Part shown: positions 1 to 64,000 of the stretch, in pieces
Numbering within the stretch: the first letter of the stretch is position 1
Layout: every line of letters begins with the position of its first letter
Source of the DNA: Methanobacteriota archaeon
GTDB taxonomy: Archaea; Methanobacteriota; Methanobacteria; Methanobacteriales; Methanobacteriaceae
Direction of reading: 5' to 3'
Assembly (NCBI GenBank): GCA_963787255.1
Contig: CAWBCJ010000029.1
Coordinates: 1 to 64,000, forward strand
Length of the DNA stretch: 64,000 bases
Notes under the pieces: model-generated
Told to the model about the DNA's origin: nothing
What the model saw: only the letters and a program-made list of their open reading frames with translations
The model's database searches: none
Translations under genes and position numbers: made by a program

Positions 1-21
1 AAAACCCATTTTGGTGATACT

Positions 22-307
22 GTGGAAAAAGTTCTCTGGTGGCTTATTGCTGGTTCAAAGGGAGGAATTAATCGGGCTCGAATTATAAGCGCCCTTCATG
101 AAAGACCCTACAATGCAAATAAAATGGGCAGAAAAATTAAATCTTGATTACAAAACCATAAGGTACCACATAAAAATTTTGGAAGATAATCAGATAATTA
201 GAGCTTCCGGAGGGAAATATGGAGCTATGTATTTCCTCCTCTCATCCGAACTGGAAAATAATTATGAACTTTTTAAGCATATATGGAATGAAATAGAAGA
301 TGAGTAG
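22..307 (+). CDS. ArsR-like winged-helix transcriptional regulator (one frameshift near 126)
   Basis: GGTGA RBS at 13-17 and GTG at 22 give VEKVLWWLIAGSKGGINRARIISALHERPYNANK. An extra G in 'atgggca' joins this to the ORF 98..307 segment AEKLNLDYKTIRYHIKILE, a typical archaeal HTH. Confidence 0.8.
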
Positions 308-318
308 TAGGTGATGGT

Positions 319-657
319 ATGGGTTGAAGGAAATTTTGGAGAGAGCGAATTTGAACGTGAGCTGCCGGTTCTACTACTGGCCTAGCATTTATTGCAGCTT
401 TAATAGGGGCAATAAACATAATATTACTCTTTCTGCTGCTTCTGGTGTACATTTCCAGTTACAGGAAATTAAAATCAAGCTTTAGTTTAGGGCTGGTTTT
501 CTTTGCACTTTTACTTATAATGCAAAATGCTATTTTCATTTTTTTCCTGCTTACAAGAGAAGGGTTCCATGGTCCTGGAATAGGATTACCAGTTTTAAGC
601 ATCAATCTTGTACAATTAAGTGCTTTGGTAGTTTTATTGAAAATAACAAATTTCTAA
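319..657 (+). CDS. Small multi-pass membrane protein following the HTH regulator (5' part frame-disrupted)
   Basis: GGTGA RBS at 311 and ATG at 319. Hydrophobic coding upstream of ORF 445..657 continues in frame; about 3 TM segments. The start region is garbled. Confidence 0.55.
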
Positions 658-834
658 TCTTTAAAGAATTTAATAAATTTTTAGTTAACGCATAAGAATC
701 TATCAAAGCAGTTATTTTATTTGAGTTACTCATTAAATCAACAGTTATACATTCTTATTATCTAACAGAATTTGCTTTGATGATTTGATTTTTCCAATTA
801 AAGAAATAATCAAAAAGAAGTAATAATTATGTAT

Positions 835-871
835 TCAGATTAGGATTACACTACTTAATCCATTAATCTGA
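835..871. terminator. Hairpin between convergent genes
   Basis: TCAGATTA-GGATTA-(7-nt loop)-TAATCC-AT-TAATCTGA, overlapping the reconstructed stop of the FHA gene. Confidence 0.4.
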
Positions 872-1431
872 CCTTATATGGCTTTTTTCAAAATATTTAA
901 TGTGCAGATTTGCTATCACTATTTCATCCCCATTATGGAGTTTTATCTTCTTAAAGGCTTGTAATTTGTCATTATTAACAAATGTTCCGTTTTTTGTGTC
1001 TAGATATTTTCAATATAAAACCCATTTTCCATGTTAGTGATTTTAAAATGATTTTTTCCAATAAAAAGTAGTTTATCTGTTGGAACAATCCCCAAAAAAT
1101 CTTCCCTGCCCATTATTCGTTCAGCACCAGTAACTATTATATTATTATTGTTTGGAAGGATTAATTTAGCAAAAACTCCATTTTTATTGGGTTTGTGAGT
1201 CATTGTAGTATTTAAAATCTTTGATTTCGGTGAAAAATATCTGTATATATATTCTATAATTAATCCCGCTATTATAGCCAGTATAACCGCTATTATAATT
1301 TCAGCATACTGATTTTTTAAATAATCTAAAACTGTATTATAACCATATATGAATGTAAATATGAGAATTGCTACAATTAATACGATGATTAATATTAAGG
1401 CCATAAGTTGCTTTGTAGATAATTTAAGCAT
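863..1431 (-). CDS. Membrane-anchored FHA-domain protein (frameshift near 1003)
   Basis: Two N-terminal TM helices, then GR...IGKNHF in ORF 1000..1431. An alternate frame continues LDTKNGTFVN...LHNGDEIVI to a stop at 863, completing the FHA motifs. Confidence 0.8.
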
Positions 1432-1727
1432 AGTAAACGACTTCTATATGTTTTAAAAGGAGGAGTAAATAGAAATATATAATGAGATATTTCTTAAATA
1501 GAATCTTTAGCTATCTTAAAATGTTCTCTAAAACTTAATTACTTCGTTGATATAGTCTTTTTTTTCTCAAGGTCTTTCATTAGGTCTTTTTTTAATTCTT
1601 ATTACCCCAAATATTTCTGAAAGTTAATTTGGTTCTTATTATTGTTAGAGATATTTGCTAAAAGGGTTAAATAGAAAAATATAAATATAATAATTTATTC
1701 TATGAATAAAATAATCATTTAAAATAG

Positions 1728-2505
1728 TTATTTTATATATTTAACCATTTTAAGAACGTCTTTACCTTTTTTAATATTCTTTTCAAAGATCAAGCTCAAC
1801 ATAGGCCTTTTTTCCTTTGCTGTAACTTGATGAAACCACAACCTGATTTTTGGCAACTATTTTAGCTCCATTTACAGGTGTGTGTCCCACTATCATCACT
1901 CTGCAATTGACAGCTTTTAAAAATGATTCAAGTTCTTTTTCATTAAAATCATTAGGACGGTTCCATAAAAGATCGTATAATTTAGAATTTCCCAAATAAC
2001 CATTATCTGTAATTCTTGCTATCTCATCAAGATGCTTAATATTTTTAGGAGGGCCAGCATGACTTATAAATACGCCATTGCCAGTTCTAACAGCTACAGG
2101 GAGTTTTTTAAAGAATTTCGCATATTCATGCAGCTTTTTTTCCCATTCATCATTAAAATGTCCCTTTAAAAGCTTTGCAAAATTGTGAGTTTGATCCATA
2201 CCTCTTTTATAAACCGAAATTCCCGATATTGTTGACCATTCATGATTTCCAAGAAGAACGTGGAAATTTGATGATCTTTTTTGCCTTTCTTTGACTGCTT
2301 CCAGTATTTCTATTGATTTATCATTTTCTCGTCCCATTGCATGTATAAAATCGCCGGTCAGGACCATATGGTTTATATCATCCTCTAATTCATCCCATAT
2401 ATCCATAAATTTATTAAAATCATCTAAATTACCATGAATATCTGTTACAATCAATGCTTTGCCTTTTCCAGGTAGTTCTATAAGGCTGCTGTTGTCAAAT
2501 GACAT
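1728..2505 (-). CDS. Calcineurin-like metallophosphoesterase (PPP-type Ser/Thr phosphatase-like)
   Basis: DIHG, GDFI, GNHE, HAG, LLWNRP and GHT motifs. Removing one T near 1785 extends the ORF to EKNIKKGKDVLKMVKYIK*. Confidence 0.85.
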
Positions 2506-2818
2506 AATGTTAATATGTAGGTTTTAGGTATTTAATAATATACTACGTAAATTTGATAATTGGATAAAAGAAACCGATATAAATCAGACCTTGCATAAAT
2601 ACTTCGTTTAACCTTGATATAACGAAATAATTGAGTTACATGGGTGAAAATAGGAAAAAATTGTGTTTAAAAAATTAAAAAATATATCTATTTACTGGTT
2701 TCAGTATATGCTAAACATCACTTAATATGCTATTCAAGCCAATTTTTATATTTAAAGATAAATTTAAGTTTCAAGCAGTACAACATAATAAAAATTATTG
2801 AAAAATGAGGAGTGTTAA

Positions 2819-3004
2819 ATGGGCGCTATAACAGTATGTATTCCAGATGAGTTAGAAATAGCATTTAGAAGAATTACAAGAATAAAATACGGAGACAAGC
2901 AGGGTCGTCTTTCAAGAGGAGCTACAGAAGCTCTCTTCGACTGGTGTAGAAAAGAAGGCTTTGATTACATTGAACCAGAAGATGAAGATAAAGTTTGCGA
3001 ATAA
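2819..3004 (+). CDS. Small ribbon-helix-helix (CopG-like) DNA-binding protein
   Basis: GAITVCIPDELEIAFR strand-helix pattern followed by a second helix; GAGGAG RBS. Confidence 0.65.
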   Translation: MGAITVCIPDELEIAFRRITRIKYGDKQGRLSRGATEALFDWCRKEGFDYIEPEDEDKVCE

Positions 3005-3153
3005 GTAAATGTTTTATCAACGCTTAAAAAAGAAATAAATAATATATGGATATACGATAACTGGTTTAATGAAATCCATGTTTTATAATCCTATTAACTC
3101 TTTAGGCTTGTTTTTTATCATCTTTAGGTTTAATTTTGTCAAAGTTTTAGAAA

Positions 3154-3309
3154 TTATTGTTGCAAGAAGGTAAAAAGGCCTCCTAAGAACATAAGGATTA
3201 CTGCAAACCAAGCCAGCCAATATACTAGAAATGGAAATATCAGGATGATGATTGCGATAATAACAGCAAGTGCCATCATCGAACCACCACTCGCTTTTGT
3301 ATTTTCCAT
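3154..3309 (-). CDS. Small hydrophobic membrane protein, 51 aa (not in the ORF track)
   Basis: GAGGTG RBS, then MENTKASGGSMMALAVIIAIIILIFPFLVYWLAWFAVILMFLGGLFTFLQQ*. It may be longer if the T-run near 3175 is miscalled. Confidence 0.6.
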   Translation of the reverse strand: MENTKASGGSMMALAVIIAIIILIFPFLVYWLAWFAVILMFLGGLFTFLQQ

Positions 3310-3359
3310 TATTTCACCTCCATTGTAGTTTTAATCTCTAAAAATTAAAATTTATTTTT

Positions 3360-3713
3360 TTATTCGAGTTCTAATTTTATGCCGCCAATTCTAGGTGCTA
3401 GGTAGTTGTATAGTAATACGGCTATGGCTGTTGCTATAAATGTTCCAATGAATGCCATAATAGGCCAAACTATGATTAGATATAATGCTCCCATAGCAGT
3501 GATTGAACCAGCAATTGAATTCACGACAGTAGCAGTTTCAGGGTTTAAACTGATAATATATGTACTTATTTGGTATATTGTTGAATATCCGATAATGAAG
3601 TATAGGATTCCAGCTATGAATGATAAAATCAAAGCAATCACCGACACTATCAAAGAAATATCAAATACAGGCAAAGATTTCACAGTTTTAGTCATGGATT
3701 TCACTTCTTCCAT
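3360..3713 (-). CDS. DUF3566-like membrane protein
   Basis: Two long TM regions and the C-terminal LYNYLAPRIGGIKLELE signature; GAGGTG RBS before MEEVK. Confidence 0.7.
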   Translation of the reverse strand: MEEVKSMTKTVKSLPVFDISLIVSVIALILSFIAGILYFIIGYSTIYQISTYIISLNPETATVVNSIAGSITAMGALYLIIVWPIMAFIGTFIATAIAVLLYNYLAPRIGGIKLELE

Positions 3714-3922
3714 GTATACACCTCTTTTTTTTATGAACAATAAAAATTCCATACTTATTTATATTTTTAATTGTATATATAATTAATAATATTTTAACTA
3801 TTCGTAATATAATTGAAATAAGAATTTTAAATGGGGTGAAAAATGGACACTAAATATAATTGGTTATCAATAAGATATGAATACCCTAAAAATTGTGTTG
3901 AGGATATAATAATGGTGGTATA

Positions 3923-4168
3923 ATGAGAGTAGCTGAACAAATTAAGGGAAAAGAAGTTATAGATAGTTCTGGGATGATTGCTGGTAAAGTAAAGGACATT
4001 GAAGTAAATTGGAGCACTAATGAAATTGAAGCAATTGTTTTAGGGAAAGGTGGATTATCTGAAAGTTTAGGTTTATCCAAAGAAGAAAATATCATTCCCT
4101 ACGACATGATTAAACAAATCGGAGACAAAATACTCCTAAAAGAAAATATAAACGAACCAGTATTATAA
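3923..4168 (+). CDS. PRC-barrel domain protein (CdpB-like)
   Basis: IKGKEVIDSSG..AGKVKDIEV...IIPYDMIKQIGDKILL; an 81-aa stand-alone PRC barrel. Confidence 0.85.
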   Translation: MRVAEQIKGKEVIDSSGMIAGKVKDIEVNWSTNEIEAIVLGKGGLSESLGLSKEENIIPYDMIKQIGDKILLKENINEPVL

Positions 4169-4236
4169 GAGTGATTCTTAAGTTAATAACCATTAAAAAT
4201 TTGAGATAAAAAAAATAATAAAAAGGTGGAATAAGT

Positions 4237-4668
4237 ATGGCTGATGCTGCTACAGCAATTTCAGAAAATATTGTTCCAATAATATTGGCAGTTTTAGCAG
4301 CGATTGTGATCATAATCGTTGTATTACAATGGAAGAAGGTCAGAGAAACTCAAAACAATGTAGCTCTGGTTGATAAACAGGTGGAACTTAAAAAAATTTC
4401 TCTTGTAGAAAAGGATCTAGAAACAAAAAGAATAATGGAAAATGTTATACCTCTACCTAAGGAACAGCAGGAAGAACTTGCTAATATAAGACGGAATACT
4501 TCGGATATCATGCACAAAGTTGGGTTTCTCCACAGTGAAATAGGCGAAAGAGTTGCTCGCCTGGAAGCTAAAGCAGAATACGGGAAACTTCAAAAACTAA
4601 TGAAAGATCTAGAAAAAAAAGAAAGCGATCTTGATAAAAAAGTAGAAAACACCTCAAGGAGGAAATAA
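4237..4668 (+). CDS. Single-TM coiled-coil protein
   Basis: N-terminal TM helix followed by heptad-rich charged helices; AGGTGG RBS. Confidence 0.75.
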
Positions 4669-4671
4669 ATT

Positions 4672-5316
4672 ATGACACCACTGGAAATATTTGCAATTCT
4701 AGTCTTAGCAGGTGCAGTAATTGTACTATTCTACTATTACCTAAAGGAAATGAATAGAACAGGTAGCGCAGGTTTTGACACATTAAAATCAAGCGCCACT
4801 AATATGGGAAAAGGAGTCTCAGATGCCGGCAGCCGCGTTTCTGGAGGAATATCCCAACAATACAGCAACCAAAACGTTGAAGGAGAAAAAAGTGCTGAAG
4901 GGGAGAGTAGAATGTCCGGAGTAAGCGAAAAAGTATCTGGAATAGGTGAAAGTTTTAAAAAGTCGGGAGTAAGCGAAAAAGTATCTGGAGTGGGAGAAAG
5001 TTTTAAAAAGTCAGGAGTAAGCGAAAAAGTATCTGGAATGGGTGCGGGATTAAAGGGAAAGGTTAAAGAAGTACCAATAAGTACAGATGTTTTATCTGGA
5101 CGAATTGATGAATTTTTAAATGATCAAAGCGATCGGCTTATTAAAGACTGGGAATTAGCCACAAAATCAGATATAGGCAAGCTTGAAAAGAAATACAGCA
5201 AAGTAGCAAGGGACATAGACGACGTGGAAAGACGATTTAATGAATACAGAGGCCATGCTAATAAAAAATTTGAACACATTGAAAAGAGATTAAACAATTT
5301 AGAGGGTGAAGAATAA
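4672..5316 (+). CDS. Single-TM protein with internal repeats and a C-terminal coiled coil
   Basis: TM helix, a G/S/K/E-rich repeat region and a C-terminal coiled coil; starts 3 nt after the previous gene. Confidence 0.75.
   Translation: MTPLEIFAILVLAGAVIVLFYYYLKEMNRTGSAGFDTLKSSATNMGKGVSDAGSRVSGGISQQYSNQNVEGEKSAEGESRMSGVSEKVSGIGESFKKSGVSEKVSGVGESFKKSGVSEKVSGMGAGLKGKVKEVPISTDVLSGRIDEFLNDQSDRLIKDWELATKSDIGKLEKKYSKVARDIDDVERRFNEYRGHANKKFEHIEKRLNNLEGEE
4918..5037 (+). repeat. In-frame 48-bp tandem repeat, about 2.5 copies (16-aa unit GVSEKVSG[IV]GESFKKS)
   Basis: GGAGTAAGCGAAAAAGTATCTGGA occurs at 4918, 4966 and 5014. Confidence 0.95.
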
Positions 5317-5626
5317 ATAGAAACATCTGACTAACTCTATTTTTTTATTTTAACATTTAAAATAAAGTACCTTTATCTGAGAGCTTGAAAACCCCATTTC
5401 AGTTTTTAAATCTCTTAGTTATCTTTTTTAACTATGAATTCTTCTTTAATATATGGCGCGTGAGTTAAAACCGTGCTCTTTTGTTTCTTTTAATTTCTCA
5501 TGAACTTTTTTTGTTTAGCTTCATATTATTAATTTTTCATAGAAATTAATAAGTATTATTAATGTTCATAATAGTAGTATATTTCATCACATAATACTAA
5601 AACTAAACTGAGTATTTATGGACTAA

Positions 5627-5827
5627 ATGAAGGTTGAATTTATGGTTGATGTGAATAGTTGGATTGTGCCCTGTAAAAACTGTGGAATGAAATATAATTT
5701 TCAAGAGGGGAGTAAAATAAAAATATTAAGTCTGGAACAGATTGAATTAGAAGAAGAGCCTAAATGCCCTTCATGTGGAAATTCTAATTCCATAGCCATT
5801 CTTAAAGATCCTCATAGTGGGTATTAA
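5627..5827 (+). CDS. Small zinc-ribbon protein
   Basis: CKNC and CPSC pairs in 66 aa. Confidence 0.55.
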   Translation: MKVEFMVDVNSWIVPCKNCGMKYNFQEGSKIKILSLEQIELEEEPKCPSCGNSNSIAILKDPHSGY

Positions 5828-6188
5828 GGCTTTTATCCATTTTTTTTCTTATGCCCAGTAACTTCCTTTTAATTCAATTATTTGATATTCTACCCTATGT
5901 CCATAGTTAATCACTAATAAAATATTAGGAAGTGAAAAAGGCTTTTGGCTTAATAATCAGGACGGTAGAGATATCTTCCGGATTAGACTTTCCTAAGGTT
6001 TTTTTTAATTAATCTGGTGATATGTATATTCATAGATTTTTTTTGGTCTCTTTTGTTTCCTCATAATCACTCATTTATTAATTCCAAAACTACTGACTTT
6101 TGAAACAATGCAATAACTTAATAATCATAAATAATTCATTAAAAATATGAAAAATAGTGGTAACTCCCACACTTTTCCAAAATAGATT

Positions 6189-6960
6189 TTACATTAATCC
6201 CTGCTCTCTTTTAGTGAAAAGATACGATGCTGTAAGTATTGTTGCTGCAGCAAAAGCCAGTAAAATTATAAAATTAATGTATATTGGCAGCACAGAAACA
6301 TGTAGAATTGCACCACGTAAAGCGTCGACTCCATAAGTCAAAGGATTTAAATATACTGCAAATCTGAAGCCATTCTGGAAGTCCAGTTATTGGGAAAAGT
6401 GCTCCACTAAGTAAAAACATTGGCAGAACGATGAAGCTTAATATAAGGTTGAAATCCTTCCATACTGTCTGTAAAAGAGGCTATCATCAGGCCTAGAGCA
6501 TGCCAGTCCCAAGTGACATTAATATTATAATCACTGTACTAACCACGAAGTTGGGAATTGTCATTTGAATTCCAACTATAAATGATAAAAAAAGCAGTAT
6601 GACTCCTTGAATCATAGATGCTGTGCTTATTCCAAGGGCTTTACCTACTACAACTGACGGTCGTGAAATTGGAGCTACAAGAATTTCTTTTAAGAATCCG
6701 TATTGACGGTCAATAATTACTGAAACTCCTGAAAAGACAGCAGTAAACAGAATGGTCTGCCCTATTATTCCAGGAAATATGAACTGCTGATACCCTACTC
6801 CAGAAATTCCCCCAAATCTAACAGCAGCCCCTAAACCAGTTCCAAAGATGATTAACCATAAAAGGGGTGTTACGACAGAAGTTATAATTCGAGACTTGTA
6901 TCTGACGTACCTTTTACTCTCCCTAAGCCAGATGGTGTAAATTCCTTCTAATTCGGCCAT
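6189..6960 (-). CDS. ABC-2 type exporter permease, DrrB-like (frameshifted)
   Basis: IIDRQYGFLKEILVAPISR motif. Downstream frames give MEGFNLIISFIVLPMFLLSGALFP and NPLTYGVDALRG, ending YLFTKREQGLM*. Confidence 0.85.
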
Positions 6961-6961
6961 T

Positions 6962-7903
6962 TTATCTTCCCCCTTTCATTTTTGAGCCAGTATACTTGAT
7001 AAATACGTCTTCAAGATTAGGGTGGTCAAGTTCAACTGATTTTACCTCGATTCCATTTTGGCCTGCGAAATTCACAACTTTAGTAATGAGATTTTCTCCT
7101 CTTTCCACCATTAATTTGATTTCACCGTCCATTACAAATATTTCCTTAATAAAGTCAAGGTCTTTAGCCAAATTCTGGAATTTTTCAGGATCGTCAACCA
7201 TTAATGTGATTGTATCTGCTTTTAATTCACGTTTCAGATTTTTTGGGGAATTAGTGGTTACAATGTTCCCTTTATCAAATATGGAAATTTTATCACAGAG
7301 TTTATCAGCTTCATCCATGTAATGGGTGGTTAAAAGAACAGTTATATCTTCTCTTTTATTTAAATCCTCTATATACTCCCAAATTTTCTCTCTTGTCTGT
7401 GGATCAAGCCCTAGAGTCGGTTCATCTAAAAATAAGACTTTGGGATAGTGAATTAAACCCCTTCCAATTTCCAGCCTTCTTTTCATCCCGCCGGAGTATG
7501 TTTTTGTAAATTCATCTGCCTTTTCCCCAAGGTCAATTAAATCCAGTATTTCCTCGATTCGTTTCGATCTAACTTCTTTAGGCACGCCGTAAAGAGAAGC
7601 ATGCATTTCAAGATGTTCTCTACCTGTTAATATATCATCTAACGCCCGGGATTGAAAAACAATACCTATTGAACCTCTAACTTCTTTAGCTTGCTTTACT
7701 ATGTCATAACCATTAACAGTTGCCGTTCCAGATGTTGGATGCAGAATGGTGCACAGCATTGAAATAAGCGTGGTTTTTCCAGCTCCGTTAGGTCCAAGCA
7801 CACCATAAACACTGTTTCTTTCAACTTCTAAATTTACAGAATCTACAGCTGTGAAGTCGTCGAATTTTTTTGAAATATTGTATGTTTCAATAATATTATC
7901 CAT
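6962..7903 (-). CDS. ABC exporter ATP-binding protein (DrrA-like)
   Basis: Walker A GPNGAGKT, signature YSGGMKRR, Walker B LFLDEPT. Confidence 0.95.
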   Translation of the reverse strand: MDNIIETYNISKKFDDFTAVDSVNLEVERNSVYGVLGPNGAGKTTLISMLCTILHPTSGTATVNGYDIVKQAKEVRGSIGIVFQSRALDDILTGREHLEMHASLYGVPKEVRSKRIEEILDLIDLGEKADEFTKTYSGGMKRRLEIGRGLIHYPKVLFLDEPTLGLDPQTREKIWEYIEDLNKREDITVLLTTHYMDEADKLCDKISIFDKGNIVTTNSPKNLKRELKADTITLMVDDPEKFQNLAKDLDFIKEIFVMDGEIKLMVERGENLITKVVNFAGQNGIEVKSVELDHPNLEDVFIKYTGSKMKGGR

Positions 7904-8395
7904 TAATATCCCCTAAACTGTTTTCTTATCTGATTTAAATTAATTTAAGAAAAGTATTATCAATAATTGATTATATCCTTCTAATAATTTGTTGTTAAAA
8001 TTTAATATAAGTAACCATTTGAAATTAATTTTCAAAGCAGTATAATAATATTTTTTTTAACAACTCTAAAAAATTAAGTATAATAAATTGATTTTATGAG
8101 TTAAAACAGCAAATATCAGTTTATAATGTTTAAAAAAAAGGAATAAATTCATATCATGATATTGAAACTAAAATTAAGAATATTTTGACATAATTATAGC
8201 ATTAAAAGCTCTATTGATTTTATTTAAAGTTTTAAATGTATTTCTACCTATTATTTTTTACAAAAATCAAATTTAAGTAAATTTTAAATATTTTTTATTA
8301 TAAAAATAATATTGATTAACATTTTCGGAATGAAAAAAATATTTTCTATGGTATTCAATCCGTTTTGGAAGCTTTAATAGGTTAATGGTGATTTA

Positions 8396-9760
8396 ATGAT
8401 ATTAGAAATAATTAAAAGTGAGGGATTAGCACACAAATCTTATTTTATAGGGTCGAATGGAGAAGCAGCAGTTATAGATCCAAGAAGAGATTGTGATGCC
8501 TATGTAGATTATTCAAAGAAACACCAGATGAAGATTACACATATTTTTGAAACCCATCGTAATGAAGATTATGTTATCGGCTCAAGAGAGCTTTCAAAAA
8601 GAGTTGGTGCGCAAATATACCATGGAAAAAACTTAGATTTTGCCTATGGAAATCCTGTCAAGGAAGGTGATAGATTCAATGTGGGTTCAGTAGAATTAGA
8701 AATATTAGAAACACCAGGACATACTGAAGAAAGTATATCTCTGGTATTGAAGGACAAAGATGTTTCAGATCAGGTATATATGGTTTTTACAGGTGATGCA
8801 CTTTTTGCAGGAGAAGTGGGCAGAACTGACCTTTATGGGAAAGATAGAGTGAAAGATGCCGCGGAAAAGCTCTATAATAGTATTTTTGGAAAATTACTGC
8901 CTTTAGGAGATGATGTTCTGGTTTTTCCAGCCCATGGTTCAGGTTCGGTCTGCGGGAAGGATATCCGAGAAAGTGAATATACAACTATTGGATATGAGAA
9001 AAAAACAAGTCCAATGCTTCAAAAATCTAAAAAACAGTTTATTGAATCTAAACTAAATGAAAAAATGGTTATAGCACCTTATTTTGATAAAATGGAAGAA
9101 TACAATCGTGAAGGACCCCCAATAATTTGCAGACTACCTTACCCACATCCAATGACCATTAATGAGCTTAAAGAACATATAGGAAAATATCAGGTTGTTG
9201 ATGTTAGAATAGCTCCCAGTTTTGCAGGAGGACACATTCCTGGCACTTTAAATATATGGAAATATGGATTAACCTATTTTGCTGGTTGGATGCTGAATTA
9301 TAAGGATCCCATAGTTATAGTTGACGAAAGTAATGAGCATCTTGACCAGATTATGAGATATTTGGTAAGACTGGGATACGACAATATATTTGGATATTTA
9401 GCTAACGGATTTACCAGTTGGTCTGTAAGCGGAGAAGATATAGAAATTGTGGATACCTGGTCGGTGCATAAATTAAAAGAACACCTTAAAGACGAATCAA
9501 TATTTTTACTGGACGTGCGGGAAATTGGGGAGTTCGAAGATGGATACATTGAAGGTGCGCACCACATATACGTTGGATACTTAAAAAATAGACTTAAAGA
9601 AGTTCCAAAAGATAAATATATCGTAGTTTACTGTGATACGGGAAACAGAGCCAGTATTGCCACCAGCGTGCTGAAAATGAATGGATATAAAAGGGTAGTA
9701 AATGTTTTAGGAAGTATTAAAGCCTGGAAAAGAGCAGGATATCCTCTGGTAAAGAAATAA
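8396..9760 (+). CDS. MBL-fold hydrolase with two rhodanese domains
   Basis: ETHRNED, TPGHT, FTGD and PAHG motifs; rhodanese DVR...GHIPG and YCDTGNRA. Confidence 0.9.
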   Translation: MILEIIKSEGLAHKSYFIGSNGEAAVIDPRRDCDAYVDYSKKHQMKITHIFETHRNEDYVIGSRELSKRVGAQIYHGKNLDFAYGNPVKEGDRFNVGSVELEILETPGHTEESISLVLKDKDVSDQVYMVFTGDALFAGEVGRTDLYGKDRVKDAAEKLYNSIFGKLLPLGDDVLVFPAHGSGSVCGKDIRESEYTTIGYEKKTSPMLQKSKKQFIESKLNEKMVIAPYFDKMEEYNREGPPIICRLPYPHPMTINELKEHIGKYQVVDVRIAPSFAGGHIPGTLNIWKYGLTYFAGWMLNYKDPIVIVDESNEHLDQIMRYLVRLGYDNIFGYLANGFTSWSVSGEDIEIVDTWSVHKLKEHLKDESIFLLDVREIGEFEDGYIEGAHHIYVGYLKNRLKEVPKDKYIVVYCDTGNRASIATSVLKMNGYKRVVNVLGSIKAWKRAGYPLVKK

Positions 9761-9811
9761 AGAAATTAATTAATTATATAATGAATTTAAAATATAAAAG
9801 GGGTTTTTTAG

Positions 9812-10942
9812 ATGAATTCGATTTTAGAAATTGAAGATAAGATAAATACTCTCAAAAAAGAAGATGAAGAGTCATACAGAATAATTAATAACATATTTCA
9901 TATTTCAAGTGCTACTGGTTCCATGATAATTCCCAATTCATATAGGAAAAAAGTCCTGCAGGTTTTTGGGAAAAAGGACGATGAGGGGAATATTATAGAA
10001 TCTGAAAATGAGGTTATTGAGAGAATAGAAAGCCAAAAAGTGGTAAAAACTTATAATAAATGGACAGGGAGTGGATCTCTTTTCAATTCATTGAGGGCCA
10101 GCAGGCCGGGAGTAGGGCAGGAAGAAAAAATAGATATTAGAAAAAAGGTTGATGAATACATTAAAGCATCTGAAAAGGGCTGTGAATTTTGCGCTCCTGA
10201 AATATATACTCCTGAAGATGTATTTGGAAGAGTGAAAGGAAAATATGGTATTACCGGGTCAAATATTGCCAAATATGACGCGTGGAGTAGTGTGATATTT
10301 TTCAAAAGGCATAATCCTCTGGAATTTTCACTTGAAGAACTCTCAGATTACATAGATATTGGTTTTAAGTGGTTTAAAAAGGTTTATGATTATGATAAAC
10401 AATTTAAATATCCTTTTTTCCTGTGGAATTGCCTTCAAAAAGCGGGAGCTTCACAAATACACAGTCACGCCCAAATATTAATGACAGATCGTATTCATTA
10501 TGCAAAACCTCAGCTACTAAAGAAGACTTTCCGCGAATACATGAAATTAACCGGGAACGACTACTTCAAAGACCTATATAAAGTTCATAATGCCCTGGGA
10601 TTAGCTTTAGATGGAGATGTAGATGGTTTTGCAAGTATAACCCCTATTAAAGAAAAAGAATTCATCATTATATCAAGAGATAATCCTTCAAAGAGTGAAA
10701 GTGTAAAAGAAGCGATTTATAGAGTATTACGGTGCTATATTGATGAGTTAGGGGTTACCAGTTTTAATCTGGTGATTTCATGCCCGGCATTTGGCGAAAT
10801 TTCTATTCCCTATGTAATACAGATTATAGATCGAGGAAGTATTTTTAAAACAACGGTGGATACCGGTGCTATGGAACTTTATGGAAGCAGTGTGATTTCA
10901 GATGATCCCTATAATGTGATTAAGGCTATTAATGAGTTTTAA
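9812..10942 (+). CDS. GalT/HIT-superfamily nucleotidyltransferase-like protein
   Basis: CEFC zinc knuckle and AGASQIHSHAQ (HxHxQ) motif. Confidence 0.65.
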   Translation: MNSILEIEDKINTLKKEDEESYRIINNIFHISSATGSMIIPNSYRKKVLQVFGKKDDEGNIIESENEVIERIESQKVVKTYNKWTGSGSLFNSLRASRPGVGQEEKIDIRKKVDEYIKASEKGCEFCAPEIYTPEDVFGRVKGKYGITGSNIAKYDAWSSVIFFKRHNPLEFSLEELSDYIDIGFKWFKKVYDYDKQFKYPFFLWNCLQKAGASQIHSHAQILMTDRIHYAKPQLLKKTFREYMKLTGNDYFKDLYKVHNALGLALDGDVDGFASITPIKEKEFIIISRDNPSKSESVKEAIYRVLRCYIDELGVTSFNLVISCPAFGEISIPYVIQIIDRGSIFKTTVDTGAMELYGSSVISDDPYNVIKAINEF

Positions 10943-11109
10943 TGCAGATTTTGTTAGAACTTTCTGTAATATATTTTGACAAGAACCACTTGAATCATAT
11001 GAACAGTTCAAAAAAAATGAATATAATACTTTAAGGTTTGATTTCAGTATTATTTGAATAGATATAGGCATGAAGCAACCAAATCATGCAGAACCATACA
11101 TAAAATGGA

Positions 11110-11300
11110 ATGAGAATGGAAAGTGACAGTATGGGGAAAGTCTGGGCCCCTAAAAATCAATACTAGATAAAGCTTCAGAAATTGCTCATTTGGCCCACGA
11201 AAAAGGTCTTACTCTCAAAGAAGCTACTCTCAGTCTTGGTCATTTCTCTGAAGAAGATTTCGACTATATAATTAATCCTGCTAAAATGTTACGTCCTTGA
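11110..11300 (+). pseudogene. fumC: Class II fumarate hydratase/aspartase-family relic with a large internal deletion
   Basis: N-terminus MRMESDSMGKV is joined directly to a degraded APKI-Y and the C-terminus DKASEIAHLAHEKGLTLKEATLSLGHFSEEDFDYIINPAKMLRP*. Confidence 0.75.
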
Positions 11301-11414
11301 TGTCTGATTTTTATAATTCATATCAAATGTGATTTTTTCTAAATAAATCTATTTGTGCCTCATACACAGTATTTTTCATAAAAATTTTTTATTAATGGAA
11401 TTAATAATTATATT

Positions 11415-11906
11415 ATGGTGATATTTATGAGCATGTTTAAAATTCCTTCCATGAATAAAGAAGAATATGACAAATTAATAAGTGAAAATTATGTGAGCCG
11501 AATTGCCTTTGGCGGAAATAGTTATCCTTACATCGCTCCATTCATGTACGTTTTTAACGAAGATAAAAAATTTCTGTATTTCATGTCAACAAAATACGGC
11601 AAAAAAATAGGTTTATTTGAAAAAAATCCGAATGTTGCAGTTGAAATTGAAAAATACAGCGAAGATATGTCGCAGTATAAATTTGTGACATTACAAGGGA
11701 AAATTATAGAAGTTAAAAATGAATCTGAAAAGAAAGAAGTGAAAGAAAGATTTATTAACATGATTCAAAATAAACTTTCAAAAAAAGCACTGGCTGCGCT
11801 GGGATATTCACCTAATGAATCTCTAGAATCTCTCCTTAATGAAGAAAGAACTTTATTATGGAAACTTGTTAATGTCGAAAAGATTGTTGCACTAAAAAAT
11901 CCATAA
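11415..11906 (+). CDS. Pyridoxamine 5'-phosphate oxidase-like flavin-binding protein (NimA-like)
   Basis: SRIAF...YPYIAP..Y and GKKIGLFEKNPNVAVEI split-barrel motifs. Confidence 0.85.
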   Translation: MVIFMSMFKIPSMNKEEYDKLISENYVSRIAFGGNSYPYIAPFMYVFNEDKKFLYFMSTKYGKKIGLFEKNPNVAVEIEKYSEDMSQYKFVTLQGKIIEVKNESEKKEVKERFINMIQNKLSKKALAALGYSPNESLESLLNEERTLLWKLVNVEKIVALKNP

Positions 11907-12175
11907 CATTTTTTTTTATTATTAATTATTTTTTTTGTAGTATTTTAATTAACCAAAAAATATGTATTTTAAGCCAAAAGCAGCAAAAAAGAATCATATT
12001 CCTTACTGACATTTGTTTTTAGAGTAATGAATAGCAGTTGCCTTGGACACAGCAATAGTGATAACTTTTAGGAGATAAAATCCAGGACATTTTACCATGC
12101 TATTTATTTAATTTCCATAACTATTTATTTGGATTTTTCAGTGATATATGTTGTAGGAAAAAAGTCTACGTATAG

Positions 12176-12853
12176 CTATTTTTTAAATTTTTCTTGAATC
12201 TTTTCACTTTTCAATTCACGAAGAGCATCTTTTGCAATCCATTTAGCGCTTTTAGAATTTTCTTTATTGATTTTTTCTGCAATAATGATGGATTTTTTAT
12301 TTAAATTAAGATTTCGTTTTCCAATTTGTCTTAATGCCCAGTTCACAGCTTTTTTAACAAAATTTCTATCATCAGTAGATTCTCTTATAATTATAGGAAA
12401 GAACTTCTCAAATTCACTATCATCTGCTTTTTTATCGTGAACGGCTAAAGTTGCAATAAGAGTGAAAGCAGCTCTTTTAACGAATTCTTCTTCCCTTTCA
12501 CTCCATTCGTATACTTTTTTGTATGCGAAGGGAGTTTTACGGAATAAATTCATGCAGCACTGGTCGCAGATGTCCCATGAGTCAAATTCAACCACCCAAT
12601 TTTCCATTTGTTCTTCAGTAACTATCTGTGGGTCATCTATCATGCTTGCCATGATTTTAGTTTCACTATATCCATGTTTCCAAAGTTTTTCTGCAAGTTC
12701 ATGATTTTTACCGGATTCACGTGCCATACGCCTTAATTCAGGCATTCTTACCCCATATGCCTTTTTTGTTTTTATTCCAAACCGCGCCATTCCTTCAACA
12801 TCTTCTGGATTGGATAGTGATTCAAGCTCTTTTATAATTTCTTCAAATTTCAT
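12176..12853 (-). CDS. AlkD-family DNA alkylation repair protein
   Basis: YGVRMPELR, FDSWDICD, W...EEEFVKRAA and FVKKAVNWALRQIGK HEAT-like repeat signatures. Confidence 0.9.
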   Translation of the reverse strand: MKFEEIIKELESLSNPEDVEGMARFGIKTKKAYGVRMPELRRMARESGKNHELAEKLWKHGYSETKIMASMIDDPQIVTEEQMENWVVEFDSWDICDQCCMNLFRKTPFAYKKVYEWSEREEEFVKRAAFTLIATLAVHDKKADDSEFEKFFPIIIRESTDDRNFVKKAVNWALRQIGKRNLNLNKKSIIIAEKINKENSKSAKWIAKDALRELKSEKIQEKFKK

Positions 12854-12881
12854 ATAAACTCATTTCCATAATTATTTTCTT

Positions 12882-13886
12882 TTAGCCATAAAAGTTTTTT
12901 AATACTTTTAAAGCGTTTAAAGTAATCCATTTACTTGGTTTTCCCTTTCGTTCTATGCTTGCCTGAAATCTTCCATTAAAAGTGTTTTCCAATATCCATT
13001 TGCCTTCATCGTTCTGCTTGGAAATCATTATGTCCATGGATTCCTGCATTCTTTCATCTTTATAACCTAATTTAGTCAGCAATCCTAACACTTCCAGGGC
13101 ATCGATACTCCACAGTAATGGAAACCCAAATTCTAGCCATTTAAATCTGCCTAAAATTGGAGATTTGCTTCTTTTGTGAATATGGTGATTAAGCATATGT
13201 TCAGCGCCTTTATGGATATAATCTTCCATTTCTGGCGTTCTTTTATTTTTCGGTATTTCCGCGAAGACTTTTAGGGATTTTACAATGATACTATGGCACG
13301 TGCGTTCTCCCCAGCATCTTTTCCACCGTTTATAAGGCCATTCATTCGGCGGTTTTCCCGACTCGTCGTCAAATCGCTGATACTTTATAAGCCATTCTAT
13401 TGCTTTTTCAACCCTTTCATCCTCTAGATATCCAAATCTGATAAGACTCCAGACCATATTTGCTGTAAGACATGGCAATACTTTTTCATGGTCGCCTCCA
13501 CCTTCTTTAGAACTTATATATGAAAATGCACCGCTTACTGGATCTTGAGCGTTTTTTAGCATAAATTCAGAGGCTCTTTTAATTCTTTCATCTTCACCAT
13601 CAGCTCCAAGCTCTGCAAGAATAATAAGCTGCCATGAAGTTCCTTTATATTTACCTCTTAAATAGAAATTTTCCCGAATGCCCCAGTATCCTCCTTGCTC
13701 CTGTTTAGAAAGTATCTTGGGAACTACTCCAGTTTTCATAATGTTTTGTTTAGCTTCTTTAACTTCAGAGTCATCTATGGGCCTATCAAGAATATTAACT
13801 AATGTAAAATATCTAACTGAAGGATTATTTCCTTCAAGAAGCCAATTTGTCGGATTTGCATTTAAGTGGGATTTCAAGTTACTCAT
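12882..13886 (-). CDS. Prenyltransferase/squalene-cyclase-repeat (alpha/alpha barrel) protein
   Basis: QW-like repeats QEQGGYW, WLIKYQRFD and KQNDEGKW, plus C-terminal PSKWITLNAL. Start placed at MSNLK after GGTGTGG. Confidence 0.7.
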   Translation of the reverse strand: MSNLKSHLNANPTNWLLEGNNPSVRYFTLVNILDRPIDDSEVKEAKQNIMKTGVVPKILSKQEQGGYWGIRENFYLRGKYKGTSWQLIILAELGADGEDERIKRASEFMLKNAQDPVSGAFSYISSKEGGGDHEKVLPCLTANMVWSLIRFGYLEDERVEKAIEWLIKYQRFDDESGKPPNEWPYKRWKRCWGERTCHSIIVKSLKVFAEIPKNKRTPEMEDYIHKGAEHMLNHHIHKRSKSPILGRFKWLEFGFPLLWSIDALEVLGLLTKLGYKDERMQESMDIMISKQNDEGKWILENTFNGRFQASIERKGKPSKWITLNALKVLKNFYG

Positions 13887-13958
13887 TTCCACACCAATGT
13901 TGATTTTACTTAAATTTTTAAATATTTCATTAATCAATTATAAATATCCAAATAGATA

Positions 13959-14342
13959 TTATGTCTTTTTTGATTTATTTTGGCCCATATACGCACCCAA
14001 TCCAATATTTACGGCCGGAATGATGATGTATAAAGGTGCAACATACATTGCATAGCTGGTTAAACCTATCTGTGTTATTCCTACAGTTATCATGAGCAGA
14101 TCCAGTAAAATGCTAATTATGAGCCAGATAACTCCTATTAAAACTCCTTCTTTGATGAAATTCGCATTTATACCCTTTAAATACAAATAAGAAAATGTTA
14201 TAACAGTTATAGCAATAGCTGCCGCTGATATTATTTCAAAAATTAAAAATACATTTGAAAAAAACTCCAGAACAACTGTAATCAATGAGGGTATCAGCCA
14301 TACTAAAAATCCATAACCTACTATTTTTAAATTTTTATTCAT
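13959..14342 (-). CDS. 4-TM membrane protein (paralog of the adjacent gene)
   Basis: Shares GFLVWLIP, ANFIKEG and IG.W...I..D motifs with 14356..14739. Confidence 0.8.
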   Translation of the reverse strand: MNKNLKIVGYGFLVWLIPSLITVVLEFFSNVFLIFEIISAAAIAITVITFSYLYLKGINANFIKEGVLIGVIWLIISILLDLLMITVGITQIGLTSYAMYVAPLYIIIPAVNIGLGAYMGQNKSKKT

Positions 14343-14355
14343 GACACCACCTCAT

Positions 14356-14739
14356 TTAGGTATTTGATTTATTTTGAGCTAAATATCCAAATCCAATTGT
14401 TATTACAGGGATTATCAAATATGTAAGGCCAATATCCATAATATAATCGGCGAAATTCATGTGCATTGGGCTTGCTGGCAAGAACATGACCAGATCTATA
14501 GCTATATTGATCATAAACCATGCCAAACCTATTATGATACCTTCTTTAATAAAATTTGCATCTAGATTCTTCATATAATAATAAGCAAGGATAATTACAA
14601 TTATTGTAAGAATTAAAGGCATTATAGATTCAAACAAAGGCCTCATTGTTGCTTTCAATGGAAATACTACAAAAGATACCAAAAAAGGAATTAACCACAC
14701 TAAAAATCCAAATATTAGTATTTTCAAATATTTGTTCAT
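14356..14739 (-). CDS. 4-TM membrane protein
   Basis: Four hydrophobic helices; AGGTG RBS before MNKYLK. Confidence 0.8.
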   Translation of the reverse strand: MNKYLKILIFGFLVWLIPFLVSFVVFPLKATMRPLFESIMPLILTIIVIILAYYYMKNLDANFIKEGIIIGLAWFMINIAIDLVMFLPASPMHMNFADYIMDIGLTYLIIPVITIGFGYLAQNKSNT

Positions 14740-14754
14740 TTCTCGCACCTATTT

Positions 14755-15378
14755 CTATTTTATTGGTTGTCTAATAATAGTTTTAAGCCTTTCAGGCTTT
14801 GTTCGACGTATATCACTTAAATATATTTCATGATGTTTCTGGCCATGCCTGCTGCCCTCGAATTCATATCCATTTTCATGAATAAAATTGTGCAATTTCT
14901 CCACTGTTGGACCTTCTTCTGAATATGGCCCTATATGCATTATCTGGGCTGATAAACCTTCATGCAGGGTTTCAAACCTTATTCTGGAAAGTGCTTCTGG
15001 ATTCTTCTTTTCTTTTACCTCTTCAATGGCCTTATTTATAATAGCTTTACTTATAAAATCAGGTTGTCTTATCATTACCGTCCATTTCCAGCTGCTCTTA
15101 TCTTCAATACTGAAATCTTCCATGTTATCCCCCCACCAAAGACCTTCAAGAGGCATTACAACATAATCCTGTGATTTTTCCTTTTTAGAAATGAATTTAG
15201 TCTTATATGAAACTGGAAACAGTGCTTCCATTGCATCCTGATATTCTTTAGATGTGTTCGGGTCTCCCTGGCCATCAATCATTAAAAAATTCATCTGAGG
15301 AACTTCTACAATGGAAGGCTTCTTTTTAGAAGGAGTATATAGTTCCTTATTTTCCTTTTTCAAGTCTATTTTTGCCAT
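14755..15378 (-). CDS. GyrI-like small-molecule-binding protein (cyclopropyl-hydrolase-like subfamily)
   Basis: GQGDPN, VMPLEGLWW, HIGPYSEE and HHEIYLSD motifs. It has its own GGAGA RBS and ATG at 15378 inside ORF 14755..15798. Confidence 0.85.
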   Translation of the reverse strand: MAKIDLKKENKELYTPSKKKPSIVEVPQMNFLMIDGQGDPNTSKEYQDAMEALFPVSYKTKFISKKEKSQDYVVMPLEGLWWGDNMEDFSIEDKSSWKWTVMIRQPDFISKAIINKAIEEVKEKKNPEALSRIRFETLHEGLSAQIMHIGPYSEEGPTVEKLHNFIHENGYEFEGSRHGQKHHEIYLSDIRRTKPERLKTIIRQPIK

Positions 15379-15798
15379 TTTCTTTATTCTCCAAAATATT
15401 TTTCCGCAACTGTAACAATAACCCTTATGAACACAAATCGTGCCCCCACACTCAGAACATGTCCATCTCACATTTTCATTTTCTAAGAATTTATTAATGC
15501 CAAAATTCTTAATGTTTTCAAGATTTCGGGTCATGCTCATATTGTATTTAGTTCGGTATCTTTTATCCAAATTTTTCAAACTTTTACATGGGAAATTATC
15601 ACACTCAAAACAAAACTTTAACTCACCCTTTTGAATAGCTTCGCAATTTTTTATTTTACATCTAGCAATACTAACTGGTTCCTTTGCATTAAATTGCCTG
15701 CAACCAGGACATTTGTTTTTTTCTCTTAAATAAGCATAGCAAACACCGCAATTCATTCCGCAGGGCGCTACAAGATGCGATTTATTTGATGATTCCAT
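15379..15798 (-). CDS. DUF3795-like cysteine-rich protein (in frame with the downstream GyrI-like gene in this assembly)
   Basis: APCGMNCGVC, CPGC, CFECDNFPC and CSECGG...CYSC motifs. Confidence 0.8.
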
Positions 15799-15835
15799 TT
15801 TTTCTCCTTTCTACCTCATTAAATATGTAAAGTGA

Positions 15836-16294
15836 CTATTCTTTCATCACCGGGAAACACATCTCGGTTATAAGCTCGCTTTCTGGTGTTTCATTTGGAT
15901 CAGAAATGTAGGTTTCCATAGGAGGTCCAATTATTTCGTAGCCATTTTTATAGGCATATTGGGCTAGTGCACCGATTACTGTGCCACATTCGCTGTAAGG
16001 ACCCTTGTAAATTGTGGAAAGGACTAATTGTTCAGTTACTGTTTTGATTTTCACCCTACCTTCTTCTTCTGCTTCCCCTGCAAATGGCATTCCAATTTCA
16101 TACATCAATTCTTCAACTGACACTTCATGGGGGCTGTTGAAGTATACTCCAAATGGTGGACCCATTATCTGTAGGCCTTTGGCCATTATAAATCCAACAA
16201 CTTCCCCCATGAGAACTGGTATCTCATCATAGGGGCCTTTATATGTTATGTATGCTATTTGTCTTTTTCCAAGCTTCTTTTCTACAATTTCCAT
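15836..16294 (-). CDS. GyrI-like effector-binding domain protein
   Basis: Duplicated KGPY motifs, GPP.E.Y..DP and TEMCFPV. Confidence 0.9.
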   Translation of the reverse strand: MEIVEKKLGKRQIAYITYKGPYDEIPVLMGEVVGFIMAKGLQIMGPPFGVYFNSPHEVSVEELMYEIGMPFAGEAEEEGRVKIKTVTEQLVLSTIYKGPYSECGTVIGALAQYAYKNGYEIIGPPMETYISDPNETPESELITEMCFPVMKE

Positions 16295-16305
16295 TTTATC
16301 CCGCC

Positions 16306-16854
16306 TTATAACTTTTCTTCCCTTTTAATTTTTTCAATGAATTTTTCAACCCATGCCAATTCCGTTTTAAGACTTGCTAACGGTCTACTGAAAAGTGCAA
16401 CCACATAGTATGGGGCATTCAATTCCTCTTGAGTCTTAACTGAGCTTTCCAGGAATTTAATCCTTCCTTGGGCCGATTCCAGATAATTTTCAAAACAATC
16501 AATAACTTCTTGCGGTTCCAGATAGTTGAGATAAGCCAGGCCTAGATCAAAGGGATTAATTAACTTTTTATTCCATGAAAGAAGATCAATGAGCTTTTCT
16601 TTCATGGTTTGCCTTCCCAGATTAGTTATTGTAAAGACTTTACGTGATGGTTTGCCCTCCACCTTTTCAAGCTTCGATTTCACCAGTTCCTTCTTTTCCA
16701 GCTTCTTTAAGACATAATAAATGGACGAAAACCCTATTTGAGTCCAATTACGCATTCCCCATCCTTCAATGGTCTTCTCCAGATGGTAACCGTACTGTGG
16801 TTCCTCGTAGAGCAGGCCAAGTATGGCTGCCTCTAGGTCTGATATTCTAGACAT
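16306..16854 (-). CDS. PadR-family transcriptional regulator
   Basis: AILGLL..PQYGY, SSIYYVLKKLEK and RKVFTIT..GR motifs with a C-terminal helical domain. Confidence 0.92.
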   Translation of the reverse strand: MSRISDLEAAILGLLYEEPQYGYHLEKTIEGWGMRNWTQIGFSSIYYVLKKLEKKELVKSKLEKVEGKPSRKVFTITNLGRQTMKEKLIDLLSWNKKLINPFDLGLAYLNYLEPQEVIDCFENYLESAQGRIKFLESSVKTQEELNAPYYVVALFSRPLASLKTELAWVEKFIEKIKREEKL

Positions 16855-16885
16855 ATAATATTATAGTTATAGAATATACTATAAA
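16842..16885 (-). promoter_or_regulatory. Probable leaderless promoter with inverted repeats (putative PadR operator)
   Basis: TTTATAG box about 25 nt upstream of the ATG; TTATAGT-N10-ACTATAA (16861-16884) and ATATTCTA-N20-TAGAATAT (16842-16877). Confidence 0.5.
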
Positions 16886-17074
16886 AAGTTTACTTAAACA
16901 ATTCAAAAAAAATTAGTTTAGATATTTAATACAGAATAAAAATAATTAACTTCCAGTTTAAAAGTTCAATAATTCTTAAAACTACCATTTTATTTTTTTT
17001 AATACTTTAAAATTCTTCTTAAATAATTAAGTGTTAAGAAAAATTTATTAAATAATTAGTAAATACTATCATGC

Positions 17075-18021
17075 ATGATAAACAAAAAACCCTCTAATTT
17101 TGGATTTAAATATATACTATTATTATTTGTTTTATTTTTGTCTATTTGTGCAGTAGCGGCACACCAGCCCCGAGTAGACGTTGGAACAAACACTACAGTT
17201 TCAAATCCAATAATAGTGGAAAATCCTGAAATTTCCCAGGCTTTTTACGGGAACTTGAAGGGCAGCCCTGATTATTACCAGATTACTTCAGATAAACCCT
17301 TTGAATTGTACCTAAATCTTCTTGTACCTGCAAGTCCAGGTTTAGGTGGAAGTTTACCATCTTTACAAGTCACTGATTCATCTGGAAAAGTAATATTAAC
17401 ATTAAATGGAACAACCAGCACATGGACACCTTATTTCGAAGAATTTGGAGGTGATTACTACCTAAAAGGACCTGAAGCCACTGAGAATGTTCCGGCAGGC
17501 ACATATAACATCAAAATATTTAATACCAATAACCAGGGGAAATATTCTCTTGCCATTGGAAAAATAGAAACATTTCCTGCAGATGAGTCCTTAAAGCAAT
17601 AATAAACTTACCTATACTCAAAGAACAGTTCTTCGGCAAACCTGTTACTGTATTATTCCTGGAGTTTTTAGGAATTATTTTGGCACTTGGAACCATAATG
17701 GTACTCTTTGTATTGACTATAATGTCCAGAAAATCCCAGGAAGTCACTGAAATAACTGCAAAAGCAGCTGGCGCACTTAAACCATTGATGTGGCTTGGAA
17801 TAGCCATAACTGGTTTTATATGGGCTTACGTGATGTTTCAGAATCCATTAAACATTATTGGGCTTGTAAATAGCTTGGTTTTGGTTATTGCAATTGTATT
17901 AAGCGTTTTTGTAAGTTCTAAAATCTCTAAAATGGAATTTGGAAAAATACCCATTATAAGCACAACAATACTTGTCTTAGTTTGGTGGTTATTTGTTTAC
18001 TGGGCAATAACAGTAATTTAA
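17075..18021 (+). CDS. Membrane protein with signal peptide, extracellular beta domain and C-terminal TM helices (frameshift near 17597)
   Basis: ORFs 17075..17602 and 17680..18021 join through AIINLPILKEQFFGKPV in the shifted frame. Confidence 0.7.
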
Positions 18022-18198
18022 TTCCTCCACTCATTTTTTTGGGGATTAAATTGATTCATTTGAAGAAAAATAAACAAATTAGTGGAACAATTCAGTTCTA
18101 ATTTTCTTTTTTTTGATGTTTTTCCAAAAATATTTATAAAAAAATAAATTTGAGTAGAATATATACAAATTAAGTTTTAAGGATAATAAGGTAAAATC

Positions 18199-18651
18199 AT
18201 GGATATCATATACGGAACAATATTGGTCTTTGGAACAAGTATTTTAGAATTATGGGCCGCAATACCTATAGGATTGGCATTTAAACTTAATCCGTTTATA
18301 ATTGGAACTGCAGCAGCGTTAGGTGCAATTTTTGCTGCATTTCTGGTTTCATTTCTAGGAGAAGGTATTAGAGAAAAGTTTATTAAATGGCGATATGGGA
18401 AAAATAAAGACTTAAAAAAAGGAAACTTTTATAAAATTTGGAATAAATATGGTATAATTGGTTTAGGTCTTCTTTCACCACTGATTTTTGGTGCTCCCCT
18501 TGGTACCGCATTGGGAATAGCATTAGGTGCTGAAAGAAAAGCATTATTTGTTTGGATGAGTGTCGGAATTGTTCTTTGGAGTGTTCTTCTTACCGGAGCA
18601 GGCTATCTTGGATTTATGACTTTTCAATCCTCATTTAATTTAAACATTTAA
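18199..18651 (+). CDS. Small multidrug export-like membrane protein (COG2426-like)
   Basis: ELWAAIPIG and KYG..GL.L..P..G...G motifs. Confidence 0.75.
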   Translation: MDIIYGTILVFGTSILELWAAIPIGLAFKLNPFIIGTAAALGAIFAAFLVSFLGEGIREKFIKWRYGKNKDLKKGNFYKIWNKYGIIGLGLLSPLIFGAPLGTALGIALGAERKALFVWMSVGIVLWSVLLTGAGYLGFMTFQSSFNLNI

Positions 18652-18945
18652 AATAGGCCAATTAGAAGAGAATTTAAGTAAAAAATGTATATTAATTAAT
18701 TGAAAATAGGAATACTTTAATTTAATAAATATCATACAATATTTTTAGTTGAATTTAAATACTTATTAAACCTAATAAACAATTATAGGTTGATCGAAAC
18801 ATTTAATAGTATTATTAACTAATTCTCTTCTAAAAGAGAATAAAATATTAAATAAGATTAGAATAAATAAAATAAAGAATAATATTTATTTTAAATAATT
18901 TGAAAGGCATATTAACGTTTCTAATAGTGTTCAGAAGGTGTTCAT

Positions 18946-20040
18946 TTGGAGAAGATAAAAATAGCAGTAGTAGGTATTGGTAACTGTGCAAGCTCACTAA
19001 TTCAGGGAATTCATTATTACAAGGATAAAAATAGCGAAAATGCTATTGGTCTCATGCACTGGGACATAGGCGGATTTAAACCAGGAGACATAGAAGTGGT
19101 TGCCGCTTTCGACATAGACAAGAGAAAAGTTGGAAAAGACGTAAGTGAAGCTATATTTGCAAAGCCCAACTGTACCACAGTATTTTGTCCCGAAATTGAA
19201 GAAACCGGAGTAAAAGTTTCAATGGGTAAAGTACTTGACGGTGTTGCTCCCCATATGGACAAGTATGATGATGATTACACATTTTTAGTTGCTGATGAGG
19301 AAGAATCCCCAATTATAGATATTTTAAAGGAAAGTGGGGCAGAAATACTTGTAAACTACCTCCCAGTAGGGTCTGAAAAAGCAACAAGATTCTACGCCCA
19401 ATGTGCACTTGATGCAGGCATTGCATTCATAAACAGCATGCCAGTTTTCATTGTAAGTGATGATGAATGGGCCAAAAAATTCGAAGAGAAAGGAATTCCA
19501 GTTGTAGGGGACGATATAAAAGCTCAAATCGGTGCTACAATCACCCACCGAACATTAGCCACTTTATTCCGCGAAAGAGGAGTAAAATTAGAGCGTACTT
19601 ATCAGTTAAACACTGGTGGAAATACAGACTTCCTTAACATGCTAAACAGAGATAGATTCGACTCTAAAAAAGAATCTAAAACCGAAGCTGTTCAATCAGT
19701 TCTTGCTGAAAGACTGGATGATCCTGATATTCATATAGGGCCAAGTGACTATGTTCCATGGCAAAAGGACAATAAATTATGTTTCCTTAGAATGGAAGGT
19801 AAAACCTTCGGTGACGTGCCGATGAATATCGAATTAAGGTTAAGTGTTGAAGATTCACCCAATTCCGCAGGATGCGTTATAGATGCTGTAAGGTGCTGTA
19901 AACTAGCCCTTCAAAGAGGTATTGGAGGCCAGTTAACTTCAATTTCAGCTTATACCATGAAACATCCGCCTGAGCAATTTAATGATGAAAAAGCGTGTGA
20001 AATGGTAAACGAATTTATAGAAGGAAAACGGGAAAGATAA
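18946..20040 (+). CDS. ino1: myo-inositol-1-phosphate synthase
   Basis: GIGNCASS, GDDIK, QLNTGGNTDF, KTEAV and EDSPNSAG motifs; TTG start after GAAGGTG. Confidence 0.95.
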   Translation: MEKIKIAVVGIGNCASSLIQGIHYYKDKNSENAIGLMHWDIGGFKPGDIEVVAAFDIDKRKVGKDVSEAIFAKPNCTTVFCPEIEETGVKVSMGKVLDGVAPHMDKYDDDYTFLVADEEESPIIDILKESGAEILVNYLPVGSEKATRFYAQCALDAGIAFINSMPVFIVSDDEWAKKFEEKGIPVVGDDIKAQIGATITHRTLATLFRERGVKLERTYQLNTGGNTDFLNMLNRDRFDSKKESKTEAVQSVLAERLDDPDIHIGPSDYVPWQKDNKLCFLRMEGKTFGDVPMNIELRLSVEDSPNSAGCVIDAVRCCKLALQRGIGGQLTSISAYTMKHPPEQFNDEKACEMVNEFIEGKRER

Positions 20041-20069
20041 ATTCCCAAAAAAAACTTTTTTAATAAAAT

Positions 20070-22015
20070 CTATTCTAATTTATTAAGTCTGACAAATGTT
20101 TCATTGTAGGGTGTTCCATTTCCAAGTTCACTTAACATGTCACCGGTTAAAATATTGACACATTTATTGTATTTTAACCATCCCCCAGTTCTTGTAAGGA
20201 CATAATCTTTTTTAACTTCCTCATTTTCAATCACTTTTACAATGAGGCTTCCTACAGATGATTCAAGAATCACTTCATCCCTATTATGGATTCCATTTTC
20301 TTTTAGAATTTCTGGATGTATCTGAACTTCTAAAAACCCAGGATACTGTTCTTTTTCAGGCATGTCAGATAATATCCATCCTTTTGGCATTATTGAAAGT
20401 AATCGGAGAGGAAAATCCTTATTCAGCTCTTCTTTATAATCAAATTTTTTAATGAATTCAAATTTACCAGATGATGTTTTAAATTTTTTATCTGCATATG
20501 GTGTTTTTGGAGCTGATAGTACTCTAACTGGTGCTTCTTGAAGTTTATCAAGAGCTATTCCCTGCTTTATTAACGGTGCAGCTAATTTAGAAAGCCATTC
20601 TTTTTTACTTCCTGCTAATTCTTCTTCAAACCCAAGCCTTATGGCTAATTGTTGAAATATCCATAGCTCAGACTTAGCTTCCCCTTGTGGTTCAACTGCA
20701 GGGTTTATGGGAGTAATCCAATTACTTCCATAACTTCCAAGTAAATCTTCATCTTCAAGGAAAGTTGTTGCAGGTAAAAATAAATCAGCAAGTTCAGTTG
20801 TATCATTTAAAATTTGATCAACAGCTATCATGTATTCAATGCCTTTAAATGCCTTTTTCACCTTTATTAGAGTTTGGATTCATGGCAACAGGATTTCCAG
20901 CACTTATGAAATATTAATTTAATCTCGAGGATTCTTGCTTTTAAAATTGCATCACCAATCGTGGGCATTGGAACTTTCCTTGTCTTTTCTGCAAGTTCTA
21001 ATCCCTCTTGTGAATTATCGAAATATCCAAATTCTTCAAATCCCTGACTAACACCGCCGCCAGAAATACCAATGTTTCCTGAAATTGCAGCAAGTGCATC
21101 AATCATTCTGAATGTTTGATGTCCTTTTAGGTATCTGTGTATCCCCCATCCTAAAATTATGCTGCTTGGACCATTAGCGTGAATTCTAGCTAATTCTTCC
21201 ATTTCGCTAACAGAAATATCACATTTTGCTGCAATATAATCCAAATTAAATTCATCAAGAATTTTCTTATATTCTTCAAAGTTCTTAGAGTGATTATCTA
21301 TAAAATTTTGGTCAACAATACCCTCTTGAAGTAGAATTTTAGATAATCGCCATTGCAAGAAATGCGTCTGAACCTGGAACTGGTTGATAATATAAATCTG
21401 CTCTTTTTGCTGTTTCTGTTTTAACAGGATCTATTACAATAAGTTTGGCTCCTATTTTTTCTCGCTTTTTTAAGAATTTTCCATAAATGAATATCCGTTA
21501 CAGCCGGATTACGTCCCCAGATGATTATTGCTTTGCTGTTTAAATGATCGAATGGATCATGAGATATTCTCTCCCCAAAATCAATTTCCTGACCTGCTTG
21601 ACCAATTCCCCCGCAAACTGTACCATAAAGAGTTGAAACCCCTCCAAATGCATTGAAAAATCTCTCGATTAAGAATTCTAAGTGCTGTACGGGCTCCAAA
21701 GCCTTGATAGTATAGAATAGATGTGCTTCCATATTTTTCTTTAACTTCATTAAGCTTATCTGCTGCAATATCAAGAGCTTCATCCCAGCTTATCTTTTTC
21801 CATTCTCCTCTCACTTTTTTAAGGGGATATAGTATTCTTTTTGGACTATAAAAACGATCTTTAAGGTAATTTTTAGTATTACCACATAAAAATCCAGATG
21901 TAAACTCATGTTCCATGTTTCCAGTTAATTTAACCACTTTTCCATTATCAACATGTGCGATGACGCTGCAAGCCCCTGGACAGTCACGAGTACAAGCTGT
22001 AACTACTGTTTTCAA
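20070..22015 (-). CDS. Molybdopterin-dependent oxidoreductase, DMSO reductase family (multiply frameshifted)
   Basis: CTRDCPGAC...GFLC 4Fe-4S motif, [28 protein letters not shown] and a C-terminal Mo-bis-PGD-binding domain, spread over four ORFs. Confidence 0.85.
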
Positions 22016-22092
22016 AAAAATTACCTCCAAATATTACATTTAAGTCCTTAAGAATATAAAACAAAAATAAATACTAAAAATGGAAAAATTAA

Positions 22093-22281
22093 CTATTCTT
22101 CAATGTTAATGGCATCATTTGGACAGACATCCATGCAAACTTCGCATAAATTGCATTCTTCCTGGAACTGTATCTTTATTTCATCCCCTTCAAGTACAAG
22201 AACATCCATTGGGCAAACATCAGCACATTCTCCGCATTCTGAACCATCGCATTTTTTATAGTCTACATTTACTTTAGCCAT
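22093..22281 (-). CDS. 2[4Fe-4S] ferredoxin
   Basis: CDGSECGECADVCP and CNLCEVCMDVCP. Confidence 0.92.
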   Translation of the reverse strand: MAKVNVDYKKCDGSECGECADVCPMDVLVLEGDEIKIQFQEECNLCEVCMDVCPNDAINIEE

Positions 22282-22369
22282 ACTTATTTCTCCTATTCGC
22301 TTTTTTGGTTACTTTTAAAAAAATTGGATATTAGTTTATGTTTATATGATTTATAATTTTTTAATACTC

Positions 22370-22679
22370 TTATTTAAAATAATCTTCAACTGCTTCTTTA
22401 ATGGTTTTTTGAGATTCAACTGGTTCTATACCTTTATTTTGAAGTGCTTCTTTAGGTTCAAGCCCAATTCGACTGCAAAAAACAGCATTACAATCTCTTA
22501 AGAGTTTTAAAGACATGCCCCACCTGTCTGAATGTTCATTTATGGTTAAATCTTGGCTTTTCTCTAAGTTCTAGGAAATTTAGGTTATTTTCTTCTATTT
22601 CGAATATTAAAAAAATTCCTGCACTTCCAAAATGCAAATCTACATTTTTACCATCAGATGTTGCAACTGCTATTTTCAT
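22370..22679 (-). CDS. nifX: NifX/NifB-family FeMo-cofactor-binding protein (frameshifted; not in the ORF track)
   Basis: [20 protein letters not shown]...[28 protein letters not shown]; located after nifN. Confidence 0.85.
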
Positions 22680-22694
22680 AAAACTCTCCAAATT

Positions 22695-24089
22695 CTATTG
22701 AAACTCCATAACCTCATGTCCAGATGTCATCATAATAGTTTTCAAGCATTATATTTGTTAATAGTGTCAACCATTCGAATTCCTGCCTTGTATCCCAGAA
22801 TACTTATTCTTTGAGCTCCTAACCTATCATAGACCGGGAAATCCCATCCTTAAAAGTGGAATATGTTCAGCTTCTGCAATTCTTGCACCGTAAGAGTTTC
22901 CAATAAGCAGTTCTATGTCCATACATTTTACCTGCTGATGCAAATCATACAAATCAGACCCTGCTAAAACTACGGGCGTAACTTTGTTTTCATCTGCAAT
23001 ATTTTCCATATCTTCAGCAAATCTGCTGCTTTGAACGCCAGTACAGACTACAGAAGGAATCATTCCAAGTTCACATACAAAACGTGACAGACCTGTAACT
23101 ACATCTGGATCTCCATAAATTGCAACTTGTCGAGCGTAATTGTAAGGATGAGCATCTACAATGGCATCGATCATTTTTCCCCGATCATTTTCTATTGATT
23201 TTGGAATTTCAACATCTTTGATTTTGGTGATACAACTTATGAACTGGTCTGTATTTCTTACCCCAACTGGAAGTGGACCAGATATTGATTTAACGCCGTA
23301 TTTTTTTTCAAGAAACGTGGCTGCAGAATCAACATGCTTACTTAATGATAGAGTAGCCATTGAGTTTGCAGAATTCCGGATTTCTTCTACTTTAGTACCT
23401 TCATCATGTAAAAAGGATACATCACCAGTTAAAGGTGCATTGAGCGATTCAGATGTATCAGTGAGAAAGATACTTTCTACATTAAGCTCATTTAAAATAT
23501 CTTTTATTTCTGTAATGTCTGAAGGTGATACAATTCCGGGGATGATGTTTATTTTGTCATTATTTTTTTCTGGACATACCAGATTTTGAACTAATGATTT
23601 AACGGCTTTATCATAACCATCAACGTGAGAACCTGAGTAGCTGGGAGTGCTTATTGGGATTATGGGCGGTAAATCTTCATCAGGATGTGAACTTTTGAAT
23701 TTCTTTATAATTAGAGCCATGTCGTCCCCTATTGTTTCAGTAAGACAACTTGAAGTTACCCCTATTATTTCAGGATTGTATTCTTTCCAGATTGTATTAA
23801 GAGCTTTTAATAGATTGCCTTCGCCACCGTAAACCACTGTTCCTTCACTCATTGACGTTGATGAAATGTTAATTGGTTCCCTGAAATGTCTGCAGAGCTG
23901 AAACCTCATGTATGTACTGCAGCCTTGAGAACCGTGAATAAGTGGCATTGCTCCTTTTAAGCCTAAAAGCGCCTGAACAGCCCCCATGGGCTGGCACATT
24001 TTACACGGGTTTATCACTGCAAATTTTTTATCCACATTACAATGATTCTGCATCTTCTGCGCTTTTGAACTAATCATATTATCTTGCAT
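22695..24089 (-). CDS. nifN: Nitrogenase FeMo-cofactor scaffold NifN (3' end frameshifted)
   Basis: [19 protein letters not shown] and [10 protein letters not shown]; GFP continues as YDRLGAQR in a shifted frame. Confidence 0.88.
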
Positions 24090-25551
24090 TTTCTTTTATC
24101 TCTCTGTATTTTTTAGGCGTTAAATTCCATACTGGGCTTGATACTGCCCTGTCAACTTCTTTTGCAAAGTTTACGAATCCCTGAAATCCTGCAAAGGAAG
24201 TTATTCTATCGTGGTTAAAATCACAGAATGGTATTCCCAGTTTTAATGATAAATATTTCTCTTTTGCTCCAGATACGATTAAATCAGGTCTGTATCTTTT
24301 AAGAAGTCTTGCAAGTTCCATTGAATTTGCATCGTCAACAACAAGTGTGCCATCTTTTACTGTTTCTTTAATCCTTTCATAGTCTTCAGGAAGGCCGTTT
24401 TGGGTTCCTGTCATTATAACTTCCATTTCAAGCTCTTCAAAGGCCCTAATTAAAGACCATGCCTTATTACCTCCGACATAAACTGCTACTCTTTTTCCAG
24501 TTAATTTTTCTTTGTATTTGCTAATTTCAGCTCTTAATCTCTCCACTTCAGTTTCTACAAGTTCTTCTGTTTTTTTTATCATTTCAGGATCATTAAAGAA
24601 TTCTGCAACTTCTCTTAACGAATTTGCTGTTTCTTCTACTGCCAAAGAAGTTTACTTTGAGAAAGGTATTTCATATCTCTCTTCCATCTGCCGAGCTAGA
24701 TAGTTAGATGATTTCTGGCATTGCACTACGTTCAAATTGGCATTGTGGGCTGCTGCTATGTCCTTTACATTAGAATCACCGGTATAGCACAAAGAATGTT
24801 TACTCCCATCTTTTCTATTAGAGGTTTAATAGCCCAAAGGTCTCCTGCAACATTAAATTCTCCTACTATGTTTAAAGTTATCTGGTTTTCATTTTCAGAC
24901 TCTCCAGTTCCAATCAAATAATCCAGCATCGCATCGCAGGCCAGTTGGTGTCCAAGGGATTTATTTACAGCTCCTAAAACCCTCTGATTGAACAGGAATA
25001 ATCCGACATTTAGTGATTTTTTCAGCTTTTCTTGCAACGCTTTTTAAATCATCTCCTATTAAGACCCACTACACATGTAGAGTATACAAATATGGCTGCA
25101 GGGTTGTATAGTTTGTTCAGTTCAATTATTGTTTCGAGAATTTCTTTTCCCCACCAAATACTATGTCTTTCTCCTTTAAATTTGTTGAGAACCCGTTTTG
25201 TAGAGATCTTCTCCTGATGACCTGCTTCCTCTTATATCCCATGTGCATGATGCGCATCCTACAGGACCATGGACTAAATGTATTGCATCAGTTATAGGCA
25301 TTAGAACTACTCGGCACCGCCATAAACACATGATCTTTGAGTTACTGTACCTGGAATGGATGCTTTGTTGCATGCAGGACTTTAATCATCACCTTTTTTT
25401 ATGCACATATGCTTTTTACGTGCTTTCAGGGTATCAATAATTGAATCTGGACATCAATATTTATTTCATCTGTCCCTGTCTTTGGGGTATTTTGGAGGGA
25501 TAAATGGCTTTTTGATAAACTTTTTGGATTATTATTTTGAATGTTTTCCAT
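24079..25551 (-). CDS. nifE: Nitrogenase FeMo-cofactor scaffold NifE (multiply frameshifted)
   Basis: Fragments read [43 protein letters not shown] and YVGGNKAWS...DFNHDR. Confidence 0.88.
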
Positions 25552-25568
25552 CTTATTCCCATTTTCTT

Positions 25569-26959
25569 TTACTGCTGAAGTTTCCAGTGTTCGGCATCGT
25601 AAAATTTTTCAAATACTGTATTTGTTATTCTGTCTATGAGATTAATTCCCCCATTATATCCAACAATAGGAACTCTATGATACCCTACTCTGTCATATAC
25701 AGGATATCCAACCCGTATAAGAGGAATATCAAGATTTTTAGCAAATAATCTTCCATCAGAGTGGCCAATCATAATATCTACAGATTCTTCTTGAAGGCGT
25801 GTTTCAAGCGCTCTTAAATCACTTCCCACAAGGATATCTACTGGCCCCTCTGATTCTTTAGAGACTTTTTTCATTTCATCTTCGAATTCCTTGCTTTCAT
25901 CGCCCGTACAGACTACAGAAGGAATCATTCCTAATTCACAGACAAATCTGGCTATTCCCGCAGTTATTGCAGGATCTCCATATATTGCAACCTTTCGTCC
26001 AAATAGATATCTTGATACAAGGTCCGCCATTGAATCTATAAGCAATCCTCTTTCATCAAGTAGCGCTTCTGGAACCTCTAGACCTGTAAATTTCTTTAAA
26101 TTCCTCAAAAACTGGTCAGTATTTTGAATTCCTATTGGTATAGAACCTACAGCTGCTGGAACATCGTATTTTTTTTGGAGGGATTCAGCACCAGATCCTG
26201 AGTAGCTGCAAAGTGAAATTGTACCCAGACTGTTAGATGAATCACATACTTCCTCTATATTTGTTCCTCCTTTTGGGTAAAAAGGCTTAAATTCAGTTGC
26301 AGAAGGTCTAAGAGGGGAATCAAAAGGATCTGAAATATCTGTTAAGGATGATTCCTTCAACACCCATCATCGTAAGAATATGTTTTATTTCTCGTGTATC
26401 TCCAGGGTTCACCATTCCTGGAATTATATTAACTTTATCATTGGATTCCGTGGGATCTTCTGCCAAATTATCTACCAGAGCTTTAATTGCATTATCATAT
26501 CCTTTAAAATGACTGTCTACAAAACTTGGAGTGCTTATAGGGACTATTTTTACGCTATTTGCCTTTTTTTCTCCCATTTTCTTTATTATTTCTTCCTTTG
26601 CAATTTTAATAAACCCTGCCATGTCATCTCCAATGATTTCGCTTGAACAAGTACTTATTGCCCCAATTAAGATTGGGTTTAAATCTCGCAGCTAGATTTC
26701 CAAGACCAGATATTAAATTTCTTCTTCCACCAAAAACTGCGGCATCCTCGTGAAGTGAAGTTACTGCAATTTCTGAAGGCTCACGGAAATGTCTTGAGAA
26801 GGAGTATCTAACGAATGTGGAGCATCCTTGAGAACCATGGACCAATGGAAGCCCCCTTCTTATACCTGCAACTGCATACATTGCCCCCATTGGCTGACAG
26901 GTTACAAGAGGGTTGATTACTGAGTTTCTTTCTTTTTTAATTACATTTGATTCGCTCAT
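25569..26959 (-). CDS. nifK: Nitrogenase MoFe protein beta subunit (frameshifted)
   Basis: [38 protein letters not shown] and GYPVYDRVG. Confidence 0.92.
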
Positions 26960-28389
26960 TCTGTTCTCCTCTTCCTTTCTTCTATTTCATCTTCAAATTC
27001 CAGCATGTTCCACACTGGACTGTAAATTGATGCATATATATCCTTGGCAAGGTTTATGAATCCTTCAAAACCCATATATGGTCCATTTTCGTAAGAGTGG
27101 ATTAACATGCATGGTGTTCCAAGTTTATGGGCTATATATTTCTCTTTTATACCAGATAGAATTATATCCGGCTTGTAATCTTCAATTATTTCTTCAAGTT
27201 CCAACGAGTTTGGATCGTCAATTATGACTGTTCCTTCACCTACACGTTCTTTAATCTTCTCATAGCCGTCTTCGTGTTCAAACATTGTAGATACAGCTAC
27301 TGTTTTCATTCCAAGATGTTCTTCTAATGGTTGAGGGATATGCCAGTTTTTAGGTCCTCCTGAAAACACCCAAACTGTTTTTCCTTCAAGTTTTTCCCTG
27401 TAAAAATCCAGTTCTGGCTGTATTTGCTTCATTCTACTTTCTATTACCTTTTCTGCTTCTGCTTCTTTACCAAAATATTTACCTACTGCTCTCAAGTTTT
27501 CTGCACAGTATTTAGGGCCGAAAAAGTCCACTTTAATATAAGGAACGCCATATTTTTCCTCAATAAGCTCCGCTATGTATGTTGCAGATCGCTGGCACCT
27601 TACAAGGCTTAGTTTAGCTCTGTGCATCCAGCATATCTCATCGTGACTGCAGTCCCCTGTAAATGTGGACAGTATGTTTATTCCCATTTCTTTAAAGTAG
27701 GGTTTAAGACCCATAGATCACCGTCGATGTTATATTCACCAATAAGGTTTATGTCGTAGGGTGTTGTTTCTGGGAGGCTCTTTTGTACCTACAAGTTGAT
27801 TGAATAGTGTTAAATTACCAACATGATGCCCTTTAGATTGTGTAGGACCTGAAAAACCAGGAGCATTAAATGCTACAACATCTTTACCTATTTCTTCAGA
27901 CAATTCTTTTGCAACAGCATCCATATCGTCCCCTATAAGTCCTGTAGTACATGTAGCATATGTATAAATCGCATTAACATATGGAAATTCTTTAGCTGCT
28001 TCTAAAATTGATTGGCGGAGTTTTTTCATTCCTCCAAAAACTATATCTGATTCTTTAAGGTCTGTACCCATAATGTATTTCAGGTTGAAGTTTTCTATTG
28101 GAACTTTCTCCCCGTTTGGAAGATCAGGGCGAGTTGGATATCTTTTACTTCCACAACCGTATGTGGTACATCCTACAGGAGAATGCACCACATGGACAAC
28201 GTCTTTTACAGCTCCAGTTATAACCCCTTTAACTCCTGCAAATGCGCATCCACGCTCGGTCATACAGCCTGGAATGGTTTTAGTATTACATTTAGGGATA
28301 TGTTCCTTTGGATCCGCTGAATCTTTTACATAAATAAATTTTTCTCTTTCTGGAATTTCTTTATCAACATCAAAAAGTTTAAAGGGCAT
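26956..28389 (-). CDS. nifD: Nitrogenase MoFe protein alpha subunit (frameshifted near 27710-27770)
   Basis: [26 protein letters not shown] and QSKGHH; cofactor-ligand motifs RCQRS and IHSYENGPY. Confidence 0.95.
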
Positions 28390-28511
28390 ATTTTTGCTCT
28401 CCTATAATCGTAACTTGTTTAAAATGATTTTTATTGTCTCTCCTTTAAATTAATTATAATAAATAATAGCCTCTTCTAAAAAGCTTCGAATCGGTTAAAT
28501 ATCGAATTAAA

Positions 28512-28881
28512 TTAAATAATGGCTTCATCTCCACGTTCATTTGTTCTAACCCTAACTGCATCATCAACTGGGCAGACAAATAATTTACCATCACCTATTT
28601 GTCCTGTCTGATTAACTCTCATTATAGCTTCAACAACTAAGAGTGCATCTTCATCAGGTACAACAAGTGATATAAGCCTTTTTGGTATGTATCTCATTGT
28701 TCCTTCTTCGTTTAAGAGTTCTGGCTTCTGTATATCGAAGGATATTTCCCCAATTATTGCTTTTTGCCTTCCCCGTCCCATGACCCTGTGTGCAGTCATT
28801 GCTGGGAATCCAAGGGCACGTTAGAACTTCTTTTGTTTGAGCCATTTTGTTAGGGCGAATAATAGCAACTATTTCTTTCAT
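28512..28881 (-). CDS. nifI2: PII-family nitrogenase regulator NifI2 (1-nt insertion near 28820)
   Basis: MKEIVAIIRPNK...VMGRGRQK...TGQIGDGKLFV; the span is 370 nt, one more than a multiple of three. Confidence 0.92.
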
Positions 28882-28919
28882 TAAATGCACCAGATTATTT
28901 TTTTTAATATATTAAAGAA

Positions 28920-29237
28920 TTATAATTCTTTAGTTCTTGTTCTAACAGTGTATGCTTCATCTACAGGGCTTACAAATACTTTTCCATCACCAAAACTTCC
29001 TGTAAATGCTGATTCATTTATTATATCTATTATTGTGTTAGTATTTTCGTCTTCTGCAACAAGTAAGAGCATTGTCTTAGGTAATTCATCGTAATAGATT
29101 TTATCTACTTGAATTCCTTTCTGTTTACCTCTTCCAATAACATCCATTTTTGTAAGAGCAACATAACCTGCTTCTGCGAGGGAATCTACAACTTCTTCTG
29201 CTTTATCTGGGCGCACAATTGCGCGAATCATTTTCAT
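28920..29237 (-). CDS. nifI1: PII-family nitrogenase regulator NifI1
   Basis: MKMIRAIVRP, GRGKQKG and TGSFGDGKVFV; directly after nifH. Confidence 0.95.
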   Translation of the reverse strand: MKMIRAIVRPDKAEEVVDSLAEAGYVALTKMDVIGRGKQKGIQVDKIYYDELPKTMLLLVAEDENTNTIIDIINESAFTGSFGDGKVFVSPVDEAYTVRTRTKEL

Positions 29238-29294
29238 TTTACTGCTCCAAATAATTCAATGTTAATACTTAAAATTTTATAATTTAAAAATCTC

Positions 29295-30137
<843 letters not shown>

Positions 30138-30182
30138 TTATTTTTTATATCTCAGTTTTTTTAATGGATTTCAATTTTTTTG

Positions 30183-30200
30183 TAGGAAGTATGCTTCCTA
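30183..30200. promoter_or_regulatory. NrpR-type nitrogen operator GGAA-N6-TTCC
   Basis: TAGGAAG-TATG-CTTCCTA palindrome between the TATA box and nifH. Confidence 0.85.
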
Positions 30201-30231
30201 CTTCCGACAACACTAACTTTGTCTTCATCCG

Positions 30232-30245
30232 TTATAAATTTTTCG
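30232..30245 (-). promoter_or_regulatory. nif promoter BRE/TATA
   Basis: Minus strand reads CGAAAAA-TTTATAA, about 30 nt upstream of the operator. Confidence 0.7.
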
Positions 30246-30520
30246 AGGGAAAAGATTGGAAATGTGGTTTTTTTGAAAACGAAGTGTAATTAAATACATT
30301 TCAATAAATAGTTAATTTAATAAATAATAAATAATTTTATAGAAAAGAAAGTTAAATGTATTTAAAGTGTAATTAATTGTTTTCATATAGTAATAACTCT
30401 TAATATCAAAATAAACTAATTTATTAAAAGTAGATTACAGAAATCTTAACCAAATTAAATAAAAATATTGAAATATGAGATAAAATTTCAATATTAAAAA
30501 TTATACCTATCAGTGATACC

Positions 30521-32047
30521 ATGAAATTAATATTTAAACACCTGCACCCGCTATTCATTCTTCTTCCGGCAATAACCGCATTTTTAATAACTCTAATACC
30601 CACGTTAAATTATGGGTGGCCTTTGAGTTGGGACATCATATTCCATGTAGGTTATGCACAAAACTACAGCCAATATGGGCTTATTTTACAAAAGAGCTAT
30701 CCGCCACTATTCCATTTATTAATAGCCGCTTTAGGTAATCTCTTTAATTCAGATTATTTCCAAATTGCCAGATTTTTACAACCAGTTATAGCAATGGCAA
30801 TTGTATTATCAGTTACATATATATCAAAAAAGCTTTATGGAGATTTAGTAGGGATTTCTGCTGGATTTTTAATGATATCTAGTTATATAATTTTTAGAAT
30901 TATGTTACCTATTCCTGAAAATTTGGCTATTATATTTTTTTCATTTTCAATATACTTCTATTACTTATCCCTAAGCAAAAAAATATTAAAATATGCATTA
31001 ATAGCAGGAATATTACTAATTTTAGTTATTTCAACTCATTTAGCAGCTGTAATCTGTTTATTAGTAGTAATAACATCATTTACACTAATAGATTTGATTA
31101 TAAGTAAAAAAATGTCAACTCTAAAACATTTTAGCGCTTTTTTTCTTCCATTAATTATTTTAATTATTGCAGGGGCATTTATGCTTCTTTTATTTAAATC
31201 AGAAATATTAAATAACATAATGCAGCAAGGACTATTTAATTTCATGGGTTTTTCCACTTCACTTTCCTTTACCCGCGCTCTCAGTATTTATGGATATCTT
31301 AAATATTTTGGAATACTTTTATCACTTTTTGCCATTATTGGATGTATTTTTACAGTGAAGAATAGAGATAAAAAGAATATTTTCATATTAACTTGGATAA
31401 CTTCTCTATTTTTACTAAGTGTCTCATATTTATTTGGAATTAATGTTGAATCAGATAGAGTTTTAATTTATATACTTATTCCTCTATCGATATTGGGTGG
31501 TTATGGTTTAGTAAGATTTTATTCGACTTTAGAAGGAAGTGGATATTTTAATTCTTCTCGAATTAAATACGTATTTTTAATAACTATATTCTTATTATCT
31601 TTAGTTTCAGGTATATCTACTGCTGAAAAGTCTTTTACATTTAATGCTCAAAGTAAATTTGGAAGTGTGCAAATTGCTCCACCAAGTCCTTCAGAGTTTG
31701 ATCTAGCGAATTGGCTTAATGTAAATGGTGATCAGAATAAAAAAGTTATTATATCTAATACCTATTCAGGTACCCTTTTAAATGTAATAACTAATATGAC
31801 CATACTAAATTTCGAAAATTTTAATAAAAATATATCAAAATCAATTTTAGATTCAGAAAATATTGGATATGTTATATTTGATAAACGATTGACAGTTCCA
31901 TCCGAAAATGAAACATTATATTTTGTAGATGGAGGATCAGGACTTTTCTATTATAGCGGCGACATTCATATAACAGCTTTTGAGGTTATTCCAGATTCTG
32001 CAGTTGTTGCATATGAAAACAGCGACTTTATTGTTTTTCAATTATAG
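30521..32047 (+). CDS. Multi-pass membrane protein, GT-C glycosyltransferase-like
   Basis: PLSWDIIFH and YPPLFH in the first loop, more than 10 TM helices, and a C-terminal soluble domain; very AT-rich. Confidence 0.65.
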   Translation: MKLIFKHLHPLFILLPAITAFLITLIPTLNYGWPLSWDIIFHVGYAQNYSQYGLILQKSYPPLFHLLIAALGNLFNSDYFQIARFLQPVIAMAIVLSVTYISKKLYGDLVGISAGFLMISSYIIFRIMLPIPENLAIIFFSFSIYFYYLSLSKKILKYALIAGILLILVISTHLAAVICLLVVITSFTLIDLIISKKMSTLKHFSAFFLPLIILIIAGAFMLLLFKSEILNNIMQQGLFNFMGFSTSLSFTRALSIYGYLKYFGILLSLFAIIGCIFTVKNRDKKNIFILTWITSLFLLSVSYLFGINVESDRVLIYILIPLSILGGYGLVRFYSTLEGSGYFNSSRIKYVFLITIFLLSLVSGISTAEKSFTFNAQSKFGSVQIAPPSPSEFDLANWLNVNGDQNKKVIISNTYSGTLLNVITNMTILNFENFNKNISKSILDSENIGYVIFDKRLTVPSENETLYFVDGGSGLFYYSGDIHITAFEVIPDSAVVAYENSDFIVFQL

Positions 32048-32196
32048 AAAATAATTATTTTAGGATTTTTTTTTATTTTCTTAAAATAATAAATTAATTA
32101 TCTTCCTTATCTTTTCAGAGATATTTATAAGGCAGTTAAGACTAAATATATTGAGATACTAAATTTTCGAATTCAAACTTATTGTGAGGGGCATTT

Positions 32197-33918
32197 ATGA
32201 AAAAGATAAAGATCATTGAAACAGCATTCAGAGATGCACATCAATCTCTACTTGCAACAAGAATGAGAACACGAGACATGTTGCCAATCGCTGAAGAGAT
32301 GGATAAAGTGGGATATTTCTCAATGGAGGTGTGGGGAGGTGCCACATTCGATACTTGTATACGATACTTGAACGAAGACCCGTGGGAAAGACTCAGACAG
32401 CTTAAAGAACATATAACAAAAACACCGCTTCAAATGCTGCTTCGAGGGCAAAACCTGGTAGGTTACAAGCATTACCCTGATGATATAGTTAGAAAATTCG
32501 TGGAAAAGTCCTATGAAAACGGTGTTGACGTTTTTAGAATATTCGACGCGCTTAACGATATAAGAAACATGGAATACGCCATTAAAGTGGCTAAAGAACA
32601 GGATGCTCATGTTCAGGCAGTAATATCATATACTGTAAGTCCCTACCACACATTGGATAAGTATGTGGAATTTACAAGAGAATTAGAAGCATTAGGATGC
32701 GATTCAGTGGCCATAAAGGATATGGCTGGATTAATATCACCCCATGACACTTATGAACTTGTGAAAACTCTTAAAGAAGAAACTGATTTAATAGTTAATC
32801 TTCATTGTCACTGCACAAGTGGAATGACCCCAATGAGTTACTACGCCGCATGTCAGGCAGGTGTGGACCTTTTAGACACTGCAATATCACCACTTTCATG
32901 GGGAGCATCACAACCACCCACAGAAAGTATGGTGGCAGCACTACAAGGCACTCCATATGATACAGAACTTGATTTAAAACTTTTGACATATATTAAAAAG
33001 TATTTTGAAGAGATACGCAAAAAATACAGCGGAATAATTGACCCAATCTCTGAAAAAGTGGATACTGAAGTTCTTATTTACCAGATTCCAGGTGGAATGC
33101 TTTCAAACTTTGTATCACAGCTAAAAGTACAGAATGCGCTTGATAAATACGAAGAAGTGCTGGAAGAAGTGCCAAGAGTCAGGAAAGATCTTGGATATCC
33201 ACCCCTAGTAACTCCAACAAGCCAGATAGTTGGAATTCAAGCAGTTATGAATGTGCTAGATGGTGAAAGGTATAAACGAGCCTCCAAAGAAGTTAAAGAT
33301 TATCTAAAAGGATACTATGGGAAACCACCAGCTCCAGTTGACGAAGATATCAGAAAGAAAATCATTGGAGATGAAGAACCAATAACCGTAAGGCCTGGAG
33401 ATCTACTTGAGCCTGAATTTGAAAAATATAAAGAAGAAGGGGAAAAATTAGGAATTATCAAAAAAGAAGAGGATATTTTAACTTACGCCCTTTACCCTGC
33501 AGTTGCCCCTAAATTCTTAAGAGGAGAAGCAGAAGAAGAGCCTCTTAAACCCCCAAAAGATGAATCAACCTGCGAAACACCATCAGGCGTTCCAACAGAA
33601 TACGCTGTTGATGTTGATGGCGAAGTATTCAATGTCAAGGTTCTTCCTGTGGGTTACATGGAAATTGAAAGCACTGGAAGCATTCAAAAGCCTACAGGGC
33701 CTGTTGAAGGTGGTATAACATCCACGATGCAGGGAATGATTCTTAAACTCAAGGTAGACGAAGGAGATAAAGTTAATGATGGAGATGTAGTAGCTGTTTT
33801 AGAAGCCATGAAAATGGAGAACGATATTCATGCTCCAGGTTCGGGAACTGTAAAAGAAATCTTCATTAAAGAAGGAGATACTGTTAATGCCGGCGATACA
33901 TTAATGGTTATTAAATAA
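32197..33918 (+). CDS. pycB: Pyruvate carboxylase subunit B (carboxyltransferase plus biotin carrier)
   Basis: RDAHQSLLATR, WGGATFD, IKDMAG, HCH and LEAMKM biotinylation motifs. Confidence 0.93.
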   Translation: MKKIKIIETAFRDAHQSLLATRMRTRDMLPIAEEMDKVGYFSMEVWGGATFDTCIRYLNEDPWERLRQLKEHITKTPLQMLLRGQNLVGYKHYPDDIVRKFVEKSYENGVDVFRIFDALNDIRNMEYAIKVAKEQDAHVQAVISYTVSPYHTLDKYVEFTRELEALGCDSVAIKDMAGLISPHDTYELVKTLKEETDLIVNLHCHCTSGMTPMSYYAACQAGVDLLDTAISPLSWGASQPPTESMVAALQGTPYDTELDLKLLTYIKKYFEEIRKKYSGIIDPISEKVDTEVLIYQIPGGMLSNFVSQLKVQNALDKYEEVLEEVPRVRKDLGYPPLVTPTSQIVGIQAVMNVLDGERYKRASKEVKDYLKGYYGKPPAPVDEDIRKKIIGDEEPITVRPGDLLEPEFEKYKEEGEKLGIIKKEEDILTYALYPAVAPKFLRGEAEEEPLKPPKDESTCETPSGVPTEYAVDVDGEVFNVKVLPVGYMEIESTGSIQKPTGPVEGGITSTMQGMILKLKVDEGDKVNDGDVVAVLEAMKMENDIHAPGSGTVKEIFIKEGDTVNAGDTLMVIK

Positions 33919-33961
33919 ATCCTCATTTTTAATTCTTTTTATTTATTTCAGGTGGATTATT

Positions 33962-34651
33962 TTGAAAAAATCAGATAAAGTAAAGGCGCATTTTGAAGAA
34001 GAAGCCGTAGAATTCGACGAACTCATATTAAAATTAATTCCTTATTATGAAGAAATGATTAATGCATTAATCAGCTCAATTCCTTTTGATAAAGATGATT
34101 CAATTAAAGTAATGGATCTTGGATGTGGTACTGGAACAGTAACTAAACTTTTAAAGGATAAATTCGAAGATGCAAATGTAACATGTCTTGATTTAGCTGA
34201 AAATATGATTGAAATGGCTAAAATAAAATTAAATGAATATAAAGATATAGATTACATTACAGGTGATTTTTACCACTTCAATTTCCCCGAAAAATATGAT
34301 GTGATTGTTTCTTCCCTTGCACTACACCATCTTGTAACAGGTGAAGATAAAAAAGAATTTTATGCAAAAATATACAAAGCATTAAATCCTAGCGGATTAT
34401 TTTTAAATGCAGACGTAATATTAGGTTCAAATAACTATTTACAGGAATTATATCTAGAAAAATGGAAAGAATTCATGAATCAGAATGTTAGCATGGAAGA
34501 AATTGAAAAAAAATGGATTCCTGCAGCAAAGGAGGAAGATCATCCTGCAAAATTAGTTGATCAGCTTGATTGGCTTCAGAATATCGGTTTTAAAGATGTT
34601 GACGTAATCTGGAAGTATTACGGCGGTGCAGTTTACGGAGGATATAAATAA
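33962..34651 (+). CDS. Class I SAM-dependent methyltransferase
   Basis: MDLGCGTG and YDVIVSSLALHHL motifs. Confidence 0.9.
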   Translation: MKKSDKVKAHFEEEAVEFDELILKLIPYYEEMINALISSIPFDKDDSIKVMDLGCGTGTVTKLLKDKFEDANVTCLDLAENMIEMAKIKLNEYKDIDYITGDFYHFNFPEKYDVIVSSLALHHLVTGEDKKEFYAKIYKALNPSGLFLNADVILGSNNYLQELYLEKWKEFMNQNVSMEEIEKKWIPAAKEEDHPAKLVDQLDWLQNIGFKDVDVIWKYYGGAVYGGYK

Positions 34652-34654
34652 TAA

Positions 34655-35350
34655 CTAAAGATCTAAAATTCCATATTCAGTTTCATCTTCAATTTTTGCC
34701 TCTTTAAAGGCTCTTTTACGCCTCATACACGATTCGCAAGCACCGCAGTGTTCTTCTTTCCCCATATAACATGAATAGCTCAAATTCATAGGTACATTTA
34801 ACTTAGAGCCCATTTTAACAATTTCATCTTTATTCATATTTATTACTGGAGCTTTAATTTGAACTCCGTCAAGTGTACCAATTTCCAATACTTTATTAAA
34901 TGCATCTAAGAATTCTTTTGAGTTATCAGGAAATGTAACTGCTTCTTCAAGATCCCAACCTACGATAATAATTTTTGCTTCTTCGGCTTCTGCAAATGAG
35001 GTCGCTATGGCCGTAAATACTACATTTCGCCCAGGAACCCATACTTTTCTTGCTGTTTCGTCGCAGATTTGTTTATTATCAAGTTCATCTGCTTTTAGTT
35101 CTGGAATCTCAGCATCAGAAGTTAGTGCTGATTTTCCAAGCTTTTTAAGCCATGGAAGTTCTATAACTGTATGTTCAACGCCTAATTTTTTACATATCGC
35201 TTTAGAAGAATCTATTTCCATTCTGGCACTTCGTTGACCATAATTAAATGTTATAGCATGAATTTTATATTTATCACTGTAATATCCTGTTGCTACTGTT
35301 GAATCAAGTCCTCCTGAGAGAACGGATATTGCTTTTGGTTTATCGGTCAT
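34655..35350 (-). CDS. queC: 7-cyano-7-deazaguanine synthase
   Basis: SGGLDS, FNYGQR, VPGRN, FPD and SYSCY...HCGACESC. Confidence 0.95.
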   Translation of the reverse strand: MTDKPKAISVLSGGLDSTVATGYYSDKYKIHAITFNYGQRSARMEIDSSKAICKKLGVEHTVIELPWLKKLGKSALTSDAEIPELKADELDNKQICDETARKVWVPGRNVVFTAIATSFAEAEEAKIIIVGWDLEEAVTFPDNSKEFLDAFNKVLEIGTLDGVQIKAPVINMNKDEIVKMGSKLNVPMNLSYSCYMGKEEHCGACESCMRRKRAFKEAKIEDETEYGILDL

Positions 35351-35386
35351 ATTTAATCACTGTTTAGATTATATCTTATGATTTTC

Positions 35387-36028
35387 TTAACATAATTTGT
35401 ATATTTGCATTCCTAATTTCATCAAATATCCTCTAAGTTCCTCAAAGTTCTTCTGCAACATTCGATCATATCTTTTAATGGTTGATGAGATGTCGTGTGC
35501 TTCAATATTGGTAGTTTTATAATTTTCTCTACTTTTTATCTGTTCATTAATCTTATTTGCATGCATGTCAATATCTCTAATTTTAAGGAGAAGTTCTGAC
35601 TTTTTAATTTCATCAGGTAAAATATTAACAATTATTATCTCCCAAAATCCAGTTTTAAGGGGCATTAAGGGCTTTAAAATTAACTTATTCCTTTTTGGGC
35701 TTTCAGAAAATTTATTGTCTTCTATTAATTCCAGTTCTTCGTCGATAATGTTCTGGTTATACCCTAATATCTGTAAATTGTATTCCAATTCATTTTTAAC
35801 TGCTATTAATGCTTTTCTTTCAACCTTTTTCTTATTATGTTCTCTCCAACCCATTGTTGTTAGAACTGCGATTACAGCAGTTAAAGGAACAATTAAAATC
35901 CTGACAATTGCATTAAATTCGCCGACTAAAATAGCAATTACGAGCAAAATTATTAAAATAGCAGCAAAAATACCAGCTATCCACCAAATATGTTCAAGAA
36001 GCCATTTCATCATATCACCCTTTTTCAA
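35387..36028 (-). CDS. Hypothetical 2-TM protein with a helical soluble domain
   Basis: 213-aa ORF overlapping the larC stop; GGTGA RBS before the ATG near 36013. Confidence 0.7.
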
Positions 36029-37230
36029 TATTTATCCATTAATTTCTTAAATGTTTCATTGGCCCTTTTCATAACGTCCTTTAAAGGTATGCCTGTTTCA
36101 TCAGCAATTCTTTTTGCATCCTCATATTCTGGGCTGTAATTAATTATGTCTTCTCCAATTTTTCCAATTTTAATATTTATTTCATGGCCTATTTCACCAA
36201 TATAAATTTTTATAGGTGTAATTTCTCTTGTTACTATGTTTCGGTGAACATAAGGCAATATTCTAACTCCAAGTGTACCTGTTTCTCGTATTATGGCTTC
36301 TGCAACATTATTAGAGTCTCCAGGTCTGGCTATAACTCTTAAAAGATGTCCAGGTCTGTTTTTTTTCATTAATAATGGAACTACCGCAACGTCAAGTGCA
36401 CCTGCATCTAAAAGCTTATCAAATGTGTGTCCAATAACTTCTCCAGTAACATTGTCAAGATTTGTTTCCAGAATACTGATTTTATCTGTTGGAACTCCTA
36501 AATTACCAGATATTACTCTTAAGACGTTGGGAACATTTAGATTTAACTTTCCGGCACCATAACCTATTTTTTTATTGCTTATTAATGGGTAAAATTCGCA
36601 GGTTTCATCTACCATATTCACATAAAGTGCTGCTCCTGTTGGAGTTGTAAGTTCATGTTCTTCTGGTCCGCCAAATATCGGGACATTTTTCAATATTTCA
36701 AGAGTTGCTGGGGCTGGAACGCTTAAATTTCCATGTTTACTTTTTAGTCTTCCACCTCCAAGCGCGATGGGCATTCCATAGACTTTTTTATTATGAAATC
36801 CAAGATTATGGAAACAAAAGGCGGATCCTATAATGTCTGCAACTGCATCTGCGGCACCAACTTCGTGGAAATGGACTTTATCCAAAGAGGTTCCGTGAAC
36901 TTTCGCTTCAGCCTCTGCAAGAGTTTTAAAAACTCCTTTAGAGAATTTAAGCATATAATTATTGATTTTTTCATGCTTAATTTTGTCCAATCTTTCTAAC
37001 AGTTCTTTATATTTAATTAATCCTTCGTCACTTGATTTAATCGCTGCGTAGGATGCAGAGATGCCGGATTTTTGGATTTTATTTATTTTTACGCTTAAAT
37101 CTCCAAAATAAGAGGCATAATGTTCCATTATATCTATAGCGCCTTCGGTATCTGCTCCAATATCTATAAGTGCCCCTAAAACCATGTTTCCTGAAATTCC
37201 TGAGTTTTGTGGGTCTAAAATTATTGCCAT
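36025..37230 (-). CDS. larC: Nickel pincer cofactor biosynthesis protein LarC
   Basis: [48 protein letters not shown] and PEYED. Confidence 0.93.
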
Positions 37231-37653
37231 TATATCACTAAATCTTTAAATTACTTTTAAATCGGTTTATTTTATTTACTATTTTCTCTTGATTTTATTT
37301 ATAATTCCAAATCTTATTTATATATTTATTTTAGTCCATTCTGATTAAACTATGTATAAAAATTTAAATTTCTTTTTACCATTATTTTTTAATTGTCAAT
37401 TAAATCAGATTAAACCTAAAAATTATTATCTTCAATGTTAAGGAAGAATAAGAAAAGTATTAATAATTTAAATATACATATTAAGTTATAGGCATTTTCC
37501 AATAACTTAAACATAAAAAATTAAGGAAAACTAATGAAAACACAGAAAGATATAGGCTATTCTAACAAATTCATACTAGTAAAACCTTTCAAACTTTAAA
37601 AAACTAACATAAACTTAATATCATCGATAAATAATTTTATAAATATTTCAAAT

Positions 37654-38103
37654 GTGGTGGTTAGATTGAATGGTAATGCAGTAGAAATATTATTGGTTGA
37701 AGACAACCCTGCAGATGCGCGGCTGGTAAAGGAAGCTTTCAAACATTCTAAAATTAAAACTAAAATTTACGTGGCTGAAGACGGTTTTGAAGCCATGAAG
37801 TTTCTAAAAAATGAAGAAAGATACGCTGAAGAATCCAAACCAGATATTATTTTATTAGACCTAAATTTACCTCGTAAAGACGGGCGTGAAGTTTTAAAAG
37901 AGATTAAAGAGAATGAATATTTAAAGTTAATACCGGTAGTTATTTTAACAACTTCCCTTGCTGAAGAAGACATTATAAACACCTATAAAAACAATGCAAA
38001 CTGCTATATAACAAAACCTGTTGATTTAGACCAATTTATTAGTGTTATAAGATCAATACAGGACTTCTGGCTGAGTAAAGTTGAATTACCGGGCAATATG
38101 TGA
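37654..38103 (+). CDS. Single-domain response regulator (Rcp1-like)
   Basis: [32 protein letters not shown] and FWL motifs. Confidence 0.92.
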
Positions 38104-38187
38104 ATATTATGATAATAATTTAAAATCTTACCATAAATATTTAATTTTGATTAATTTAAAAAGATTATATTTAAAAAAATAGTATAT

Positions 38188-38208
38188 AAAGCTGTAATTT
38201 ACAGCTTT
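38188..38208. terminator. Perfect inverted repeat between convergent genes
   Basis: AAAGCTGTAA-T-TTACAGCTTT. Confidence 0.55.
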
Positions 38209-38720
38209 TAAGAAATTGCTTTTTTCAATTCTTCTAATTTTTGTTTACTAATTCTGTATTTTTTATTGTCCATTACTATTTCAATGTATTCTTCTTCTTC
38301 AAATTGCGCATTTACTTTCTGGACATTTTCCAATGGTTTTTGAACTGTCGGTTCTTTTGTAGGTATCAAATATAGTCCTCTGTGATCGTGAGATTTCCCA
38401 TGCGCTAAACAGTAATCTACATCACATTTTGTGCAGTACCATAGGCCTTCTGGACTGGTCCAGGATATTGAGCCTTGTTCGAATGTTAGTGTACCCTTTG
38501 AATGGCAGTTAGGACAATAGTTTTTATATACTTTTGTGTGATGTAGTCTATCAGTCATCAAACTGCAGCTACATACTCCTGTTGCTTTAACATATTCTTT
38601 TGTGACTTTAACATTATAAGCACCGATTCCATGTTCTGCTGCTGAAGATGGAGCCGCAAACATAAAAGCTGAAATTAAAAACAGCGCTAAAATCGTGCTA
38701 ACCTTAAGTAGTCTCTTAAT
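38208..38720 (-). CDS. Secreted Cys/His-rich (putative zinc-binding) protein, probable ATT start
   Basis: The signal peptide IKRLLKVSTILALFLISAFMFAAPSSAA begins at an ATT 7 nt after GAGGAGTG; CSC, NYCPNC, PEG..YCTKCDVDYC..H motifs. Confidence 0.7.
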   Translation of the reverse strand: MKRLLKVSTILALFLISAFMFAAPSSAAEHGIGAYNVKVTKEYVKATGVCSCSLMTDRLHHTKVYKNYCPNCHSKGTLTFEQGSISWTSPEGLWYCTKCDVDYCLAHGKSHDHRGLYLIPTKEPTVQKPLENVQKVNAQFEEEEYIEIVMDNKKYRISKQKLEELKKAIS

Positions 38721-38742
38721 ATAATCACACTCCTCATTTTTT

Positions 38743-38813
38743 TGGTTCGGCTTTTTGACATTGCCACTAGGTTTTGGTAACCTTGAACCAGTTGGAGCAT
38801 AATTAACACCTCC
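38743..38813 (-). promoter_or_regulatory. Structured 5' leader (candidate cis-regulatory RNA) containing an upstream RBS and ATG
   Basis: GC-rich island with pairings UGGUUC/GAACCA, AGGUU/AACCU and GGC/GCC; GGAGGTG plus ATG at 38800. Confidence 0.45.
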
Positions 38814-38824
38814 GCATAAGACTA

Positions 38825-38869
38825 GTATTACTTTTTTATTATTTGTAATACTTTATATATAAATATTAC
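38825..38869. promoter_or_regulatory. TATA box bracketed by operator-like inverted repeats
   Basis: GTATTAC-N13-GTAATAC (38825-38851), then GTAATA-N13-TATTAC enclosing TTTATATATAAA. Confidence 0.6.
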
Positions 38870-39190
38870 GAAAAGTTACCGTGAAATTATGCAATTTTTC
38901 GGCCTAATTTTTATTATTAAAATTAGAAAACGGGAACTATAATGTAAATATTTTTTAATATATAAATTTTTCGCTTAAATAATAAATAATGTCATAAAAT
39001 CAATATTTATGAATAAATTAAGCTTAATAACACTTATTAAATAAAACAAGCTTTAAATATAATATATTATAACATAAAAAGCATAAATAGAAGTTTTTAA
39101 TAATTTAAAGGAAATAAATTAGAATAAGAACAAAAATAACAAATAAATTAGCTACAATAAAATAAAAATGCAATTAATGGAGAACTATAT

Positions 39191-39520
39191 TCAGTTTCCG
39201 CTTCCAATAATTATCCGACGTATTGGAACTTCCAGTATGGTGTATTTTTCCCCTTTAAGTGCTTCCTGGACTGATTTAACTATTCTATCAACCCTTTCTT
39301 CCTCTACAACACTACAAACAAGAATTGCATCCTTTGCGTGATCCCTTATCATTGCTATTGCTGATTTAGGATCCTCCTTAATGGAAAATCCTTTCCAATC
39401 CTGGGGAGACATTCCCTTATATTCTAGAATATAAAATCCAGTGATTCCAGCATCTGTCAAAGCATTCATTGCTTTTCCCAAATTTTCGATCTCAACAAAG
39501 ACCCTAAGATGAACCTTCAT
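39191..39520 (-). CDS. MJ1244-like methanogen protein with a PII-like fold
   Basis: [31 protein letters not shown]; 109 aa with a GlnB-like beta-alpha-beta pattern. Confidence 0.65.
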
Positions 39521-39626
39521 ATGACCAACCTCTAATACATTATATTAATCTCATATAGTATAATACTGATGATATATTAAAAAACATGTAATTAGTTAAA
39601 ATAGTAATTTTACAAATGGTGATCTA

Positions 39627-40700
39627 ATGAATTCAAATATCTGCATTAGGGATGCCTCTTTTTCTAATAAAAAGGACCACATTATCATTGAAAGAGAAAA
39701 AGGGCTATTATCTATAAGTAATTCAAATAATAATGGTTTTAGTGATATTAAAACAATAATAGTACATTCATTTAATGAAAATGATGAAAAAACGGATGAA
39801 GATCCTTATGAATATATAAATAAGTTTCTAGAAAATGAAAATCTAACTCTTCCTTCAGCTGTTATGCTAACAAGCGCAGATATTGAACATTATGTCATTG
39901 AAACATTAGATTATGTCACTGCGATAGTAACTGCCCATAATTCAAATTTGCATGGTGCTGGAGAACTACAAGAGAAAGGTAAAAAAAGTAACGTTGGATC
40001 CATAAATATCATACTGCTTGTAAATAAAGATTTAAATTACAAAGCCCTAATGCAAGCATATTCAAAAGCAGTAGAGGCCAAAACCTCCTCATTGTGGGAT
40101 TTAGATGTAAGAAGCGCTTCATGGGACCTTGCTTCTGGAAACAATGAAGATGCTTTGATAGTGGCTTGCACAGGAAAAAGTGATGAAGAAATTGATGATT
40201 CAGAACTTCAATATTTAGTTGGAAAGTGTGTGAGAAAAGCCTTAGGAAATGCAATGCTAAAAAGCGGTTTTTCAAAGAATGTTTTAGATTTTATTGAAGG
40301 TATTGGAATAAAAATAGATGATCTTGTAGAAGCAGGAATGAAACTCTGCGTTGGAGTGGAAATAAATGAAGAACTCCATGATAAAATCCAAGAGCAGATA
40401 TTAAAATCTCTGGGAGATTTAAACGTTGTATCATTCATAATCGCCGGAATACGGCTTGAAGAGGATTACATGAAACATCGTGTGGAAGGAGTTAACGTTG
40501 ATGATGATCCAGCTTATCTATATTCAGATGAGGTTTTTGGAATGTCAATAGCCAATCAAATTGCTGGAACAAAAGCAATATTCAATTTTAAAAGGTATGA
40601 CGAGGAAAAACCAGGTATAATCGGCGAACTTGGCCCTGTACTTGATGATGTTTTTGCAGGGCTTGTTGCTGGCTGCATGTCTAAAATTTTTGAGGAATAG
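39627..40700 (+). CDS. CbiZ-like amidohydrolase fused to a CobZ/PgpA-like alpha-ribazole phosphatase domain (CbiS-like)
   Basis: GSINII...EAK...ASGNNEDA (CbiZ-like) and [29 protein letters not shown]...LDD (PgpA-like); directly before cobS. Confidence 0.75.
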
Positions 40701-40703
40701 AAA

Positions 40704-41516
40704 ATGAGCGATAAGAAAGTATTTCACACTAAACAAAAAAAACAGTCTACCCCTACGATTAGAAAATTACCTAAAGTTAGTGGAATAGTCGGCCTCATCT
40801 CATTTTCTACAATTTTACCAATAAATATTCACACATCAATTGACGAAATGGCTGCCTTTACTTGGTTCTGGCCAATTATCGGGGGCTTAATTGGAATATT
40901 TGTAGGGGCAGTGGGATTTATAACTTTAAACATAATTCACTTACCCTCGTTAGTTTCAGCAGCATTGATTTACAGCTTTGCCATCTGGTTTACTGGTTTT
41001 CATCATCTTGACGGGCTAGTGGACATGGGTGACGGGCTGATGGTTCATGGAGATTATCAAAAAAAGATCGATGTTATGAGAGACATGATGGTGGGTACCG
41101 GAGGTATTTCCCTATTTTTTATAATTGCGATAATAACCTTTTCAGCAATTAACGCTATTCCTGCAGTTTTAATATTCGGGGTACTCCTAATTTCAGAAAT
41201 AGCTGCTAAAATAAGCCTCTTATCATGTGCAACCTTTTCTACACCATTATCTAATGGAACAGGTCAATATTTCATAAATTCAATGAACGTACCTTTATTA
41301 GCATTTTCGCTGGTTATAACCAGTATAATTGGATTTTTCGCGCTGAACCTGGCAGGAGTTTTAGGGATAGTTGGAGCACTAATTGGAGGTTATTTGGTGG
41401 CTGAAATAGCTAAAAAACATTTCAAATACGCTACAGGTGACATATTAGGTGCTTCAAATGAAATAGGACGAGCAGTATCGCTTATTGTAATAATTATTAG
41501 TTTAATATATTTATAA
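40704..41516 (+). CDS. cobS: Adenosylcobinamide-GDP ribazoletransferase
   Basis: FSTILP, TGFHHLDGLVDMGDG, MRD..VG.GG and TGDILGA..E. Confidence 0.93.
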   Translation: MSDKKVFHTKQKKQSTPTIRKLPKVSGIVGLISFSTILPINIHTSIDEMAAFTWFWPIIGGLIGIFVGAVGFITLNIIHLPSLVSAALIYSFAIWFTGFHHLDGLVDMGDGLMVHGDYQKKIDVMRDMMVGTGGISLFFIIAIITFSAINAIPAVLIFGVLLISEIAAKISLLSCATFSTPLSNGTGQYFINSMNVPLLAFSLVITSIIGFFALNLAGVLGIVGALIGGYLVAEIAKKHFKYATGDILGASNEIGRAVSLIVIIISLIYL

Positions 41517-42088
41517 TGAATTTAAGGAATGATATAGTGAAAATCAATGTATTACGACTTGACCATAGACATAAAAGAGATGCTAGAATTACTACCCACG
41601 TTTGTTTGACTGCAAGAGCTTTCGGCGCTTCTAAAGTTATTATAAGTGGTGATGAAGACCATAAACTCATGAAAAATGTTAGAGATGTTGCCGAACGTTG
41701 GGGAGGTGATTTTAAAGTGGTTTACAAAAAAAATTCAGATAATTTCATTGATGAATGGAAAAACAGCGGTGGAGAAGTGGTGCATCTTACAATGTATGGT
41801 TCACAGGTTCAGGAGGTTATAGCGGAAATTAGGGAATCTCCTAAAGACAAGCTTGTCATTGTTGGAGGTGCAAGAGTTCCTACTAAAGTTTATAAACAGG
41901 CAAATTGGAATGTTTCTGTTACAACACAGCCCCATTCGGAAGTTTCATCCCTTGCAGTATTTTTACATATGTTATTTGAAGGAAAAGAGCTCGATAAAGA
42001 GTTTGAAGGTGGGAAAATGAAGGTTGTACCTACTGCAGAAGGGAAACGTGTTATAATAACCGATAGAGATAATAAAGATGATTTTTGA
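41516..42088 (+). CDS. trm56: tRNA (cytidine56-2'-O)-methyltransferase
   Basis: LRLDHR..RD.RITTHV.L.ARAFGA, VHLTMYG and QPHSEV; the true start may be the GTG at 41537. Confidence 0.93.
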   Translation: MNLRNDIVKINVLRLDHRHKRDARITTHVCLTARAFGASKVIISGDEDHKLMKNVRDVAERWGGDFKVVYKKNSDNFIDEWKNSGGEVVHLTMYGSQVQEVIAEIRESPKDKLVIVGGARVPTKVYKQANWNVSVTTQPHSEVSSLAVFLHMLFEGKELDKEFEGGKMKVVPTAEGKRVIITDRDNKDDF

Positions 42089-42128
42089 AAATTTTAAAAT
42101 ATTTTTTTTAAACTAAAAATAACACCAA

Positions 42129-42286
42129 ATGAGCGATATATTGGTAGAAATGACATGTACCTTTTATAATAGCAATTTTAGCACCGATAATTGCCAGTGT
42201 GGTCTCTAAATTGAAAATACCTGCCGTAGTGCTCGAAATTTGTTTAGGTATTATATATAGGTCCTCAGGTGCTTGGACTGGTTCAT
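42129..42286 (+). pseudogene. N-terminal remnant of a cation:proton antiporter
   Basis: With two frameshifts it reads MSDILVEMTCTF/IIAILAPIIASVVSKLKIPAVVLEICLGII/IGPQVLGLVH; the rest is absent. Confidence 0.6.
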
Positions 42287-42372
42287 CTCATCTGTAATTC
42301 TTTTTCCACTTATTGCATTGAATGTTACGCAATAGAGTAGCAAAAAAAATAATTTTTAAAATAAGTAAATAA

Positions 42373-42870
42373 TTATCTGTAAATGGATTTTCCATGGGCT
42401 ACTGCAACAATTCCCGGAATCCTATCAACTTCAAGCTCAAAAATAGCTTCCATTCCTTCCTCTTTAAATGCTGCAACTTTTTTGGATTTAATCTTACTGG
42501 TAAGAAGTGCTGCTGCAGGAGGAGTAACTACAAAAATAGAATTTTCTTTTTTAAGCGCTTCCATTGTATCTTCGCTTAAAGCTCCCTTTCCTATGTGAAT
42601 TTTAACTCCCGCTTTTGCAAGATATGGAATATTTTCTTGAATTTCTTCTTTATTGCTTGTTGTAGGTGCTATTCCTGCATCGCTTACAGCAGTGTGCATT
42701 ATGGCAGATCCTTGAATATCAATAAGTTTTTTACCGTTTTTTATTGATTTAACAAGTCTGGGGAGTGCTGCATCTCTGCCTGTGTAGATTTTGCCGCTTA
42801 TTTCGATCTTGTCTCCAACTTGAAGATCTTTAATTATCTCATCAGTTACTGGCACTTTAATTAGTTTCAT
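42373..42870 (-). CDS. Class I fumarate/tartrate hydratase beta-subunit-like protein
   Basis: LQVGD.I.ISG.IYTGRDAA, PTTS, IGKG and EGMEAIFEL. Confidence 0.85.
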   Translation of the reverse strand: MKLIKVPVTDEIIKDLQVGDKIEISGKIYTGRDAALPRLVKSIKNGKKLIDIQGSAIMHTAVSDAGIAPTTSNKEEIQENIPYLAKAGVKIHIGKGALSEDTMEALKKENSIFVVTPPAAALLTSKIKSKKVAAFKEEGMEAIFELEVDRIPGIVAVAHGKSIYR

Positions 42871-42876
42871 GGTTAA

Positions 42877-44106
42877 TCATTTGCCCTGTAGTGTTTTATC
42901 AACTAATTTTATAGATGCATTCCTTTCATTATCTTGATGCATACCATCTACAACATGTTTTGTATAAATGGAAGATAGGTCTTTCAGGAATTCTTGGACA
43001 TGTTCTTCTTTAATATGGGGCATAACTACAATTCGTATGGCTTTAGGATATGCAGAAACTGAAACCATCCATCCTTTCTCTTCAAGTTCACTGCAGATTT
43101 CATCAATTTCTATTTCATCAGATTTAAACCCGACAAGGTTTAATTCTGGTTTTCGAATCAACTTAAATCCTGATTCTTGAATACCCTTTGCAAGAACTTC
43201 AGTAACTTTCATACATCTTTCTGCAACCTCACCATAGCCCTCTTTTCCAAAATATTTCATTAGTGCCCATGTTGCCGCTGATGATGCGCCTGTTCTTGTA
43301 CCCACTATGGTAGATTGCTCTTTTTCTGTTAAATAGGGTGTTTCAGTGCTTATACTTTTAAGATAAGTTCTATCTCTAAACAGAATGCATCCGGTAGGAA
43401 TTGGTGCTAATCCCATTTTATGAGGATCTATCGTGATTGAAGAAACTCCTTTAAGTGAAAAATCAAATTTAGGAAAATTATAACCAATATGATTTAAAAA
43501 TGGAATTGAAAACCCACCGAAAGCAGCATCAACGTGTAAATAAATGTTATTTCGGGTGCAAAGATTTGAAAGTTCTTCTATTGGATCAATAACTCCAAGT
43601 TCTGTTGTTCCAGCTATGCCAACTATTGCAATAGTTTTTGGAGATATTAACTCTTTAACAGATTCTATATCTACGCAGTAATTTTCATCAAGTTCTGCTT
43701 CTCTTATTTTTAAACATAGCATGTCCGCTGCTTTTTTAAAGGAAAAATGGGCAGATTTAGGAATGATTATCTCTGGATTTTTCACATTGCTTGAATTTCT
43801 GGCTGCTCTCATTGCCATGATGTTTGCTTCTGTGCCGCCAGTTATTATGTGCCCACAGACGTCTTTTTTACCAAGAAGACTTCCAAGCATTTCGATAACT
43901 TCTTTTTCCATTTGCCGGGTGCCTTTAAAAAGACCAGAATCTCCTAAATTGGATTCTAAGAACATGTAATATGCTTCCACACCGATTTCGTGGGGACATG
44001 TGCACATTGAGCCAAGTATTCGGCCCGATTTGTAGGTCATATCCTCTCTTTTAAACTCTCTGAGTTTTTCTGATATTTCCTGTTTTTTAGTTCCTTTTTT
44101 ATCCAT
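42877..44106 (-). CDS. mfnA: L-tyrosine/L-aspartate decarboxylase (PLP-dependent)
   Basis: ILGSMCT.PH, NLGD.GL, GGTEAN, HVDAAFGG and DPHKMG. Confidence 0.92.
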   Translation of the reverse strand: MDKKGTKKQEISEKLREFKREDMTYKSGRILGSMCTCPHEIGVEAYYMFLESNLGDSGLFKGTRQMEKEVIEMLGSLLGKKDVCGHIITGGTEANIMAMRAARNSSNVKNPEIIIPKSAHFSFKKAADMLCLKIREAELDENYCVDIESVKELISPKTIAIVGIAGTTELGVIDPIEELSNLCTRNNIYLHVDAAFGGFSIPFLNHIGYNFPKFDFSLKGVSSITIDPHKMGLAPIPTGCILFRDRTYLKSISTETPYLTEKEQSTIVGTRTGASSAATWALMKYFGKEGYGEVAERCMKVTEVLAKGIQESGFKLIRKPELNLVGFKSDEIEIDEICSELEEKGWMVSVSAYPKAIRIVVMPHIKEEHVQEFLKDLSSIYTKHVVDGMHQDNERNASIKLVDKTLQGK

Positions 44107-44180
44107 TTTGATTCCCTAAAAAAATAATTAAATAAAAATTTAAAACAAAAAAAAATAATTTAAAAAATAAAATAATTTAT

Positions 44181-46472
44181 TTATTCTTGTAAACGCTTTC
44201 TTGCAGCTTTTAGGACGAGTTTCTTTTCAACTCTGGCCACAACTTCCCTTACAGTTGCAACTGCATCTGTGTTTGCAGAAACGCTTTCAATTCCAGCTTC
44301 AACAAGTTTTTCAACAATATCAGGCATGCTTCCAGCCTGTCCGCAGATACTTGTTTTTACTCCTGCTTTATTACATGCATTTATAACATAAACTAAGAGT
44401 TTTAGTACTGCTGGATGTTTTTCAGTGTAAAGACCAGCAACATGTTCGTTGTTTCTGTCAATTGCAAGTGTATATTGAGTCAAATCGTTTGTTCCAAAGC
44501 TTACAAAGTCAACTCCTTCAGCAATGAAGTCCTCAATAGTAAGAGCTGCGCCAGGTGTCTCCACCATTATACCAAACTCGATTGTTTTTTGAGGTTTTAA
44601 ACCTACTTCTTCTGCTATTTGTTTGGCTTTCCTGAGCTCATCTGGGTGCTGAACTAGTGGAATCATTATTCCAATGTTGGTGTATCCTTGCTCATGGAGC
44701 TTCTTAATAGCTTTAAATTCGGCTTTTAAGATTTCAGGCTCGTCTAATTCTCTTCTGATACCTCTCCATCCAAGCATGGGGTTGTGTTCGTATGGCTCGT
44801 TTTCTCCACCGTCAAGAGACTTAAATTCGTCTGTTGGAGCGTCAAGAGTTCGGTACCATACTGGTTTTGGATAGAATTCATCTACAACCTTAAGGATGTT
44901 TTCAACAAGGATTTTTATTAGTTCATCCTCTCTACCATCCATTATGAACTTTTTAGGGTGAACTCCAGATGTTAGCATCATGTGTTCAGTTCTAAGAAGA
45001 CCTACACCATCTGCGCCAGTCGCTGCAGCTTTTTTAGCTGCTTCAGGCATGCTGACATTTACTTTTACTTCTGTAACTGTGATAATAGGTGCTTGTGCCA
45101 TCATGGCTGGCTGTTCTTCTGTTTCTTTTTTCTCTGATTCTGCAAGTTTTCCCTTGTAAACTGTTCCCTTGTTTCCATCGAGGGTTACAATTTCGTTTTC
45201 TTCAAGAATTTTTGTTGCATCGCTTGTTCCTACAACACAAGGTATTCCAAGCTCTCTTGAAACAATTGCAGCGTGACAGGTTACTCCACCTTCATCGGTG
45301 ATAATTCCATCGGCTCTTTTCATTGCAGGAACCATATCTGGAGTTGTCATTACAGTAACTAAAATGTCACCTTCTTCAATTTTATCAAGCTCGTCTGTAC
45401 TGCTGATAATTTTAACAGCGCCTGAAGCCATACCCGGACTTGCACCAAGTCCTTTAGTAACTATAGTTCTTTCTTCTTCTACGCCTTCTTCTTCAGCCCC
45501 ATTACCCATATTAAGTGTTGTTACGGGTCTTGATTGTAACATAAAGACTTTTCCATTATTTATTGCCCATTCGGTGTCCTGAGGTGAACCGTAGTGCTCA
45601 TGAATTCTTTTACCCATATTTGTAAGCTCAGTAAGTTCAGAAGTGCTTAAGACTTTCTTATTTTTCATATCATCTGGAACTTCTATTTTTACGGTTTTTC
45701 CAGATTCCGGATCTTTTGTAAACATTATATTTTTTTCGCTGATTATAGATTCAAGTATTTCACCGGTTTTCTTGTCTACCCAGTAAGTATCTGGTGTAAC
45801 AGTACCTGATACTACCGCTTCTCCTAATCCCCAGGCTCCTTCAATCAATATTTTTTCTTCGCCTGTTGAAGGGTGTACTGTAAACATTACGCCTGCTTTT
45901 TCGGCGTCTACCATTTCTTGAACCACTACAGCGATATAAACCTTAGAATGATCAAAATTATGCTCTTCCCGGTAAAAAATAGCTCTGGACTCGAATAGTG
46001 ATGCCCAACATTTTTGTACATACTCTAAAACATCTTCTGTACCTTTAATATTTAAGAATGTGTCTTGTTGTCCTGCAAATGAGGCTTCAGGAAGGTCTTC
46101 TGCAGTTGCAGATGATCTTATAGCAACAAATGGACTTTCTTTGCCAATGCGCTGACCTAATGCATTATAAGCCTCTATTATGGTTGTTCTTATATCATCA
46201 GGCATATAAGAATCCATTATTATTTTCTTTATTTTAACTGATGATTCCTGAAGTTCTTTATTATTGTTGACATCTATAGCATCAAGAATGCCCATTATTT
46301 CATCAAAGATACCTGTTTCTTTTACAAATTTATCATAGGTTGCTGCTGTAATAACAAATCCTGGAGGTACAGGAATTCCTGCTTGGGTTAATTCCCCTAA
46401 ATTCGCGCCTTTTCCACCAGCAATTGCTACATCTTCCTTTTTAAGCTCTTCAAAAAATTCGACAAACTTCAT
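44181..46472 (-). CDS. ppsA: Phosphoenolpyruvate synthase
   Basis: GGKGANLGE, RSSATAED, SFAGQQ, GGVTCHAAIVSRE, GTNDLTQY and ICGQ. Confidence 0.96.
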   Translation of the reverse strand: MKFVEFFEELKKEDVAIAGGKGANLGELTQAGIPVPPGFVITAATYDKFVKETGIFDEIMGILDAIDVNNNKELQESSVKIKKIIMDSYMPDDIRTTIIEAYNALGQRIGKESPFVAIRSSATAEDLPEASFAGQQDTFLNIKGTEDVLEYVQKCWASLFESRAIFYREEHNFDHSKVYIAVVVQEMVDAEKAGVMFTVHPSTGEEKILIEGAWGLGEAVVSGTVTPDTYWVDKKTGEILESIISEKNIMFTKDPESGKTVKIEVPDDMKNKKVLSTSELTELTNMGKRIHEHYGSPQDTEWAINNGKVFMLQSRPVTTLNMGNGAEEEGVEEERTIVTKGLGASPGMASGAVKIISSTDELDKIEEGDILVTVMTTPDMVPAMKRADGIITDEGGVTCHAAIVSRELGIPCVVGTSDATKILEENEIVTLDGNKGTVYKGKLAESEKKETEEQPAMMAQAPIITVTEVKVNVSMPEAAKKAAATGADGVGLLRTEHMMLTSGVHPKKFIMDGREDELIKILVENILKVVDEFYPKPVWYRTLDAPTDEFKSLDGGENEPYEHNPMLGWRGIRRELDEPEILKAEFKAIKKLHEQGYTNIGIMIPLVQHPDELRKAKQIAEEVGLKPQKTIEFGIMVETPGAALTIEDFIAEGVDFVSFGTNDLTQYTLAIDRNNEHVAGLYTEKHPAVLKLLVYVINACNKAGVKTSICGQAGSMPDIVEKLVEAGIESVSANTDAVATVREVVARVEKKLVLKAARKRLQE

Positions 46473-46485
46473 GCTAAACACTCTT

Positions 46486-46965
46486 TTATTTTATTAATTC
46501 TTCACCTTTTTCTACAATAATTCTACATGGAACTGGGAATTTCATTGCAGCCCTTCTTAGAGCTTCCTTTGCATCTTTGAAGTTTCTTTTATTTGTGTCT
46601 ATTGTTAAAACTTTTTGATCTGCTTTTGCTATTGCTACAGAGCTTACAGGTTTTCCGAATGCTTTTCTCATTCCGTCCTGTACCCTGTCCGCACCGGCAC
46701 CAGTTGCCATTGGATTTTCTCTAACGATATGATGAGGATAAACCCTTATTTTAAGATGATAACCCATTCTACCTGCCCTTCTTTGCATGTATCTGTTTGA
46801 TGCAATCCTTGCGGCTTCCAGTGAATTATGTGATAACTGTGCTGGCTTTTTTAGGGCAAGACTTACTTTTAAAGGGAACTCTGCTGAAAGATTTCCCATA
46901 TCATACTGAACTATCCTTGAACCAGGAATTTTTCTAATGTATTCTTTTCGTGTATATGCTCTCAT
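46486..46965 (-). CDS. rpl10e: 50S ribosomal protein uL16 (L10e)
   Basis: [22 protein letters not shown] and [16 protein letters not shown]; GAGGA RBS before MRAYT. Confidence 0.96.
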
Positions 46966-47105
46966 TAATAATCCTCCTCTATTATAATTTCTTGGTCTAT
47001 AACTTAATAAATGCTTCCTTCTATATATACAGATGATCATTTATATAATATAGAAATAGTAACTATCTCATTGGTCATATGATCACTTATAAATAGGTGG
47101 AAGTT

Positions 47106-47894
47106 ATGAAAATCGCGATAACCGGAAAAGGAGGGGTCGGTAAAACAACCCTTTCTGGAACATTAGCATGTATATTATCACAACATTATAAAGTATTCGC
47201 TATCGATGCTGATCCCGACATGAACCTAGCATCAAGTCTTGGTATAACCGAGCCAATTACCCCAATTTCCAAGATGAAAGACATGATAAAGGAAAGAACT
47301 GGTGCAGAGTCCGGAGCATCCTTTGGAGAAGTTTTTAAAATGAATCCAAAAATAAACGATCTTCCAGAATCTTTATCCATAAATTACGATGAGGAGGGTA
47401 ACTTAAAACTCCTTGTAATGGGTACCGTTGATAAAGGAGGCGAAGGATGTGTTTGTCCTGCTTCTGTACTTCTTAAAGCACTTATGCGCAACTTAATCCT
47501 TAAAAAGGACGAAATTATCATTTTAGATATGGAAGCTGGCGTGGAGCATCTAGGAAGAAAGACAGCAGAAGCAGTGGATTTAATGATTATAATTGTTGAG
47601 CCCGGCCTTAAGTCTCTTGAAACTGCAGAACGAATTAAAAGACTTGCATCAGACATTGGAATTTCCAAAATTGCCTGTGTGATAAATAAAATTTCCAATG
47701 AAACTGAAGAGAATTTTGTGGTTTCAAAACTTAAAGAAATGAATCTTGAAGTTATTGGAAGCATTCCACGGGATGAAGCGGTAATTATGGCCGATATGGA
47801 AGGAAAACCCCTTGTTGATTATCCTGATTCTGAAGCATTTAAATCAATAGAAAAAATTGCAGAAAATATTTTAAGATATAATTTAAGAGAATAA
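47106..47894 (+). CDS. CooC-family nickel-insertion ATPase
   Basis: GKGGVGKTT, IDADPD.NL, GCVCP and DMEAGVEHLGR. Confidence 0.9.
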   Translation: MKIAITGKGGVGKTTLSGTLACILSQHYKVFAIDADPDMNLASSLGITEPITPISKMKDMIKERTGAESGASFGEVFKMNPKINDLPESLSINYDEEGNLKLLVMGTVDKGGEGCVCPASVLLKALMRNLILKKDEIIILDMEAGVEHLGRKTAEAVDLMIIIVEPGLKSLETAERIKRLASDIGISKIACVINKISNETEENFVVSKLKEMNLEVIGSIPRDEAVIMADMEGKPLVDYPDSEAFKSIEKIAENILRYNLRE

Positions 47895-47898
47895 GAAT

Positions 47899-48126
47899 AT
47901 GGAAATTGAATCCAAGATTACCTTTATGTATGGAACAGAGAAAGAAGCCCAGGTTGCTTTAGGTTCACTTAAACCAGATAATATGGATTTTATAAAGGCT
48001 TATGTTGAAGGTAGCAGTCTTATATGTGACTTAGAGTCGAGATCGCTACGAACAACCCTCGCAACAATAGACGACCTTCTATTCTGCGAGATGATGGCCG
48101 AAAAGATTATGGATTTTACAAGATAA
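47899..48126 (+). CDS. pcc1: KEOPS complex subunit Pcc1
   Basis: SLKPDN and LRTTLATIDDLL motifs in 75 aa. Confidence 0.75.
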   Translation: MEIESKITFMYGTEKEAQVALGSLKPDNMDFIKAYVEGSSLICDLESRSLRTTLATIDDLLFCEMMAEKIMDFTR

Positions 48127-48157
48127 TGAAGAATAATTTTTATTAGAAGGTGAAGAA

Positions 48158-49708
48158 ATGAAATTCACGCTTAAAGGTGAAATTACGTTCAGTAAAGATG
48201 CAACAAATGCAGAAGAAGATATTAAAAAGTTTATAGATGAAGCTAATGATGAAATATTTCTAAAGGGAGTTCCAGAAGACCAGAAACAAGATGCTTCAAA
48301 AATAATAAACTGGAATTTAAATAAGGACACCCTTGAAGTTGAAATGATATCAGGAAGACGTGGAAGAGCTCATGATGCGATCTTACGTGTGAAAAAACCA
48401 CTTACTCAACTTTTAGGTAAAAAATACCGTTTAGGTATCCGTAAAATCATTTTAACTGATTATAAGATTGAAATACCAATTGACGAAAGGGTAGAACTAA
48501 AAGACGTTCCCTACGTAGATAATTATATAATCAAAGACGATGCAATAGTTCTTGAATTTAAAGACCTTGAAGAAGGAGATTTAAGAAAACACATCATTGA
48601 CAGGGTTATTAAACATGTAACAAGTGCAGTTGCAAGCCATATCCCAGAAGCAGAATGCGGTCCTTCAGATATACTCACCAAACAGGTTACTAAAGTTGAA
48701 CCCGGCACAATTTTAGAAAAAAGCTGTATTCAAAAATATTTCTTTGAAGGAGACCCCACAGAAGAAGCTGCAAAACTTGGATGGGTTAAAAAATTCTCAG
48801 GTAGAGGCCAATGGTTCTATGCACCCCCACTTGTAGCACTGCAACGTGCTTTAGAAGACATATTCATAGAAAAAATGATTGAAAAGCTTGATTTTGATGA
48901 ATGCCTCTTTCCAAAACTAATTCCAATTCCAATAATGGAAAGGATGAAATACCTGGAAGGACTTCCAGAAGGAATGTACTACTGTTCTGCACCAAGAAGA
49001 GACCCTGAAACATTTAATAAATTCCGTGACGAACTTACAATTAAACGTGAAGTCCCTATCGATCTTCTAAAGGAAGGTTTAAAGGATCCTTCCTATGTAC
49101 TGGCGCCAGCACAATGCGAACCATTTTATGAGTTTTTAAGCCACCAAGTTGTTGACGAAAAAGACCTTCCAATTAAGTTCTTCGACAGAAGCGGATGGAC
49201 ATACCGTTGGGAAGCCGGAGGCGCGAAAGGGCTTGACCGCGTTCATGAATTCCAACGTATAGAGCTTGTATGGCTTGGAACACCAGAGCAAACCGAAAAA
49301 TTACGAGATCAGACTGTTGATATTTCCCATAAAATTGCAGACGAAATGGAACTTGATTGGTACACCGAAGTAGGCGATGATCCATTCTATCTTGAAGGTA
49401 GACGTGTCGAAGAAAGAGGAATCGAATTCCCTGATATCCCTAAAAAGGAAATGCGACTCAATGTACCTGGTCAAAAGAAAGGTGTTGCTGTAGTATCTGC
49501 AAACATTCACGGAACCCACTTTGTGGAAGGATTTTCAGTAAAAGAAACTCACAACAATAGAATATGGACGGGATGTACTGGTATCGGTTTAACCCGTTGG
49601 GTGTTTGGATTCCTTGCCCAGAAAGGTTTTGACCCTGAAAACTGGCCTGAAGATGTAAAAGAAAAATTTAAAGGCGTTAAGGTACCTAAGTTACTTACCT
49701 GGCCTTAA
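48158..49708 (+). CDS. serS: Serine--tRNA ligase, methanogen type
   Basis: Methanogen-type N-domain (SGRRGRAHD), AQCEPFY, GWTYRWE, RVHEF.R.E and WTGCTG.G..RW. Confidence 0.95.
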   Translation: MKFTLKGEITFSKDATNAEEDIKKFIDEANDEIFLKGVPEDQKQDASKIINWNLNKDTLEVEMISGRRGRAHDAILRVKKPLTQLLGKKYRLGIRKIILTDYKIEIPIDERVELKDVPYVDNYIIKDDAIVLEFKDLEEGDLRKHIIDRVIKHVTSAVASHIPEAECGPSDILTKQVTKVEPGTILEKSCIQKYFFEGDPTEEAAKLGWVKKFSGRGQWFYAPPLVALQRALEDIFIEKMIEKLDFDECLFPKLIPIPIMERMKYLEGLPEGMYYCSAPRRDPETFNKFRDELTIKREVPIDLLKEGLKDPSYVLAPAQCEPFYEFLSHQVVDEKDLPIKFFDRSGWTYRWEAGGAKGLDRVHEFQRIELVWLGTPEQTEKLRDQTVDISHKIADEMELDWYTEVGDDPFYLEGRRVEERGIEFPDIPKKEMRLNVPGQKKGVAVVSANIHGTHFVEGFSVKETHNNRIWTGCTGIGLTRWVFGFLAQKGFDPENWPEDVKEKFKGVKVPKLLTWP

Positions 49709-49919
49709 TTTATTTATTTTTCTATTAGTTTTTCTATTTTTTTGGAATAGAAAATAGAAAAATTAGATGATTAACTTAAAAGCTGCAAAGTTGGATTATA
49801 TATCAATTATTATTTTTTTTGTACTTTGGCCACTTTATGCTAAAATTAAAAGGAAGAATTCTAAAAAGAAAATTAGAAAGATAAACATAAGAGAGAAGTA
49901 AAAAGAAAAAGATTCAAAT

Positions 49920-50642
49920 TTATTCTTCTTCAGTTTCCTCTTCTTCTGTATTAACTTTTTTCTCGAATACATCCACAAATTCGACTCTGTTTATACCCAT
50001 GTTGTCCCATATGTCCCTTGCGATTCTGAATTTTGCATATGTAACCTGGTTATCGAATTTAGCCATTTCACTAAGGTAAATCATTACCTTTCCATCTTCT
50101 ATTTTTACTTCATGGTCTTCAGGTTTCATGTTAGGGTTAGGGTACTGGAGTTCTATAATTCCGTAAATTTTTTCTAGATTGTCTTCGATTATTTTTTCAA
50201 CTTCAACATCGTAGGTGAGTGTTTTTCCAGCAAACTCATTGTTAAAGTCTACTGTTACTCTTCCACCACCAATACTCCTGATTTTACCCGTATGTCCTTC
50301 CAGAGTTATACTCATACCTACTTGAGGTTTCATGTTCTGTTTTTGGAACTCACGCATTGGTATCATTTGTAATAGTTTTGGATCTCTTAAACCGAACCCA
50401 TCTTCGGGAGCTACTTCAATTGTCTTTTTTTCGCCTGCTTCCATTCCTACAAGGTCCTTGTCAAGTCCCTTCAAGACGTGACCTACTCCTACAGCAATTG
50501 GGATTGCACCAAAAGTCTTGTTTTCAGTTTTAAGACCTGCTTCTTCTGCAACTTCTTCGTTTGTTGTGTCAAAAATGTCACCGGTATCCTTAACCTTTCC
50601 AGTGTAGTTAAGCCTTATAAAATCTCCTTCTTTTACTGCCAT
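49920..50642 (-). CDS. Long-type FKBP peptidyl-prolyl isomerase
   Basis: YTGK...FDTT, PEDGFG.R and DFN..FAGKTL motifs with an archaeal C-terminal domain. Confidence 0.92.
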   Translation of the reverse strand: MAVKEGDFIRLNYTGKVKDTGDIFDTTNEEVAEEAGLKTENKTFGAIPIAVGVGHVLKGLDKDLVGMEAGEKKTIEVAPEDGFGLRDPKLLQMIPMREFQKQNMKPQVGMSITLEGHTGKIRSIGGGRVTVDFNNEFAGKTLTYDVEVEKIIEDNLEKIYGIIELQYPNPNMKPEDHEVKIEDGKVMIYLSEMAKFDNQVTYAKFRIARDIWDNMGINRVEFVDVFEKKVNTEEEETEEE

Positions 50643-51733
50643 AATTCTATCCTCCTATGTGGTATGCTCTTTTTAAAGTTTTTAAGCGTTTTTTTATCTT
50701 TATAATTTAATATGCGAATAATGGATGGATATTTATCTATATATCGAGATAATGCATCTTTTTTTATTCTTGCTTCCAATGAAGATAATATCCTGGTTTT
50801 AAAGTGTCTGCTGAAGCCGCGTGAAATGCATTCTTCAACTTCTACAATGCTTTTAAAGGGTCTGCCTTTAATGATGTTTCTAACCGTGTTATCATCTAAA
50901 AGAGTCAATGATTTTAAATAGGTGTCAGAACCATTATTAACAAGCTCAATTATGCCTTTATCATCTCTTAAATTATGAAGTGGAGCCCTATTTGCTTCTA
51001 TTTCCCTTTCTAAAATCTCAATGGTTTGCTTGGGCAACATGTTACGGACTGATTCGAAATTATTGTTCAAAACAGCTTCCCTAATTTTAGTACCGCTTAC
51101 GCCTTCAATACGTTTTACAAATATGAATTTATCCTTGAAATCAAAATTGACTTTTGTCAAGGATTTTGAAAGAGATACAATAACGTAGTTATCTTCATGA
51201 AGCTTCCCACTAATTAAAACTTCCCTAGTATCCATATCAACAATTTTATAGGGTTTTGGAGCTACTCCCTTCCCATCCGATATTCTTTGGAGTATTTTTT
51301 CAAAACCAGGAATTGGTTTATAACCCCTAGGAATATAATCTGCATCCAATGCTTTAAAAATCTTTGCAAGACATAACGAATACTGCCCAGAACCCATTAT
51401 TCCCATGGGTGGGCCCTCTATAACAATATCTGCCCCAACAGCGACTGCAGAATCCGCCCTTGCATGACGTGTCATGATGTAGGGCAGTCCCCTGCCGCTA
51501 CGTTCAAATGGTCCCGGAACTACCGCAACAAATATTCCATCTTGAACCTGTTTTTTTGCCTCTATCATACAGTGTCTATGGCCCATATGTAATGGAGAAT
51601 ACTCAGTAAAGTCTGCAATTATTTTAAATGTATCTTCGGGCTCTAAATAGCATGGTTCTTTATTAAAGTCTTCCAGTAGGAGTTCTCGATCCCGGGAAAT
51701 ATAGTTTCTCACAAATTCTTCTTTGGAGATCAT
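50633..51733 (-). CDS. HIGH-motif nucleotidyltransferase (TmcAL-like)
   Basis: EYSPLHMGH, RG.PYI...RA..A...GADIVIE and SGTKIRE. Confidence 0.75.
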   Translation of the reverse strand: MISKEEFVRNYISRDRELLLEDFNKEPCYLEPEDTFKIIADFTEYSPLHMGHRHCMIEAKKQVQDGIFVAVVPGPFERSGRGLPYIMTRHARADSAVAVGADIVIEGPPMGIMGSGQYSLCLAKIFKALDADYIPRGYKPIPGFEKILQRISDGKGVAPKPYKIVDMDTREVLISGKLHEDNYVIVSLSKSLTKVNFDFKDKFIFVKRIEGVSGTKIREAVLNNNFESVRNMLPKQTIEILEREIEANRAPLHNLRDDKGIIELVNNGSDTYLKSLTLLDDNTVRNIIKGRPFKSIVEVEECISRGFSRHFKTRILSSLEARIKKDALSRYIDKYPSIIRILNYKDKKTLKNFKKSIPHRRIELWQ

Positions 51734-51851
51734 GTTGTTATATTTAAAAGCATTTAAATAAATGATTTTTCATGCTTCATTATTACTTCAAAATAATAAT
51801 GAATATAAATTTAAATAAGAATATCCAATATAAGTTAGGGGGACTTCATAG

Positions 51852-52385
51852 TTGAAAAAATACATTTTTATAATATTTCTCTTGTTTTTTGTTGCTGTAG
51901 TATCAGGATGCACCCGTTTAGAGCAAGATAATCAAACTTATGGAAATACAAACTACACCCTAACGGATAAAGACTCTAAAACAAAGTATTATGATGACAA
52001 TAGCATTTCATTTGATTATCCCAACAACTGGAACATAACAGTAAATAATTATAGTGTTTCTTTATTTAATGGCAGGAAACAGATCACCATTGAAAAACCC
52101 GGAATAACTGTTGCTTATAAATCTGAAAATACTTCCAGAAAGAACGTTTCTGCAACTGTTCCATTACCTCAAGCAGTTATATCAAATAAAACAATTACTA
52201 TTGATGGATTGAAAGCCCAAAAAATTACCTATAAAACAAAAGGCAGTTCTGGACCATCAAGGATGGAAATAACTATTAATAAAAATGGTGAATCATTCAA
52301 AATATATTTTTATGCACCGGAAGATGAATTTAATAATGCTGAATCAGATTTTAGCATAATAATCAACAGTTTAAAAATAAAATAA
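51852..52385 (+). CDS. PsbP/Mog1-like lipoprotein
   Basis: Lipobox VVSGC, ISFDYPNNW, TIDG..A and F..IINSLKIK. Confidence 0.75.
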   Translation: MKKYIFIIFLLFFVAVVSGCTRLEQDNQTYGNTNYTLTDKDSKTKYYDDNSISFDYPNNWNITVNNYSVSLFNGRKQITIEKPGITVAYKSENTSRKNVSATVPLPQAVISNKTITIDGLKAQKITYKTKGSSGPSRMEITINKNGESFKIYFYAPEDEFNNAESDFSIIINSLKIK

Positions 52386-52391
52386 CTCCAA

Positions 52392-54698
52392 TTGAATAAT
52401 TCATATATAATTGGTTTAACTGGAAGTTGCATGATGGAAAAATTAGGGCAAAATAAAATATATGGGCGTTTAATTGATGAAAAAAACAATCCAATTGCTG
52501 ATCTTAAAATAAAAGTATGGAATGCTAATTCTGGACTTTTTGAAGATAATAAAAAATTAGGGCGGTCAAAGACCAGTAATGAAGGTAAATTCGAAATTTA
52601 TTATTCTACAAACGCTCAAAAATCATTTAATAATGGTAAAATCAATATTAAATTGGATATTCTTGTTGATGATGAAGTCATAATGTCTATATCTAAAGAA
52701 AATATTAATGATATTTTCGATTTTGGAGATATAGAATTTAAAAAGTATAATATCGGTGTTAAAGGTAGGATTATTGATGAAAATGGAAATTCTATCTCTG
52801 GATTAACAGTGATTGCAGAAGATGTTGATTTTGGAAAAATGGAATTAAATGCACTTGGTTTAATTGAATCCAAAATTAAATCATTTATTAAAGATGAAGG
52901 AATATTAAGTAGTTCTTTTGATTTTATAAAAGAAAAATATGAAATCTTATTACCCTTTCGGGATGATTATTTAGGATCCGCTGTTACAGACGAAAATGGA
53001 TATTACTACATTATTTACCCTCCCGGAAGATATAAAGATATTTTAGATAAGGAACCAGACATAAAGATCATTGTTAAGGATAAATTGGGAGTATTCGAGC
53101 TTATAGAGACAGAAGTTCACAAGGACATTACCAGTGTTATAGAAAATATAGATGACATCATAATTCACCGTGCAGAAATTGAAGGATGGCACGTTACATT
53201 AAAAGGCAGTTCTCCATCACGACTTACCTCAAATAATAATTTCGAAATATTAATTGACAATAAAAATGCTCTGGAAAAGATTGTTGAAGTAATAGAGAAA
53301 GCAGAATCTTATATTTATTTAACTCAGTTTGAATTTTATCCGGATTTTATTCCTCGGTTCTTTTCTTCATCAGATGAAACATCAGAATATAAATCAGATG
53401 ATCCTTTAGTATACAAACTTTTAGAAGCTCAAAATCAAGGCACTGATGTTAAAATAATTATAAACGAGAATGCCATTGTTCCTGATAATTACGACGAATT
53501 ATACAACTATTTTAAGGACAGTGGAGTTGAAGTAAGGAGATTTCCAGCAAAAGGACCTTATGCAATGCACGCAAAAGTGCTGATTGTAGACGGGAATAAA
53601 GCTTTTATTATAGGCTCCCCATTCAGTCAAAGTTATTGGGATACTAATAAACATGACATCAACGAACCAAGACGTTTGAATAAAAATGAAGGACCTCTAC
53701 ATGATGTTTCAATATATCTGGAAGGTCCTGTGATCAATAATCTGGAAGAGTTTTTCATGGAACTCTGGAATTACCTTTCAGACCAGCATTTTGATGGGGA
53801 AGGTAAAATTAAAGAAATTAAATCTTTAAATAAAGAAATAATTTCTAATGAAGCTTCAAATAAAATACAAGAAATTAATCCATATTTAAAAGCTGAAAAT
53901 GAGTCTTTGCAAATTGTAAGATCAATCACTCCTGGTACGATAAGCAAAGAAGGAGAAGCAGGAGTATTGGAGGCTTATAGAAAAGCCATCACCAATGCAG
54001 AAGATTTTATATATCTTGAAAACCAGTATTTCACCAATAAATACATTATTGGAGCTTTAAAAGAAGCTATTGAGCTTAATCCAGATTTGCAGCTAATTAT
54101 GGTAATAAATGAAGTTCCTGACGTTCCAACTTACCGGAGCTGGCAACATTACGGTTTTGAATTCATGGGACTTGACCTGCAAAAGCTGATTATAGAACAT
54201 CCGCAGATTGGAGTATTTGCTAAATGGTCAGGTAAATTCCAAAATGGAAAGAATAAACTGCGAAATTGTTACATTCACAGCAAAGTAGCAATTGTAGATG
54301 ATATATGGGCTACAATAGGCACTTCCAACCTGGATGGTTCATCTTTAAGCTGTGCTGAAGAGTTTGGAAGCAGTGAAACTTCCGAAAATTATCGTAACAT
54401 GGAAATGAATGCTTTAATGTTTGACATGGACACCCCCAAAACCGGGAAAATTGAAAAATTCAGAAAAATATTATGGAGCGAACATTTAGGAATAGATATA
54501 ACCAATTTGGAGCGTCCTTTAAATGGATGGCTCGATTTATGGAAAGATAAAGGTTACGAGAATATAAGTGAATTGGAAAGGGAAGAAATTATTCTCCATG
54601 GTGGAATTTTACCTTACAGTACAAAGAAAAACTCTAAAGAACAGATAAAAGACCTTGTAGAACAGTATAGAAGAATAAAAGGAAGATTTAACCGTTGA
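52392..54698 (+). CDS. Phospholipase D-family protein with two N-terminal transthyretin/carboxypeptidase-regulatory-like domains
   Basis: Two HKD motifs (HAKVLIVD, HSKVAIVD), LHDV and IYLENQYF; duplicated GR.IDE..N.I..L...G...T...G.(F/Y).I.Y modules. The start may be the ATG at 52431. Confidence 0.88.
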   Translation: MNNSYIIGLTGSCMMEKLGQNKIYGRLIDEKNNPIADLKIKVWNANSGLFEDNKKLGRSKTSNEGKFEIYYSTNAQKSFNNGKINIKLDILVDDEVIMSISKENINDIFDFGDIEFKKYNIGVKGRIIDENGNSISGLTVIAEDVDFGKMELNALGLIESKIKSFIKDEGILSSSFDFIKEKYEILLPFRDDYLGSAVTDENGYYYIIYPPGRYKDILDKEPDIKIIVKDKLGVFELIETEVHKDITSVIENIDDIIIHRAEIEGWHVTLKGSSPSRLTSNNNFEILIDNKNALEKIVEVIEKAESYIYLTQFEFYPDFIPRFFSSSDETSEYKSDDPLVYKLLEAQNQGTDVKIIINENAIVPDNYDELYNYFKDSGVEVRRFPAKGPYAMHAKVLIVDGNKAFIIGSPFSQSYWDTNKHDINEPRRLNKNEGPLHDVSIYLEGPVINNLEEFFMELWNYLSDQHFDGEGKIKEIKSLNKEIISNEASNKIQEINPYLKAENESLQIVRSITPGTISKEGEAGVLEAYRKAITNAEDFIYLENQYFTNKYIIGALKEAIELNPDLQLIMVINEVPDVPTYRSWQHYGFEFMGLDLQKLIIEHPQIGVFAKWSGKFQNGKNKLRNCYIHSKVAIVDDIWATIGTSNLDGSSLSCAEEFGSSETSENYRNMEMNALMFDMDTPKTGKIEKFRKILWSEHLGIDITNLERPLNGWLDLWKDKGYENISELEREEIILHGGILPYSTKKNSKEQIKDLVEQYRRIKGRFNR

Positions 54699-54785
54699 AA
54701 TAGAATTAAAAAAAGTTAATAGATACTAATAATATAAAAATTAAATAAATTACAAAGGAATTTTATTAACCTAAAAGGTGTTAAA

Positions 54786-56078
54786 TTGATTGATTTATGC
54801 TTAACTAACTGTAAAATCGTTCCCGAAAACTTAGAATGTTCCATAGGGATTGATAATGGAAAAATTGTTTCCATTACAAAAATACCCCCTAAAAGCAGTG
54901 AAATAATGGATATTAAAGGAAACCCAATTTTACCCGGTTTAATTGATTCACACGTTCATTTTAGAGATCCAGGGCTTACGTATAAAGAAGATTTTAGAAG
55001 CGGCAGTGAAGCAGCAGCAAACGGAGGATTCACCACAATTATGGATATGCCCAATACTAAACCTCCTACAGTAACTAAAAAAGCCTTTCTAGAGAAATTG
55101 GATATTGCCAGGAAAAAGAGCATTGTTGATTTTGCGCTGCATGCAAGCGTATATGATACTAAACAAATTAAACCAATATCCGAGCTTAAACCTGCTTCTT
55201 TTAAAATATACATGGATTCAGTTGATAACGGATTTTTAATGGAAGTTTTTGAAGAAATTTCAAAATTAAACGAAAAGAAATTAATTTCGCTTCACGCCGA
55301 AGAAAAAGATATAACAAACTATTGCACAGATGATGCAAAAATGAACGGCAGTATAAATCCTGAAATTTATGCAGAAGCACGGCCACCCATTGCTGAAATC
55401 ACTGGTACCTCTATAGCAGTTTCCATGGCGCTTTATTTCAATTTAGCTATTCATATTTGCCATGTTAGTGCTAAACAAACTCTTGAACTTATAGAAAATG
55501 CTAAAAAGCAAGGATGCAAAATTACATCTGAAATAACACCCCATCATCTATTATTAGATTCAAGTTATCTTAAAAAAATGGGTAATTTAGCCAAAACAAA
55601 TCCGCCTCTTAGAAATAACGCACATAGGTTGAAAATTTCTGATTTAAATCAAATAGAACTGATAGGAACGGACCATGCTCCTCATACAATTAAAGAAAAG
55701 AAATATAATTTATGGGAGGCACCACCAGGAATCCCCAACCTTGAAACAACACTGCCACTGCTTTTAACTCATGTTAACCAGGGGAAAATGACCTTTGGTG
55801 AAATTAAAAGACTTCTATCCGAAAATCCGGCCCAAATTTTCAGTCTTCAAAACAAAGGTAGAATAGAAAAGGGAATGGACGCAGACTTTGTAGTAGTTGA
55901 TATGAAAAAAGAATGCACCATAAATCCAGAAAACTTTAAAACTAAGGCTAAATACTCTCCTTTTGAAGGTTTCAATGTAAAAGGAATGCCAGTTATGACC
56001 ATGATTCGTGGCCATGTGGTTATGGAAAATGGCGAGATTTTTGAAAATAAAGGAGAACATGTTTACAAAATAAGATGA
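54786..56078 (+). CDS. pyrC: Dihydroorotase
   Basis: DSHVHFRDPG, DMPNT, EITPHHL, NPPLR and TDHAPH. Confidence 0.93.
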   Translation: MIDLCLTNCKIVPENLECSIGIDNGKIVSITKIPPKSSEIMDIKGNPILPGLIDSHVHFRDPGLTYKEDFRSGSEAAANGGFTTIMDMPNTKPPTVTKKAFLEKLDIARKKSIVDFALHASVYDTKQIKPISELKPASFKIYMDSVDNGFLMEVFEEISKLNEKKLISLHAEEKDITNYCTDDAKMNGSINPEIYAEARPPIAEITGTSIAVSMALYFNLAIHICHVSAKQTLELIENAKKQGCKITSEITPHHLLLDSSYLKKMGNLAKTNPPLRNNAHRLKISDLNQIELIGTDHAPHTIKEKKYNLWEAPPGIPNLETTLPLLLTHVNQGKMTFGEIKRLLSENPAQIFSLQNKGRIEKGMDADFVVVDMKKECTINPENFKTKAKYSPFEGFNVKGMPVMTMIRGHVVMENGEIFENKGEHVYKIR

Positions 56079-56111
56079 AGTGTGCATTAAAATAAAGTAA
56101 GGAGTGATAAA

Positions 56112-56294
56112 ATGTGCGAATCAACAGTTTACTCAACAGATGGTGACACCATCATGGAAGATGTGCTATACATTAAAATAAACGACGAAAAAATTGATCT
56201 TACAGACATATTGGGTCAGAAAAAAAACATAACTGGCACAATAGTTGAACTTGACCTAGATAAACACGGTATTTTCATAAAAATGAATAAATAA
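56112..56294 (+). CDS. CooT-family nickel-binding protein
   Basis: MCESTVY...IMEDV...DILG...LDKH. Confidence 0.8.
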   Translation: MCESTVYSTDGDTIMEDVLYIKINDEKIDLTDILGQKKNITGTIVELDLDKHGIFIKMNK

Positions 56295-56633
56295 AATAAT
56301 TATTTTTTTCTTTTTGACTTTAATTCAATTATTCAGATATAATAGTAGTTTAAAATTAAGAATTTACTTGTGCAAAATATCATCTTTATAAATAATTTAT
56401 ATCATCCTATGAAATTTTTCACAAATCACATGAAAATGTTAAAACTATTATTAGACTTAGAGTTTCAAGTATATTTATTTTTTTAAATTGTGAATTTAAA
56501 AAAGAACCTATAACCAATATTTTTTTCCATATTTAATTTGAAAAACACTGTAATTTAAAGTTTAAGGAATAATAAAATTTTAAAATAAATTTTAGAATAT
56601 AATTTAGTGTTTAGAACTAAAAATAAAATATGT

Positions 56634-56651
56634 TGGTGGAAAAATCCACCA
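56634..56651. terminator. Hairpin downstream of mvhB
   Basis: TGGTGGA-AAAA-TCCACCA next to a T-tract on the minus strand. Confidence 0.55.
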
Positions 56652-56664
56652 GAAAAAAAATTCC

Positions 56665-57864
56665 TTATTTTAGAGATAATGCTGTGTTTGGACAGAAATC
56701 AATACATTTGTCACAGAGTATACAGAATCCTTTAAGGGGTACTTTTGCACCTTCTTCAAGTTTCAGCATGTCGTAAGGACATACTTCAACACAGTCACCA
56801 CATTCATCACACAATGCAGGGCTGAATTCAATTCTATCTCTTTTGACCATTTCACCGTTGATTTCTTTGTCTACTTCTGTCACTCTAAGTGCACCTGTTG
56901 GACAAATGGAAGCACATGCTCCACATCTTGTACACATTGCGTAAGATTCACCAGGTTCCACTTTTATGGCTTCAGTAGGACATACGGTAGCACATCCACC
57001 ATCTAAGATACAAAGTTCTTCATTCCTGACAAGTCCTTTATCAGAGGCAGGTGTAGCCGGTCCAAGTTCCACATCAAGGTTTATAGCCTCAACAGGACAC
57101 ATTTGAGCGCAAAGTCCGCACGCTGTACAAATATCTGGAAGTTCCACTGAAAGATCAGCAGCCTTGGACTTAATAAAGTCTCCAGGACACGCTTCGACAC
57201 ATACATTACATCCAATACATGCATCTTGGTCAAGATCGAATGCTATTATGTCTTTAGATCGTTTAACTGGTTCTTTACCGGAGATATACACTGCATTCCA
57301 TGGGCATGTTTGAGAACATACTCCACATTTAATACATGCTTCTTCATCGATTTCGATTGGTTCACCTATTTCAGAAAGGGTTATAGCATCAACAGGGCAT
57401 TCATCTACACACATTCCACAGCCGACACAATCAACAATTGCTATAGGTCCTGAAATATCCTTTTCAATGATTTTAGGCTCTATTATACCTTCCACTCCAA
57501 TAACGTCAACTGGACATACATCCACACATTTCTGGCACATTACACAGAATCCTTCTAAAGGAACTGTTTGGACTTTTCCTTCTTCTAGTTTTAAGACATT
57601 TGGAGGGCAAACTTCTACACATTCTCCACATTCATCACATAATGAAGGGCTGAACACTATGCGAGTTTGAGTTTCACCAGTATCGCCTATTGGCATTTCT
57701 GCTGATTTTAAGGCGCCTGTTGGGCATGTTGTCACGCATTTTGGTTCACCTGCACACATATCGCAGTAAATCACATCTTCAGGTGATACCGCAATTGCTG
57801 CTGTTGGACATGTGCCTTCACAAGCCCCACATCTAATGCAACCTTCCTTATTTACTACTATCAT
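56665..57864 (-). CDS. mvhB: Polyferredoxin MvhB
   Basis: About twelve CxxCxxCxxxCP-type motifs; last gene of the mvh operon. Confidence 0.93.
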
Positions 57865-57887
57865 TTTTTTTCACCCGTTATATTGGT

Positions 57888-59306
57888 TTAAATTTTGTTT
57901 ATAAGGTTTCCTTGGCTATCGAAAACTTCAAGGGTTGCGAGTTTCATTTGACTGTCAACTTCGTGGGTTGCACAAGATAGACATGGGTCATATGCTCTTA
58001 TTACCATCTCCATTAGGTTGAAAATGCTGTCATCTACTTCTACACCAGGTTTTATATAATCTTTAGCAACTTTCTGAATACCCATTTCCATGGATGGGTT
58101 ATTCTGGATTGTTGCAACTACAATGTTTGCTTTAGTAACGAGTCCATTTTCGTCAGTGGCATAATGGTGAGTTAATGTTCCCCTTGGTGCTTCTACAATT
58201 CCTATACCTTCACCAGCTACTTTTTCAAGGGAATCCTGCCATTTTTGACCGGATAAATCCTGTTCTAAAGTATCAGCAGCACATTCTGCACATGCTACTA
58301 GCTCTATGAGTCTTGCCCAGTGGAAGAGTAATGGTTCGTGTGCGTAGCCGAATGTGTTTTTGAATTCTTTAAAGTATTCCTGTGCTTTAGGTGCAACATC
58401 TGGCATTTTGTCAACTACATTCAACCTTGAAAGAGGTGCAACCCTGTAGATACCTTCGGGGTAGCCTATATCCTTTATGTATGGGAATTTCAAGTAAGAG
58501 TATGGTTTTGTTTTCTCTGCAATGTAGTCAAGGTAATCGTTATTTGCAAATTCCACGTAAGGGTTACCTTCTGGGTCTTTCATCCTTACATCACCGTTGT
58601 ATACATCCCATACACCGTCATTTACAAGACCAGTGTGATATGTTTTAACATAACCAAGTTCCTTTACAAGATCTAAGTTTTCTTCAAAGATTGGAATTGC
58701 TGTTTGAATTGTAGCTTCTGCTAATTCAATGTTCCTTTGTGCTTTTGCAAGTAAATCTTTTTGAGTTTCATCATCAAGTTCTGTGGATATACCACCAGGT
58801 AAGTTTGATGTTGGGTGAATTGGTCTTCCACCAGTTGCTGTTACAATTGCAAGAGCGTTTTTCCTGAGTTCTATAGCCTGTAAAGCTAATTCAGGTGCGT
58901 CTTTAATAATTTGGAAAACATTTCTTGTTTTTCTGTCTTTACCTGCTATAAAATCAGGTGCAGCCAGGAAATAGAAGTGGAGTGCGTGGGAGTGCATGTA
59001 TGAACCCCAGTTCATAAGTTCCCTCATTTTGTATGCTGCTGGGAGAACATCTTCAGGAGCAAACCCGAAAACACCATCAACAGCTTTTGTAGCTGCAAGG
59101 TGGTGTTGTACGTCACATATACCACATATTCTTGGCACTATTCTTGGTACGTCTTCTATTTGTCTTCCTTGTAAGAATTTTTCAAATCCACGGAATTCCA
59201 TTACGTGAAGTCTTGTATCTTCTACGTTTCCTGCGTCGTCAAGTTGTACGGTAATTTTTGCGTGACCTTCAATTCTTGTTACAGGTTCAAGTGTTATTTT
59301 AACCAT
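57888..59306 (-). CDS. mvhA: F420-non-reducing [NiFe] hydrogenase large subunit
   Basis: TRIEGH, RICGIC and [12 protein letters not shown]. Confidence 0.97.
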
Positions 59307-59307
59307 A

Positions 59308-60240
59308 TTATTTTCCCTCCATTTTCCTTACTTTCATAGGTACTAATGAAGCAGGGAGTGTGAATGTGTAGAAAGTACCTACAACGTCGTCGAGTTGTTC
59401 TGCAACTTTTTCTGGGTCAACGGTTTTATCTTCTCCAAGACCGTAGTCAGATCCAATTGCACTTATCATTTTAGCTCCTTGATCCATTACTTTTGAGGTT
59501 GGTCCGTAGCATCCTCTACAAGGTACTGCAATGCTTGGACATTCTGCTCCGCAAAGTGAGAGTGTTGCAGGGCCCATGCAAACTAATCCCTGAGTTACAA
59601 GACATACATCTTCTTCAGGCTTACCTAATTCAAACTGTCTTTTGATTTCGTCCATTGCCATTCCTTCTGGTGGCTTCTCTCTTGGACAAACTTCACATAG
59701 GTTTGTGTTTGGTATTTCAAGAGGTTTTCCTGTAAGTAAAGCGACAATTGCTTCTGCTGTAACGTCAGATCTTGGTGGGCAGCCAGGAATAGCTACATCA
59801 ATATCTATAACTTCGCCAAGAGGTTTTACCCTACTTTCAAATGTTGGTACTTCTTCTGATGGAAGAATACCTTCAGGGTTTACGTTACTTGGGCAGTTTA
59901 AGTATGCTTCATTTAGAAGTTCTTCGTTGGTGCATAAGTTTCCAAGTCCTGGAATTCCGCCGTAAACAGCGCATGTACCATATGCTATAACGATATCGGC
60001 TTTTTCTCTGATTTTGTGTGCCATTTCAAGGTTTTCATCGTTTCTGATTCCACCTTCAACAATAGCAACGTTTACTTTTGGAATTTCGTCGTATTTAACA
60101 TCCATTAAAACAGGGCTGTGTTCAAATTCTGCTAGTTCCATTACGTCAATAATAGCTTCGTGTATATCTGCAATGGATAGGTGACAGCCTGAACAGCCTG
60201 AAAGCCATGTTGTTAATATCTTAACTTTTTCATCTGCCAT
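59308..60240 (-). CDS. mvhG: F420-non-reducing hydrogenase small subunit
   Basis: GCSGCH, GTCA..GG, PGCPP and CRGCYG. Confidence 0.96.
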
Positions 60241-60242
60241 TT

Positions 60243-60680
60243 TTATGCCTCCGCTTCTGCTTCACTTAACTGTGCTTTAAGCGGTGATGGTCCAAGATTC
60301 TTAACACGATCAACCATCATTTGAACTGTATTCGCGAATTTTTCCCCTTCTGATGCGGAGATCCAGTCGTGGTATACTCTTTCTTTTCCTATTCCGAGAT
60401 CTTCTACCAGTTTGTAGATTAATCTCATCCTTCTGTCTAATTTGTAGTTTCCTGCATCGTAGTGGCAGTCTCCGTGGTGGCAACCAGCTACAATTACACC
60501 GTCTGCACCTTCTTTGAATGCCTTTAGAACAAATTGTGGTTCTATACGTCCTGAACACATTACTCGTATTACACGTATGTTCGGAGGATATTGCATCCTT
60601 GCAGTACCTGCAGTGTCCGCTCCACCATAGGAGCACCAGTTACAACAAAACATAACGATTTTTATATCATCCTCAGCCAT
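60243..60680 (-). CDS. mvhD: F420-non-reducing hydrogenase iron-sulfur subunit D
   Basis: [28 protein letters not shown] and WISASEG; GGAGG RBS before MAEDD. Confidence 0.97.
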
Positions 60681-61180
60681 AGAGTTTCCTCCTTGCGTTT
60701 CCATGTACTTATAAGTTGTACTAATTTGTGTACTATGTACACTTATAGGTATAAAACCACTTAATATAAAGGTTATTTATAAATCTAAGTCGAAAAATTT
60801 ATATATGAAAACCTGAGGATCATATTTAAAATAAGTAGAATAAAGAAGTTTATTCCTATTTATCATGATGTTTAACTATTAAACTATTATTCAACATCTA
60901 TTATATTTTAATTTTAGTAAATAGCCCATATAAACACGTTAATTCCTATAATTGGAACTAGTTAATATTAATTATTTTATATTACTAAATAACATCTTAT
61001 TGTTTAAATATAACTTTCTGTTTTTATTAAATTCTAATTTATAATTAATGCAAATTAACTTTTTTAAATCTTTTAAGTTAACAGTTGTTAAGTAGCAAGA
61101 GCAATATAAATTATAATTACAAAAGAATTATTTTAAGTAAAAATAAAACCCATAATATATAAAAAAATGGTGGTGGTAAA

Positions 61181-61942
61181 CTGCTACTTGAAATAACCGA
61201 TTTAGCTGTTGAAGTAAGCGGTAGAGAAGTATTAAGCGATATAGACCTTTATATTGACAAAGGAGAAACTCACGTTCTTTTAGGACCAAATGGATCAGGA
61301 AAAAGCACATTATTCATGGCAATACTTGGATTTCCAAAATATAAAATAACCCGAGGAGAAATAATCTTCAAAGGCGAAAATATAACCAATTATAACACTA
61401 CAGAACGCGTAAAAGCAGGTATAGGCGTTAGTTTCCAAAATCCTCCAGCAATACGTGGGGTGAAATTAAAAAGTATTCTCCAAATGGAAAGTATGGGCGG
61501 CCTAACTGACGATGAAGAATTAAACCCTGAAATGATGGAATTAGCTGAAAAACTAAAAATGAGCGACAGATTTTTAGAGCGGGATGTGAATCTTGGATTT
61601 TCGGGTGGCGAAGTAAAGCGTTCGGAGATTCTACAGCTTCTCGCACAGCAACCGGACTTTGTAATGTTTGATGAGCCAGATTCTGGTGTTGATATCGAAA
61701 ATGTAGAGCTTCTAGCAGAAGAAATTAATGTATTACTAGATAAAGACAAGAAACCAGGTTTGAGGGAAAAATCAGGACTTCTTATAACTCACCTGGGCTA
61801 TATTTTGAATTTTGTAAGTGCAGACACCGCTCATGTGCTTATGGATGGTAAAATAGCCTGTTCAGGAAATCCCGCTGAAATTTTAGAAGATATACGAAAA
61901 GAAGGATTTAAAGGATGTGTTGAATGTTGCAGAGTACATTAG
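61181..61942 (+). CDS. sufC: Fe-S assembly ATPase SufC/SmsC (probable CTG start)
   Basis: The frame extends upstream of ORF 61316 through Walker A GPNGSGKS to CTG-LLEITDL; FSGGEVKR, DEPDSG and a C-terminal CVEC. Confidence 0.92.
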   Translation: MLLEITDLAVEVSGREVLSDIDLYIDKGETHVLLGPNGSGKSTLFMAILGFPKYKITRGEIIFKGENITNYNTTERVKAGIGVSFQNPPAIRGVKLKSILQMESMGGLTDDEELNPEMMELAEKLKMSDRFLERDVNLGFSGGEVKRSEILQLLAQQPDFVMFDEPDSGVDIENVELLAEEINVLLDKDKKPGLREKSGLLITHLGYILNFVSADTAHVLMDGKIACSGNPAEILEDIRKEGFKGCVECCRVH

Positions 61943-63156
61943 AACGTGCTAAAAAAGCAAGGGAAAAGAAAGCTCTTTATGGAGAAGACATCGATCTGGA
62001 AAAATTTATTAGAGAAGAAGCCGGAGAACATGAAAGAGTAGATAAAGCAACTGAAGTATCTAAGAAAGTTCAGGATACATTACTTAAAGTAGGAGTAGAT
62101 CCAACCGAAAAAGAACGATCAGGTACCTTTATTCAGGTAGATCAAAGTGGAGTCTGTACCACCTGTCCTTCTGAAAATGTTGAAATAATGGGAATGAATG
62201 TTGCAGTTGAGAAGTACGGATGGCTTAAAGATTACATGTGGAAAGCCGTAGCCCCTGATGCTGACAAATACACAGCCCAAACTGCCCTTAGAGAAGCTGA
62301 AGAAGGAAGCAGCGGTTATTTCATAAGATCTCCGCCCGGTGCCAAAGAATTGTTCCCATTGCAGGCGTGCATGTTCATTGGGGACCAAAATGTTATGCAA
62401 AATGTCCATAACGTTATCATTGCAGAAGAAAACTCTGAGCTGCACATAATTACGGGCTGTGCTACAGGTGAGGATGTAAGTTCAGCGCTTCATGTTGGAG
62501 TATCTGAGTTTTACCTTAAAAAAGGAGCTAAAATAACATTTACAATGGTTCACAATTGGGCAGAACAAGTAGATGTACGTCCAAGAACTGGTATTATGAC
62601 CGGAGACGATTCAACATATATAAGCAATTATATTCTTACAAGCCCTGTTAAAAGTATTCAGTCTTATCCTACTGCATATTGTTCAGGTAAAAACTCAAAA
62701 GTGTTGTTCCAATCCATTCTCGGAGGCCAAAAGGATTCTGTACTGGACATAGGTTCTCGTGTAATTTTAGAAGGTACCGGTTCCAGCTGTGAAATGATTT
62801 CAAGGGCAGTTGCTAAAGATCAATCTCAGCTTTATGCTCGTGGGCATTTAGCCGGTAGAACACAAAATGTCAAAGGGCATTTAGAATGTCACGGATTGGT
62901 TTTATCTGACGATTCTATGATCTATGCTGTTCCAGAGCTTGAAGGTAGCGCTACTGAGCTTGAAATGTCTCACGAGGCGGCTGTAGGTAAAATTGCCGAA
63001 GAAGAAGTGCTTTATCTGATGTCAAGAGGCCTTACAGAAGAAGAAGCCGCTTCCATGATTGTTAGAGGATTTTTAAGCATGGACATCACTGGTTTGCCTC
63101 AAGAACTCGCTGAAGAGACTAAAAGAATGTTGGATATGAGTTTAAAAGGTATGTAA
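61924..63156 (+). CDS. sufB: Fe-S assembly scaffold SufB/SmsB
   Basis: PLQAC, ITGC, GHLECHGL, PELE, SHEAAVGKI and YLMSRGL. Confidence 0.93.
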   Translation: MLQSTLERAKKAREKKALYGEDIDLEKFIREEAGEHERVDKATEVSKKVQDTLLKVGVDPTEKERSGTFIQVDQSGVCTTCPSENVEIMGMNVAVEKYGWLKDYMWKAVAPDADKYTAQTALREAEEGSSGYFIRSPPGAKELFPLQACMFIGDQNVMQNVHNVIIAEENSELHIITGCATGEDVSSALHVGVSEFYLKKGAKITFTMVHNWAEQVDVRPRTGIMTGDDSTYISNYILTSPVKSIQSYPTAYCSGKNSKVLFQSILGGQKDSVLDIGSRVILEGTGSSCEMISRAVAKDQSQLYARGHLAGRTQNVKGHLECHGLVLSDDSMIYAVPELEGSATELEMSHEAAVGKIAEEEVLYLMSRGLTEEEAASMIVRGFLSMDITGLPQELAEETKRMLDMSLKGM

Positions 63157-63283
63157 TCATTGAATATCACTTTCAATGATTTAATTTATTTTATTTAAAT
63201 TTTAAAATTTCTCATTTTTTTCTTAATTTTTTTCCAAAAAATATTAATTCATTTAGATACATAAAATTAAAAGAGGTAATATC

Positions 63284-63781
63284 ATGTATTTAAATGGTGA
63301 AGCACGTTTTGGAGAAAGTAAAGAAGTAGCACATTTGGATATTTTAATAGGAGATAAAGAAGGTCCTGTCGGCCAGGCTTTTGCTAATGCTCTTGCACAT
63401 CAGACCGAAAAGCACAACCCTCTTTTTGCAATTATCGCGCCTAATCTTGTGGCCAAGCCCCTAACTTTAATTGTTCCCAAGGTTTCTATTAGGGGAATGA
63501 GTGATATTGTAAAGATTTATGGGCCTGCACAAAAAGCGCTGGCAACTGCTGTTGTAGATTGCGTTTATAATGAAACAATTCCTGAAAATAAGGCTGAAAA
63601 TATCTGTATAATTTGCGGTGTTTTTATTCATCCAGATGCTAAAGATAACGATAAAATATATAAAAATAATTATGAAGCTGCAAAATTAGCTATTAAAAGA
63701 GCATTTGCCCAGGAACCTTCAATAGAAGAAATTTTAAATGAAAAAGATTCCGTAGAGCATCCTTTCTACAAAGGCCCATAA
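63284..63781 (+). CDS. fae: Formaldehyde-activating enzyme (stand-alone)
   Basis: GEA..G...EVAHLD.LIG.K.GPVG.AFANAL, GPAQ.A, VFIHP and NYEA.KLAI.RA. Confidence 0.9.
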   Translation: MYLNGEARFGESKEVAHLDILIGDKEGPVGQAFANALAHQTEKHNPLFAIIAPNLVAKPLTLIVPKVSIRGMSDIVKIYGPAQKALATAVVDCVYNETIPENKAENICIICGVFIHPDAKDNDKIYKNNYEAAKLAIKRAFAQEPSIEEILNEKDSVEHPFYKGP

Positions 63782-63813
63782 TATTAATCTTTTAAATTTA
63801 AAAACAATATTAT

Positions 63814-63833
63814 TGATCCTTTAAATAGGATCA
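63814..63833. terminator. Hairpin between convergent fae and PRC-barrel genes
   Basis: TGATCCT-TTAAAT-AGGATCA. Confidence 0.45.
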
Positions 63834-63857
63834 GTTAAATGTACGAAAAAAGCTAAA

Positions 63858-64000
63858 TCAGGATTCTGATATTATTATAAATTCACCTACTTTTTCTACC
63901 TTTCCAAATGGAACCAGTAGATGATCTCCTTTTTTCTTTGCGCCTTTAACATTTACGTTTCTACCTTTTTCGACTTTTATAACGACATCAGTGATTTTTC
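63858..64000 (-). CDS. PRC-barrel domain protein, C-terminal part (runs off the window)
   Basis: KITDVVIKVEKGRNVNVKGAKKKGDHLLVPFGKVEKVGEFIIISES*. Confidence 0.7.
   Translation of the reverse strand, partial: KITDVVIKVEKGRNVNVKGAKKKGDHLLVPFGKVEKVGEFIIISES

Follow-up and report, generated by a model that had tools for sequence, protein, structure and literature searches.

The locus considered here raises the question of whether the short region ahead of a secreted-protein gene is a cis-acting RNA control element and, if so, how it acts. The window, i.e., the whole stretch of 64,000 nt of archaeal DNA that was analysed, forms the beginning of contig C29 of a 2.47 Mb genome. Its minus strand carries, in this order, a PII-like gene (PF10126, 39191-39520), a 380-nt AT-rich spacer, the leader, and a 170-codon gene (38720-38208), whose 3' neighbour is a convergent response regulator. 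The leader, about 110 nt long, contains an upstream Shine-Dalgarno (SD) sequence GGAGGUG (38813-38807), complementary to the organism's own 16S rRNA 3' end and placed at the genome's common spacing from an AUG at 38800, which opens an upstream ORF (uORF) of 37 codons (38687-38800, TAG at 38689-38687). This AUG lies within the switch strand UAAUUAUGCUCC (38794-38805). There follow an inner domain (38743-38790), in which helices P2 (38790-38785 with 38748-38743) and P3 (38783-38779 with 38773-38769) precede a variable loop and which carries a GUGGC motif (38763-38767), and a run of seven A residues (A7, 38737-38743). The main ribosome binding site (RBS), GGAGUGUGAUU with its AUU start (38718-38733, AUU at 38720), lies at the end of the leader, the AUU 80 nt from the upstream AUG. 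The original prediction, whose second RBS corresponds to 38733-38723, was correct in all its statements at the level of letters, including those on the uORF and the junction helices. Its description of the element as GC-rich holds relative to the upstream spacer (38-41% vs. 17%), but not relative to the gene (35%) or the window (34%).

A TATA-like box TTTATATA (38856-38863, minus strand), with a similar box at the same place in most copies of the genus, is the probable promoter, and transcription would then start about 20 nt upstream of the upstream RBS. Between the two lie twin GTAWTAC boxes, 13 nt apart (38825-38851), a possible repressor site, the spacing of which is 13, 12, 9, or 3 in relatives. 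Control by NikR was considered but not assigned, the spacing being 13 nt here compared with 14 in the enriched class that holds the nikR promoter. Twin boxes with 14-nt spacing account for 17 of 43 intergenic sites (G000 C1:82044 and C1:34184 among the loci); one lies between nikR and a CBS gene, others precede a Rieske ferredoxin, a response regulator, and an MFS transporter, and a pair spaced by 10 nt precedes cbiM/nikM. These boxes may mark a regulon. A contig of RNA run X19 covers 38182-38502, short of the leader, and was not accepted as proof of transcription of the gene; RNA reads over the leader itself were not found. Within the genus the PII-like gene, the secreted-protein gene, the response regulator, and a fourth gene are syntenic (window 36025-39520), relatives' copies of the fourth matching the nickel insertion protein PF01969; in other genera the neighbours of the secreted-protein gene differ. 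Contig C26 of the same genome has GC-rich stretches unlike the remainder (39% overall) and small contigs repeat parts of C1 (C1, C2, and C3 are concerned), which is probably due to contamination or strain duplication.

The main gene appears to start at the AUU: the distance from the SD to AUU-AAG is the one common in the genome, and the codons that come next encode a basic-hydrophobic signal peptide. In several relatives a stop codon sits directly before the AUU, which fixes the start. Among 126 ORFs of the protein family, 97 have an SD-led AUU, AUA, or AUC and no SD-led AUG, GUG, or UUG before the hydrophobic stretch, 64 of these being devoid of any AUG, GUG, or UUG there, and 15 have an SD-led usual start. 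Genome-wide, with contig C26 left out, the strict AUU/AUA/AUC class takes in 5 of the 151 ORFs with a signal and 30 of the 2166 others; loci of the same genome with AUU or AUA starts include C25:54386, C29:1065497, C18:127052(-), and a paralogue near C29:348800. AUU and AUA starts thus seem typical of the family and are probably used by some further secreted genes of this organism as well. For 21 of 28 database relatives, inspected by eye, the start has been placed either upstream or so far into the gene that the signal peptide is cut short, and genes of the family are therefore routinely mis-annotated.

The encoded protein (38208-38720, minus strand) is a secreted, Cys/His-rich protein of 170 aa outside named families, with no match in Pfam, PHROGs, NCBIfam, PDB sequences, Atlas, or profiles. 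It has 226 relatives at 50% clustering. Close relatives carry the source name Methanobacterium sp., which makes the organism a Methanobacterium-like member of the Methanobacteriaceae. The protein model (pLDDT 70) resembles Rieske-type folds weakly: the top 43 structural matches listed are Rieske-type by title, the best of them (Z 7.2, rmsd 3.5, 75 aligned) lying below the tool's caution line, and Foldseek gave E 0.07. Family members in genus g25 lack the cysteines. The Cys/His domain (window 38211-38630) has Cys-poor and Cys-free subfamilies and is also found C-terminally in larger proteins. The protein gives no firm clue to a signal for the leader.

Conservation of the leader was examined in 151 genomes of the family. 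Of the 13 genomes of the genus other than the present one, 12 gave a full-length match in a DNA search (identity 80-86%, E of at most 1e-18), each directly before the orthologous gene, and a protein-first search found the orthologue in 21 of 23 genus genomes and the leader before all 21; of the remaining two genomes one has a paralogue only and the other (84% complete) gave no match. In 14 of the 21 copies, near-duplicates having been dropped, identity is 90% over the 52-nt core from the upstream SD to GUGGCA and 92% over the main RBS. It drops to 63% in the mature domain and 59% in the signal peptide, and to 51% in the linker and 50% in the sequence farther upstream. As the core is more conserved than the gene, selection acts on the nucleotides. 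In genus g24 a diverged leader is found at two of three orthologues, and the third has lost the upstream SD, the upstream AUG, and GUGGC together.

Related leaders occur in three more genera of the Methanobacteriaceae, always before the secreted-protein family. Among 135 distinct family ORFs in the fetched loci, 38 have an upstream SD-AUG plus TGGC: 21 in genus g1, two in g24, a second copy in a g1 genome (L080), nine in g25, four in g18, and one in g8. The g25 copies comprise all nine members of a protein-defined clade. The g8 copy (L202) has the upstream RBS, GUGGC, and the hairpin but is without predicted P1, the long helix described below, and is a doubtful member. Since copies outside g1, g24, and g25 were picked by their upstream RBS or by models built from such copies, the presence of the upstream RBS there is not independent evidence. 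Model and pattern searches added four further loci (one g18 genome; two loci identical, one before a broken gene). Three pattern matches outside g18 were coding or unrelated sequence, and of 16 weak model or pattern matches inspected only two, the identical g18 copies, were real. Intact-looking leaders at L016:1487-1530 and L257 precede genes frameshifted just past the start, either pseudogenes or assembly errors.

Common to the copies is the order upstream RBS, C-rich anti-SD strand, one or two GUGGC, variable hairpin, main SD, and AUU, with the two ribosome sites 78-134 nt apart and, in one copy, a 55-nt insert in the variable linker. Sequence homology between close and distant leaders is thin. 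A model of the close type has L106 as its only significant match (E 5.6e-5 within 23 loci), and a model of the distant type recovers the window at E 0.59. From the shared architecture and the shared gene it is concluded, with moderate confidence, that close and distant leaders are one family. The original prediction proposed, as a check, a search for copies before other envelope genes; in the genomes searched, no credible copy was found ahead of another gene family. A second copy in the same genome was not found either, viral contigs gave 0 matches to a 20-nt leader pattern, and a search for related loci in genome and metagenome contigs returned four distant paralogues each, none with the leader. 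In a protein tree of 84 rows and 99 columns, from which a core filter had dropped the g18 leader rows, leader-bearing proteins are not one clade, and seven changes, at least four of them forced, are needed. Paralogues without the upstream RBS have, in several genera, a leader of a second type, composed of GUCC, a variable stem, GGAC, and a conserved GGAGGCGGUAUA-AUU (upstream of paralogues at L017, L019, L022-L024, L028, L081-L084, L087, L140-L149, and L184), which is a candidate second RNA motif.

The uORF differs widely from copy to copy. It is 8-49 codons long in the 23 close copies, the distant copies having 3-21 codons, and its stop is found from -101 to +64 nt of the AUU in all three frames, in-frame copies all stopping first. 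With 3-49 codons in every frame, only its start site is kept, and the variable stop and frame exclude stop-start reinitiation. Control through a leader peptide is highly improbable: third positions of uORF codons 2-7 are slightly the least conserved (0.95, 0.93, and 0.82 by codon position), as such control would suggest, but codon 4 is L, Q, P, S, or V, beyond codon 6 the reading frame is displaced by indels, and the peptides are wholly different between genera. Homologues thus keep nucleotides while the peptide diverges, and the leader-peptide element and leader-peptide attenuation of the original prediction, for which neither a conserved peptide nor control codons were found, are not supported. 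It is also conceivable, if very unlikely, that uORF translation decides whether transcription ends prematurely in the leader or the mRNA decays there. Archaeal polarity is ascribed to FttA (PMC12548453), and a ribosome bound to the leader could act as a shield; on the other hand, a bacterial-type scan found no terminator-like site in the leader, the linker is A-rich rather than U-rich, the length of the uORF is free, and the conserved pairing is directed at the RBS.

The least probable of the alternatives, with next to no likelihood, is that a programmed -1 frameshift, or an assembly error at A7, joins the uORF to the secreted protein. In this copy the arithmetic is right, as the 80-nt distance between the upstream AUG and the AUU and a main frame open upstream mean that a single added A, or slippage by -1, would join the two ORFs, and six related copies with a 7-A run share this possibility. 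It is not conserved, however. Of the 23 close copies, 13 permit a -1 shift, and 16 have no run of six or more A in the usable window; six of the seven that do belong to a single tight clade, of which two further members have an early stop. Among the 15 distant copies none allows the fusion, and the stop directly before the AUU in several relatives also argues against it. The run itself belongs to the variable linker, with 3-7 A in relatives and A6 in a near-identical strain. A8 was not seen in four sequencing runs, the single bridging contig being A6 at a depth of 4.1, which may be an error. In two studies an A-to-G change is found at 38747, which keeps the P2 pair as U-G.

Also conserved, above all in the close copies, is the potential for pairing. 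In the minimum-energy fold UAAUUAUGCUCC, with the upstream AUG, pairs with GGAGUGUGAUUA of the main gene, and some folds extend over the AUU; the resulting helix, P1, is predicted to comprise 11-16 bp between the upstream AUG/CUCC strand and the main SD with its AUU. The pairing of CUCC with the upstream RBS, which was originally proposed, survives as an alternative state (P0), whereas the minimum-energy fold joins CUCC and the upstream AUG to the main RBS. As CUCC can pair with either the main RBS or the upstream SD, the RNA is predicted to have two states. Of the proposed three-way junction the helices are present in this copy, but the third arm, GGC/GCC, pairs in only 2 of 23 close copies and is strain-specific, and for the inner domain an alternative hairpin accounts for the close copies nearly as well (paired cells, 91% vs. 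93%). The junction alone beats 196 of 200 shuffles (z -2.49), and longer windows are unremarkable (z -1.71 and -1.02).

P1 is better supported in close than in distant copies. In every one of the 23 close copies 0-17 of 300 shuffles give a better duplex, compared with 20-210 of 300 in the 15 distant copies, none of which is individually significant. All 12 P1 pairs are kept in 19 of 19 distinct genus rows, where each change preserves pairing, and g24 lengthens P1 with its own letters on both strands. Long-range pairing of the main SD exceeds 0.5 in 97% of 37 leader copies (L073 was left out for length) and in 30% of 80 of the 82 leaderless paralogues, with means of 0.77 and 0.32, the sequences being kin rather than independent. 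Over six lineages the assignment of anti-SD strands, chosen by a C-rich pattern, to their cognate SD is matched by 3 of 720 permutations, although the cognate pair is the best in only three of the six lineage rows. Covariation, proposed as a check, gave compensatory-pair counts not significantly above shuffles (184 of 500 reach the score of the OFF fold and 500 of 500 that of the alternative fold), in a sequence-only alignment in which g24 rows are out of register, close copies are very alike, and distant ones are not structure-aligned.

Folding of the growing transcript predicts that the hairpin between the upstream SD and CUCC, whose four pairs are kept in 21 of 21 rows, forms first and is followed by P1 once the main SD emerges. 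In the OFF fold the upstream SD is predicted to be mostly free (probability of being unpaired 0.86) and the upstream AUG and the main SD to be shut. When the region from the upstream RBS to AUG+15 is masked, the computed cost of opening the main RBS falls from 6.3 to 0.0 kcal/mol in this copy and from 6.4 to 3.0 kcal/mol on average (n=38), although in 8 of the 38 copies masking lowers it by 0.1 kcal/mol at most, or raises it. In every lineage the uORF either contains the anti-SD or stops shortly before it. In one g18 group (L106, L186, L226, L257, and L263) a uORF of 5-6 codons ends inside its own small hairpin, 5' of the anti-SD strand.

Activation by ribosome loading is therefore favoured by the position of the anti-SD, the folding order, and the effect of masking, and we put the chances at about even that the leader shuts off translation of the main gene until its structure is opened by a ribosome that loads upstream. 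In the full transcript the upstream AUG/CUCC strand would pair with the main SD and the weak AUU (P1) and hold the gene OFF, while the upstream SD would stay exposed. A ribosome would load there, before P1 forms or by invasion from the exposed SD, and cover the switch strand, so that the main RBS would be freed for a second ribosome. The uORF would serve as a loading site, its peptide and stop being without importance, and the inner domain with GUGGC would be the likely signal input. Two features of a uORF-activated leader are found, namely an upstream SD with a start at usable spacing and, by prediction, a stem over the main RBS with one strand in the path of the uORF ribosome, the latter weaker in distant copies. 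The decayed g24 copy is also counted in favour of the switch. What is shown is the sequence, its conservation, the absence of constraint on peptide and frame, and the predicted folds; formation of these folds in vivo, translation of the uORF, and the resulting activation of the main gene are inferred.

A simpler explanation is that P1, the AUU, and a decoy uORF across the main RBS merely hold output low, without any switching. P1 is stable, the main SD being predicted to be unpaired at 0.2% at 37 C, 10 of the 23 close copies have a uORF that extends beyond the AUU, and occlusion by an upstream RBS is reported in bacteria (PMC13285730). We nevertheless regard this static damper as improbable, since the uORF ends before the main start in 13 of 23 close and all distant copies and a damper would need no 90% conservation of a 52-nt core. 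The helix hiding the SD is also the layout of an RNA thermometer, which is as improbable as a leader peptide; in the computation the unpaired fraction rises only to 0.5% at 45 C and 11% at 65 C, the main SD being 98% paired at 55 C.

Ribosome loading leaves GUGGC and the apical hairpin unexplained. TGGC is kept in every leader copy and doubled in several while its pairing partner varies, and it is conceivable that GUGGC binds a ligand, protein, or RNA. Rather unlikely, though the foremost of the alternatives and compatible with ribosome loading, is a sensor in which a metabolite, a metal ion, a protein, or a small RNA bound to the inner domain moves the RNA out of P1 into the short upstream hairpin and frees the main RBS, the upstream RBS acting as an anti-anti-SD or amplifier. 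The layout is that of a riboswitch, with a conserved 5' core, a variable linker, and an invading strand that bears the SD; the invariant upstream hairpin, predicted first in transcription, agrees with it, as does a small N-GC-AAN-GC-N hairpin shared by the distant copies, the outer pair of which changes on both sides. Against it, the inner domain differs much from genus to genus, and where a riboswitch would be expected before several linked gene families, all credible copies in the genomes searched precede one protein family rather than a pathway. No trans-acting RNA partner with strong complementarity stood out in the same genome, and complementarity of GUGGC to 16S rRNA (7-10 nt) was rejected as background, as 350 of 500 background 16-mers reach at least 7. 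Rfam 15 gave no family for the leader (the best score, 19.2 bits at E 2.4, falls short of the 81.9 required); a scan of eight loci gave only a tRNA elsewhere and a scan of four loci none at E<=1. These scans agree with the view that this is not a named RNA family, and with the copies in relatives they support the original proposal of a conserved cis-regulatory RNA. The findings named in advance as refuting it, A8 in the reads with homologues conserving the peptide alone, or an element unique to this genome, did not turn up.

The bulge motif of T-boxes is UGGN. A translational T-box (PMC7583486) likewise has an SD sequestrator, and GUGGC resembles its bulge, but the leader is far shorter, has no Stem I or specifier, the about 50 nt 5' of GUGGC being used by the upstream RBS, P1, and P3, and does not precede amino-acid genes. 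Translational riboswitches (PMC11549558) share the conserved 5' domain, the variable linker, and an alternative fold that sequesters the SD; the leader differs by the lack of an Rfam match, the single gene family, the conserved upstream AUG, and a ligand that is only hypothetical. Closer parallels are found in bacteria. In Salmonella, translation of the mgtQ uORF before mgtB is proposed to release a stem-hidden RBS (PMC8092293), and an RNA-unfolding model of translational coupling likewise has a translated uORF free such an RBS (PMC12548453). The likeness is that translation of a short uORF is proposed to open the RBS stem. However, mgtQ needs specific codons, whereas the methanogen leader conserves none, and the leader differs from both in being archaeal, in a switch strand that pairs with either SD, in its AUU start, and in an extra conserved inner domain. 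An upstream SD and start codon with a dispensable product are also described for Sinorhizobium (PMC13285730), where control is by coupling of overlapping uORFs or close-range occlusion, in contrast to two sites 78-134 nt apart joined by a long helix.

Two further systems show single features of the leader. In hok/mok-type leaders translation from a hidden RBS depends on a uORF, and infC has a conserved AUU start used in autoregulation. No antisense RNA was found for the leader, however, and its gene is not an initiation factor. The literature searched held no such leader and no AUU starts in Methanobacteriales, though supplementary motif lists or subscription papers could hold either, and the available part of PMC7531240 does not mention AUU. 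Most likely the leader is an undescribed RNA that works like a known bacterial kind; the archaeal host, the strand shared between two SDs, and the AUU start appear distinctive.

Natural cis-acting RNA controls that have been validated in archaea are few, fluoride being the one validated native riboswitch class named in the available text of PMC11549558, and the leader may be among the few natural RNA switches found in these organisms. It is tempting to speculate that it is an archaea-specific sensing RNA, in which a GUGGC domain with its ligand (a metal, a metabolite, a tRNA end, or a protein) hands the anti-SD strand between two RBSs and so gates an AUU-started family; this is more doubtful still than a sensor in general, but if true it would mean a native methanogen riboswitch class together with conserved AUU initiation in archaea. 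The pairing of a strong AUG with a weak AUU could also tie output to start-codon stringency. The leader is short, occurs in at least four genera with natural variants that include a decayed copy, and makes sharp predictions for reporters in tractable methanogens, and its study exposes a family of secreted proteins that usually start at AUU or AUA.
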